In this document: positions 1-31,949 of the stretch, in pieces
How positions within the stretch are numbered: the first letter of the stretch is position 1
Layout of the letters: each line of letters opens with the position of its first letter
Source: a virus
Taxonomy: Duplodnaviria > Heunggongvirae > Uroviricota > Caudoviricetes
Strand: one strand, 5' to 3'
Length of the DNA: 31,949 bases
IMG/VR virus record: IMGVR_UViG_2563366840_000012
Location: 1-31,949 of that record
The notes under the pieces: model-generated
What the model was told of the DNA's origin: nothing
The model's database searches: none
The model's input: the letters and a program-made list of their open reading frames with translations, nothing else
Position numbers and translations under genes: made by a program

Positions 1-933
1 ATGGACAACGACAAAATTGATCAACACAGCGACGAAATTGAAGTTGAGAGCGAAGAAAAAGAGCGCGGCAAAAAAATAGAAATAGATGAAGACCGACTCC
101 CCTCCCGGGCGATGGCAATTCATGAGCATATCCGCCAGGATGGTGAAAAAGAGCTGGAACGCGACGCAATGGCGCTACTGTGGTCAGCCATTGCGGCGGG
201 TCTGTCGATGGGCGCTTCGTTACTGGCAAAAGGGATATTTCATGTCGAACTGGAAGGTGTGCCGGGCAGCTTCTTGCTGGAGAATCTCGGTTATACCTTT
301 GGTTTTATTATCGTCATTATGGCCCGCCAGCAATTATTTACCGAAAATACCGTGACTGCGGTACTACCCGTCATGCAAAAACCGACAATGAGCAACGTCG
401 GCTTACTTATACGGTTATGGGGCGTCGTGCTGCTGGGTAATATTCTCGGGACAGGTATTGCGGCGTGGGCATTTGAATATATGCCTATCTTCAATGAAGA
501 AACTCGCGATGCATTTGTCAAAATCGGCATGGATGTGATGAAGAACACCCCCAGCGAGATGTTTGCCAACGCGATCATTTCCGGCTGGCTGATCGCCACT
601 ATGGTTTGGATGTTTCCTGCAGCGGGTGCGGCAAAGATTGTGGTGATTATATTGATGACCTGGCTTATTGCCCTGGGTGACACCACCCATATCGTGGTCG
701 GTTCTGTTGAAATCCTCTATCTGGTGTTTAACGGTACGCTGCACTGGAGCGATTTCATCTGGCCCTTCGCACTACCTACTTTAGCGGGGAACATCTGCGG
801 CGGCACCTTTATCTTCGCGTTAATGAGTCATGCACAGATTCGTAACGACATGAGCAATAAGCGTAAAGCAGAAGCACGCCAAAAAGCAGAACGTGCGGAA
901 AACATTAAGAAAAATTATAAAAACCCGGCATAA
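1..933 (+). CDS. yfdC: Formate/nitrite-transporter-family inner membrane protein (YfdC-like), host gene flanking the prophage
   Basis: 310 aa ORF; hydrophobic multi-helix protein; recognised as the E. coli gene adjacent to argW; synteny with tRNA-Arg immediately downstream. Confidence 0.8.
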   Translation: MDNDKIDQHSDEIEVESEEKERGKKIEIDEDRLPSRAMAIHEHIRQDGEKELERDAMALLWSAIAAGLSMGASLLAKGIFHVELEGVPGSFLLENLGYTFGFIIVIMARQQLFTENTVTAVLPVMQKPTMSNVGLLIRLWGVVLLGNILGTGIAAWAFEYMPIFNEETRDAFVKIGMDVMKNTPSEMFANAIISGWLIATMVWMFPAAGAAKIVVIILMTWLIALGDTTHIVVGSVEILYLVFNGTLHWSDFIWPFALPTLAGNICGGTFIFALMSHAQIRNDMSNKRKAEARQKAERAENIKKNYKNPA

Positions 934-1008
934 ATGGCGAGGGTTTAAGCAATCGAGCGGCAGCGTACTTACCCCGCACTCCATTAGCGGGTATACTCAT
1001 GCCGCATT

Positions 1009-1083
1009 GTCCTCTTAGTTAAATGGATATAACGAGCCCCTCCTAAGGGCTAATTGCAGGTTCGATTCCTGCAGGGGACACCA
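1009..1083 (+). tRNA. argW: tRNA-Arg (anticodon CCU), integration target
   Basis: 75 nt cloverleaf GTCCTCTTAGTT...GGGGACACCA; 7-bp acceptor stem, anticodon loop CTCCTAA gives CCU; encoded 3' CCA; integrase gene follows. Confidence 0.85.
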
Positions 1084-1244
1084 TTTATCAGTTCGCTCCC
1101 ATCCGTAGCAGTCCGCAAAATCCCCTGAATATCAAGCCTTCCGTAGATTCACAGTTCGTCATGGTTCGCGTCAGATCGTTGACAGCCGCACACCATGACG
1201 GGTAAAAAGTGGATAAAATAATTTTACCCACCGGATTTTTACCC

Positions 1245-2423
1245 ATGCTCACCGTTAAGCAGATTGAAGCAGCAAAGCCGAAAGAAAAACCATACCGCCT
1301 TCTCGATGGTAATGGCCTGTACCTTTATGTCCCTGTATCCGGGAAAAAGGTATGGCAGCTTCGCTACAAGATTGACGGTAAGGAGAAAATCCTGACCGTA
1401 GGAAAATATCCGCTTATGACTTTGCAGGAGGCAAGAGATAAAGCATGGACCGCGAGGAAAGACATCTCGGTTGGCATCGATCCGGTAAAAGCGAAAAAGG
1501 CTTCGTCTAACAACAATTCATTTAGTGCGATTTACAAGGAATGGTACGAGCACAAGAAGCAAGTCTGGTCAGTAGGCTATGCAACTGAACTTGCCAAAAT
1601 GTTTGATGACGACATTTTACCCATCATCGGCAGCCTTGAAATTCAGGATATTGAGCCGATGCAACTGTTGGAAGTAATCCGCAGATTTGAAGATCGCGGT
1701 GCAATGGAGCGAGCCAACAAAGCACGCAGAAGATGCGGTGAGGTTTTCCGTTACGCTATTGTCACCGGAAGGGCTAAATATAACCCTGCACCTGACCTTG
1801 CAGACGCCATGAAGGGATACCGCAAGAAGAACTTCCCGTTTCTTCCAGCAGACCAGATCCCCGCATTCAACAAAGCACTGGCAACATTTTCAGGAAGTAT
1901 CGTATCGCTTATTGCGACTAAAGTTTTACGCTACACCGCCCTAAGAACGAAAGAACTTCGTTCCATGCTATGGAAGAACGTCGATTTTGAAAACAGGATT
2001 ATCACCATCGACGCCAGTGTGATGAAGGGTCGCAAGATTCATGTAGTACCGATGTCAGACCAGGTAGTTGAACTTCTCACTACGCTAAGCTCAATCACCA
2101 AACCAGTATCAGAGTTTGTTTTTGCCGGGCGCAACGATAAGAAGAAGCCAATCTGCGAGAACGCGGTGCTACTTGTGATCAAACAAATCGGCTATGAGGG
2201 TCTGGAAAGCGGTCACGGATTCAGGCATGAATTCAGCACGATTATGAACGAGCACGAATGGCCTGCTGATGCTATTGAAGTGCAACTGGCACATGCCAAC
2301 GGCGGATCTGTGCGCGGGATTTACAACCATGCTCAGTATCTCGATAAACGCAGAGAAATGATGCAGTGGTGGGCGGACTGGTTAGATGATAAGGTGACAC
2401 AATGCCACCAAAGCAAATTATGA
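1245..2423 (+). CDS. intS: Tyrosine integrase, P4 family (IntS-like)
   Basis: ORF 1209..2423; ATG at 1245 (MLTVKQIEAAKPKEK...) matches the N-terminus I recall for CPS-53/KplE1 IntS; track start at 1209 is GTG; adjacent to tRNA. Confidence 0.85.
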   Translation: MLTVKQIEAAKPKEKPYRLLDGNGLYLYVPVSGKKVWQLRYKIDGKEKILTVGKYPLMTLQEARDKAWTARKDISVGIDPVKAKKASSNNNSFSAIYKEWYEHKKQVWSVGYATELAKMFDDDILPIIGSLEIQDIEPMQLLEVIRRFEDRGAMERANKARRRCGEVFRYAIVTGRAKYNPAPDLADAMKGYRKKNFPFLPADQIPAFNKALATFSGSIVSLIATKVLRYTALRTKELRSMLWKNVDFENRIITIDASVMKGRKIHVVPMSDQVVELLTTLSSITKPVSEFVFAGRNDKKKPICENAVLLVIKQIGYEGLESGHGFRHEFSTIMNEHEWPADAIEVQLAHANGGSVRGIYNHAQYLDKRREMMQWWADWLDDKVTQCHQSKL

Positions 2424-2504
2424 AGCAGGAAAATTTCTATACAGTATATACTGCGCCATACCAGATTTTCAGCCTATATGGCACAGATTTGCGCGGTGAC
2501 TTAT

Positions 2505-4361
2505 TTATACAGTATACGCAACAGAACCATCAGCTTTATAGTAGTTGCCATCTCCTCCCCACCACACCGGAATTTTGAATACTGTATCATACGAGCAAAG
2601 ACCAATCACTGCTCTGTCGTGTCGTGCTTTAATATCTGCGGTTTTACCGGAAGAAAATTCAACTACCTGATGCACAATATAATTACTATTGTTAGTCCAC
2701 TGAATAACATGATGCTCCCTGGTCCCTGCGCTAACATAAATGTCGCTATGCCAATCTGCGATAATAGAGTTTATAACACCATTGTAATACGTTGCATTTA
2801 ATTTAAAGAACCCTGTATCCTGACCAATTACACTGAGCCACGGACTGAATAATTGTTTGATATCAGGTGTAGAGTTAATAAGTTGTATCCTGAATTCAAA
2901 ACCGTTACGCACATTATTCTCATTGCACCACTCTTTAATGGCGTTACATGCCTCAAGCACAGACATTGACGGGGTTACAGTTGATAAGTATAAATACTTT
3001 GCAAGTTCAGAATCTGAACTAAGTACAATATCTGAGGTCTGAATCTTACTTGTATAGTTAACTACAGGAAATAAACTCCCATCAACAACGTTAAGAGCGC
3101 GTGTTAGTGGATAATCTTTTGTCTCAAGTGTATTAAAATAGGTGTTACTTGTTAATGCATCAACCACACCAGGTCTAAAATTAAAAACATTAGCATCCCA
3201 TATAGTAAGATGAAATCTACAGTGATTCATCATTCCTGGAGCATGCTCCATATGAACAATTTTGCTCATTTGAGGATGAGGTTGTGCTTTTAATCTTATT
3301 AAAATATCTCCAATTCCAGATGATATATTACCTGAAGATGTTGGTAAGCTTGTGTCGCGAAAATGATATGTTGAGAACCATGAAGATAAGTTTAAATCTA
3401 GTGAAGATATAAAGTTTAACTTATTTGCACCAACACCCATGGCATGAGCAACAGTAAAACCTGTTGAAGATACATCTATTTCATTAAAAATCAAAACTTC
3501 TTCATCAATTGAATTGCAATCTATAGAAAAACCATATCCTTCATCCATAACAGGAGATGTAGCAACCTCTTGTTTTACTGCTCCCTGGCGGTTAAAAACA
3601 TAGAATGGACCAAATTTTGTCTTTTGAGTTAACCTGTCAAGATTTGCTGGCGAGGTATAGTATTTTGTACCTCTAATTGTTAATGCAATACGTGTGTATC
3701 CTCCACCAGGGATATCGACAGTTATCCTCATTCCGTTTCCGATGACATCAGTAAGAACGTTTTTAAATATCAACCCATCTATGTTGCTGCGGATAATGAA
3801 CTCTACATCAGGGCCAATGTGCAACCGTTCCAGCAGTGAGACATCTATATTATGTGGTCTAGTAATTAAATACTTCCCTGAATTCACTACAAAAGAACCG
3901 TCTTTAAGCATATCATCAAGATAATCACTACACGATATATTACCAGTATTATCAGCCCCGTAAGATTTTAGATCCCCACCAATGTATTGATAACCGTATG
4001 GAGAATGAAGTTGTTCCTTTAGTTGATCAGGATCATACTTAAGAACATTAGGAAAGTAGAACTGCTGTGAACCATATGCATCATAAACAGCCATAGAATG
4101 GCCTTGTACAGTTACGAATTTGGCAATCTGTCCGTTATATACCGGATAACCAGCAGCGTTAATGATGATTGGCTGTGCAACAGGAACGTGAGAACCATCT
4201 TCGTTCTCTACATAAACCTGAATCTGGTTTTCAGGATTTACCGGGTCAGTGTCAATTTTTCCTATATAAATTTTGCCATTGGCTACGGCTTTAAAAGAAC
4301 GAGCCATAGTGAAGAGTTGCGAAGGCATGCTTACCACAACATTTGCGGTGATATCTGACAT
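2505..4361 (-). CDS. Tailspike protein: conserved P22/Sf6-type N-terminal head-binding domain, divergent receptor-binding domain
   Basis: N-terminus [60 protein letters not shown] is the P22 gp9-type head-binding domain; start ATG 4359-4361 with GGAG RBS; rest of protein does not match P22, Sf6 or HK620 tailspikes as I remember them. Confidence 0.85.
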
Positions 4362-4482
4362 TTTATTGCTCCAGACGAATGATATGATGCAACCATGATG
4401 TGATTGCATACAGAAATGGTACTATTGAGTATTTATCCAGTAGGTTACGATGCCATTCCACCCAACTGGTGAGGCATCAAGG

Positions 4483-4743
4483 ATGTACAGCAAATACGAC
4501 GAGGCGCAGTTTCACTTGAGACTTCCGCATGAACTCCACGCGAAAATTAAACAGCGCGCGAAGATGAATAACAGGTCGCTGAACTCAGAGATAATTGCAG
4601 CGATTGAAGAATCATTGGCTAAACAAAGCTCTGCATCAGTTTACATTGACGATGCAGAGCGTATGGCAGAACAACAATCTGATATGGTTAAGAAAATTGT
4701 CTTTGATACGCTCAAAGAGCTATATAAAAAAGACAGCAGCTAA
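4483..4743 (+). CDS. mnt: Mnt-like ribbon-helix-helix repressor (orphan; no arc/ant nearby)
   Basis: Alignable by eye to P22 Mnt (..NNRSLNSEI.. and DAERMAEQQSDMVKKIVFDTLKELYKK versus P22 DAERLADEQSELVKKMVFDTLKDLYKK); divergent from tailspike; start could be 4450. Confidence 0.7.
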   Translation: MYSKYDEAQFHLRLPHELHAKIKQRAKMNNRSLNSEIIAAIEESLAKQSSASVYIDDAERMAEQQSDMVKKIVFDTLKELYKKDSS

Positions 4744-4832
4744 CTATCAGTTACGGAGGATTTATGCAAAGAGATATGCTGAATATTGCGTTCTACATAT
4801 TTGGTTTTTGCACGTTCCTGGTGTTTGCGAAG

Positions 4833-6830
4833 CTATTCTGACAACGCATCAGACTTGGCACCTTGAGTCAGGGCGTTAATGGCCTTTTGCGCCTGCTGCA
4901 TGGCTTTCTCAAACGCTGTTGATCCGCGTGGGGTGTTTGCCATTCGGAGCATTGCATTTCTGAATGGCTCGCTCTCATAGGCGCGAGTAAGAAGTCCGTA
5001 GCTTACCGCTGCGCCAGTTGTCGCCGGGTTCATTGCCGTCCCATATCCGATAATGAACGGGATGGTTTGCTGCCCTGTTGGTGTTGTTACTGCTGCTTTT
5101 GCAGCCTGCTGCGTGGATTGCAGGTAGTTTTTCAATCCTTTCAGATAAGCGGCTTCCTGACCTTTAAATGTGATGCCAGTCTGGTTTTGCAGGACATTAA
5201 GCTGCCGAAGGAACTGGTCAGGGGATCCGCCAGATTTCTCCATCGCCTTTCCAATGATGCCATTGCGCATTTGCGCCCTGCCAACACGACCAACTGAGTT
5301 ATACAGAGTCTTAATTTCCGATTTGTTCTTGCTGAATAGCATGTTGTTGACAACTTCCGGCGTCAGATCGCCTTTCATGAGAACATTCTTCAGCCTGGTA
5401 TTCTTTAGTTTCGCTGCTTCGTCAGCATAGACGGCATTGGCCTGCTGATATTTACGGAGAGTATCGTTGCCAAGATTCTGACCAATGGCACCATTGATAT
5501 CGTCGGTAATTGCCTTGTAAACGCGCTGAATAGCAGCATCGGAACGGTTTGGTAACACTGGTCGCTCACCCTTCACGTCCATTCTGAACTGGCTGCGCAG
5601 ATCGCTTAATTGCTTCAAATCCAGATTTACCGGACCATCAGGACCAGCATTGCGAACAAGCTCATCACGATAGGACTGAAGTTTTGAAATAGTCTCGTTA
5701 TCAGCAACCTTACCAAGCTTCTGCAGGTTAGATATTTCTGTATCAATCTGCTGAATTGCTCGCGCAGGCTGAATGTTTACTCCAGCCATAGCATTCTGAA
5801 CCTGCTCCAGTCGATTACCGGCGGCACGACGAATTCCTGATGTTTTCGCTTTAAGGCTGTCAATAACAACCGCTGGATCATACTCACCGAATTTATCAGC
5901 AAATCTCTGCACCAACTGGCTTCTCGCTTCCTGTTGCGTTGCTCTCATTCCGCTTGTGCCAGCCAGAGGGATATTTTCTGCTGTAGTCTGCGCCATTTTT
6001 CCGACGCGGGAAGTTGGTTGTAACAGGTCTGTGGTGTGCAGAGGAACTCCTTCACGCTCTGCAAATCTGATAGCCTGCTGCGCTTCTGGAGCGATAGCAC
6101 CACGAACACCACGATAAGCAGCACCTATTCCACGTCCGGCAGCGTTAATAGCACCGCCAGCCAGCACACCAACGCCTAAATCGGTGGCGAGTGCTTCCGC
6201 ATCATCTTTCGCACTGTTTGCAGCAAGTGATCCAACTGCGTTTTCTGCTAGAAGGCGAGTTGCCCCCTGAGCAATTCGACCAGCAAGTGTTGGTGCCTGT
6301 GCTGCCGCTCTCTCAACGCCAGCAGGAGTGAGGTAAGGCAATGCTTCAGCAAATACCCTTCCCTCTGTCGTTTGTGGAGTCAGCGCGCCTTGCTGAAGGC
6401 CAAAGTCCTGCTCTAATCCCTGCGTTGTTACACGTGGCGCTGGTTGATATGTACCATCGCCAATGCCGAGTTTACCGCCAGCCCAAGCCGCCGCGCTTGT
6501 TACAGCATCGGCAACTGATGCAGGTATGTTTGCAACGTTCACGCCAGCCTGCACCAGTCCGCGACCAGTCTCTTTTACTGCTTCGCCAAGATCAGACATA
6601 AATCCACTTTGCTGTGGTTGTTGCTGTGCTACTGATTGCTGTGTCTCCACTGGCTGCACAGATGGCAATGGATAGGCAGCATAGAAAGCTTGCTTAGCCT
6701 GCTCTGCATTTTCTCCGGCTTGCGGGGCCACGACTTCATTGAAGTATTGCTCCTGAGCCTGCGCTTTTTGTTCTGGTGCTAACGCCTGATACTGTGGAGA
6801 GGCGATAACATCTTTCCATGCTTTAGCCAT
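4833..6830 (-). CDS. DNA ejection/transfer protein, P22 gp16-like
   Basis: 665 aa, Gly/Ala/Gln-rich low-complexity protein in the gp16 position of P22-like gene order (last of the 7-20-16 trio before the tailspike). Confidence 0.7.
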   Translation of the reverse strand: MAKAWKDVIASPQYQALAPEQKAQAQEQYFNEVVAPQAGENAEQAKQAFYAAYPLPSVQPVETQQSVAQQQPQQSGFMSDLGEAVKETGRGLVQAGVNVANIPASVADAVTSAAAWAGGKLGIGDGTYQPAPRVTTQGLEQDFGLQQGALTPQTTEGRVFAEALPYLTPAGVERAAAQAPTLAGRIAQGATRLLAENAVGSLAANSAKDDAEALATDLGVGVLAGGAINAAGRGIGAAYRGVRGAIAPEAQQAIRFAEREGVPLHTTDLLQPTSRVGKMAQTTAENIPLAGTSGMRATQQEARSQLVQRFADKFGEYDPAVVIDSLKAKTSGIRRAAGNRLEQVQNAMAGVNIQPARAIQQIDTEISNLQKLGKVADNETISKLQSYRDELVRNAGPDGPVNLDLKQLSDLRSQFRMDVKGERPVLPNRSDAAIQRVYKAITDDINGAIGQNLGNDTLRKYQQANAVYADEAAKLKNTRLKNVLMKGDLTPEVVNNMLFSKNKSEIKTLYNSVGRVGRAQMRNGIIGKAMEKSGGSPDQFLRQLNVLQNQTGITFKGQEAAYLKGLKNYLQSTQQAAKAAVTTPTGQQTIPFIIGYGTAMNPATTGAAVSYGLLTRAYESEPFRNAMLRMANTPRGSTAFEKAMQQAQKAINALTQGAKSDALSE

Positions 6831-8131
6831 TAATCACCCCATAGTGAAGAAAAGTTACTGCCAGTAGTAGATTGTTGCCCTGGCATATTCTGCACCGGCT
6901 CCTGATAATCAAACTGTTTTTTAACAGTGCTCAACTTGCTTTCAAGCTGATTTCTAATCTTTCCGATAGAGTCACGAAAAGCCTTTTCACTCATTTTGGG
7001 ACTTAGGGCACCAACCGCATCGGATAATTTTTTACCCTCAGCATCTGAAAGAGCGCCCATACCCTTCAGGGACTGCACCATAGGAAGGAATGTTTGAGCT
7101 TTAAAGGTGTCGAGCCTTGCTTCAAAGTTAGCCGCATCAGAGCCAGGAACTGTCGGAAACGCTGAGCGAATTCCTACTGCTTTTGAAAGGCCGGGGCTTT
7201 GCTCTATCTCGTTGAGAGAATCAAGCGCGGTACTGAACGTATCAACAGCACCCTGAGCGGCGGCCTGCCTGTCAGCGCGGGCTATGTCAGCCTTTTGCCG
7301 AACATCTGCCTGTTTCTGTTTTAGCTCTTCAAGCTTTAACTGATTGCTTTCTCTGGCTATCTGTCTGTCCAGAGCCTTTTCTTGTAATTCTGCTCTTTGT
7401 ATTTCTCGGGAAAGAGCAGCATTCTGTGCGCTGATGTTCTGTCCACGTATCTGGATGTTCTGACCTCGTGCTGTTAGCGCCTCGCCAGCCTGATTGCTGC
7501 GGATTGTCTCTGCAAGTTTTCCGCGATCAATCTCACGCCCAACGATTCTGTCTTGCGCCTGAAAATATTGTTCTGGACCAAGTGCAGCCATTCCAAGGTG
7601 ATCAACAAACTCTGTGAAACCTTGTGGATTTTGCTGATACATTTTCGCCACATCCAGAGGGTCTACTCCGGCACGAGTAAGCTCAGATGAGTTGTTCTGC
7701 AACCATGACATCATGGCTTCTGGAGATGAAGCTGCCAGTCTGGCACTTGCTGCCAGTGTGCCGACAGTGGAACGCTGGTCTTCATCGACAAATTTCATGC
7801 CGTTTCTTACAGCGTCAAACTGCTCAGGATACTGTGATGCCAGTTTTCGCATTGCATCGCGGTCACCAGATGTATATGCATCAGCATAAGCCTGTTGAAA
7901 CTCTTGCTGTCGCTTCTGCTGATCCATCTGCTTATACATATCCATGACAGATGAAATGCCCTGCAAAGCCTGCAAGCCAACGTTATTACGTCCTGAACGC
8001 TCCATCTCGTTATTCTGTCGAATGTATGCAAGCGTGGAGTCTGCATCACTTGCTCTTGGAGCGTTGGAGTTCATGCCGCCTAACCCGGCAAGAAGCGCGC
8101 CTGAATTACCAGCCTGTTGCCATGTAGCCAA
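6830..8131 (-). CDS. DNA ejection/transfer protein, P22 gp20-like
   Basis: 433 aa; position and coiled-coil-rich composition consistent with gp20; 1-nt TAATG overlap with downstream gene. Confidence 0.7.
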   Translation of the reverse strand: MATWQQAGNSGALLAGLGGMNSNAPRASDADSTLAYIRQNNEMERSGRNNVGLQALQGISSVMDMYKQMDQQKRQQEFQQAYADAYTSGDRDAMRKLASQYPEQFDAVRNGMKFVDEDQRSTVGTLAASARLAASSPEAMMSWLQNNSSELTRAGVDPLDVAKMYQQNPQGFTEFVDHLGMAALGPEQYFQAQDRIVGREIDRGKLAETIRSNQAGEALTARGQNIQIRGQNISAQNAALSREIQRAELQEKALDRQIARESNQLKLEELKQKQADVRQKADIARADRQAAAQGAVDTFSTALDSLNEIEQSPGLSKAVGIRSAFPTVPGSDAANFEARLDTFKAQTFLPMVQSLKGMGALSDAEGKKLSDAVGALSPKMSEKAFRDSIGKIRNQLESKLSTVKKQFDYQEPVQNMPGQQSTTGSNFSSLWGD

Positions 8132-8143
8132 GAGACACCTCCA

Positions 8144-8803
8144 TTAAAAAAGTGAACCAAGAAGACCGACGCCAGCACCAATTGCTGTACCCCAACCAGG
8201 CATGATTGCAGTACCTGCAGCTGCACCTGCTGCCGCTCCACCCAAGGCGCTCTGAAATCCTGATGGTTTATTCGCATTAGCCGCAGATGCTGCCGCCTGC
8301 TGTTGATACAATTGGCTGACGTTGTTAGCGTAGTTCTGTCCGGCATTTGCCTGACCTGTAAGAGCGCCAAGGCCGATATTTGCCAGATTGTTGTAGTTGT
8401 TCATCTGACCTGACAGCCAGTTTTGACCGAGTGTAGGTGCGATTGCTGCTAACTGGTTTCCTGTTGCTGTAGAGCCTAATCCACCCGTTGCCTCTGCTGC
8501 TGCCAGACTCTGGTAACGCGCCTGTCCTGCAAGGTCTTTGTACTGCTGGGAGTTGTAATACTGGTTAAGCGCCTGACCTTGCCCCTGAAGAGAGGAAAGA
8601 TTTTGCAACTGTGATACGTACTGCTGAGCGAGTGGCGTGAACGGTGCAAGGTTCTGCATGTTCGTCTGCCACATTTCACGTTGCAGTTCGATGCCCTTTT
8701 CAGTTGCGCGTGCCTGGGCTTTAGATCCGGAGTCGCTGCCGCCTTTCATATACCCATTCATGGGAAGCAATTTATTCTTGAAGCTTTCGCTAAGTACTAA
8801 CAT
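8144..8803 (-). CDS. Ejection protein, P22 gp7-like
   Basis: 219 aa Gly/Ala/Gln-rich protein in the gp7 position. Confidence 0.6.
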   Translation of the reverse strand: MLVLSESFKNKLLPMNGYMKGGSDSGSKAQARATEKGIELQREMWQTNMQNLAPFTPLAQQYVSQLQNLSSLQGQGQALNQYYNSQQYKDLAGQARYQSLAAAEATGGLGSTATGNQLAAIAPTLGQNWLSGQMNNYNNLANIGLGALTGQANAGQNYANNVSQLYQQQAAASAANANKPSGFQSALGGAAAGAAAGTAIMPGWGTAIGAGVGLLGSLF

Positions 8804-9260
8804 TTAATAGCTCCTCATATTTCGAACGAGGTAATTGATAGAGGGTGATTCCAACCGGTTTTCCGTTACTCATGTAAGAATCATCAAGGTGACCAACACG
8901 GGTAGCGCCAAGCAAACGGATAATTGCCCGTCCGTATTTCGTGGTGTCAGGAACCATAGTGATGCTGTTAAGGAATGGTGAGTTTTCGAGAAGCCATTTG
9001 CAGAATAATCGATGCCCTTGCAGTGCATATTCGCCACGGAATCCGGGGTCGTACACCGCATGGCATTCAACAACGCTATGCCAGAAGTTACGCACTTCAT
9101 GCACTCCGACCAGCATCAGTCCTTCGTAGATGCCGAGGTATACCGCATCAGGCTTGATGTAGTATTTGTCTCCACTGTCTACGATATTTCCCGTGTTTGC
9201 CGGGTTGTTGAGGAATTCTGCAAGCTTCACCGGATTATCGATGAGCTTTATTTCCATCAC
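8790..9260 (-). CDS. Head assembly protein, P22 gp14-like
   Basis: 156 aa ORF between tail needle and gp7, conserved position. Confidence 0.6.
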
Positions 9261-10105
9261 TGCTCCGCAATGATTTTGATGGTTGTGGCAGTAAACGCCG
9301 CACCATTTGACTGAATGGTTAACGTGCTGCCATTTGTGGCAAGAAAGCCGTCTTTATCCACGCTGAAGAACGTAGCTAACAAGAGGTTATCGGTTGTTGT
9401 CGCCGAGTTGCGACTGCTTACTAGAGTGTCAGGAACAGAGCCGGAAAAGGTTAGCTGCATTGACCTGTTGGAGGTTCCGCTGGGCCACGTCCCGACGATC
9501 GACAGCTTGAAGAACAGGGTTTTGTTCTCGTTGAACACAACCATCTTGTTGTTAACGGTGTCGAAGAATGGTGCTAACGTGCCGGATGACGGCGTTAGCG
9601 TTTTAAGCAGGCTAACAAGGTTGGTCGGCGCTGTCGGGATGGTTACAGATACGCCAGAGTAAACAACCTCTGACTTCTTGCGAGTAGTGGCATACTCCAG
9701 AGCATCGATGCGCGTTTCATGGTCTGAAACCTGCGACTCCAGCGACTGAACTCTTGTGTCAAGCGACGCAATATCGCTTTCATTCTGAGCTATTCGTGTT
9801 TCATGGTCCTGAAGAGTTGATTCTGCCTGGCTGATTCGCTCCTCATGATTAACAAGCGTTGCTTCCGCAGCAGAAATTCGTTGCTCATGATCAGCGAGAA
9901 TCACATCCTGCTCATCGTTCCTGACTTGTGCATCATAAGCGCCCTGTCCGGCCTCGTTGGCCTTGTTAGCCACGTTACCAACATCAGTGCCCTGTGCGAT
10001 AACGTAAAGCAGATACGACTGCGAGAAGATATTGCGTGGAAGGACTGATGTGTCGAGCCGTGTAGCCTGAATGATTACCGGCACATTGAGATTCGAATCC
10101 GCCAT
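9257..10105 (-). CDS. Tail needle (gp26-like) with extended C-terminal domain
   Basis: N-terminus [43 protein letters not shown]... matches P22 gp26 N-terminus; heptad coiled-coil repeats (DHETRI...); 282 aa versus ~233 aa in P22, suggesting an Sf6-type C-terminal knob. Confidence 0.8.
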
Positions 10106-11523
10106 TACTCAATCCTTATCTGGCAGCCAGACAGAGTGACTGGTGACTTCGTAATAACGCGCAATTTGAAGCCGGCATTTTTCCTGATGCGCCCGACGCG
10201 CTTCCACAAAACGCGTTTGTCGTAAACGAACGGTTCATTCTGCTCAATCATCTGCTCACGTCCGTAATTGATGCCGTCAGTGGTTGCAGAGAGAAAAAGG
10301 CGGTCAGCATACTGCGCAACTCCAGTTGAAGATTCAACTTCAAGGTCGAAAACTCTGGCGTTATCTGCTTTGAACAACGGAGTAAACAGCAGGTGTTCCT
10401 GTTGCTTGTCGTACTGGCTGCTGATATCGAACTGCAATTTCCCGGTCACCGATTCCAGCTTATCGCCGCACGTTATCTGATTTCCTTCGTAAATGAAGTC
10501 GATAGCGCGGTACACATCGTCATACAAGCCTGTTTTCAGCACACACCATTGCGGACCATTGGCGCTTGAAGATGCGTCGTACACGAGAACATGGCAAGGA
10601 AGATGAATAATCAGCAACTCATGCGCATCAAATCGCAACGATTCCATCACGCCATCAGCCAGTTCATCAGCAGTGTAGGAGCGGAGTATTTTCTCAATGC
10701 TCGCGTTGGCGATTGGTGATACCTGCCCGGAACCGATGATGTATACAGATGGCGCACCTGTTGCCGGATTGCTGATGAACGCATAGGAATCAGCGAATGG
10801 CGTTTTGCAATAGGTTCCGGCAATACCTTTCTGCACCATCAGCGATGGCTGTGCGACATACAAAGCGGCACCAACGGTGGTTGCACCCGTCAGGGAGAAA
10901 TATTCAATCGTCGATGAACCAAAGCAGACGATGAAGTCTCGCCATGTGCCGATGCCGAGGATACCGTCCGGCTGCGATTCTGCGCGATATTGTGCGCTGT
11001 AGCGGTCAGGATGCGATTCGTCTTCAAGGTCAGTGATAAACCATGAATCAGTGCCGTCTTTTGACCACGCATAACGCCCGCGTAAGCGCGTAATGTCACG
11101 AACAGAACCTAACTCATACTGCGTGAATCCGCTGTCTGTAGGCCAGTTTGAGACGGTTTTAACCGTGCCATCATAGCGATACTCGACCAGTTGACCATTA
11201 ACGCCTACCGCCTGTGATGTTCGACCATGCGCCATTGATACGCGACCACTTCCGGCAACATCACCAACCTCGCTTTCGCCCTTATACAGCTTGCCACCAC
11301 ACACGCGATAAACAGCGTTCTGCGCCATGTTGTACTCGACGCCTCGCGATACGCCGTTCACATCAGAACGTTTGGCAATGCCCGGGAATGAGCGAAGATA
11401 TCCGCTGCTGTTCAGGATTTCTTTGGGCGTAGCCAGCATATTCACTGGCAGATAGTCGATATAGTCGGCGTTTCGGAAGTCTTTTCCGACACCTTTCATA
11501 AGCGGAAGTTGCTGAATCGGCAT
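10105..11523 (-). CDS. Tail accessory protein gp10-like
   Basis: 472 aa, same length and position as P22 gp10. Confidence 0.75.
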
Positions 11524-11532
11524 TTATTCACC

Positions 11533-11994
11533 TCACGTACTCGGATCATCTTTCTCGATGTAAAACCGATTCCACGTAAACGCGCTTTTGTTACCACTAC
11601 CGCGAGGCATGTCATTTCTCCGCTCAAGTGGTGGTATTTTGGTTAAAGCGATACAGATTGTCTGATATGCACTGTCAGCAGCGGTAAGGAGAGCGTCTGA
11701 CGGCTGAATGACGTTATCCATGCACACTTGCACAGCGAGTTTCAAAGCGACGCCATCATTTGCCCATGCAGGGATACCTGAATCATCGTCAGGTAACGGC
11801 ATGATGCCGTTTTCTGTATCAGCAAACTGATACCCAAGCTCGATACCTTTTGCCTGCCATGCTGCCATCATGTCTTCGAGGTCATTAATGGCATCTTCAA
11901 TTGCCTGAGGGTCAGCATCTGTCAACGTGGCATTGGAATACAGCCCGGCTTTTCGTAAAGCCTTAAGAACGAGATCACCCTTCGTTTTCGCCAT
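11533..11994 (-). CDS. Head-to-tail adaptor gp4-like
   Basis: 153 aa in gp4 position downstream of coat. Confidence 0.75.
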   Translation of the reverse strand: MAKTKGDLVLKALRKAGLYSNATLTDADPQAIEDAINDLEDMMAAWQAKGIELGYQFADTENGIMPLPDDDSGIPAWANDGVALKLAVQVCMDNVIQPSDALLTAADSAYQTICIALTKIPPLERRNDMPRGSGNKSAFTWNRFYIEKDDPST

Positions 11995-12163
11995 CTTCTT
12001 CCGCCTTAGCCACTTTTTGCTTCGTTGCGGTTTCTTCAGGAGTTTTTACCCAGCCTTTTTTCAGGTGAGATTTAACTTCTTCGTCATCAACAATGATGTA
12101 ATCGACAGCAAACTGACCACAGGTGATCATGTTGCCCGGCTTATAGAGCATTGTTCGTGCCAT
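11975..12163 (-). CDS. Small hypothetical protein (62 aa) between coat and gp4
   Basis: ATG at 12161-12163 (MARTMLYK...) preceded by GGGAGAAG RBS; the longer track ORF to 12199 would start inside a terminator hairpin. Confidence 0.4.
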   Translation of the reverse strand: MARTMLYKPGNMITCGQFAVDYIIVDDEEVKSHLKKGWVKTPEETATKQKVAKAEEDGENEG

Positions 12164-12173
12164 TGTCTTCTCC

Positions 12174-12199
12174 CAATAAAAATGGGGCCGAAGCCCCAC
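12174..12199 (-). terminator. Intrinsic terminator immediately downstream of the coat gene
   Basis: Minus-strand GGGGCTTCGGCCCC hairpin followed by ATTTTTATT, directly after the coat stop. Confidence 0.5.
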
Positions 12200-12204
12200 C
12201 TAAA

Positions 12205-13458
12205 TTACTGCCCGGCAATAACGATGCCCGTATATTCAGGAACCAGTACAGAGCAACCGTACAGAGTGGTGAAACGCGCAGTGGTTACGCCTTTGATGTG
12301 GTCGAAGGCGTAAGACATGATCAGCGTAGCGCCCTGCTCGGTGGTTGCTGTCATTACCTGTGGACCCTGACCAGTCGGGAACGCCAGTTTGCCGTACATC
12401 AGTTCAACAGAACCATCAGCCCAGAACAGGTTAGCCGGTGCGGAATTTTTGTTGAGAATGGTGATTGCTGCGCTACTTGCCGCATTAGCATCAACGTTTG
12501 CATATGGACGGCTGGCGACATCCGCGTTGTCAGGCGGCAGAATTTTCGGGGAGATAGTTACTGTCGTTCCGCTTACTGCCAGAACGCGGAATACCTGCGG
12601 CTGCCCGGTGGTATCTTTGGTGATCTGGTGTACAGAATTCACCCCTGCAATGGTAAACGCATCGCCAACCTGCAAACCTTCAGTAGATACCGTAATGGTC
12701 CCCTGTCGGTTATCAACTGGCATATCGTTAGCATCTTTCGCTTCAACTTTGTGCGCAGGTGCTGCTGCCAGCGTAATGGAAGTTGCTGTCCCTTTCGGAA
12801 CACGACCAGAAATATCAGTCTTGTAGCTATCAAAGGAAGCAACCGGAGGGATCTGCGCTTTTTCGTATGCTGTCAGGGTTGCGCCCTGAGCGTAGGCACG
12901 GTGACCAAGCTCGCCAGCAAGGTCTTTGTAGTTGAAGGGGTTCCAGAAAGAGCGACGGTTGATACCCTGCGGTACACCAATCGCCGTCATGGTGGCATCA
13001 ATACCTGCCGCACAGTTCCACAAATCACGGCCCTGTGAACCAGTGGTTGAGTCAGCCATCGTGATCACGTTAGTAGCACGCTGCGTAACCATGGAAATCA
13101 GGTCAGAGTCAATCTGTGCAGCAAGGCGCATACCTGCGGCGCGACCAGCTTCAGTTTTATGTTCCGGGTCACGCATTTCACGCGCATCCAGAGTGTACAG
13201 AATGTTTTTCGGTTCCTTGAACACAGAAGGAACAAGGCGCTGAACCAGTGCTGTTGGCGTTTTGCCGCTGAGGTCTAGGCCTTCCTCAATGTTCATGTGG
13301 TAATGCTGCGGACGATACAGAACATCACCTGCTCGCTGCATTGCTGTATCACCGGGACGGAATTTTTTAGCGTTACGGGAAACTACGCAGGCGGCCTCAA
13401 AGCCTTCAACGTAGTTTTCGAACATGATTTCAAGGTCTTTTGCTAATTGGTTAGCCAT
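12205..13458 (-). CDS. Major capsid (coat) protein, P22/Sf6 gp5-like
   Basis: 417 aa ORF between scaffold and gp4; size and position as in P22-like phages. Confidence 0.8.
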   Translation of the reverse strand: MANQLAKDLEIMFENYVEGFEAACVVSRNAKKFRPGDTAMQRAGDVLYRPQHYHMNIEEGLDLSGKTPTALVQRLVPSVFKEPKNILYTLDAREMRDPEHKTEAGRAAGMRLAAQIDSDLISMVTQRATNVITMADSTTGSQGRDLWNCAAGIDATMTAIGVPQGINRRSFWNPFNYKDLAGELGHRAYAQGATLTAYEKAQIPPVASFDSYKTDISGRVPKGTATSITLAAAPAHKVEAKDANDMPVDNRQGTITVSTEGLQVGDAFTIAGVNSVHQITKDTTGQPQVFRVLAVSGTTVTISPKILPPDNADVASRPYANVDANAASSAAITILNKNSAPANLFWADGSVELMYGKLAFPTGQGPQVMTATTEQGATLIMSYAFDHIKGVTTARFTTLYGCSVLVPEYTGIVIAGQ

Positions 13459-13476
13459 GCTTAATGCTCCGATAGG

Positions 13477-14370
13477 TTATTTTTTTGCCTTTTTAGCGGC
13501 GAAATACGGCGTCCAGTCACCAGTTTCCAGCGCCTTGGCTTTCAATTTGCCGAGGTTGTTGATTACTGCGCCGTTGCTCCCCTTAACTGTCGGGGTTGTG
13601 GCTGCCGTGGTTTTTGCTTTTGGCATGATTCTGGCCTTCGATTCGATACGTTCCAGCAGACGACCAATTGCTACGGGGTTGGTAGCTTCTGCCAGTTGCT
13701 TGCGCAGTTCAGCGTTGCGACCGAGTGCCAGAACAACGATTTCCGGCTTCTCTGACTCAAACAGGATCGCGTTTTGTGTCTCGATGGGGATTTCCTCGAG
13801 TACGGCCTGCTCAGCTTCCTGATAGCCAGGAACTTTGAGAGCCTTAACACGTTGCTGATATTTGGATAATCGCTCTTGATAGGCAGCCTGAAGCTCCTGC
13901 TCCTTCTGCTTGCGAGCCATCTCCTGTTGCTGGTACTTGCCGTTATCCTCTGCCCACTTAGCCATGCGTTGCTGGTAGATTTCTTCATCGAAACCGATGT
14001 CCTCATCATCCAGTTTTGGCATTCGCGGTGGTTGAGTGATTACCGGCTGCTGCTCGACGGGTTTCTGAGACTGACGCATCAGCTCTTTCAGCTCACGGTC
14101 TTTCTCTTTAATCGTCTTGCGCAGGTGTTTTACCAGTCCATGCTCTGCGCTATCTTCGCTGGTTGGCGAATCCAGCTTTTCGTCACCAAAGTAGAATTCC
14201 TGTTCTGATTCGTCGTCATCAGTGTCAGTAGCTTCCTCTGCATCATTTCCTGAGGACTCACTGCCATCTGCTTTTTCGACTTCTTCAGCCAGTTCGACAT
14301 CATCAGGAATCTGCTCTGACGCGTCGGGTTCGATTTCAACTTCTGGTGTGTTTTCTGCCATCTGGTCCAT
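13477..14370 (-). CDS. Scaffolding protein gp8-like
   Basis: 297 aa, acidic N-terminus, highly charged helical composition, between portal and coat. Confidence 0.7.
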   Translation of the reverse strand: MDQMAENTPEVEIEPDASEQIPDDVELAEEVEKADGSESSGNDAEEATDTDDDESEQEFYFGDEKLDSPTSEDSAEHGLVKHLRKTIKEKDRELKELMRQSQKPVEQQPVITQPPRMPKLDDEDIGFDEEIYQQRMAKWAEDNGKYQQQEMARKQKEQELQAAYQERLSKYQQRVKALKVPGYQEAEQAVLEEIPIETQNAILFESEKPEIVVLALGRNAELRKQLAEATNPVAIGRLLERIESKARIMPKAKTTAATTPTVKGSNGAVINNLGKLKAKALETGDWTPYFAAKKAKK

Positions 14371-14460
14371 TTGTTACCCCTGTTTACTCGATGTTCAGCC
14401 CATCGGAAGGCAATAGGGTGCCAGGCCTCATAAAGACAGCCATTGCACGTTATGGGTTAA

Positions 14461-16659
14461 TTACTGCTGTGGTTGTTGCTGAGTTGATTTTTGCAGGATG
14501 CCGCTGATGTCCATGTGCTGCGCATGGCCCTGTGCCTGACTTTTCAGGACAAGCTCTGCATCAGCACGGGCATTGTCTCCTTGCTGTTGCTGGAACTGTC
14601 CGAGCAGTTTCAGAGCCTCGCGGATATCAGATTTCTGCTGGCTATCGGCAGATGCGAGGATTTTCACAACATTTGCCGCTGCAACCTGAGCATCAGTCTG
14701 TGCCTGGAATGCTTTAACCTGAATGGCTGCCTGTTCGTTCTGCGCTTTCTGCAATTCAGCCTGACCAGCAAGAAGCTGACCTTGCGCAGCAACCATAGCC
14801 GGATCTGGCTGACTGGCCTGTTGTTGTTTCGCCTGCTCAACCATTTGCTGTTCTTCTGGTGTTCTCGGCTTAATAACGCCAGACAGAAGCAACTGATTGC
14901 GGTTGTATTCTTTAAGGTCGTCCATCCCTTCGCCGTCCATATTGTCGAGAATCATCGACGATACAAGGTCATGCTTCGGCGTTCCTGGCGGGATAAGTGC
15001 CAGCATGGAAAGCAACGACTTAACCGTTGCATCACGGCGAGTAGCGAACGACTGACCGACATCGACAGTCACTTCATAGTTACCCTGCGAAAGGTCGTTA
15101 AGCGCGACAACCTTCCCTGTCTGACGGTCAACCACTTCACCAGTCATCAGCGCCACGTCATCGCTGCCATCCTCATTAACGATGCGCATTGGCGTATCGC
15201 TGCCATAGACTTCACGAGCCATAGAAAGCCACACGACGCCAGCACGGCGCATGGATTTAGCCATGTTGTCCATGTAGATATAGGACTGCGTGTCCATCCG
15301 GTTAAAGATGCTATCAACGGTATCGGTAGCGACGTTGCTCGGCATGTTCTCAAGCTGCGACGCACCTGTAATTTGCTGAATAGCCGTTCCGGTGTACTGC
15401 AATAGCCCAGCAAGAGCAGGAGGCATTTGTGTCGGAGGTGTCCAGCCAGCAACCTGAGCCTCTGAAATGACCGTTCCGTTTTTGTCCTTCTTGCTGGTCA
15501 TGGGAAGAACTGCAGGTCTTTTCTTATTCCTCTCTGCCCAGTGATTCATTAATGGACCGGGAATGAAATCAACATCCACGATAGGAATGCCATCGCCGCC
15601 AGCCTGAGTAGCGTTATCTGCAATCATGGAAACCATCAGGTTCTCAAGACGCTGTGCATCCATCGCTTTTGCTGCGTGGCCTTCGATTCGCTCCTGATTA
15701 TCAACAAATGAACGACGCCCATATACCGGGATGAGAGGAATATGTTCGCCCGGAATACGCTTCGGTTCTTCCAGCCATTCAGCGCCAGACAGAAGACCGC
15801 AATAAACTCGGCGTTTCTTCACCGTTCGCTCGCCAATCAGTTCGAATGCACCATCGGTCAGCTCGTCGACAATATCTTTGATTTGCTCTTCATCATAGAT
15901 TGCCGTTTCTCCGCTGACAGGGTTACGCCATGCTGTGAGCTTCACCTTCTCTATGCGGACTTCGTAGTAGCGTCCAACATAGATGGCGTCAGGCGTTGAC
16001 CAGTCATACTGAGTACCAGTGTCATCACGAGAAAGGCTTGCCGCGATGGAATCAGGGTATTCAGCCTCGAACGCTTTAGGCGTCATGGAGAACATTTCCA
16101 TAGCCCACATGGCATCAGAGCGGTCATATTGCTTGCTGTCCTGATCGAAGAAGACGCATGTCGCCGGGTCGTAAACAGGAAGAAGGCTGATGCGTCGCTG
16201 CTCGTTACTCGGATCCATTTCATCTTCGTAATCAGCACACATGCGGAAACAACCGAATCCGCCCGTTACAGCATCATCAAATGCGTTATCACACGCTTCG
16301 CCACCGGATGTTTCCTGATAATCAGCGCGGAATTTGCCGTTCATCTTTTCGGCTAACGCTTCCGATGCCTTGTCATCCTTCGGCCTGAATTTAACGCTGA
16401 TGCGATTCTGTCGATACTCGCCAATGATGCGATCACATTCACGGGCAATCTTATTCAGTTCAAAGCGCGGGTAATGCTCAAACCTGCCTTCATCAAATGA
16501 GTAACCAGCGTTTGTGCTGCCTTCCCACTGTGCGCCGGACACCCGGACGAAACGTTGAGCCTCAATAATCTGCTTACGCATATCCTGCGTTGCTGACCAG
16601 GCATTATCAAAGTTGCACAGCACCTTGCGGTGCCAGTCAGTCATCTTTTTTTCTGCCAT
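14461..16659 (-). CDS. Portal protein
   Basis: 732 aa (P22 portal ~725 aa), immediately downstream of TerL; Gln-rich C-terminal barrel-like tail. Confidence 0.85.
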   Translation of the reverse strand: MAEKKMTDWHRKVLCNFDNAWSATQDMRKQIIEAQRFVRVSGAQWEGSTNAGYSFDEGRFEHYPRFELNKIARECDRIIGEYRQNRISVKFRPKDDKASEALAEKMNGKFRADYQETSGGEACDNAFDDAVTGGFGCFRMCADYEDEMDPSNEQRRISLLPVYDPATCVFFDQDSKQYDRSDAMWAMEMFSMTPKAFEAEYPDSIAASLSRDDTGTQYDWSTPDAIYVGRYYEVRIEKVKLTAWRNPVSGETAIYDEEQIKDIVDELTDGAFELIGERTVKKRRVYCGLLSGAEWLEEPKRIPGEHIPLIPVYGRRSFVDNQERIEGHAAKAMDAQRLENLMVSMIADNATQAGGDGIPIVDVDFIPGPLMNHWAERNKKRPAVLPMTSKKDKNGTVISEAQVAGWTPPTQMPPALAGLLQYTGTAIQQITGASQLENMPSNVATDTVDSIFNRMDTQSYIYMDNMAKSMRRAGVVWLSMAREVYGSDTPMRIVNEDGSDDVALMTGEVVDRQTGKVVALNDLSQGNYEVTVDVGQSFATRRDATVKSLLSMLALIPPGTPKHDLVSSMILDNMDGEGMDDLKEYNRNQLLLSGVIKPRTPEEQQMVEQAKQQQASQPDPAMVAAQGQLLAGQAELQKAQNEQAAIQVKAFQAQTDAQVAAANVVKILASADSQQKSDIREALKLLGQFQQQQGDNARADAELVLKSQAQGHAQHMDISGILQKSTQQQPQQ

Positions 16660-16660
16660 A

Positions 16661-18076
16661 TCAACCTACACCACAAGGAATTGAGTAACTGGAATAGTCG
16701 GGTTGCGCAGCCGACTCCGGGCAATGCATACACATCATCAGCGCATCAGCCAGGTTAGGAGATGGAATACCGAGCTTCTGCTTCATTTCGACCTTAGTCA
16801 TAAGCTCCAGCTTCCCGTTGTTATTGAATTTGCGCTGAATCTGCGTCAGTTCTGCAAACAGCTTCTCCAGCATCTTCTCGCCTATCGCTTCTTTGTCGAA
16901 GCTCAGCATGTCGTCGGGGTCTGCATACTCACCGTGGACAACCGCCCGATATGTCAGATACAACCTGTCAGCCAGCGCGTAATAGAATTGCGCTCGCTTA
17001 TTGCGGAATACATCGCCAATAGTGCGAACATTGTCGCCCTGTACGACTTCATCAGCCCATGCTCCGGCCTGATATGGCGCATCTTCATCGAATGGCGATT
17101 CGCTGCCCTTGAACATCGTGGCGGTGATTTTCTTGCCGGAGAACGCTTCCGTTGTCTGTCTGCGTAGCCCTGCACCGACACCATCACCATCCCACAAGTA
17201 GTGGTCAGCACCGTCTTCAATCGCCAGCGAAGTAGCCCAGTCAGCCCCCTCGTTGATGTCCATCAGCAGACCTTCGGCAATGCGCTTAACTACCGAACCG
17301 TGACGCGATGCATAACCTTTAGCATCCGGCCCTGTATCTGACGGGTCATGAGCAGAAACAACCGCGCCTTTCGCTTTCCATCCGAGTTTCTTGTGCGCAT
17401 CGGTTGCGGCTTCAAGCCATTCACGTTTGATGATTGCCATATCACTTGCGCTCACTGGCTCACCAAGCCAGATGTGACGATACAGGGTCGGATTTCTGCG
17501 TTTACACTCTTCCATCTCCAGACGGAGAACTTCAGGAAAGTGCGGATTGTCGGTGTAGTTCACCGTCAGCAGACAAATATCATCGGGAGGATTTACAACG
17601 AATCGCTGATAGGTATCGTCGAGGATGTTCTTCGGGTTAAAGCTCACCCATATTTCAGAGAACGGCTTGCGGATGGTTGGTATCAGGATATCCCATGATT
17701 CCTTCGTTACCGCTTCCGCTTCTTCCACCCAGCAGATATCAATGCCTTCGAGCGATTTAATCTTCGTCGGGTTGTTTTTGATGCCGTAGAACATGAATTC
17801 AGCATTCGTTCCGAGATGACGAATCATGGAACGCTGAATTTCAAACTCAGCCGAATACCCTTCCCGCTCGATGGTGTCTTCAAGCAACCGGATTACCGAA
17901 TCGCTGATACTGTTTTGCAGTTCACGAGCGCAGAGAATACGCACAGGCTGCCGACGCGCCGCTTCAACAAGCAGCCTCGCAATTGCCCATGACTTACCGC
18001 TACCTCGACCGCCTTTGGCGACTTTGTAGCGATGCGCCTCAATGAACGGTTCAAAGATAGGATTAATCGAGGTCAT
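16661..18076 (-). CDS. Terminase large subunit
   Basis: 471 aa; Walker A KGGRGSGKS near the N-terminus; size as in Sf6 gp2. Confidence 0.9.
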   Translation of the reverse strand: MTSINPIFEPFIEAHRYKVAKGGRGSGKSWAIARLLVEAARRQPVRILCARELQNSISDSVIRLLEDTIEREGYSAEFEIQRSMIRHLGTNAEFMFYGIKNNPTKIKSLEGIDICWVEEAEAVTKESWDILIPTIRKPFSEIWVSFNPKNILDDTYQRFVVNPPDDICLLTVNYTDNPHFPEVLRLEMEECKRRNPTLYRHIWLGEPVSASDMAIIKREWLEAATDAHKKLGWKAKGAVVSAHDPSDTGPDAKGYASRHGSVVKRIAEGLLMDINEGADWATSLAIEDGADHYLWDGDGVGAGLRRQTTEAFSGKKITATMFKGSESPFDEDAPYQAGAWADEVVQGDNVRTIGDVFRNKRAQFYYALADRLYLTYRAVVHGEYADPDDMLSFDKEAIGEKMLEKLFAELTQIQRKFNNNGKLELMTKVEMKQKLGIPSPNLADALMMCMHCPESAAQPDYSSYSIPCGVG

Positions 18077-18495
18077 TTTCCGAATAGAGTGCTCATCGGT
18101 GATGTTTCAATCTGAATTGCGCCGCCGTCCTTACCGACAAGCTCGTTAGTTACCTTGTCGCCATACTTACGGGGATTCATTCGGGCCAACGCCCATTTGC
18201 GTGTATCAACGCGAAGTCTTGCCTTTGCCACTTCAGCAGCATCTGGAATCGCATTGTCAGCAATTTCGAATATCTCTTCGAAAATAGAATCAGCTCGTGC
18301 CTCAGTTGCCTTCGCGTACTTGTCGCGAAAATCCTCATGCTTTGCCAACCAGCGGAAAACAGTGGACTTATCCGGCATACCAGGACGCTTACATACTTTC
18401 AGCAAACTTTCGCCAGAAGAAAGCAACGAGCAGATATCGTCAGCCACCTCCGGCATATAATCAGAGGGGCGACCAGCTTTTGGTTCAGTCGCCAT
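18073..18495 (-). CDS. Terminase small subunit (Sf6 gp1-like)
   Basis: 140 aa ORF overlapping the TerL start by 4 nt; same length as Sf6 small terminase. Confidence 0.8.
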   Translation of the reverse strand: MATEPKAGRPSDYMPEVADDICSLLSSGESLLKVCKRPGMPDKSTVFRWLAKHEDFRDKYAKATEARADSIFEEIFEIADNAIPDAAEVAKARLRVDTRKWALARMNPRKYGDKVTNELVGKDGGAIQIETSPMSTLFGK

Positions 18496-18699
18496 ATTTA
18501 TCTCACTTAATTGTCATTTCAGGCTGAGGACTCTTTCGCGCCTTCAATCAGTGACTGCTTCAGCAATTCGAGTGTGCCAATCGCCTCGCATAAACTGATT
18601 TCACCATCGTAATCATGGATGACGCTTTCAAGCCGCTCGTATAGCTCTTGAGTAATTGGGAATTTCTTCTCCTTACCCAAATTGATTACGCGGCTCACA

Positions 18700-18942
18700 T
18701 CATGCTCCGGTAGTGAACAGGTCTAACGCTTCCTTCGATTTACGCACCGCTTCGAATGTGCGGATCGTGATATCTGAATTAGCGCCGCCTGACTGGAAGT
18801 GAATTTTGAATAGCTCAAGCTTCAGCTCGTCAGTGCCAATGAACTGAAATGCTTCCTCTGCTGCTGCGTTCTGGTTCATGACCAGCTTGTAAATCTCTAA
18901 CTGGAATTTCTGTTCTTCAGTCATGGGAATAATCTCTGCCAT
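18700..18942 (-). CDS. Hypothetical protein (80 aa)
   Basis: ORF only; no recognised motif. Confidence 0.4.
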   Translation of the reverse strand: MAEIIPMTEEQKFQLEIYKLVMNQNAAAEEAFQFIGTDELKLELFKIHFQSGGANSDITIRTFEAVRKSKEALDLFTTGA

Positions 18943-19045
18943 TGTTGGCTCCGTTTATCCGTTAAAAGGGATATCAGTTAAGTTATCCCGTGTAGGGTAT
19001 AAGCCATTATCAAAGCCACTCTGTAGGGAATGGCTTTTGTAATAA

Positions 19046-19426
19046 CTACTGTTCGCTTAGCTTCTGCTTCAGCAAGTAACCTTCGAGCATCCAGATTTTG
19101 TTTACAGCATTCTGCCTGGCAATCTTCCGACCAATTTCTGCATCAAAGTTTTCAGGGCTTGCACAGGCACTCTCTCCGGTGACGGTGAAGCCATTCTTCA
19201 GCACCAGTACGCAGAAAGTGAGCAACTTCAATGGTGATAAATCACGATCGCCTTCTTCTGGTTTTTCCCTGCCACAATATTCGTTGCTGGAAATGGCACC
19301 ATTTCGTCCATCATAAGCAGTAAAGTAATGCTCGCTTTTAATCACGTCTTCGATGTGCTGAGGAGTGATTCGCGGGGCTGTTTTGCCTTTTTCAACGATT
19401 TCTTTTTCGATTTGCTGGTCGTTCAT
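19046..19426 (-). CDS. Hypothetical phage protein, possibly Gp49/Sf6-gene-66-like family
   Basis: 126 aa ORF; family assignment from memory of sequence character only. Confidence 0.45.
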   Translation of the reverse strand: MNDQQIEKEIVEKGKTAPRITPQHIEDVIKSEHYFTAYDGRNGAISSNEYCGREKPEEGDRDLSPLKLLTFCVLVLKNGFTVTGESACASPENFDAEIGRKIARQNAVNKIWMLEGYLLKQKLSEQ

Positions 19427-19709
19427 AATTATGACCCTGTAGAGTGGTTGCTTTATTAGGATGTCTTTCCATCAGTCCGCCACCACAAAGAATCTTTTTT
19501 GCCATAAGGCTGGAGGTTCATCTTTCAGTGGCTGCCAGTGTTATTTCCCCACTTACTGGCTTGGGTTGTTTCGCTGTACTGCCGTAACTGGTGGTGCACA
19601 GATTTAGTTAAATCTGTTCTCGCCTGAACTATCTTTTACATACCCGGATTGTGGGGATGTAAATCACGGTTTCATTATCAAGCCCACCCGTAGATGAGCT
19701 TTGGAATGG

Positions 19710-20228
19710 TCACTTTGGCAGTCCGGGGATCGATATTTGCGCCTGCTGCTCAAGCCTTTCGATTCTTGCTATGAGTTGCGGTTTTTTGATCCTGCCCCAG
19801 CGGTTCAGCAAGCGTCCTGACATACTGGCAACATCCTTTTCCTTCATGAACTCCAGCATTAACTCGTTGTGCTCTCTTTGGTATGAGTGAGCCATCTCCA
19901 TCAGCCTGTCACGCATCCAATTAAATGCTTTGATAAACGCCTCTTTGATGGCGGCAGCTTTTTTGCCGGTAAACGACATGATGATGTACATCGCGCCGTC
20001 TTTGGAAATTTCATATTCAACATACTGATTACCCTTGTGTTCATAGGTAACCCGCGAAAAGTTGCTGGTTAGAAATTCATCCGAACAGTCTAGCTTTTCG
20101 ATTTTCTGAATGATGTGGTGATGCTGCTTGTCGAAGTAAGCTGCTACCTTGCGGGAGGTTGTGATCACGCGATCACCAGAAACAACCACCATGTCCCGGA
20201 AATCGAGATTAGCCAATTGATGATTCAT
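19710..20228 (-). CDS. rha: Rha-family phage regulatory protein
   Basis: N-terminus MNHQLANLDFRDMVVVSGDRVITTSRKVAAYFDKQHHHIIQKIEKL is typical of Rha; ATG at 20226-20228. Confidence 0.7.
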   Translation of the reverse strand: MNHQLANLDFRDMVVVSGDRVITTSRKVAAYFDKQHHHIIQKIEKLDCSDEFLTSNFSRVTYEHKGNQYVEYEISKDGAMYIIMSFTGKKAAAIKEAFIKAFNWMRDRLMEMAHSYQREHNELMLEFMKEKDVASMSGRLLNRWGRIKKPQLIARIERLEQQAQISIPGLPK

Positions 20229-20370
20229 AGCGTCTTTACCTTTTAGAAAGTGAGCCTGTCTCACAGAAAAGCCGCCCGAGAGAGGTCGCCACCTATAACG
20301 GCATTTCTCAGGCTCGCTTACTGAAAGGCTCTCGTTAATATGCGCGTGAGATGCGCTGTGAAATTCAGAT

Positions 20371-20395
20371 ATAAAAAGCCCCGCGAATGCGAGGC
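20371..20395 (-). terminator. Possible intrinsic terminator downstream of Rz
   Basis: Minus-strand GCCTCGC-ATTC-GCGGGGC hairpin (one mismatch) followed by TTTTTAT. Confidence 0.35.
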
Positions 20396-20569
20396 TAAAT
20401 CCTGGTATTTGTAATGACTGGCTCTTATCTCAACGCAGCCCCTTACCGCGCGCCAGATGCTCAATATCAAGCATCAGCAATGAGATGTTTAATCTGGATT
20501 CACTCCAGAAGTGATCATCACCCTGTCTACAGAGCCAGATGTGAAGGATGATGAGTAAAATTATCGCTA

Positions 20570-21007
20570 TCATCGAAGGCATTGCGTCCTGATGTACTCC
20601 TGCAGGTAGTTAACCTGCGCGGTTATCCTGTCGATTCCACTTCGGAGACGGTAATAATTGAGTTCAGCATCTGCTGTAAGTCTTGGGCTTTCTCCATCGC
20701 CCATGCTGCTGGCTCCGGTCGTTGACTTTGCACAGGTGGCGGCGACTTGCAGGCGCTTACGCCCAGCAGAAACATCAGCACGGAGACTTTCGATAGTCGC
20801 GTTAGCATCAGCAAGCTCCTTTGTGTATCTGGCGTCGAGTTCTGCTACATCACGTTGACGCTTCTGCATGTCAGCGACTGTGGATGCGGCCTTATCGCGC
20901 TGGGCTTTGTAGGCGATGGCGTTATCACGGTAATGATTAACAGCCCATGACAGGCAGACGATGATGCAGATAACAAGAGCGGAGATAATCGCGGTGACTC
21001 TGCTCAT
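20570..21007 (-). CDS. Rz: i-spanin Rz
   Basis: 145 aa, N-terminal TM segment, follows endolysin; contains embedded Rz1 frame. Confidence 0.85.
20623..20814 (-). CDS. Rz1: o-spanin Rz1 (lipoprotein) embedded in Rz
   Basis: Signal peptide with lipobox ..VSAC, Pro-rich mature region, nested in the +1 frame of Rz. Confidence 0.75.
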
Positions 21008-21480
21008 ACATCAATCTCTCTGACCGTTCCGCCAGCCTCTTTGAATTTTGCAATCAGGCTGTCAGCCTTATGCTCGAACTGACCATAACCAGCACCAGGC
21101 AGTGAAGCCCAGATATTGCTGCAACGGTCGATTGCCTGACGGATATCACCGCGATCAATCATCGGCAAAGCGCCACGTTCCTTAATCTGCTGCAGCGCAA
21201 CAGCGTCCTGGCTTTTGGGAGAGAAGTCTTTCAGGCCAAGTTGCTTGCGGTAGGCATCCCACCAACGGGAAAGAAGCTGGTAACGTCCGGCGGCTGTTGA
21301 TTTGAGTTTGGGGTTTAGCGTGACAAGTTTGCGAGGGTGATCGGAGTAATCAGTGAATAGCTCTCCGCCAACAATGACGTCATAACCATGATTTCTGGTT
21401 TTCTGACGTCCGTTATCAGTTCCCTCTGACCACGCCAGCATATCGAGGAACGCCTTACGTTGATTATTGATTTCCACCAT
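21004..21480 (-). CDS. R: Endolysin, lambda R-type lytic transglycosylase
   Basis: 158 aa, essentially identical to lambda R as recalled ([39 protein letters not shown]...). Confidence 0.95.
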
Positions 21481-21787
21481 CTTCTACTCCGGCTTTTTTA
21501 GCAGCGAAGCGTTTGATAAGCGAACCAATCGAGTCAGTACCGATGTAGCCGATGAACACGCTCGTTATATAAGCAAGATTGCTACTTAGTCCGGCGAAGT
21601 CGAGAAGGTCACGAATGAACCAGGCGATAATGGCGCACATCGTTGCGTCGATTACTGTTTTTGTAAACGCACCGCCATTATATCTGCCGCGAAGGTACGC
21701 CATTGCAAACGCAAGGATTGCCCCGATGCCTTGTTCCTTTGCCGCGAGAATGGCGGCTAACAGGTCATGTTTTTCTGGCATCTTCAT
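21464..21787 (-). CDS. S: Holin/antiholin, lambda S (S107/S105 dual start)
   Basis: 107 aa, [41 protein letters not shown]... matches lambda S; Met1-Lys2-Met3 dual-start motif present. Confidence 0.95.
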
Positions 21788-22083
21788 GTCTTACCCCAAT
21801 AAGGGGATTTGCTCTATTTAATTAGGAATAAGGTCGATTACTGATAGAACAAATCCAGGCTACTGTGTTTAGTAATCAGATTTGTTCGTGACCGATATGC
21901 ACGGGCAAAACGGCATGAGGTTGTTAGCGCAACCTCCTGCCACCCGCTTTCACGAAGCCAGCCATTGAGCTGGTTTTCTTTTATGCAAAGCACACCGCAC
22001 CGTAGCAACAGCGGATAAGGTGATTATTTTTGTCTGTCTGGTATTTGGTTTGATGTGCTTTCAGAAAGGTCGTGCTTAAAACG

Positions 22084-22113
22084 CAAAAAGCCCCGAGCTA
22101 TTAACTCAGGGCT
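22084..22113 (-). terminator. tR'-like intrinsic terminator downstream of pR'
   Basis: Minus-strand AGCCCTGAG...CTCGGGGCT hairpin followed by TTTTTGCGTTTT. Confidence 0.6.
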
Positions 22114-22140
22114 TTATTTAACGAGTGCATTTATCCATCG

Positions 22141-22180
22141 TTGAGTCAAATTTACCCAGCTTTATTCAAAAAGTCAATAT
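22141..22180 (-). promoter_or_regulatory. Late promoter pR' with adjacent qut region
   Basis: Minus-strand TTGACT (22172-22177), 17-bp spacer, TAAATT (22149-22154), followed by TTGACTCAACGATGG as in lambda pR'/qut; directly downstream of Q. Confidence 0.7.
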
Positions 22181-22219
22181 CATGCCGTTAATATGTTGCC
22201 ATCCGTGGCAATCATGCTG

Positions 22220-22843
22220 CTAACGTGTGACCGCATTCAAAATGTTGTCTGCGTTTGACTCTTCCTTGTGGCATTGCACCACCAGAGCGTCATACAGCGG
22301 CTTAACAGTGCGTGACCAGGTGGGTTGGGTAAGGTTTGGGATTAGCATCGTCACAGCGCGATATGCTGCGCTTGCTGGCATCCTTGAATAGCCGACTCCT
22401 TTGCATCTTCCGCACTCTTTCTCGACAACTCTCCCCCACTGCTCTGTTTTGGCAATATCAACGGCCCGGCCAGTACCGTGGCAATCTCTGCATCTTGCGC
22501 CCGGCGTAGCGGCACTACGGCAATAATCCGCATAAGCGAATGTTGCGAGCACTTGCAGTACCTTTGCCTTAGTATTTCCTTCAAGCTTTGCCACGCCACG
22601 GTATTTCCCCGATACCTTGTGTGCAAATTGCATCAGATAGTTGATAGCCTTTTGTTTGTCGTTCTGGCTGAGTTCGTGCTTACCACAGAATGCAGCCATT
22701 CCAAATCCGGCTTGTGATTGCGCCATCCCCATAGCAGCCATCACATCAGTACCGGAAAGAGAGTCAGAAGCCGTAGCCCGTGGTGAGTCGCTCATCATCG
22801 GGCTTTTTGGCGAATGAAATTTAGCTACGCTTTCGAGTCTCAT
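22220..22843 (-). CDS. Q: Late antiterminator Q (lambda type)
   Basis: 207 aa, near-identical to lambda Q as recalled; Cys-rich zinc-binding region CRDCHGTG...CGRCKG. Confidence 0.95.
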   Translation of the reverse strand: MRLESVAKFHSPKSPMMSDSPRATASDSLSGTDVMAAMGMAQSQAGFGMAAFCGKHELSQNDKQKAINYLMQFAHKVSGKYRGVAKLEGNTKAKVLQVLATFAYADYCRSAATPGARCRDCHGTGRAVDIAKTEQWGRVVEKECGRCKGVGYSRMPASAAYRAVTMLIPNLTQPTWSRTVKPLYDALVVQCHKEESNADNILNAVTR

Positions 22844-23028
22844 GGCCTTCCCCTTTTGCCCTGTTTGACCATCAGGACGCCGTTAACTATTACGTGACGC
22901 TCGCCTTTGCTGTCTCGGTTGTACTTGAGCACTGTTCCTCTTGCGCAGGAAAGCATCCTCGCCACTTTGGTCTGATTGCCTCGTGTTTGGATAAGAAGCT
23001 CTGGTATCGTTTGAATTGTGGCGTTCAT
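22840..23028 (-). CDS. ninH: NinH-like small protein
   Basis: 62 aa; ..GNQTKVARMLSCARGTVLKY...IVNGVLMV resembles lambda NinH (..GNQTEVARRLKCSRGTVRKY...IVNDVLMV). Confidence 0.6.
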   Translation of the reverse strand: MNATIQTIPELLIQTRGNQTKVARMLSCARGTVLKYNRDSKGERHVIVNGVLMVKQGKRGRP

Positions 23029-23387
23029 ACGTTCTCCAGTTCGGTGATTTTTATTCCAAGCCTTCCGCCTGGTACTTTCACACCACGAATTACGCGAATG
23101 TCATCGAATTGCTCGTCGTCTTCCGCAAATCCGGCGTGGATAAGGGAGTCGAGTAAACCCTTCAGGATGTTATCGAGGTCGCGGCGGCGGGAGTCTGGAA
23201 CGTCTGCGATGACTTTGATGCGGAGTCGTGATTTGGTGAAAATATCTAACTTGAGTTGGCGGATGATTTGCTGAACGTCTTTTCGGTATTTCTGGCCTTT
23301 ATCGCTGATGTAGTATTGGCTTCCCCGTCTTCGCCAGTAGGTATTCACCGACGGCGGGTATGGAAGCACAAACCGATATTCATTCAT
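23025..23387 (-). CDS. rusA: Holliday junction resolvase RusA
   Basis: 120 aa; MNEYRFVLPYPPSVNTYWRRRG... matches RusA; occupies the ninG/rap position. Confidence 0.85.
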   Translation of the reverse strand: MNEYRFVLPYPPSVNTYWRRRGSQYYISDKGQKYRKDVQQIIRQLKLDIFTKSRLRIKVIADVPDSRRRDLDNILKGLLDSLIHAGFAEDDEQFDDIRVIRGVKVPGGRLGIKITELENV

Positions 23388-23674
23388 GACTTAATCTTCC
23401 CCTCCTTCAGCAATACCGCCTGCGTCCTGATTACGCCTTCGAGGTGGTAAAGTCTGGCGTCTTTGTTGTCGAGATTATGGGTGCGTCGGTCGATTTCATC
23501 GTGACACGAACTACAAGCCCATGCACCGATCAGGTCGTCAGGCTTCATTCCCGTTCCGCAAATTCCAGCCATCCGGTAATGTGCCAGAACTGTAGTTTCA
23601 GGATTGCCATTGCATATGCCGTAAATACGTACCTGGCATTCTCTGCCGCGCGCTTCTTTGCGTAGGTTAGCCAT
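23384..23674 (-). CDS. YbcO-like (DUF1364) Cys-rich protein
   Basis: 96 aa with multiple Cys; position upstream of rusA as ybcO in DLP12; assignment from memory. Confidence 0.55.
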   Translation of the reverse strand: MANLRKEARGRECQVRIYGICNGNPETTVLAHYRMAGICGTGMKPDDLIGAWACSSCHDEIDRRTHNLDNKDARLYHLEGVIRTQAVLLKEGKIKS

Positions 23675-23882
23675 TTACCTTCCCTCGCAATTGAAGAATT
23701 GACTGAAGGTCTTTTTTAATAAATATGCGAGTGCGAATTGAGCAGTAGTTTTCCTTCATTCTGGCGTAGTAATAGTCCTTTCTTTGCTTAAGCTTGTTGG
23801 CATCCGCTGTCATCCAGTCTTTTACAGCAAACTTAATTAACCAGCGGTAACAGAGATACCATTTCAGGTAATCACTCATCAT
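23667..23882 (-). CDS. Hypothetical protein (71 aa)
   Basis: ORF bridging ninF and ybcO-like with short overlaps; no recognised motif. Confidence 0.35.
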   Translation of the reverse strand: MMSDYLKWYLCYRWLIKFAVKDWMTADANKLKQRKDYYYARMKENYCSIRTRIFIKKDLQSILQLRGKVNG

Positions 23883-24066
23883 CTTCTTCCTCGTACATTG
23901 AGCTATTCGGATCGCTCATCAGTTCTGCGCAGCAGTGCTCACACACGTGAACTTCCAGCACATGCAGCTTCTGACCGCAGTTAGCGCACGTTAAAGCTCG
24001 CTCGACACTTTCTTGTTCGTAACTTCGATTTTGGTCAATCACCTTGTTTTCCTCATGCGGTTCCAT
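23872..24066 (-). CDS. ninF: NinF
   Basis: C-terminal 64 aa of the 154 aa track ORF (MEPHEENKVIDQNRSYEQESVERALTCANCGQKLHVLEVHVCEHCCAELMSDPNSSMYEEEDDE) match lambda NinF; ATG at 24064-24066. Confidence 0.8.
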   Translation of the reverse strand: MEPHEENKVIDQNRSYEQESVERALTCANCGQKLHVLEVHVCEHCCAELMSDPNSSMYEEEDDE

Positions 24067-24181
24067 TTGGCCTGTAACAGCCCGTAGACATAATCGAATG
24101 TCTTTACCTGGCTTTCTGTGGGGATTGGTTTCTTGCGGGATTTGGTGCGTTTGGTAGGAGTAAAAATCAGGTTGTCTAACG

Positions 24182-24355
24182 CTATTTGAGTAACGCTTCG
24201 TCGCTGTCTCGCCATACGTCCTCCTTTTCCTGAGGTAGTGGTAACACCCCTGTTGGTGTTCTTTCACACCGGAGACACCATCGATTCCAGTAAGGTTGCC
24301 CGGGTCGAAAGCGATCGCCTTCCTTTCGCTCTCCACATCGATAACAGTGCTTCAT
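24182..24355 (-). CDS. Small zinc-ribbon protein (CxxC...CxxC), translationally coupled to the methyltransferase
   Basis: ATG 24353-24355 overlaps the MTase stop 24352-24354 (ATGA); [16 protein letters not shown]...WCLRCER two CxxC pairs; possibly NinD-like. Confidence 0.5.
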
Positions 24356-24942
24356 GCGATCACCATTTTGCATGGTTTAATCGCCATGCCGGTAGCCAGT
24401 TCAAAATCGGAGTTGCACTGATTGCCCCACATATCCCACCCGGTCACTTTGTCGCGGCTAAATAACTCACAGCGCGGCACGTCGCCAAGCAACTTAGCTA
24501 ACATGTCTCTTACGATCGGTGGTTTTGCACTGTGCTCCATTCTCGGTGCGGTAAAGTGCTGGCATATGGAAGCGTCCATTCTCTCAGGCAACCGCCCTCG
24601 AACAGCAAACAAGCAATCCTCGCTATTTGCCCTGGTCATATGCCCCATTCCGATCGCACTGTTGCCTTTGTGCTTATTGGTTTTGTGCCAGGTAAAGCCT
24701 TTCATAGTCATCAACCTGAATCCCCACGCCTCAACTACCTTTAGCGCTTCGGCTGGCTGTGTCGGCACCCACCACATCGCTAACAAGCAAGATTCTGGAT
24801 CCGCTAAATCCCATACTGGCAGTCGGCAAATGTCCTGAACATTCATAACATCGTATTTATGTCCAGCACCGCGATTGCCATCGTTGGCTTTGTCGCGATA
24901 TTGCCAAGGCGGATCTGCGTAAATAAGTCGGTATTTGTTCAT
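24352..24942 (-). CDS. DNA N6-adenine methyltransferase, MT-A70 family
   Basis: 196 aa; catalytic DPPW motif ([10 protein letters not shown]) near the N-terminus; occupies the ninC-ninE slot. Confidence 0.8.
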
Positions 24943-25379
24943 GCAGCTTTATCTCTCCATCTCGCTTTCCACTCCAGAGCCAGTCGCGCTTCGTCTGACC
25001 ACTTAACGCCACGTTCTGTACCGAATGCCTGTATAAGCTCTAATAGCTCCGCAAATTCGCTTACACGCATCCTGCTGGTTGACTGGCCTATTACCACAAA
25101 GCCATTCCCGGCAAGGTTAGGAACAACATCCTGCTGCTTTAATGCTGCGGTAAACACACACTTCCAGCTTTCTGCATCCAGCCAGCGACCATGCCATTCA
25201 ACCTGACGAGAGACGTCACCTAAGCAGGCCCATAGCTTCCTGTTTTGGTCTAAGCTGCGGTTGCGTTCCTGAATGGTTACTACGATTGGTTTGGTTGGGT
25301 CTGGAAGGATTTGCTGTACTGCGTGAATAGCGTTTTGCTGATGTGCTGGAGATCGAATTTCAAAGGTTAGTTTTTTCAT
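24939..25379 (-). CDS. ninB: NinB recombination protein
   Basis: MKKLTFEIRSPAHQQNAIHAVQQILPDPTKP... near-identical to lambda NinB; ATG 25377-25379 with GGGAGAGGGAAG RBS. Confidence 0.9.
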   Translation of the reverse strand: MKKLTFEIRSPAHQQNAIHAVQQILPDPTKPIVVTIQERNRSLDQNRKLWACLGDVSRQVEWHGRWLDAESWKCVFTAALKQQDVVPNLAGNGFVVIGQSTSRMRVSEFAELLELIQAFGTERGVKWSDEARLALEWKARWRDKAA

Positions 25380-25452
25380 GACTTCCCTCTCCCCCAAATA
25401 AAAAGGCCTGCGATTACCAGCAGGCCTGTTATTAGCTCAGTAATGTAGATGG

Positions 25453-25743
25453 TCATCTTTTAACTCCATATACCGCCAATACCCGTTTCATCGCGGCACT
25501 CTGGCGACACTCCTTAAAAACCAGGTTCGTGCTCATCTTTCCTTCCCGTTCTTCCCTGGTAGCAAACCGGTAATACACCGTTCGCCAGACCTTACCTTCG
25601 ATAACCAGAAGACCTGCCCGTGCCATTTTAGCCGCGGCCTGATTTATGCTGGTTACTGTTGCGCCTGTTAGCGCGGCAACGTCCGGCGCACAGAAGCTAT
25701 TATGCGTCCCCAGGTAATGAATAATTGCCTCTTTGCCCGTCAT
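25453..25743 (-). CDS. ren: Ren
   Basis: 96 aa, near-identical to lambda Ren as recalled. Confidence 0.9.
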   Translation of the reverse strand: MTGKEAIIHYLGTHNSFCAPDVAALTGATVTSINQAAAKMARAGLLVIEGKVWRTVYYRFATREEREGKMSTNLVFKECRQSAAMKRVLAVYGVKR

Positions 25744-26441
25744 ACACTTGCTCCTTTCAGTCCGAACTTAGCTTTGATTTCTGCGATCTTCGCCAGAGCC
25801 TGTGCACGATTTAGAGGTCTACCGCCCATGACAGGAAGTTGTTTTACTGGTTCAGGGATCGCCTCACCACGGTTAATTCTCGCAGTCATATGGACAAGCT
25901 CATCTGCGGCCTTACGGCGTAATTCCGCATCAGTAAGCGCATTGGCCCGCATGTTCTGATACAGGTTGGTAACCAGCCAGTAGTGCGCGTTTGATTTCCA
26001 CGGATAAGACTCCGCATCCGGATACAGGCCTCGCTTCCGGCAATACTCGTAAACCATATCAACCAGCTCGCTGACGTTTGGCAGTCCGGCGGTAACGGAT
26101 GCTTCTTCCCGGCACCATGCAACAAACTGCCCGGGTGATGGCAGAAATGGTCGATTCTGCCGACGGGCTACGCGCATTCCTGCGTTAACCTGTTCCATCG
26201 TGGTGATCCCGTTTTCCCGAAAAGCCAGAACCCACTGGCGACGGATTTCGTTCACTTCGTTCTGGTCACGGTTAGCCAGGCTCGCCGGGAAAGTTGCCAG
26301 TAACTGGCTGAACACACCGTTGATGATCTGCGCTACCTGCTGTACCTGCGGCTTTTCGTCGTACTGTTCCGGCATGTTGTTGGCGATCCGACGCATCTGC
26401 TCACGGTCAAAGTTAACCATCTGTGCGGCGATGTTTTTCAT
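25740..26441 (-). CDS. P: Replication protein P (DnaB loader)
   Basis: 233 aa, near-identical to lambda P. Confidence 0.95.
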   Translation of the reverse strand: MKNIAAQMVNFDREQMRRIANNMPEQYDEKPQVQQVAQIINGVFSQLLATFPASLANRDQNEVNEIRRQWVLAFRENGITTMEQVNAGMRVARRQNRPFLPSPGQFVAWCREEASVTAGLPNVSELVDMVYEYCRKRGLYPDAESYPWKSNAHYWLVTNLYQNMRANALTDAELRRKAADELVHMTARINRGEAIPEPVKQLPVMGGRPLNRAQALAKIAEIKAKFGLKGASV

Positions 26442-27337
26442 AGATCCACCCCGTAAATCCAGTCTGTGTTTGTCAGGTCGAGTTTTGGTTTGCTGGCTGT
26501 CACGCCTGCCTGTTGCTTGTTACGGTTGATTTCGAGTTGGGTCCACTTATCGCGGAGTTTGGCCGGGCTCAGCACGTTACCGGACCAGAAGTTGTCCTGG
26601 CATGCCCAGCGGAACAGCACACACATGTCGCGGTGGTTACGTCCGTCACGTTCACGCATCAGGCGGATATCGTTAGCCCACCCAGCAAAATTCGGTTTTC
26701 TGGCTGATGGTGCGATAGTCTTCACCATGTCAAACATCCACTCTGCGGCGGTCAGGTCTTCTGCTGTCCCCCACTTGCTGCCGCTCTGAATTGCAGCATC
26801 CGGTTTCACCACAGAAAGGTCGTTTTCTGGCTGGTCAGAGGATTCGCCAGAATTCTCTGACGAATAATCTTTTCTTTTTTCTTTTGTAATAGTGTCTTTT
26901 GTGTCCCCCTGTTTTGAGGGATAGCAATCCCCCAATTTGAGGGATGTTTTATCCCTCGTTTTAGGGGATTTTCCCTCGTTTTGAGGGATGCACCATTCTG
27001 AGATGTTTTTATTTGGTCCAAACATGCCGCCTTGCTGCTTGATAATATTCATTCTGACGAGTTCTAACTTGGCTTCATTGCACCGTTTGACAGGTAACTT
27101 TGTAATCTCGCTAAGTTGAGAATCGGTGATTCTGTCCATTGGTTTATTCCACCCATAGGTTTTACGCAGAATGGCAAGCAGCACTTTAAACTGTCGCTTG
27201 GTCAGATCTGCGCCCGAATAAGCCTCAAGCAGCATATTTGATAGTCTGGCGTAACCATCATCGAGATCTGCCACATTACGCTCCTGTCCGGCAAAGTTAC
27301 CTCTGCCGAAGTTGAGTATTTTTGCTGTATTTGTCAT
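26438..27337 (-). CDS. O: Replication initiator O
   Basis: 299 aa, near-identical to lambda O; contains ori iterons. Confidence 0.95.
   Translation of the reverse strand: MTNTAKILNFGRGNFAGQERNVADLDDGYARLSNMLLEAYSGADLTKRQFKVLLAILRKTYGWNKPMDRITDSQLSEITKLPVKRCNEAKLELVRMNIIKQQGGMFGPNKNISEWCIPQNEGKSPKTRDKTSLKLGDCYPSKQGDTKDTITKEKRKDYSSENSGESSDQPENDLSVVKPDAAIQSGSKWGTAEDLTAAEWMFDMVKTIAPSARKPNFAGWANDIRLMRERDGRNHRDMCVLFRWACQDNFWSGNVLSPAKLRDKWTQLEINRNKQQAGVTASKPKLDLTNTDWIYGVDL
26860..26990. other. ori-lambda: four ~19-bp iterons plus adjacent AT-rich region inside O
   Basis: Repeats of TCCCTC(A/G)xxxxGAGGGA-type inverted units at about 26903-26921, 26927-26945, 26951-26970 and 26972-26989, flanked by a T-rich tract at 26861-26900. 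Confidence 0.85.
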
Positions 27338-27348
27338 AATGACTCCTG

Positions 27349-27425
27349 TTGATAGATCCAGTAATGACCTCAGAACTCCATCTGGATTTGTTCAGAACGC
27401 TCGGTTGCCGCCGGGCGTTTTTTAT
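27349..27425 (+). ncRNA. oop: OOP antisense RNA (overlaps the cII 3' end)
   Basis: Plus-strand hairpin ...CGCTCGGTTGCCGCCGGGCG followed by TTTTTTATT at 27396-27425 matches the lambda to terminator; 5' end inferred from the known ~77 nt length. Confidence 0.6.
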
Positions 27426-27663
27426 TGGTGAGAATCGCAGCAACTTGTCGCGCCAATCGAGCCATGTCGTCGTCAACGACCCCCCATTCAAGAACAGCAA
27501 GCAGCATTGAGAACTTTGGAATCCAGTCCCTCTTCCACCTGCTGATCTGCGACTTATCAACGCCCACAGCTTCCGCTGTCTTCTCAGTTCCAAGCATTGC
27601 GATTTTGTTAAGCAACGCACTCTCGATTCGTAGAGCCTCGTTGCGTTTGTTTGCACGAACCAT
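27370..27663 (-). CDS. cII: Transcriptional activator cII
   Basis: MVRANKRNEALRIESALLNKIAMLGTEKTAEAVGVDKSQISRWKRDWIPKF... identical to lambda cII as recalled; ATG 27661-27663. Confidence 0.95.
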   Translation of the reverse strand: MVRANKRNEALRIESALLNKIAMLGTEKTAEAVGVDKSQISRWKRDWIPKFSMLLAVLEWGVVDDDMARLARQVAAILTNKKRPAATERSEQIQMEF

Positions 27664-27697
27664 ATGTAAGTATTTCCTTAGATAACAATTGATTGAA

Positions 27698-27719
27698 TGT
27701 ATGCAAATAAATGCATACA
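27698..27719 (-). terminator. tR1-like hairpin between nutR and cII
   Basis: Minus-strand GTATGCA-TTTATT-TGCATAC hairpin in a lambda-like cII leader. Confidence 0.45.
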
Positions 27720-27742
27720 CCATAGGTGTGGTTTAATTTGAT

Positions 27743-27774
27743 GCCCTTTTTCAGGGCTGGGATGTGTAAGAGCG
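27743..27774 (-). promoter_or_regulatory. nutR (boxA CGCTCTTAC, boxB GCCCTGAAAAAGGGC)
   Basis: Exact lambda nutR boxB on the minus strand at 27743-27757 and boxA at 27766-27774, just downstream of cro. Confidence 0.8.
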
Positions 27775-27782
27775 GGAATGTC

Positions 27783-29141
<1,359 letters not shown>

Positions 29142-29191
29142 TCCCCACCTCAATCTCGATAACCAAAAAACAAACTATTTTCCGTTTAAAA

Positions 29192-29265
29192 ACAATGGAG
29201 TTTGTTTTTCATGCCCCTTTTTTACAATATTTCTTGTTTACAACATACAATCTTTCTTGTAATTT
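29192..29265 (+). promoter_or_regulatory. 434-type left operators (three sites) and pL
   Basis: ACAA-N6-TTGT sites at 29192-29205, 29224-29237 and 29247-29260; candidate -35 TTTACA (29237-29242) and -10 TAATTT (29260-29265) with 17-bp spacing. Confidence 0.75.
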
Positions 29266-29306
29266 TAAGCCATCAGCAGGACGCACTGACCACCATTGAA
29301 GGTGAT

Positions 29307-29336
29307 GCTCTTAAAAATTAAGCCCTGAAGAAGGGC
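29307..29336 (+). promoter_or_regulatory. nutL (boxA GCTCTTAA, boxB GCCCTGAAGAAGGGC)
   Basis: Exact lambda nutL boxB at 29322-29336 preceded by boxA-like TGCTCTTAAAAATTAA. Confidence 0.85.
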
Positions 29337-29494
29337 AGCATTCAAAGCAGAAGGCTTTGGGGTGTGTGATACGAAACGAAGCATTGGCCGGAAGTGCGAA
29401 TCCGGATTAGCTGCAAATGAGCCAATCGTGGGGTGTTTTCGTTCAGGACTACGACTCACACACACCACCAAAGCTAACTGACAAGAGAATCCAG

Positions 29495-29818
29495 ATGGAT
29501 GCACAAACACGCCGCCGCGAACGTCGCGCAGAGAAACAGGCTCAATGGAAAGCAGCAAATCCCCTGTTGGTTGGGGTAAGCGCAAAACCAGTTAACCGCC
29601 CTATTCTCTCGCTGAATCGCAAACCGAAATCACGAGTAGAAAGCGCACTGAATCCGATAGACCTTACGGTGCTGGCTGAATACCACGAACAGATTGAAAG
29701 CAACCTGCAACGTATTGAGCGCAAGAATCATCGAGTTTGGTATAGCAAGCCAAGTGAGTTCGGTATAACTTGTCAAGGAAGACAAAAGGTTAAAGGGAAA
29801 TCCATTCCATTGGCATGA
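29495..29818 (+). CDS. N: Antiterminator N
   Basis: MDAQTRRRERRAEKQAQWKAANPLLVGVSAKPVNRPILSLNRKPKSRVESALNPIDLTVLAEYHEQIESNLQRIERKN... matches lambda N, arginine-rich motif present; track ORF begins upstream at 29417. Confidence 0.95.
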   Translation: MDAQTRRRERRAEKQAQWKAANPLLVGVSAKPVNRPILSLNRKPKSRVESALNPIDLTVLAEYHEQIESNLQRIERKNHRVWYSKPSEFGITCQGRQKVKGKSIPLA

Positions 29819-29826
29819 GGTACGTA

Positions 29827-30696
29827 ATGAAGAAAATTGATTACAAGTCCATACCAAAACCAATAGACTCAGCATCAGAACGAAAAAAACACAAAAAAGA
29901 GGCTGAAAAATTAGCAAATTATATCAGTTTTATTAGAAACAATGCTCACGGCGATGGCGACAGGAAGTTGCTTTCAGATGCCCGGACCCAAGCGTTCAGT
30001 ATACTTCGTAAGCAGATGCAATATCGTCTTCATCCAGGCTACATAATTGAAATTCGCCCGACTGAAAGACAATTGTTCTTATTAAACTCTGTCTTTGACT
30101 TTGTAAACGTAGTTGGAGATCTTATCGACAGGTCTGTAGATAAGGCTCCTGATACAAATAGTTTTCTTCTAACAAATAAAGAATACTTATATGGTAAATT
30201 TGGTATAAACGGATGGCAAAAATATGTACGATTCTTACGTGCATTCGTTGATGCGTATAAAAATTCCGACATGATTTATACATATTTGCCTGGTGGTGAT
30301 AATTGTACGCTTTCGGCAGACAATAGAATATTCATACCTATACTTGGTCTTGGGCTGATTAATGCAGTAAATGAAAGAGATGTTATAATTGTTAAGCAGT
30401 GGCGAAAGCATGAGGGATATAGATATCTGCCATGCTTTGATATATTAAAAATACAGAATAAATTCTATGTAAAAATTAAATATAAAGAAGATGTTTTCTT
30501 CCTCAGAAAAAACAAAGATCTTTTACAAGAACTTTCTGGGACAATAGATGTCATCGTAGGTTCTAGGTTTATAAAAGAACTGAAAGAAAGCAGGTCTTTC
30601 TCTCGTGTAGAGATAAGCGAGTCAGAGTTATGGGGTATATCAAATAATCCTGTAAACCACGCTCACCAACGAAATCCAAACAAAAAGTGGTCATAA
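29827..30696 (+). CDS. Hypothetical AT-rich protein (~289 aa) fused downstream of N in the ral/sieB slot
   Basis: ATG 29827 with GAGG RBS 6 nt upstream (alternative ATG 29815 overlapping the N stop); markedly AT-rich; no family recognised. Confidence 0.6.
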   Translation: MKKIDYKSIPKPIDSASERKKHKKEAEKLANYISFIRNNAHGDGDRKLLSDARTQAFSILRKQMQYRLHPGYIIEIRPTERQLFLLNSVFDFVNVVGDLIDRSVDKAPDTNSFLLTNKEYLYGKFGINGWQKYVRFLRAFVDAYKNSDMIYTYLPGGDNCTLSADNRIFIPILGLGLINAVNERDVIIVKQWRKHEGYRYLPCFDILKIQNKFYVKIKYKEDVFFLRKNKDLLQELSGTIDVIVGSRFIKELKESRSFSRVEISESELWGISNNPVNHAHQRNPNKKWS

Positions 30697-30720
30697 CCCG
30701 CTCAGGCGGGTTTCATTTTC
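30697..30720 (+). terminator. Intrinsic terminator immediately after the AT-rich ORF
   Basis: CCCGCTCAGGCGGG hairpin followed by TTTCATTTT starting 1 nt after the stop codon. Confidence 0.65.
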
Positions 30721-30838
30721 ACGCAAACAACAGAATAAACACTGCACTGTGTATTCATTCCAACGAGTGAATACACGGAGCAATGTCGCTCGTAACTAAA
30801 CAGGAGTCGACTTGTTCTGATTATTGGAAATCTTCTTT

Positions 30839-30866
30839 GCCCTCCAGTGTGAGGGCGATTTTTTAT
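30839..30866 (+). terminator. Intrinsic terminator upstream of ea10
   Basis: GCCCTC-CAGTGT-GAGGGC hairpin followed by GATTTTTTA. Confidence 0.6.
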
Positions 30867-30884
30867 CTGTGAGGATATGAACAG

Positions 30885-31253
30885 ATGTCAAACATCAAAA
30901 AATACATCATTGATTACGACTGGAAAGCATCAATAGAAATTGAAATCGACCATGACGTAATGACAGAGGAAAAACTTCACCAGATTAATAATTTCTGGTC
31001 AGACTCTGAATACCGACTCAATAAACACGGCTCTTTATTAAATGCTGTATTAATCATGCTGGCGCAACATGCTCTGCTTATAGCAATTTCGAAAGACTTA
31101 AATGCATATGGTGTTGTTTGTGAGTTCGACTGGGATGATGGAAATGGTCAGGAAGGATGGCCTCCAATGGATGGTAGTGAAGGAATAAGAATTACCGATA
31201 TCGATACATCAGGAATATTTGATTCAGATGATATGACTATCAAGGCCGCCTGA
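30885..31253 (+). CDS. ea10: Ea10-like protein
   Basis: 122 aa, same length and position as lambda Ea10; acidic C-terminus; sequence matches my recollection of Ea10. Confidence 0.75.
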   Translation: MSNIKKYIIDYDWKASIEIEIDHDVMTEEKLHQINNFWSDSEYRLNKHGSLLNAVLIMLAQHALLIAISKDLNAYGVVCEFDWDDGNGQEGWPPMDGSEGIRITDIDTSGIFDSDDMTIKAA

Positions 31254-31276
31254 GTGCGGTTTTACCGCATACCAAT

Positions 31277-31299
31277 AACGCTTCACTCGAGGCGTTTTT
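31277..31299 (+). terminator. Possible terminator or RNA hairpin between ea10 and cIII
   Basis: AACGCTTC-ACTC-GAGGCGTT stem (one G-U pair) followed by TTTTCGTT. Confidence 0.4.
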
Positions 31300-31325
31300 C
31301 GTTATGTATAAATAAGGAGCACACC

Positions 31326-31490
31326 ATGCAATATGCCATTGCAGGGTGGCCTGTTGCTGGCTGCCCTTCCGAATCTTTACTTGAACGAATCACCCGTAAA
31401 TTACGTGACGGATGGAAACGCCTTATCGACATACTTAATCAGCCAGGAGTCCCAAAGAATGGATCAAACACTTATGGCTATCCAGACTAA
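31326..31490 (+). CDS. cIII: cIII (FtsH inhibitor)
   Basis: 54 aa [54 protein letters not shown] matches lambda cIII; AAGGAG RBS; track ORF is N-terminally overextended. Confidence 0.95.
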   Translation: MQYAIAGWPVAGCPSESLLERITRKLRDGWKRLIDILNQPGVPKNGSNTYGYPD

Positions 31491-31602
31491 ATTCACTATC
31501 GCCACTTTTATTGGCGATGAAAAGATGTTTCGTGAAGCCGTCGACGCTTATAAAAAATGGATATTAATACTGAAACTGAGATCAAGCAAAAGCATTCACT
31601 AA
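31459..31602 (+). CDS. kil: Kil (host cell-division inhibitor)
   Basis: 47 aa [47 protein letters not shown] matches lambda Kil; overlaps the cIII 3' end. Confidence 0.9.
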
Positions 31603-31949
31603 CCCCCTTTCCTGTTTTCCTAATCAGCCCGGCATTTCGCGGGCGATATTTTCACAGCTATTTCAGGAGTTCAGCCATGAACGCTTATTACATTCAGGAT
31701 CGTCTTGAGGCTCAGAGCTGGGCGCGTCACTACCAGCAGATCGCCCGTGAAGAGAAAGAGGCAGAACTGGCAGACGACATGGAAAAAGGCCTGCCCCAGC
31801 ACCTGTTTGAATCGCTATGCATCGATCATTTGCAACGCCACGGGGCCAGCAAAAAAGCCATTACCCGTGCGTTTGATGACGATGTTGAGTTTCAGGAGCG
31901 CATGGCAGAACACATCCGGTACATGGTTGAAACCATTGCTCACCACCAG
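31560..31949 (+). CDS. gam: Gam (RecBCD inhibitor), 3'-truncated by the window end
   Basis: ATG 31560 ([18 protein letters not shown]...) and internal ATG 31677 ([38 protein letters not shown]...) match lambda GamL/GamS; no stop before the window end. Confidence 0.9.

Follow-up and report, generated by a model that had tools for sequence, protein, structure and literature searches.

The DNA analysed here, a stretch of 31,949 nucleotides which is referred to below as the window, represents the left end of a prophage that is P22-like, belongs to the IntS type known from Sf6, HK620 and CUS-3, and is integrated at argW. The main features of this region are listed in Table 1. The integration site is that of the KplE1/HK620/Sf6-type (IntS) module, viz. 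the 3' end of a tRNA-Arg gene containing the 16-bp core TTGCAGGTTCGATTCC, which is also the att core of CUS-3, HK620 and Sf6. Since a single copy of this core is found within the window, attR must lie outside it. The integrase likewise shows the characteristics of the IntS module, as it is a heterobivalent tyrosine integrase whose gene reads away from attL and whose arm-type sites overlap its promoter. The remainder of the window consists of a P22-like late and early region. A complete sister prophage is present in the E. coli genome EC187792, where it extends from intS at attL to torI and a second copy of the core at attR, about 38.8 kb apart. The intS gene has its ATG at 1245 and a TGA stop at 2421-2423; the RefSeq annotation of EC187792 served as evidence for its boundaries. 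For the tailspike gene, the start is probably at 4361 and not at 4409, to which the longest ORF extends; its stop (TAA on the - strand) is located at 2505-2507 and the protein ends in ...VAYTV*. In phages of the IntS type attP is located upstream of int, and the int gene therefore still adjoins the tailspike gene, which converges on it, after integration. The part of the tailspike gene coding for the receptor-binding region (2505-4000) is low in GC (about 0.37 vs 0.48 for the window), and just past the start of this gene a 97-aa ORF for an Arc/Mnt-type ribbon-helix-helix protein (4450-4743, + strand) is found in an immI-like region, as in P22.

Table 1. Features at the left end of the prophage, with positions counted from the first nucleotide of the window
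Feature	Position	Strand	Evidence and remarks
yfdC, host gene	1-933		Form_Nir_trans
argW, tRNA-Arg(CCT), integration target	1009..1083	+	ARAGORN
attL core TTGCAGGTTCGATTCC, 16 bp	1054-1069		within the 3' portion of argW; same sequence as the attL core of CUS-3
Three IntS arm-type motifs TTTTACCC/GGGTAAAA	1200..1244		in attL, overlapping the intS promoter region
intS, integrase, 392 aa	1245..2423	+	Pfam Arm-DNA-bind_3, Phage_int_M, Phage_integrase
3' flank of the int module, minority type without the canonical int terminator	2403..2473	+	alignment, flank listing
Direct repeat, copy 1, TATACAGTATA	2438..2448	+	perfect only in the window
12-bp palindrome CAGTATATACTG	2442..2453		window-specific
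Compound hairpin, candidate intS terminator	2449..2498	+	followed by ACTTATTTATA
Flank junction	2473..2474		cassette of ~1.02 kb exactly here in MB06232, L012 and L016; flank sequences, Pfam, GC
Decayed terminator hairpin of the cassette/tailspike side, GGCACAG-ATTTGCG-CGGTGAC	2480..2500	+	T-tract at 2501-2509
Tailspike, 618 aa from the likely start	2505..4361	-	Pfam Head_binding, E 5e-67; translations; EC187792 RefSeq

The int and tailspike genes converge, as the original prediction had indicated, and the distance between them, which it had given as about 80 bp, is exactly 81 bp (2424-2504). The sequence motifs that it described for this gap are also located where it had placed them. The palindrome is perfect over its 12 bp, and the 11-bp sequence TATACAGTATA is repeated at 2506-2516, with no other copy in the window, this second copy overlapping the tailspike stop in such a way that it covers two bases of the stop as well as the Val, Thr and Tyr codons. 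Both motifs are at the level expected by chance when the whole window is considered as the search space. Perfect 12-bp palindromes are found three times in the window (at 2442, 3238 and 19423), whereas 8.6 +/- 2.9 are expected from dinucleotide shuffles, and palindromes of this kind are under-represented across the window as a whole. For exact 11-mer direct repeats no more than 100 bp apart, the expected number is 0.64 per window and at least one is present in 47% of the shuffles. The window contains six such local repeats, and three of the other five lie in the replication-origin iterons at about 26.9 kb, to which the greater part of the window's surplus of local direct repeats is due. Four iterons of 19 bp, similar to TCCCTCnnTTTGAGGGAT and spaced by 20-24 bp, are located at 26905-26990 within a 299-aa ORF (26438-27337, - strand), an arrangement resembling a lambdoid replication origin inside an O-like gene.

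The two motifs are also not conserved in related prophages. In EC187792, the closest relative, whose sequence is 97.8% identical, TGTACAGTATCTACTG is present where copy 1 and the palindrome are found in the window, with CTGTACAGTATCTACTG where the window has CTATACAGTATATACTG, and 2 of the 11 positions of copy 1 are different; in the other relatives more positions differ. The site of copy 1 reads TGTACAGTATC, TGTACAGAATC or TGTACAGCGTC in the relatives, the substitutions at 2439 and 2448 being specific to the window, and the site of the palindrome reads CAGTATCTACTG in EC187792 and CAGTATCGACTG in MB06232 and L012. Over the same stretch, CTGTACAG(T/A)ATCGACTG is found in those relatives in which the gap is filled, and CTGTACAGCGTCGACAG in the lambdoid prophages of Salmonella. 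In view of the divergent bases in all of these relatives, the palindrome in its perfect form and the exact match between the 11-mers have arisen by substitutions at 2439, 2448 and 2449 in the lineage of the window; copy 1 and the palindrome owe their perfection only to two or three point substitutions of recent date. Copy 2 of the repeat is invariant in all four of the aligned relatives because it is coding, and the 3' end of the tailspike gene as such shows the same invariance. In our reading, the palindrome and the perfect 11-bp repeat are recent products of chance rather than sites for the binding of proteins, and they have no function of their own.

In this family of phages, the interval between int and tailspike is well known as a site where cargo genes ('morons') for the modification of surface polysaccharides are carried, and in the window this site is unoccupied. 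The original prediction had noted that P22 and Sf6 carry their modification genes between the tailspike gene and att/int, and examination of these phages bears this out: the interval contains oac in Sf6, gtrABC in P22 (between tailspike and attP), a wzy-like O-antigen modification gene in HK620 and neuO in CUS-3. Its proposal that the slot for conversion genes is empty here is likewise upheld. No polysaccharide-modifying gene, or any other gene, is located between the tailspike stop and int/att in the window, and tblastn searches with six conversion proteins (Sf6 Oac, the MB06232 acyltransferase, the HK620 O-antigen modification protein, and P22 GtrA, GtrB and GtrC) revealed no match in the window, nor in the complete sister prophage of EC187792. 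At the same time, a modification gene is present at this locus in relatives with homologous flanks. In E. coli MB06232 (L006) and in the IMG/VR contigs L012 and L016, the cassette that is inserted at the junction has a GC content of 0.303 and codes for a 301-aa Acyl_transf_3 protein, i.e. a member of the Pfam family of Sf6 Oac, although the similarity of the MB06232 acyltransferase to Sf6 Oac is marginal (26% identity over 159 aligned positions, E 0.001). The gap in the window is made up of two abutting pieces, viz. the int-module 3' flank (2403-2473) and the tailspike-module 3' flank (2474-2504). The occupied and empty alleles of this 1.02-kb O-acyltransferase moron form a clean pair, which defines the insertion point to the base (2473|2474), and the prophage in the window probably does not bring about serotype conversion of its host by means of a gene at the classical site. 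A further state of the slot is seen in E. coli PCP06173 (L005), which has the same tailspike flank and a different int flank, with 295 bp of remnant DNA between them. This filler contains six tandem TTAGCAA heptamers (2653-2694 of that locus) followed by a terminator-like hairpin GCCCTTCATA...TATGAAGGGC, and in CUS-3 heptanucleotide phase-variation repeats (neuO) are found in the same slot; by analogy, the heptamer array of PCP06173 may be the remnant of a phase-variable cargo gene.

An empty slot is common in this group of phages, for which it has already been described. The survey covered the 80 IMG/VR loci in which IntS is most similar; in 67 of them a tailspike gene of the head-binding type converges on int within 7 kb, and the interval between the int and tailspike stops in these loci is at most 150 bp in 24, 150-300 bp in 6, 0.3-1 kb in 6, 1-2 kb in 19 and more than 2 kb in 12. 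The two genes are therefore separated by 300 bp or less in 30 of the 67 prophages, a frequency which, similar to the others given here, is a rough one as the loci were not de-replicated. Of 5,426 complete E. coli genomes, EC187792 was the only one in which the whole interval of the window was found, and searches with the 19-mer spanning the junction in metagenome and GTDB genome collections gave only 11 matches, all of them unrelated chance ones.

As far as about position 2395, the DNA sequence of intS is 96-97% identical to that of int in HK620, Sf6 and CUS-3. The ancestral stop codon of intS is located at 2400-2402, where TAA is present in EC187792, L012, L016 and the Salmonella relatives, and CAA in the window and MB06232. 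Due to this CAA, the IntS protein is longer by 7 residues (QCHQSKL), and when the ancestral stop is used as the limit, the homologous intergenic interval amounts to 102-103 bp. The int flank that follows (2403-2473) is common to EC187792, MB06232, L012 and L016, and up to about 2460 it is also shared with lambdoid prophages of Salmonella. In the comparison over 2403-2460 with loci L007 and L013-L020, this minority flank (CCACCAAAGCAAATTATGAAGCAGG...) shows about 86% identity to the latter prophages, one example being phage 29485, and in Salmonella prophages of this type the gene converging on int is a tail-fibre gene and not a tailspike gene. As the same flank is found beside a tail-fibre gene as well, the int module together with its flank moves between phage morphotypes. 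A flank of the window type is not present in any of the 80 IMG/VR IntS loci, and in 48 of these 80 an HK620-type hairpin (CACAAAGCCTTGCA-ATCCAG-TGCAAAGCTTTGTG) followed by a T-run is located directly 3' of the int stop. In the HK620 record, the latter hairpin, with a folding energy of about -20 kcal/mol, is annotated as terminating the int transcript of the prophage; it is not found in the window.

The structure in the gap which could serve in termination is the compound hairpin at 2449-2498, formed by the pairing of 2449-2456 with 2491-2498, 2463-2468 with 2485-2490 and 2472-2474 with 2480-2482. On the + strand its folding energy is -16.0 kcal/mol (z -2.76, 3/200 shuffles). Its complement on the - strand, which is part of the tailspike (late) transcript, is located 19 nt past the tailspike stop and has arms at 2451-2460 and 2477-2486 (-16.6 kcal/mol, z -2.45). 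The same compound fold is seen in EC187792 (z -3.15), the empty allele with this hairpin being known from two genomes, viz. the window and EC187792. The sub-windows containing the hairpin, which were picked after the inverted repeat had been seen, fold better than 96-99.5% of their shuffles (1-8 of 200 fold at least as well), and the folding of the whole interval of 124 nt is no better than that of shuffles (z -0.9 and -0.7). A scan for canonical intrinsic terminators detected nothing in the gap. Compared with a terminator of that kind, which has a GC-rich stem of at least 5 bp, a loop of 3-8 nt and a U-tract, the structure at 2449-2498 is a non-canonical hairpin of 50 nt that encloses 34 nt, contains G-U pairs and is followed by an interrupted U-tract, CUUAUUUA (5 U in 8). 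The suggestion that a bidirectional terminator may be located here therefore holds only in part: the palindrome itself gave no match in the terminator scan, whereas the larger hairpin with its T-tract could terminate the transcripts of intS. Transcription termination of a weak or modest kind is the only plausible function for the gap, and we give it a chance that is close to even or slightly below. If the compound hairpin acts in this manner, then together with TTATTTATA it would stop transcription from intS ahead of the tailspike gene, which would otherwise be read in antisense, and it would take the place of the decayed terminator whose counterpart closes the acyltransferase cassette in the relatives.

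Other functions for the motifs in the gap have to be weighed against this reading. According to the original prediction, the repeats might be integrase arm-type or IHF-associated sites, and an accessory role of the 11-bp repeat and the palindrome in attL/attP would be in accordance with the AT-richness of the gap, its position next to int and the occurrence of the repeat at just two places in 32 kb. However, the gap and the core are about 1.35 kb apart with the int gene between them, and attL lies upstream of intS; in KplE1, mapping of attL placed it at -223..+64 around the ATG of intS (PMC2951348). The arm motif (TTTTACCC/GGGTAAAA) is present in 8 copies in the window, where 0.72 are expected. 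Three copies cluster at 1200-1244 upstream of intS and one is at 1615, and these are the counterparts of the attP repeats in the HK620 annotation. A motif search of 2424-2520 revealed neither this arm motif nor the IHF consensus WATCAANNNNTTR. The repeat, which was to be looked for at the right end of the prophage, is also missing near attR of the EC187792 sister prophage, and two of the 11 bases of copy 1 are changed in this 97.8% identical genome, with more changes in other relatives. Based on these results, recombination sites in the gap are excluded as far as sequence allows, and we consider it highly improbable that the motifs serve as accessory sites. Of other known elements, a LexA box (CTGT-N8-ACAG) has no match in the entire window, the half-sites of the gap palindrome being reversed in comparison (CAGT...ACTG), and covariance models from Rfam gave no match at E <=1 on either strand of 2250-2750.

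It could also be proposed that the functional stem, either a bidirectional terminator or an mRNA-stabilising 3' structure, is provided by the palindrome or by the pairing of 2438-2448 with 2506-2516. In the minimum-energy fold of the + strand, the two copies, which are nearly self-complementary, are indeed paired and close the entire gap. However, this fold is no more stable than those of shuffled sequences (z -0.9), its stem consists of A/T only and contains a mismatch, and the pairing is weakened in EC187792 due to the differences in copy 1, while the palindrome on its own gives a stem of at most 4 bp with no U-tract, and the scan found no terminator; a stem of this kind is thus very unlikely. 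Still less can be said for the gap encoding a small protein. An ORF of 58 aa (2402-2578) is present, a peptide could begin at the ATG at 2420, and small hypothetical ORFs have been annotated at this place in Kapi1 and Dewey. However, an extra T in EC187792 shifts the frame of the ORF, the ORF is totally divergent past 2473 in the relatives with a filled slot, it runs antisense through the 3' end of the tailspike gene, and neither deletion nor overexpression of hyp24, the Kapi1 ORF at this place, led to an LPS phenotype (PMC8787464). The ORF at 2402-2578 was rejected as it is not conserved, and we see next to no chance that the gap encodes a protein. The perfect repeats are missing from the relatives, and the only fold of the gap is a hairpin resembling a terminator, which is essentially the combination of results that the original prediction had named as speaking against it; what stands of its interpretation is the empty conversion slot and, partially, the terminator, but not the arm-type or IHF sites.

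The hairpin at 2480-2500 is the decayed remnant of a terminator on the side of the cassette and tailspike. Its intact counterpart in the relatives, GGCACCG-CACAAAT-CGGTGCC followed by TTATTTTAT, is located on the + strand and abuts the tailspike stop. The intact form is present beside this stop in four relatives, including PCP06173, and the decayed form, with two mismatches in the stem and an inverted loop, only in the two empty alleles. As folded over 21 nt, the energy is -2.4 kcal/mol in the window vs -11.2 kcal/mol in MB06232 (-12.6 kcal/mol for MB06232 in a context of 43 nt). The loop in the window and EC187792 is inverted, with identity to the loop-inverted form at 19/21 positions vs 13/21 for the direct form; the 7-nt loop, ATTTGCG in the empty alleles and CACAAAT in the filled ones (L005 2845-2865, L006 2487-2507), looks like the result of a hairpin-loop flip. 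Since decay of the terminator is confined to the two empty alleles, the sequence comparison suggests that the empty state arose by loss of the cassette rather than by its never having been present. In the opposite order of events, the junction without cargo would be ancestral, and the acyltransferase cassette now seen in MB06232, L012 and L016 would have entered it later; this is a possibility of some substance, which we nevertheless regard as doubtful. Morons are usually gained as units of promoter, gene and terminator, and later insertion is in keeping with this usual mode of gain, with the clean junction at 2473/2474, where there is no microhomology, and with the foreign composition of the cassette (30% GC). 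However, decay of the terminator in the two empty alleles alone fits the loss of the gene that it served, this being weak evidence from few genomes. Both of the substitutions which break the old hairpin (C to A at 2485 and T to C at 2492) strengthen the hairpin at 2449-2498. It may be speculated from this that selection rebuilt a terminator from the leftover flanks after the loss, in which case the substitutions in the palindrome and the repeat could also be adaptive, for instance by creating a site that favours the re-acquisition or exchange of cargo; we regard this scenario as quite unlikely. We are fairly confident of the reading as a whole, in which an unoccupied cargo site, motifs due to chance and modest termination by the compound hairpin are taken jointly.

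Comparison with known systems places the locus among well-described arrangements. In the Shigella phage Sf6 (AF547987), similar to the window, an argW-type IntS integrase (96% DNA identity) is encoded by an int gene convergent on the tailspike gene, and the interval is a cargo site whose oac gene specifies an O-acetylase of the Acyl_transf_3 family, as does the cassette in the relatives of the window; however, with oac the two stops in Sf6 are 1190 bp apart, compared with 81 bp and no gene in the window, and the sequences past int are unrelated. HK620 (AF335538) has the same recombination module, and terminators are annotated in it directly 3' of int (for the prophage int transcript) and after the tailspike gene; unlike the window, it carries a 1.2-kb O-antigen modification gene and the canonical int hairpin. 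Cultured examples of the empty state are the Escherichia phage Kapi1 (171 bp) and the BASEL phage Dewey (239 bp), which are P22-like phages integrating at argW with no recognisable conversion gene in the interval, i.e. empty-slot Lederbergviruses. Their gap sequences are unrelated to that of the window, and that of Kapi1 differs further in containing a strong GC hairpin (CCCGCC/GGCGGG, -15 to -16 kcal/mol) and a small annotated ORF. In phage lambda, the tI/sib hairpin is located just past the int stop and ends the int transcripts. Its resemblance to the hairpin in the window is one of function only, as there is no sequence similarity, and in the IntS family integration does not separate the element from int; no sign of RNase III processing or of retroregulation is seen in the window.

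The work on Kapi1 sought conversion genes at this very interval, and the small ORF located there was without an LPS phenotype (PMC8787464). The importance of the present locus beyond annotation is small, its state being an ordinary and already known one. The interval between int and tailspike is a mosaic joint at which cargo cassettes are gained and lost, and short perfect repeats and palindromes in AT-rich joints of this kind should, when they are not conserved, not be taken as protein-binding sites. The tailspike of Kapi1, which is otherwise different from that in the window, likewise ends in Tyr-Thr-Val-stop, with the sequence ATACAGTATA (L010 1486-1500), and the motif of repeat copy 2 thus recurs as coding sequence in another family of tailspikes.

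Follow-up and report, generated by a model that had tools for sequence, protein, structure and literature searches.

It is likely that the tailspike (gp9 equivalent) of the P22-like argW prophage analysed here is a hydrolytic trimer, composed of a head-binding domain and an exchanged β-helix cassette that is specific for the O11/O16 O-antigen. The evidence comes from the domain boundary in the protein, the predicted fold of the cassette, and the O-antigen types of the bacteria in which the cassette is found. The window (the whole stretch of DNA that was analysed, 31,949 nt) holds this prophage of E. coli in argW, beside yfdC.

The tailspike gene, its prophage and the domain boundary

[quoted passage not shown] A plus-strand reading of the same interval gives a translation full of stops and was rejected. 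The protein is identical to WP_001569055.1 and ELF08403.1 (exact look-up in the protein collection), and the nearest genomes annotate it as a 'phage head-binding domain-containing protein'. Its N-terminus aligns with gp9 of P22, Sf6 and HK620 from residue 1 and opens like theirs. The ATG at 4361 was preferred over an upstream in-frame ATG at 4409, because GGAG precedes the former and there is no homologue support for the latter. Initiation at 4409 would add 16 residues that have no counterpart in any homologue, and this start was rejected.

Table 1. Features of the tailspike gene and its surroundings in the window
Feature	Position	Strand	Details
tRNA-Arg(CCT), argW attachment site	1009–1083	plus	ARAGORN
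Integrase IntS	1209–2423	plus	Pfam integrase domains; EC187792 has the same layout
Tailspike gene (gp9 homologue)	2505–4361	minus	618 codons, stop at 2505–2507; ORF and translation
C-terminal α/β domain, residues ~451–618	2508–3011	minus	terminal motif common to other tail-fibre C-termini
Right-handed parallel β-helix (predicted), residues ~130–450	3012–3974	minus	pectate-lyase-3-like N-cap (...SGKYLI)
Linker/neck, residues 114–129	3975–4022	minus	first segment common to cassette homologues; low pLDDT in both models
Head-binding (virion-attachment) domain, residues 1–113	4023–4361	minus	PF09008; ends at conserved ...VLKYDPDQ recombination boundary
Shine-Dalgarno GGAG	4369–4372	minus	7 nt 5′ of ATG 4361; direct sequence read
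Mnt/Arc-type repressor (immI region)	4450–4743	plus	PF03869 Arc and PF11423 Repressor_Mnt

The gene lies at the far end of the P22-type virion genes and adjoins the integrase gene. Its P22-type virion neighbours are gp4, gp10, gp26, gp14, gp7, gp20, gp16 and mnt, with Pfam matches to P22_Tail-4, Phage_stabilise, Phage_tail_NK, DUF2824, P22_gp7, Inj_translocase, Mnt/Arc and integrase, and the annotation of strain EC187792 gives the same gene order for this module. The Mnt/Arc repressor gene is divergent from the tailspike gene, as in P22. Genes for coat, scaffold, portal, terminase, lysis, Q, an MT-A70 methylase, O/P replication and a CI-type repressor are also present, and the prophage, which is of Lederbergvirus type, looks complete. 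The tail needle (gp26 homologue, 9257–10105) has an Sf6-type knob domain (PF16532) and not the P22-type tip. The gene for the MT-A70-family DNA methyltransferase is at 24352–24942, in the early/nin region.

The match to PF09008 (Head_binding) covers residues 1–113 and all 113 of the 113 profile positions (E 5.2e-67; 223.6 bits against a curated cut-off of 24), which places the protein in the P22-like (Lederbergvirus) gp9 family. This domain is 93–96% identical to those of Sf6 and HK620. The gp9 of HK620 is approximately 96% identical over residues 1–114 and unrelated after that, with nothing significant found by BLASTP beyond residue ~120, while alignments with the solved tailspikes of P22, Sf6 and their relatives are confined to residues 1–118/125 (phmmer against PDB). 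More than 1,100 E. coli prophage tailspikes match the first 340–350 nt of the gene (to about residue 115) at 90–95% identity in megablast, and beyond this point only three E. coli genomes still match. Homologues of the remainder, at 56–66% identity, begin at residue 114–129 behind different N-terminal adaptors. All the cassette alignments start there, which puts the exchange point where the head-binding domain ends. The preliminary description had proposed a conserved P22/Sf6/HK620-type domain of about 110 residues, a departure from the known tailspikes after it, and exchange by recombination at the domain boundary, and all of this agrees with the alignments. They establish that residues 1–113 are a conserved head-binding domain, and that residue 114 onwards is a separate, horizontally exchanged receptor-binding cassette. 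The G+C content of the cassette (2505–4022) is 36.8%, falling to 33% at its lowest, compared to 50.5% in the adjacent structural module (4833–18495). Such a low value fits a mobile module linked to serotype. G+C is low in the head-binding part, too (40.7%).

Sequence family and predicted fold of the cassette

No significant match to residues 114–618 was found in Pfam, PHROGs or PDB (phmmer), including when the two sub-domains were searched singly. The receptor-binding domains of P22 and Sf6 are endorhamnosidases and that of HK620 is an endo-N-acetylglucosaminidase. The residues past ~120 here match none of these domains detectably: the 505-residue cassette has no sequence homology to any of the three in phmmer against PDB or in BLASTP against HK620 gp9. 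The receptor-binding part, described earlier as unrecognised, thus has no relative in sequence searches of Pfam, PHROG and PDB. Near-identity to a characterised tailspike, which would have spoken against a different specificity, was not seen either, the best phage-database match being 62% identical and to unstudied proteins. A profile of the family, run against PDB, gave only a 29-residue C-terminal motif match to 9d83 'Gp49' (E 0.004) and a sub-threshold match of the N-cap to phi29 gp12. The former involves the last ~29 residues (590–618; window 2508–2594) and the extreme C-terminus of 9d83, which suggests a short C-terminal motif common to otherwise unrelated tail fibres. The tailspike has no match to PF12708 (Pectate_lyase_3; gathering score 27 bits) even at E ≤10, and three homologues (P0035, P0040 and P0008) reach only 17–23 bits, over the N-cap.

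The family has very few members: 12 were found when 1.84 billion cluster representatives were scanned exhaustively with HMMER, and 34–41 in a word-indexed search of 5.8 billion sequences. A second profile search of the latter collection did not return the distant relatives, and added only closer ones. At 81–97% identity, the close relatives are tailspikes with a PF09008 domain from prophages in E. coli and Salmonella.

AlphaFold2 was used to model the monomer. A full-length run with 35 close sequences gave a pLDDT of 65, with residues 373–456 below 50, and a domain-only run that included distant relatives (20–44% identical) gave 81. The receptor-binding part is predicted to be a right-handed parallel β-helix, the fold for which structure prediction had been proposed as a check, and this is presumed to be the domain that binds and cleaves the O-antigen. 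Foldseek against PDB gave no match below E 1e-3. The nearest solved β-helices are Geobacillus virus E2 ORF18 (7chu), Klebsiella phage Kp7 gp51 (7y5s), GH55 Lam55A (3eqn), Depo32 (7vz3) and CBA120 TSP2 (5w6p/6w4q). They are 7–12% identical to the cassette and differ in substrate and catalytic residues, and no common family can be assigned from sequence. All the structural matches are at ≤13% identity and align ~250–316 residues, and the last ~165 residues are therefore taken as a separate α/β domain. The fold class is the expected one; solved structures include neither this sequence family nor its C-terminal domain. β-Helix folds are also found in lyases, epimerases and non-catalytic adhesins, which the fold search does not separate.

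A number of residues are invariant down to 20% identity, namely G162, Y164, Y222, Y234, F302, S319, W328, D352 (in GIGD), Q360-P361, K367, W388-D389, D401, N406 and a few more. Judging from this conservation, the candidate catalytic carboxylates are most likely to be among D352, D389 and D401, which fall partly in the less confident region (373–456, pLDDT <50) of the first model.

O-antigen types of the bacteria carrying the cassette

The cassette was found by blastn (65–70% sensitivity) in three of 5,426 complete E. coli genomes. A search with the O11 wzy gene picked out 66 complete genomes, which include all three carriers, and the cassette is present in none of the 5,360 non-O11 genomes (blastn). 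The hypergeometric probability for the link to O11 is 1.7e-6, or 1.5e-4 if just two independent events are counted. In EC187792 the prophage at argW is full, and wzx and wzy of the O-antigen cluster are annotated as O11. PCP06173 retains an IS-disrupted prophage remnant at argW, and in MB06232 the remnant lies next to proA, at thrW. The three carriers therefore represent two integration sites and not one insertion. Two of them were isolated from seawater at one and the same Galapagos island, and the prophage sites of these two differ. In the Galapagos O11 isolates (NZ_CM129873.1, L009, 1933–6257; and NZ_CM129885.1, L008) the tailspike is intact within heavily degraded remnants, one of them disrupted by IS3 at argW and the other at thrW, which hints that the tailspike gene is retained after the prophage decays. 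In the O11 lysogen EC187792 (NZ_CP158112.1, L002, 15302–16279) the annotation lists wzzB, the gene for the O-antigen chain-length regulator, as a pseudogene that contains an internal stop, and the receptor for the resident phage type might be altered by this.

In Salmonella, the 90%-identity cluster of the window protein includes serovars Saphra, Orientalis and Hvittingfoss, and the cluster of an 81% relative includes Gaminara and Redlands. The named carriers are all O:16 serovars, a count that covers the part of the cluster members that carry serovar names. Saphra, Orientalis and Redlands belong to O:16 in the White-Kauffmann-Le Minor scheme. The antigenic formulae of Hvittingfoss and Gaminara are 16:b:e,n,x and 16:d:1,7, respectively (PMC4777767). 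The O11 antigen of E. coli and the O16 antigen of S. enterica have been reported to be closely related (Li et al. 2011, pmid 21205000, as cited in PMC7685785). The E. coli O11 carriers and the Salmonella O:16 carriers are thus two independent lines that converge on O11/O16, and the cassette most likely recognises the E. coli O11/Salmonella O:16 O-antigen. The use of this tailspike for serotype inference, anticipated in the preliminary description, is possible by way of the O-types of the carriers, and leads to E. coli O11/Salmonella O:16.

In the Salmonella relatives with the 81% identical tailspike, an Acyl_transf_3 gene lies 49 nt 3′ of the tailspike gene and is followed by gtrABC (L011–L015, 5906–9760). 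The remnant in MB06232 has the same Acyl_transf_3 gene 49 nt behind its tailspike gene (L008, 8567–9472). In P22-like phages, seroconversion genes classically occupy the slot behind the tailspike gene. Acyl_transf_3 and gtrABC are typical seroconversion modules, and their location directly behind the tailspikes of the relatives argues that the receptor is O-antigen. In the window only 81 nt (2424–2504) separate the integrase stop from the tailspike stop, and neither Acyl_transf_3 nor gtrABC is present. There are therefore no O-antigen modification genes between integrase and tailspike. The usual slot is empty, and this prophage is apparently without O-antigen seroconversion at that position.

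Mode of action, alternatives and relatives on other virions

The tailspikes of P22, Sf6 and HK620 are trimers, which are held on the tail by the head-binding domain and cleave O-antigen endolytically. P22 gp9, Sf6 gp14 and HK620 gp9 (PDB 2xc1, 7sg7 and 2vji) have the same PF09008 domain as the protein described here, a gene that likewise closes the virion module and neighbours mnt and int, and the same plan of head-binding domain, short neck, right-handed β-helix and C-terminal domain. The mode of action, O-antigen binding and endoglycosidic cleavage, is presumed to be the same, and by this analogy the tailspike is probably a hydrolytic endoglycosidase. The head-binding domain would plug the spike into the tail hub, and the spike, as a homotrimer, would bind long-chain O-antigen, both of E. 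coli O11 and of the closely related S. enterica O:16. The β-helix would bind O-antigen repeats and shorten the chains by endoglycosidic hydrolysis, letting the virion work its way down to the outer membrane, as for P22, Sf6 and HK620.

That the cassette recognises the O11/O16 O-antigen as a non-catalytic adhesin, or acts on it with lyase or esterase chemistry, is unlikely, but it is the alternative to which we give most weight. The O11 gene cluster contains gnu, galE, the GDP-L-fucose pathway and four glycosyltransferases, and has no uronic-acid and no O-acetyl genes. A lyase acting by β-elimination and a deacetylase are both disfavoured by this, as the cluster lacks a uronic-acid pathway and an O-acetyltransferase to supply their targets. 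There is no SGNH Pfam match such as would be expected for SGNH-esterase tailspikes (e.g., G7C gp63.1), and the predicted β-helix is not an SGNH fold. A hydrolase is thus favoured by the content of the O11 cluster together with a fold that excludes an SGNH esterase. The conservation of three aspartates down to 20% identity also argues against this alternative, and O-antigen tailspikes of this architecture are mostly hydrolases.

The target itself might be something else. A different surface glycan, such as capsule, colanic acid or enterobacterial common antigen, would make the O11/O16 association incidental. We regard this as very improbable, given that the association spans E. coli (O11) and Salmonella (O:16) and at least two integration sites, that the relatives' tailspike genes directly adjoin O-antigen modification genes, and that to our knowledge all characterised PF09008 tailspikes, with the exception of the CUS-3 endosialidase, target O-antigen. 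It is slightly easier to imagine, and still improbable, that the serotype link is an artefact of sampling or clonality and that the cassette is in truth specific for another O-antigen or for a wider range than O11/O16. The complete E. coli carriers number only three, two of them from one sampling site, the Salmonella check is limited to named cluster members, and some prophage RBP subtypes span several serogroups including O11, although these are other RBPs (PMC10408124). Against this, the carriers differ in integration site and in prophage completeness, the five Salmonella serovars, all O:16, provide an independent line, and none of the 5,360 non-O11 complete genomes has the cassette even at blastn sensitivity. 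The preferred reading is therefore still a hydrolytic spike for the O11/O16 O-antigen.

Cassettes that are 56–66% identical are found behind other adaptors, of Ackermannviridae type, T7 type, in Drexlerviridae and in another siphovirus; one such adaptor is PF18668 (TSP1/gp66 N-terminal domain). The T7-like Escherichia phage Baskent_phicoli_1 has a tail protein with the same cassette but with a PF03906+PF18668 N-terminus. In the Drexlerviridae Escherichia phage BEK6 a 56% relative is located on a long tail-fibre shaft, and in the siphovirus AB4P2 ('Acinetobacter' phage vB_AbaM_AB4P2) the tail fibre encoded by the last tail gene is 62% identical to the cassette. An Ackermannviridae-like contig encodes P0008, which is one of four consecutive tailspikes adjoining baseplate genes. 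P0008 and the proteins of Baskent_phicoli_1, BEK6 and AB4P2 have 56–66% identity over residues 114–618 and the same invariant residues as the tailspike described here. P0008 (763 aa) is the third of the four spikes (metagenomic contig L016, 2749–13280), and has the cassette at 64% and no recognisable PF18668. More distant relatives of Vibrio type (33–35% identity) have a PF12571 tail-collar N-terminus. The AB4P2 record (OR544125.1, L006, 5626–7518) carries the name of a myovirus, yet has a tape-measure/siphovirus-type tail module; with such a tail, and a fibre 62% identical to an enterobacterial cassette, the host or name label looks doubtful.

The ~60% relatives may share the O11/O16 specificity or have a different one. 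Lysis by Baskent_phicoli_1 was confined to its isolation host, of ST1432 (PMC13319148). BEK6 was propagated on the rough K-12 strain K514, and the module is therefore dispensable for infection, at least in BEK6. More tentatively than for the tailspike itself, it is possible that the cassette founds a new glycoside-hydrolase family, consisting of a β-helix and a novel α/β C-terminal domain and specific for the fucose-containing O11/O16 O-antigen common to E. coli and Salmonella. It would then be a cross-genus receptor module, carried on at least five virion architectures (P22-like, Ackermannviridae, T7-like, Drexlerviridae and another siphovirus).

For P22-like tailspikes, the exchange of receptor modules at the YDPDQ boundary is well established, as is their correspondence with the O-antigen of the host. 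Among Salmonella prophages, 18 tailspike types correlate perfectly with O-antigen (Casjens & Grose 2016, as summarised in PMC10408124), and an O:16 type may already be among them. A 2023 survey of E. coli assigned RBP subtypes to 14 serogroups, which do not include O11 (PMC10408124), and O11 is described as prevalent among extraintestinal pathogenic E. coli from pigs (PMC4578781). In the literature we found no biochemical or structural study of any member of the cassette family, and no paper that pairs Hvittingfoss with a tailspike. No tailspike biochemistry is given in the publications on Baskent_phicoli_1 and BEK6, and the Ackermannviridae TSP subtype paper has no O11 or O16 entries. The present analysis assigns a probable receptor, E. 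coli O11/Salmonella O:16, to a tailspike family that is absent from databases and structures. Possible uses of the module are in-silico serotype inference, diagnostic probes, engineered host-range swaps and O-antigen depolymerase. Conceptually, it is one more case of cassette exchange in a P22-like phage at the YDPDQ boundary that tracks the O-antigen of the host.

Follow-up and report, generated by a model that had tools for sequence, protein, structure and literature searches.

Why should a P22-like prophage keep the gene for an Mnt-type repressor after the genes that make up the canonical target of that repressor have gone? The question is raised by a 31,949-nt stretch of viral DNA (IMG/VR record IMGVR_UViG_2563366840_000012, a member of the Caudoviricetes), referred to here as the window, in which a gene for an 86-aa Mnt-like protein is divergent from the tailspike gene with neither arc nor ant between them (Table 1). 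An earlier note on this DNA had drawn attention to the arrangement, and had proposed that the repressor either regulates transcription of the tailspike region in the lysogen or confers cross-immunity against P22-like phages that carry ant. The DNA after the integrase gene is that of a P22-like (Lederbergvirus) prophage with its late genes on the minus strand, and the genes beyond gp7 are those for head, lysis, nin, replication and immunity functions. The spacer between tailspike and mnt, previously put at 120 bp, measures 121 bp, and the interval from the mnt stop to the stop of the gp16-like gene, previously put at about 90 bp, is 89 bp; within this gap lies a conserved ORF of 25 codons, preceded by the Shine-Dalgarno sequence GGAGG. 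The genome of E. coli 2017-19-1CC was considered as a proxy for the rest of the prophage and rejected, being 100% identical over positions 28000-31949 of the window but belonging to a lambda-like phage that shares only the immunity region.

Table 1. Features of the region around the mnt-like gene, with positions in the 31,949-nt window
Feature	Positions	Strand	Remarks
yfdC-like transporter gene	1-933		at the start of the window
tRNA-Arg(CCT)	1009-1083		
Integrase gene	1209-2423		
Tailspike gene	2505-4361	-	P22 gp9-type; Head_binding domain (Pfam, E=5e-67)
Divergent control region tailspike/mnt	4362-4482		121 bp
Alternative mnt promoter candidate	4380-4388	+	extended -10 TGaTATGAT
Palindrome, probable tailspike mRNA leader hairpin	4387-4409	-	9-bp stem with one G·U pair, 5-nt loop
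Predicted Mnt operator	4408-4422		ATACAGAAATGGTAC; Omnt-equivalent position, co-variation with recognition strand
Putative positional homologue of Pmnt	4425-4451	+	TTGAGT, 15-nt spacer, TACGAT; weak consensus match
Inverted repeat	4449-4478	+	GATGCC-N18-GGCATC; encloses the mnt Shine-Dalgarno sequence; conserved in the class
mnt-like gene	4483-4743	+	N-terminal ribbon-helix-helix domain and C-terminal Mnt tetramerisation helix; recognition strand AQFHLRL
25-codon ORF	4764-4841	+	MQRDMLNIAFYIFGFCTFLVFAKLF; Shine-Dalgarno GGAGG at 4755-4759; unannotated, predicted membrane peptide
gp16-like ejection protein gene	4833-6830	-	homologue of Sf6 gp13 and BTP1 STMMW_03891
gp20 gene	6830-8131	-	late gene
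gp7 gene	8144-8803	-	late gene

By sequence comparison, the 86-aa product is an Mnt-family repressor. It matches the structure of P22 Mnt (PDB 1MNT, E=3.4e-19, residues 6-79) and that of the Mnt tetramerisation helix (PDB 1QEY, E=1.7e-8), and Pfam recognizes both the N-terminal ribbon-helix-helix DNA-binding domain (Arc, PF03869, E=7.5e-15) and, at the level of sequence, the C-terminal coiled-coil helix that mediates tetramerisation (Repressor_Mnt, PF11423, E=3.4e-14, residues 57-82). The protein had been described as closely resembling P22 Mnt; the family assignment stands, but the resemblance is not close, as the two proteins share 48.8% identity, with the best agreement in the C-terminal helix and the poorest in the recognition strand near the N-terminus. 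That strand reads YDEAQFHLRLP in the window and RDDPHFNFRMP in P22, such that three of the four DNA-contacting positions differ, and the operator sequences differ as well. The fold is common to P22 Arc, and the QFHLR of the window strand resembles the QFNLR of Arc, but Arc is a 53-aa dimer that lacks the tetramerisation helix and binds another operator. The assigned start of the gene is backed by a Shine-Dalgarno sequence (GAGG at 4471-4474) and by the PGAP call in ET665, a 99% identical genome, and is favoured by one relative (L010), in which the longer upstream frame is interrupted by a stop codon.

The loss of arc and ant, read by the earlier note from the open reading frames, was borne out by tblastn searches of the whole 31.9-kb window, where P22 Arc, Ant, SieA and orf59a, as well as KilA and Rha of phage JEP4, gave only noise. 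The window stops short of the early-left end of the prophage, and it is for the 31.9 kb seen that the absence of ant holds; within them no arc or ant homologue, which the earlier note had named as decisive against its own reading, was found elsewhere in the prophage. The sole Rha-family gene (19710-20264, minus strand) was rejected as an antirepressor under Mnt control, for it occupies the usual rha position of P22 and has no operator nearby. No Rfam family, sar RNA included, was matched at E<=1 in positions 4000-5200. P22 and epsilon34 possess the complete mnt-arc-sar-ant set, and the window locus occupies the same genome place as the P22 immI region (mnt-Omnt/Pant-arc-sar-ant), flanked by genes 16 and 9 and opposite in strand to the late operon, but it lacks arc, ant, sar and an evident Pant, and its mnt directly faces the tailspike gene.

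The disappearance of the canonical arc-ant target, suspected for this one prophage, holds for the whole lineage. Among the matches listed, 125 loci bear the operator described below, and 117 of these have a readable left flank that contains the tailspike gene; an intact arc or ant between operator and tailspike is present in none of the 117, and the tailspike start lies no more than 140 bp from the operator in 106 of them, with two different leader types. One related locus (L102) still has a truncated P22-type ant (residues 191-300) and the ant terminator between operator and tailspike. This fragment is a deletion scar, and it counts in favour of the view that the orphan arrangement arose by deletion or recombination, as the sequences suggest. 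Ten relatives, again among the matches listed, carry a 0.55-kb insert at this place, which was rejected as an ant gene and encodes an HNH-AP2 homing endonuclease on the other strand. JEP4-like loci have antirepressor-type genes (Bro-N, KilA or P22-like Ant) to the right of mnt, and these come with ribbon-helix-helix or C2-like repressors of their own. P22 itself contains an mnt-orf59a unit.

The arrangement is not new. The window locus is an ordinary, widespread and already described variant of the P22 region. Identity over the 801 bp around mnt is 97% in phage IME10, the mnt part is shared with Shigella phage Sf101 at 98% identity, and the layout of both is that of the window, the module as a whole being near-identical (97-99%). 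The complete layout recurs in 142 of 5426 complete E. coli genomes, the exact Mnt protein is encoded on at least 1000 contigs, and its 90% cluster has 681 members. Phage Sf6 has the same flanks and no mnt. An mnt gene that faces the tailspike gene with no arc or ant in between is likewise found in the Salmonella phages VSe13, ST160 and L and in the E. coli phages JEP4 and Gally. Villafane et al. (2008, PMC2629481) described ‘ant morons’ with only mnt (plus one unknown gene) in ST64T, ST104 and Para1, a description under which the window falls, and Zaworski et al. (2020, PMC8022706) reported phage L to be mnt-only and asked whether this is a remnant or a new function. The paper on Sf101 does not mention mnt. 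RefSeq calls these genes ‘partition protein ATPase’, as in Sf101, a misleading name that is corrected by the present assignment; the IME10 gene is unannotated.

The mnt-only morons of ST64T, ST104, ST160, SE1 and phage L share with the window the reduced architecture without arc and ant, with mnt and its operator 135 bp from the tailspike start, and a small hydrophobic ORF at the 3' flank of gene 16. They differ in their recognition strand (PQFNLRLP), their operator (AGACCAC-GTGGTCT), a terminator after mnt and an additional gene on the opposite strand (orf62), whereas in the window the small ORF directly follows mnt.

Where, then, would such a repressor bind? Members of the Mnt family have a two-fold symmetric operator of roughly 17 bp beside their own promoter. 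The P22 operator Omnt (AGGTCCACCGTGGACCT) stops one base short of ATTGAGA, the Pmnt -35 element. As the earlier note had held, this sequence is absent from the divergent region, and neither P22 Omnt nor Oarc was found in the spacer. When the upstream regions of Mnt genes were lined up on the Pmnt -35 motif, every aligned relative had a palindrome at the Omnt position, and this palindrome changes with the recognition strand: PHFNFRMP goes with GGTCCACCGTGGACC (P22, epsilon34, Pluralibacter and Pectobacterium), PQFNLRLP with AGACCAC(N)GTGGTCT (Gally and ST160, a second orphan class which also retains a perfect palindrome), PQFNFRMP with ATATCACCGTGATAT (Phlomobacter), and AQFHLRL, the strand of the window's class, with (A/G)TACC-N5-GGTAC. 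The motif TACC-N5-GGTA was found only together with AQFHLRL-type Mnt, in the five genera Escherichia, Salmonella, Citrobacter, Buttiauxella and Serratia. In the window the corresponding site lies directly 5' of ‘TATTGAG’, just as P22 Omnt does. Because of this position and of the co-variation with the recognition strand, 4408-4422 is likely to be the Mnt operator, and is a better candidate than the ATGCAA palindrome to which the earlier note had pointed.

The loci found by searching with the operator, 120 in number, are unusable as an argument for its conservation, and the case rests on loci found through the protein alone. The half-sites are kept, with at most one mismatch each, in five of five genome-contig loci and five of five phage records of the class so found (from Escherichia, Buttiauxella, Serratia and Citrobacter, and including phages IME10, Sf101, JEP4 and VSe13), and they persist down to 62-67% Mnt protein identity while the surrounding spacer DNA diverges. 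Among 77 IMG/VR loci found by protein, 66 have ATACCGAAATGGTAC and one has the sequence of the window, in which a rare A at 4412 replaces the C of the class consensus. The operators of IME10 and Sf101 are consensus, with C at this position, and the half-site change in the window may weaken binding. The site is single, in that no second copy occurs in the 31.9-kb window. A search for remote Mnt targets, as further copies of either palindrome, yielded only ATACCGTAATGGTCC at 12687 (two mismatches) and one imperfect copy of ATGCAA-N11-TTGCAT (one mismatch, 15010), both compatible with chance. The extra TACC-N5-GGTA sites of some relatives lie inside gene-16 coding sequence and are limited to certain alleles. 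With the predicted site, a second or third class of natural Mnt specificity acquires a concrete operator, and natural pairs of strand and operator of this kind are useful for the question of a ribbon-helix-helix recognition code.

The ATGCAA palindrome is real, though it lies at 4387-4409 and not at about 4388-4410 as had been noted, and its arms, ATGCAACCA (4387-4395) and TGATTGCAT (4401-4409), are 9 bp long with one mismatch and a 5-nt loop. By our own arithmetic some 0.1-0.3 such repeats are expected by chance in 121 bp, and the palindrome becomes meaningful only through comparative data. Over 13 distinct natural variants, 97.4% of the cells in the stem are paired when read in the minus sense, that of the tailspike mRNA, versus 87.2% in the plus sense. 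Three positions of the stem vary in such a way that pairing survives only in the minus sense, the plus sense giving C·A mismatches: the ‘mismatch’ of the palindrome becomes a U·G pair, with U-A or C-G in its stead elsewhere among the variants, a second pair is C-G or U·G, and at a third both sides change, from G-C to U-A. Close relatedness of the sequences keeps the statistics of this strand-specific pairing modest (8 of 500 shuffles). Every P22-like leader type, when its sequence is folded singly, is predicted to form a hairpin upstream of the tailspike Shine-Dalgarno sequence, at a roughly comparable distance though differing in sequence: CCGUAGCCAUGCUGCGG in P22, epsilon34, Gally and JEP4, CCGGACA...UGUCCGG in Sf6 and CCGCAG...CUGUGG in Citrobacter. 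Moreover, Sf6, which has no mnt, still has GATGCAACC...ATTGCA at the position of the palindrome, and VSe13 and JEP4 have the recognition strand of the window but not the ATGCAA palindrome. In view of the strand-specific pairing, the hairpins found across leaders and the contrasts with Sf6 and with VSe13 and JEP4, the palindrome is most likely not an Mnt operator and would represent the local version of a tailspike-leader stem-loop. The stem-loop has no U-run and is therefore no intrinsic terminator. Another inverted repeat, GATGCC-N18-GGCATC, has variants too few to separate RNA structure from plain sequence conservation.

What the repressor may control can now be considered. Because no antirepressor remains, the cis target of Mnt would most likely be its own control region. 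On balance, and with a confidence only a little above even, we favour the view that the module comprises a working Mnt-family repressor of a distinct specificity class that autoregulates its rightward transcript. A tetrameric ribbon-helix-helix Mnt would bind the TACC-N5-GGTA site at 4408-4422 and would thereby set the level of a transcript expressed from the prophage, which would comprise mnt and the 25-codon membrane-peptide gene and would then run antisense into the 3' end of the gp16-like gene; the tailspike mRNA would be made by read-through of the late operon and would carry the ATGCAA stem-loop in its leader. Counting against autorepression, the P22 operator just upstream of the Pmnt -35 reportedly stimulates rather than represses Pmnt. 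It should also be said that autoregulation explains how mnt is controlled and not why the gene is kept.

The promoter from which the rightward transcript would start is less apparent. Promoter prediction over 4250-4950 returned a single plus-strand site, CTGACA-17-AATGAT at 4355-4383. The putative equivalent of Pmnt has TTGTTG-17-TACGAT as its counterpart in loci of the JEP4/VSe13 type, and the TATGAT of the alternative, extended -10 candidate is invariant among type-A variants. With a start from TGaTATGAT or from CTGACA-17-AATGAT, the operator would span about +13 to +27. Against background, none of the promoter candidates in the spacer is conspicuous.

The proposal that Mnt bound at 4408-4422 blocks a leftward promoter, or read-through, into the tailspike gene in the lysogen has geometry on its side, with the operator centre 54 bp upstream of the tailspike ATG and the spacing of no more than 140 bp in 106 of the 117 readable loci among the matches listed. 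The late-strand antirepressor operons of the JEP4/L036/L077 type point through mnt towards the tailspike, and a transcript started at the operator would have the conserved hairpin close to its start. Transcripts from P22 Pant continue into gene 9, and Villafane et al. (PMC2629481) speculate that Mnt together with Arc modulates the level of tailspike. Nevertheless, we regard this proposal as unlikely, for the promoter that it calls for is not apparent. Promoter prediction returned no minus-strand site in 4250-4950. On a heuristic sigma-70 matrix, its scores to be taken as a guide only, P22 Pant scores 15.7 and P22 Pmnt 13.6, versus 7.7 for the best leftward candidate able to yield a tailspike mRNA (ATGGCA-17-AATACT); the best score per 165-nt stretch of background has a median of 7.1 and a 90th percentile of 10.0, and the leftward scores in relatives, at most about 7 and no higher than 5.2 in type-B relatives, fall within that background. 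The window positions homologous to the -10 and -35 of Pant have degenerated, and the strong leftward promoter overlapped by the operator that characterizes P22 immI has no visible counterpart in the window. A bound repressor is, furthermore, a poor block for antiterminated late transcription, which counts against control of read-through.

It is more doubtful still that Mnt and its site are functionless leftovers of a deleted immI region in the course of decay. Such an option was raised for phage L by Zaworski et al. (PMC8022706), and it would fit the deletion scar of L102, the degenerate Pant positions, the A4412 variant of the window's own operator, and a Citrobacter locus (L014) with a stop at codon 5 of mnt and an operator mismatch. 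However, hundreds of distinct sequences have an unbroken mnt frame, the recognition strand does not vary, and the half-sites survive at 62-67% protein identity where the flanking intergenic DNA diverges, and the second orphan class, ST160 and Gally, has not lost its palindrome.

Equally improbable is cross-immunity, in which prophage Mnt would act in trans on superinfecting phages with ant under the same operator and prevent antirepressor-driven induction, as P22 Mnt does against superinfecting P22: it would explain why Mnt is retained without a cis target, but arc-ant under TACC-N5-GGTA occurs in none of the 117 operator loci among the IMG/VR matches listed, no phage record with this Mnt class has ant under that motif, and the retention of the resident operator would be left without explanation. 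Because there is no leftward promoter above background and no relative with ant under the operator, both functions proposed in the earlier note, tailspike control and cross-immunity, are unsupported, although neither is refuted.

This returns us to the rightward transcript favoured above, and to what else it may encode. The 25-codon ORF begins 21 nt past the mnt stop and overlaps the stop of the gp16-like gene by 9 nt. None of the 38 distinct sequences recovered has a broken copy, and they represent three upstream contexts, with mnt, a Gally-13-like gene or, in Sf6, neither of these before the ORF. Homologues of 23 aa occupy the corresponding position, strand included, in BTP1, MG40, g341c, ST64T, ST104, phage L, SPN9CC, Klebsiella phiKp_30 and E. 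coli HF4s, all preceded by GAGGnTTTATG, and the peptides of 23-25 aa share the consensus M-x-R-D-L-L-N-x-A-F-x-I-F-G...LF. In a single BLASTP comparison the window and BTP1 peptides match at E=1e-6. The homologues differ by many synonymous codons (AGA/CGT/CGA, GAT/GAC, CTG/TTA/TTG, ATA/ATC/ATT, GGT/GGC/GGA), a pattern that is expected of a coding sequence and suggests that the ORF is a gene. Searched for among 15 billion collected proteins, the peptide was not found, and none of the records examined annotates it; this tiny gene and the leader hairpin are conserved features, overlooked by annotation, of the stretch from gene 16 to the tailspike. No terminator-like or promoter-like site lies between mnt and the ORF, the first plus-strand terminator-like site after mnt being at 5109-5123, inside the gp16-like gene, and a search for an internal promoter within mnt yielded nothing above background. 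Given the lack of a terminator-like site after mnt and of an above-background promoter before the ORF, the two genes are probably co-transcribed in the window.

A counterpart of this predicted transcript is known from phage BTP1. STnc6030 is a highly expressed prophage transcript (D23580 coordinates 403942-404727), and cells that carry it as a 786-nt clone are immune to BTP1; it was interpreted by its authors as a non-coding antisense RNA, the coding check having excluded only ORFs of more than 60 aa (Owen et al. 2020). The largest RNA seen on Northern blots was about 500 nt, and escape mutants had non-synonymous changes at 404041-404078 in the gene-16 homologue (Owen et al. 2020). With the published primers mapped onto the BTP1 genome, the 23-aa ORF and its Shine-Dalgarno sequence are found within the clone, the ORF at nt 406-475, the gene-16 stop is at nt 466, and the escape region falls at about nt 649-686, around codons 583-595 of the gene-16 homologue and beyond the approximately 500-nt RNAs. 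The C-terminal parts of gp16 and gp20 are likewise where escape from SieA, an exclusion protein of the inner membrane, has been mapped (Leavitt et al. 2024). Because the clone contains the ORF, and because escape involves amino-acid changes beyond the reach of the approximately 500-nt RNAs, like escape from SieA, the exclusion ascribed to the antisense RNA could be due to the peptide, instead of or besides the RNA. No paper proposing a peptide was found in the searchable literature, and a 2025 review that mentions STnc6030 covers phage-derived small RNAs.

STnc6030 and the rightward transcript predicted for the window have the same strand and place, expression from the prophage, an extension into the 3' end of the gene-16 homologue and a homologue of the small ORF in common. 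They differ in that BTP1 has no mnt and that its STnc6030 promoter lies inside the tailspike gene, with no conservation in the window. It is conceivable, although rather doubtful, that the orphan Mnt regulates a two-gene superinfection-exclusion operon, mnt-orf25, whose effector would be a membrane peptide acting on the ejection-protein conduit. Of all the features of this locus the peptide gene matters most, as, if the suggestion is true, it could change the interpretation of a published phage-immunity RNA.

In one relative, L102, the remnant of a P22-type ant gene, together with the ant terminator, is fused directly to an operator of the type associated with Mnt repressors bearing the recognition strand AQFHLRL. 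This junction is a deletion scar that connects the orphan layout, in which mnt faces the tailspike gene without arc or ant, with the full immI region (mnt-arc-ant) of P22. The space between mnt and the tailspike gene has also received insertions, as ten relatives carry there an HNH-AP2 homing endonuclease gene flanked by a duplicate of the ribosome-binding site and the opening codons of the tailspike gene. At the Citrobacter locus (L014), mnt is interrupted early and an operator half-site has changed from GGTA to AGTA; this mnt may be a decaying copy.

Antirepressor genes occur elsewhere among the relatives. In four loci (L006, which is phage JEP4, and L036, L077 and L013) an additional, complete antirepressor module lies on the right-hand side of an AQFHLRL-class mnt. 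It comprises a repressor of its own (ribbon-helix-helix or C2-like), an Arc-like gene, and Bro-N, KilA or Ant genes, and these regions therefore hold two or three repressors of the Arc/Mnt fold each. In the window, a Rha-family gene occupies the position typical of rha in P22, with lysis genes on one side and packaging genes on the other, and no Mnt-type operator was found near it. The BTP1 copy of this family is annotated as ‘anti-repressor’.

Coordinates of features in the window and in related loci or phage sequences (L-numbers)
Feature	Sequence	Position	Strand	Remark
Leader stem-loop, tailspike	window	4387-4409	-	equivalents in L003, L005, L007, L008, L014
Inverted repeat GATGCC-N18-GGCATC	window	4449-4478		inner CACC/GGTG pair; encloses mnt Shine-Dalgarno
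Hydrophobic-peptide gene, 23-25 aa	window	4764-4841	+	conserved, unannotated
Same peptide gene	NC_042346 (L221)	14014-14082	-	conserved, unannotated
Same peptide gene	L222	1501-1569		conserved, unannotated
Rha-family gene	window	19710-20264	-	Phage_pRha and ORF11CD3 domains
HNH-AP2 homing endonuclease insert	L011, L128	about 60-650 bp left of operator
ant remnant	L102	414-743		last 110 codons of P22-type ant, and ant terminator
Citrobacter mnt copy	L014	3501-3752		stop at codon 5

The predicted operator of the window departs from that of most close relatives at position 4412, where A replaces the C present in 66 of the 77 compared, so that the left half-site reads TACA in place of TACC. Just one other locus shares this base, which could represent an operator-down variant. 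The inverted repeat around the mnt Shine-Dalgarno sequence is kept across this AQFHLRL class of Mnt loci, with different inner stems in Buttiauxella, and could mask the ribosome-binding site in a transcript starting upstream of 4449.

On the tailspike side, a stem-loop stands approximately 15-25 nt upstream of the Shine-Dalgarno sequence in all P22-like leader types examined. Its sequence varies between types, it is not followed by a U-run, and it overlaps the recombination joints of the mosaic modules. In many P22-like phages the small peptide gene flanks the 3' end of the gene-16 homologue and runs antisense to the late operon; the BTP1 copy lies within STnc6030, the published ‘asRNA’ conferring superinfection exclusion.

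Beyond the tailspike 3' end, after a gap of 81 bp, lie an integrase gene and tRNA-Arg(CCT) (window 1009-2504), the integrase reading away from the tRNA. Unlike Sf6, Sf101, ET665 and P22, the window has no O-antigen conversion genes between the tailspike 3' end and these elements. Finally, the product name ‘partition protein ATPase’, which RefSeq phage records (NC_027398, NC_002371, NC_011976 and others) give to Mnt genes, P22's own among them, is a propagated annotation error.

What the first reader, a model, noticed from the sequence alone, without database searches (positions are those of the whole stretch)
29815..30725. AT-rich ~289 aa cargo ORF fused directly to N in the ral/sieB slot, with its own terminator
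Seen in sequence: the ORF starts 9 nt after the N stop (ATG 29827, GAGG RBS; an alternative ATG at 29815 overlaps the N stop as ATGA), so no tL1-like terminator separates it from N. A 100-nt sample of its 5' end is about 30% G+C, against roughly 50% for the flanking lambda-type genes. A strong hairpin plus U-tract begins 1 nt after its stop (30697-30720), and a second terminator (30839-30866) and a 9-bp perfect inverted repeat (30749-30776) lie before ea10. Established knowledge: in lambda the N-to-ea10 interval carries ral (restriction alleviation) and sieB (superinfection exclusion), and tL1 follows N. Inference: this is horizontally acquired cargo replacing ral/sieB. Its placement upstream of the first terminator would make it immediate-early and N-independent, which fits an anti-restriction or counter-defence role; an exclusion or abortive-infection role is the alternative if an internal promoter exists. 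I recognise no catalytic motif or known family in the protein.
Basis: partly seen in the sequence, partly recalled or inferred. Interest (0 to 1): 0.78.

Follow-up and report, generated by a model that had tools for sequence, protein, structure and literature searches.

The report
Phage protein carrying Nun's polymerase-jamming tail
The AT-rich gene just after N is a native phage-434 gene whose product joins a nuclease-free TnpB/Cas12-like nucleic-acid-recognition fold to the 14-residue tail that phage HK022 Nun uses to jam RNA polymerase, so it is most likely a new kind of targeted transcription-arrest factor, not an anti-restriction protein.

Summary
There is a 289-aa ORF at 29827-30696, 8 nt after the N stop, 34.9% G+C against 48% for N, followed at once by a hairpin terminator.

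It is not unknown cargo. Phage 434 has the same gene (97% aa), annotated 'Nun C-terminal peptide-containing protein', and 93 of 5426 complete E. coli genomes carry it.

- **Tail.** The last 14 residues, VNHAHQRNPNKKWS, are identical to the HK022 Nun segment that plugs RNA polymerase. Relatives only 42-49% identical keep the key residues despite synonymous codon changes, so the tail is under selection.
- **Position.** The gene always sits directly after N, or after putL at the nun locus in an N-less HK022-type phage. A terminator always follows it.
- **Distant relatives.** These carry a different basic tail and sit inside BREX operons and on plasmid-like elements.

Best reading: an immediate-early, Nun-type arrest factor aimed by a TnpB-like recognition module. 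Its target is unknown and nothing has been tested experimentally. An anti-restriction role has no support.

The parts
29236..29272 (+). pL promoter region (-35 TTGTTT, -10 TAATTT, start near 29272), overlapped by 434 oL operators
   Evidence: Positions transferred from the annotated phage 434 record, which is 97.6% identical here, and read. Coordinates are approximate to +/-1 nt.
29322..29336 (+). nutL boxB hairpin GCCCTGAAGAAGGGC
   Evidence: Read directly. Annotated as the nutL stem-loop in phage 434.
29495..29818 (+). N antiterminator gene (107 aa from MDAQTRRRERR...)
   Evidence: ORF list. Annotated N in 434, lambda and RefSeq E. coli.
29817..29829 (+). GAGG ribosome-binding site and ATG start, 8 nt after the N stop. 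The close spacing suggests co-translation with N.
   Evidence: Equivalent N-stop-to-start spacings are 1 nt in L003 and L049 and 8 nt in L006.
29827..30696 (+). 289-aa gene (phrog_12139; phage 434 CPT_434_48, 'Nun C-terminal peptide-containing protein')
   Evidence: dN/dS is 0.20 against the 434 allele.
29872..30021 (+). aa 16-65: N-terminal pair of long helices. Lys-rich, specific to the phage clade, function unknown.
   Evidence: AlphaFold model m207c49e951e7, pLDDT 83-96. This segment is absent from most distant relatives.
30037..30486 (+). aa 71-220: TnpB/Cas12-like REC lobe. It consists of the WED beta1 strand, helices inserted after that strand, then the remaining WED strands. No RuvC or TNB follows.
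30601..30651 (+). aa 259-275: predicted disordered linker
   Evidence: pLDDT below 50 over residues 260-281.
30652..30693 (+). aa 276-289, VNHAHQRNPNKKWS: Nun-type RNA-polymerase arrest tail
   Evidence: 14 of 14 residues identical to the HK022/O276 Nun C-terminus. phrog_5632 hit on the tail. V, N, H, A, H, R, K, K, W are invariant in 42-68% identical relatives despite synonymous codon changes. These are the residues that contact the elongation complex in the cryo-EM structure.
30695..30720 (+). Intrinsic-terminator-like hairpin plus interrupted T-tract straight after the stop. It is the first terminator of the pL transcript (tL1 equivalent).
   Evidence: A hairpin plus T-run sits within a few nt of the stop in L003, L004 and L006 as well.
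30739..30786 (+). It lies in sequence shared with lambda and HK022 and is not specific to this gene.
30837..30866 (+). tL2a terminator upstream of ea10
   Evidence: Annotated as a terminator in 434 and as tL2a in O276.

Best explanation
The gene encodes a two-module transcription-arrest factor.

**Effector.** A disordered C-terminal tail, identical over 14 residues to the HK022 Nun segment. [quoted passage not shown]

**Targeting part.** Nun uses an arginine-rich boxB-binding peptide. This protein instead has a folded roughly 150-residue domain with the WED+REC ('REC lobe') architecture of TnpB/Cas12, the part that in TnpB grips the TAM DNA duplex. It has no nuclease lobe.

**Proposed action.** The folded module binds a particular nucleic acid: a DNA motif, or an RNA or hybrid structure. 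That binding raises the local concentration of the tail at elongation complexes passing there, and the tail then locks them.

**Timing.** The gene lies between N (or putL) and the first pL terminator. It should therefore be made as an immediate-early product on infection or induction, not in the repressed lysogen. It would act on host or competitor-phage transcription while the phage's own transcripts escape, either because they lack the target or because N/put-modified polymerase is refractory.

**Shown:** gene anatomy, tail identity and its conservation under selection, conserved position and terminator, the fold.

**Inferred:** that the tail engages polymerase in this context, that the fold binds nucleic acid, the timing of expression, and the identity of the target.
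For: 1. Tail identity. The last 14 aa equal Nun 96-109 and phrog_5632 matches the tail. Kang et al. 2017 show that only Nun 87-109 is ordered in the elongation complex and that it holds all known arrest determinants: N97, H98, H100, R102, K106, K107, W108 and the S109 carboxylate. All are present here. All but the final Ser, which P0003 lacks, are invariant in the four relatives aligned. A review states that this short segment suffices for arrest.
2. Selection on the tail. Relatives of 68, 49 and 42% identity keep the motif while their codons differ (GTA/GTT/GTG, AAC/AAT, GCT/GCG/GCC, CGA/AGA, AAA/AAG). Gene-wide dN/dS is 0.20.
3. The tail sits on a predicted disordered linker, pLDDT below 50 for residues 260-281. 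An extended peptide that has to thread into the polymerase would need this.
4. Same genomic position as nun. In L004 and L050, pL is followed by a putL about 95% identical to HK022 putL, then this gene, then a terminator, with no N. The window's 3' end from 30651 onward is 99.4% identical to the nun 3' flank.
6. No + strand terminator lies between pL and the gene's end. The tight N-gene spacing is conserved.
Against: - No experiment exists for this protein, and the 434 genome paper does not discuss it.
- Nun H93 and R94 have no counterpart here. R94A strongly weakens Nun binding to the polymerase.
- The TnpB likeness is fold-only. Pfam, a PDB hmmsearch, hhalign against E. coli InsQ and pairwise shuffle tests were all negative.
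- Nun acts from the lysogen. This gene shows no promoter of its own, so the biological setting must differ from Nun's.
- An arrest factor made from strong pL alongside N could harm the phage itself. How the phage protects its own transcription is pure inference.
- About a quarter of the prophage copies sampled in IMG/VR are frameshifted, so the gene is dispensable in prophages.
Confidence: 0.5

Rival explanations
1. Same arrest chemistry, but the target is the phage's own transcription. The protein would be an immediate-early negative regulator or timer. It would arrest pL/pR (or convergent pRM/pRE/oop-type) transcription complexes that are not N- or put-modified, sharpening the switch between early phases.
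For: The gene is strictly linked to the antitermination device: N in the window, L003, L006 and L049, and putL in L004 and L050. It is co-transcribed and probably co-translated with N. Nun and N are known to compete at the same complexes.
Against: There is no ARM and no similarity to the boxB-binding part of Nun or N. The same protein family works alongside two unrelated antitermination systems, N/nut and put. Lambda itself does without this gene.
Confidence: 0.15
2. The folded TnpB-like module is the functional part, acting as an anti-defence protein. One possibility is a decoy or dominant-negative relative of the BREX-embedded homologues. The Nun tail would be only an accessory anchor, or dispensable. 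This is the nearest surviving version of the first reader's counter-defence idea.
For: Distant homologues sit between brxC and pglX in BREX operons (L007, L009, L010, L014) and in other defence-like or plasmid neighbourhoods. Immediate-early timing suits counter-defence.
Against: Identity to the BREX clade is only 14-25% and the tails differ. The Nun tail is invariant under selection in the phage clade, which argues it is essential. There is no PADLOC hit. E. coli BREX operons are not known to carry this component (own knowledge).
Confidence: 0.12
3. One reading: unrelated AT-rich cargo with a Ral-like restriction-alleviation function, or a SieB/Abi-like exclusion function that does not involve RNA polymerase.
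For: Positional replacement of ral/sieB and low G+C.
Against: No similarity to Ral, SieB or any defence or anti-defence model. The alignment, the model and the family scans showed no membrane segments or catalytic motifs, though no dedicated predictor was run. The features that are conserved point to polymerase.
Confidence: 0.06
4. The Nun-like tail is a relic of mosaic recombination with a nun-bearing phage and has no function.
For: DNA identity with HK022/O276 begins inside the tail-coding sequence at 30651. So a recombination joint does lie there in this lineage.
Against: Relatives of 42-68% identity, with different 3' flanks and different codons, keep the motif. So does the independent cluster P0007.
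Confidence: 0.04

Closest known systems
HK022 Nun transcription termination/arrest factor (P18683; phrog_5632)
   Same: Identical 14-residue C-terminus carrying every mapped arrest determinant from N97 to S109. Same chromosomal locus, the first genes of the pL operon. In put-type phages the two genes are positional alternatives, and they share the 3' flank.
   Different: Nun is 109 aa, intrinsically disordered, aimed by an N-terminal arginine-rich motif at lambda boxB RNA, has its own promoter and acts from the lysogen. This protein is 289 aa and folded, has no ARM, lacks Nun H93/R94, has no promoter of its own and co-exists with lambda-type N/nut, so lambda nut cannot be its target.
TnpB / Cas12 RNA-guided nucleases (for example ISDra2 TnpB 8H1J, RdCas12n 9UDI)
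   Same: The core has the WED beta-barrel with a helical REC insertion after beta1, which is the REC lobe that binds the TAM/PAM duplex.
   Different: No RuvC, TNB or zinc finger. No detectable sequence similarity. No transposon ends and no conserved adjacent non-coding RNA. It carries a polymerase-binding tail instead of a nuclease lobe.
TldR, TnpB-like nuclease-dead repressors, many of them prophage-encoded
   Same: TnpB-derived fold recruited by temperate phages to control transcription rather than to cut DNA. Some have C-terminal truncations.
   Different: TldRs keep most of the TnpB fold and RNA-binding interface, are recognisable by sequence, use an adjacent guide RNA and repress by promoter occupancy. 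Here the whole NUC lobe is gone, no guide RNA is evident, and the proposed effector is a Nun-type plug acting on elongating polymerase.
Lambda Ral and SieB (the genes in this slot in lambda)
   Same: Same position between N and ea10. Accessory, non-essential early-left genes.
   Different: No sequence or family relation. In lambda they lie downstream of tL1 (own knowledge), whereas this gene lies upstream of the first terminator.

Membership tests
HK022 Nun family | C-terminal arrest segment with N97, H98, H100, R102, K106, K107, W108 and a free C-terminus one residue after Trp | tested here: met
   VNHAHQRNPNKKWS is identical to Nun 96-109. These residues are invariant in the four relatives aligned, apart from the final Ser, which P0003 lacks. 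Their roles are given.
HK022 Nun family | Upstream part of the ordered segment (Nun 87-95, including H93 and R94, which contact upstream DNA) | tested here: not met
   The aligned residues are ...WGISNNP. There is no His/Arg, and this stretch is not conserved within the family. R94A weakens Nun binding.
HK022 Nun family | N-terminal arginine-rich motif that binds boxB RNA | tested here: not met
   BLASTP and PHROG matches are confined to the tail. The N-terminus is a Lys-rich helical hairpin.
HK022 Nun family | Small (about 109 aa) intrinsically disordered protein | tested here: not met
   289 aa, with a confidently folded core at residues 10-225.
HK022 Nun family | Own promoter, expression in the lysogen, exclusion of lambda | tested here: inconclusive
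   The consensus scan shows no usable promoter upstream of the gene. The only hit straddles the start codon. Expression and exclusion cannot be tested with these tools.
HK022 Nun family | Blocks RNA polymerase translocation | not testable with these tools
   Needs an in vitro transcription assay.
TnpB/Cas12 superfamily | WED (OB-like beta-barrel) with a helical REC domain inserted after beta1 | tested here: met
TnpB/Cas12 superfamily | RuvC nuclease domain with a D-E-D triad, and a TNB/zinc-finger insertion | tested here: not met
   The protein ends 69 residues after the WED-like strands. What follows is helices and a disordered tail.
TnpB/Cas12 superfamily | Sequence-profile membership (Pfam OrfB_IS605 and related models) | tested here: not met
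   No Pfam hit for any of 23 members at E<=1. PDB hmmsearch gave 0 hits at E<=10. hhalign against InsQ gave probability 0.2%. Pairwise z-scores were about 0-2.
TnpB/Cas12 superfamily | Guide RNA (omegaRNA or crRNA) encoded at or next to the gene | tested here: inconclusive
   No Rfam family matches near the gene. The flanks are not conserved across loci: only 46 nt to the next ORF in L004/L050, and 22-35 nt spacers in the BREX clade. The window's structured 3' spacer is shared with nun-bearing phages and with lambda. Guides embedded in coding sequence are not excluded.
phrog_12139 (unknown function) | Full-length profile match | tested here: met
   E = 5.8e-204, residues 5-293 of the 293-aa reading against profile positions 1-289 of 289.
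Lambda Ral / SieB | Sequence similarity to Ral or SieB families | tested here: not met
   No Pfam, PHROG, NCBIfam or PADLOC hit of that kind. The lambda DNA match skips the whole ORF.
BREX accessory component | Encoded within a brxABC-pglX operon | tested here: not met
   True for the distant relatives P0031, P0035 and P0036. The window gene and its close family lie in phage pL operons.

The most novel reading that the evidence does not exclude
The family is a nuclease-free remnant of a TnpB-type RNA- or TAM-directed DNA binder that lambdoid phages have re-armed with a polymerase 'plug'. It would be a sequence-programmed elongation roadblock, a mode of transcription control distinct from promoter occlusion by TldR or dCas12. 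HK022 Nun itself would then have arisen from this longer gene, by swapping the TnpB-like module for an N-type arginine-rich motif at the same locus. The BREX-embedded relatives would use the same recognition module with a different basic tail (GGLPSLGKRR) to couple target sensing to BREX.
Probability: 0.1. Interest if true: 0.92.

Novelty: new variant of a known kind. Interest (0 to 1): 0.72.

Why it matters
- Nun has stood alone as a natural protein that freezes elongating RNA polymerase by inserting a peptide into the cleft. A second architecture with the same peptide would show that the plug is a portable module that can be aimed by different targeting domains.
- This architecture sits in a textbook phage (434) and in about 1.7% of complete E. 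coli genomes.
- The finding gives a concrete hypothesis for the origin of Nun.
- It adds a TnpB-derived fold that has lost its entire nuclease lobe.
- It links that fold to BREX operons, where an uncharacterised component between brxC and pglX could bear on how BREX recognises targets.
- All of this can be tested with existing Nun assays and Nun-resistant rpoC alleles.

Tried and rejected
- **Family scans.** Pfam, NCBIfam and PADLOC scans of the protein and of 10-23 relatives gave nothing.
- **Sequence-level link to TnpB.** A PDB profile search, hhalign against E. coli InsQ and shuffle-controlled pairwise alignment were all negative. The best local match is the DNRIFIPILG/NSRIFLPKLG motif, which is not significant. 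The TnpB link therefore rests on fold alone.
- **First AlphaFold run.** With 5 sequences it was too poor to use (pLDDT 52). It was repeated with 23 sequences.
- **Unavailable or rejected searches.** The afdb50 fold library was unavailable. A 21-aa motif query was too short. The 40-aa motif profile found only small Nun-like proteins and no third architecture. The genome scan with the full alignment was rejected for lack of conserved stretches and was repeated with the BREX clade.
- **Guide RNA.** Rfam, the fold of the 3' spacer and comparison of flanks across loci gave no gene-specific conserved non-coding element. The RNA-guided reading is kept only as a low-probability case.
- **Mosaic-relic explanation of the tail.** Rejected on codon-level evidence.
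- **Literature.** Searches for Nun+434, TnpB+Nun and TnpB+BREX found no description. The 434 genome announcement does not mention the gene.
Full report
**1. Setting**

The + strand of the window's right end runs in lambda's leftward (pL) direction. In order it carries:
- the phage 434 cI repressor (28108-28740);
- hex;
- pL and the oL operators;
- nutL boxB (29322-29336);
- N (29495-29818);
- the ORF in question;
- ea10 (30885-31253), cIII, kil and gam.

Megablast shows 97.6% identity over 29400-31300 to authentic phage 434 (OL657226/7). Lambda and most other lambdoids match only N and ea10 and carry ral/sieB in between. The rest of the window (virion genes) is P22-like, closest to CUS-3, Kapi1 and vB_EcoP-720R6. 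The element is therefore a mosaic prophage with a 434-type immunity and early-left region.

**2. The observation**

- **ORF.** It runs from ATG 29827 to a stop at 30694-30696 and encodes 289 aa. The N stop TGA is at 29816-29818, GAGG lies at 29817-20, and an alternative ATG at 29815 overlaps the N stop. Homologues, phrog_12139 and the 434 annotation all use the 29827 start.
- **Composition.** G+C is 34.9% (30.0% in the first 100 nt, GC3 30%), against 48.1% for N and 47.8% for the window. ea10 is only 37.9%.
- **Terminators.** The + strand has no terminator-like site between pL and 30695. A hairpin plus T-tract follows at 30695-30720, and the annotated tL2a lies at 30837-30866.
- **Inverted repeat.** The 9-bp repeat is the core of a 22-nt-arm hairpin at 30739-30786. 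The whole spacer is strongly structured, z = -6.1. From 30651 (HK022/O276) or about 30725 (lambda) it is sequence shared with phages that lack this gene.

**3. The gene is known to exist; its function is not**

- Phage 434 CPT_434_48 (UMO75312) is 97% identical and is annotated 'Nun C-terminal peptide-containing protein'. The genome announcement does not discuss it.
- It matches phrog_12139, of unknown function, end to end.
- 93 of 5426 complete E. coli genomes carry it, always on the chromosome and always annotated as a hypothetical protein.
- The N-gene pair occurs with different immunity regions and different downstream genes.
- dN/dS against the 434 allele is 0.20. Some prophage copies are frameshifted or interrupted by IS1.
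- In 5.8 billion proteins the word-indexed search found only five clusters. An exhaustive HMMER search of 1.8 billion representatives found 27. The family is rare.

**4. The tail**

The last 14 residues, VNHAHQRNPNKKWS, are identical to HK022/O276 Nun residues 96-109.

In the Nun-elongation complex structure only residues 87-109 are ordered. They hold all known arrest determinants. They thread past the beta' zipper, lid and rudder to a pocket between the hybrid and the downstream DNA. N97, H98 and H100 contact RNA, template DNA and the rudder. R102 pairs with the S109 carboxylate. K106, K107 and W108 contact nucleic acid. rpoC R322H, D264G and D329G confer Nun resistance. A review states that this short segment suffices for arrest.

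Every one of these residues is present here. All but the final Ser, which P0003 lacks, are invariant in relatives that are 68, 49 and 42% identical overall, and P0007 keeps the same motif. At the DNA level those relatives use different codons in the tail and have different 3' flanks. The motif is therefore held by purifying selection and is not a leftover of the recombination joint that lies at 30651 in this lineage.

Nun H93 and R94 have no equivalent, and R94A weakens Nun binding. This suggests a tail with lower intrinsic affinity that depends on delivery by the rest of the protein.

AlphaFold places the tail on a disordered linker.

Small Nun-like proteins from Raoultella, Photorhabdus and metagenomes show the same tail consensus; two metagenome-derived ones, P0045 and P0048, carry an arginine-rich N-terminus. 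The tail thus occurs on two architectures.

**5. Conserved position**

- In L003, L006 and L049 the gene starts 1-8 nt after a lambda-type N.
- In L004 and L050 there is no N. pL is followed by an element about 95% identical to HK022 putL and then by this gene, which is exactly the nun locus.
- In every case an intrinsic terminator follows the stop within a few nucleotides.

The unit 'antitermination device - gene - first terminator' is therefore conserved. No separate promoter is evident. Because the gene co-exists with lambda-type N/nut, its target cannot be lambda nut complexes.

**6. The body**

With a 23-sequence alignment (A2), AlphaFold gives mean pLDDT 80.8, above 85-95 over residues 10-225. 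The model has:
- a helical hairpin (16-65);
- a beta strand (71-77);
- three to four helices (80-145);
- five to six strands plus one helix (152-219);
- two to three weaker helices;
- the disordered tail.

Fold searches agree with each other:
- Foldseek against the PDB puts Cas12 proteins in the top 9, with weak E-values of 0.01-0.17.
- BFVD puts giant-virus 'transposase' entries at ranks 1, 4 and 5; I take these to be TnpB/Fanzor-type.

The matched 130-157 residues and the strand-helices-strands order correspond to the published TnpB REC lobe. That lobe is a WED OB-barrel (1-12, 117-176) with REC (13-116) inserted after beta1, and it clamps the TAM duplex. Nothing corresponding to RuvC or TNB exists here.

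Sequence-level tests for TnpB membership were all negative. I therefore claim a TnpB-like fold, not family membership.

**7. Distant relatives**

Clusters P0011-P0041 are 213-326 aa and 14-25% identical. They share the core motifs (L-x-P-x3-Q-x3-L-x3-F; FLL-x-NK; CSIS; RY-x3-F) and a conserved S-x-S-Y-S-R-V-D-F segment. They end in a different basic tail...G-R-x-V-x-GGLPSLGKRR.

- Three separate clusters lie between brxC and pglX in BrxA-BrxB-BrxC-X-PglX operons (L007, L009, L010, L014).
- Others sit next to NYN/RelA-SpoT/PLD/MZB genes, helicases, or TrfA/ParB plasmid functions.
- One Neisseria copy lies among housekeeping genes.
- None matches PADLOC or NCBIfam.

This places the recognition module in mobile-element and defence contexts. 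It does not by itself define the phage protein's role.

**8. Interpretation**

The most economical reading is a Nun-type arrest factor whose targeting peptide is replaced by a TnpB-like nucleic-acid-recognition lobe, expressed with N at the start of lytic development. I put this at about 0.5.

Variants and rivals:
- the phage's own transcription is the target (0.15);
- an anti-defence role of the folded module (0.12);
- Ral/SieB-like cargo (0.06);
- a functionless relic tail (0.04).

An RNA-guided version is not excluded but has no supporting conserved non-coding RNA (and the flank comparisons).

The shared locus, shared tail and shared 3' flank suggest that nun and this gene are evolutionary alternatives derived one from the other. 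The direction is unknown.

**9. Novelty**

The presence of the Nun peptide is recorded in a GenBank annotation. The following were not found in the searchable literature:
- conservation of the tail under selection;
- the linkage to N or put;
- the TnpB/Cas12-like REC-lobe fold without a nuclease;
- the BREX-embedded relatives.

The closest TnpB-derived analogue, TldR, keeps most of the fold and uses guide RNAs to occlude promoters.

Noticed in passing
L004 2875-4007 and L050 (same arrangement): An HK022-type phage without N. pL is followed by an element about 95% identical to HK022 putL, then the 290-aa gene at the nun locus, then a terminator. The long gene and nun therefore look like positional alternatives, which suggests Nun arose from this gene or the reverse.
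   Followed up: partly
L007 7001-7831; L009 7001-7867; L010 4390-5256; L014 7001-7867: Distant homologues (14-25% identity, C-terminal motif GGLPSLGKRR) lie between brxC and pglX in BrxA-B-C-X-PglX operons. They match no PADLOC or NCBIfam model, so this looks like an undescribed BREX-associated component.
   Followed up: partly
P0044-P0049 (no window coordinates): Small 45-70-aa Nun-like proteins carry the tail consensus MH[KR]VVNHAHQR[ND]P[KR]KKW[S]. The Raoultella and Photorhabdus ones are annotated 'transcriptional regulator'; two metagenome-derived ones (P0045, P0048) have an arginine-rich N-terminus. The Nun family extends beyond E. coli phages.
   Followed up: no
window 30690-30884: The spacer between the gene and ea10 folds into three hairpins, with z = -6.1 against shuffles. 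The middle hairpin (30739-30786, 22-nt arms) has no T-tract. The sequence is shared with lambda and HK022 and probably belongs to the tL2 terminator cluster.
   Followed up: partly
window 1-24000: The virion and late genes are P22-like (closest CUS-3, Kapi1, vB_EcoP-720R6, about 95%), while the immunity and early-left region is 434-like. A tRNA gene lies at 1009-1080, next to a 404-aa ORF (1209-2423) at the presumed prophage end.
   Followed up: partly
L011 1744-2649 (E. coli ECO3183 prophage): A 100% identical copy of the gene sits in a prophage with a different repressor. That prophage has a 'BstA C-terminal domain-containing protein' in the rex/hex slot and different downstream genes. The N-plus-gene pair moves as a unit between lambdoid backgrounds.
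   Followed up: no
L042-L045 (IMG/VR) and hit H54 (E. coli Res13-Lact-PEB20-37-A): Some prophage copies are frameshifted (866 or 868 nt) or interrupted by IS1, so the gene is dispensable in resident prophages.
   Followed up: no
window 28665-29141: This is the Hex slot downstream of 434 cI. The longest ORF starts at 28665, inside cI. The 434 record places the start so that it overlaps the cI stop (about 28737) and notes that the published start was wrong.
   Followed up: no
window 31313-31371: Rfam Lambda_thermo (the cIII thermoregulator RNA) matches at 88.5 bits. This is a known element and is intact here.
   Followed up: no
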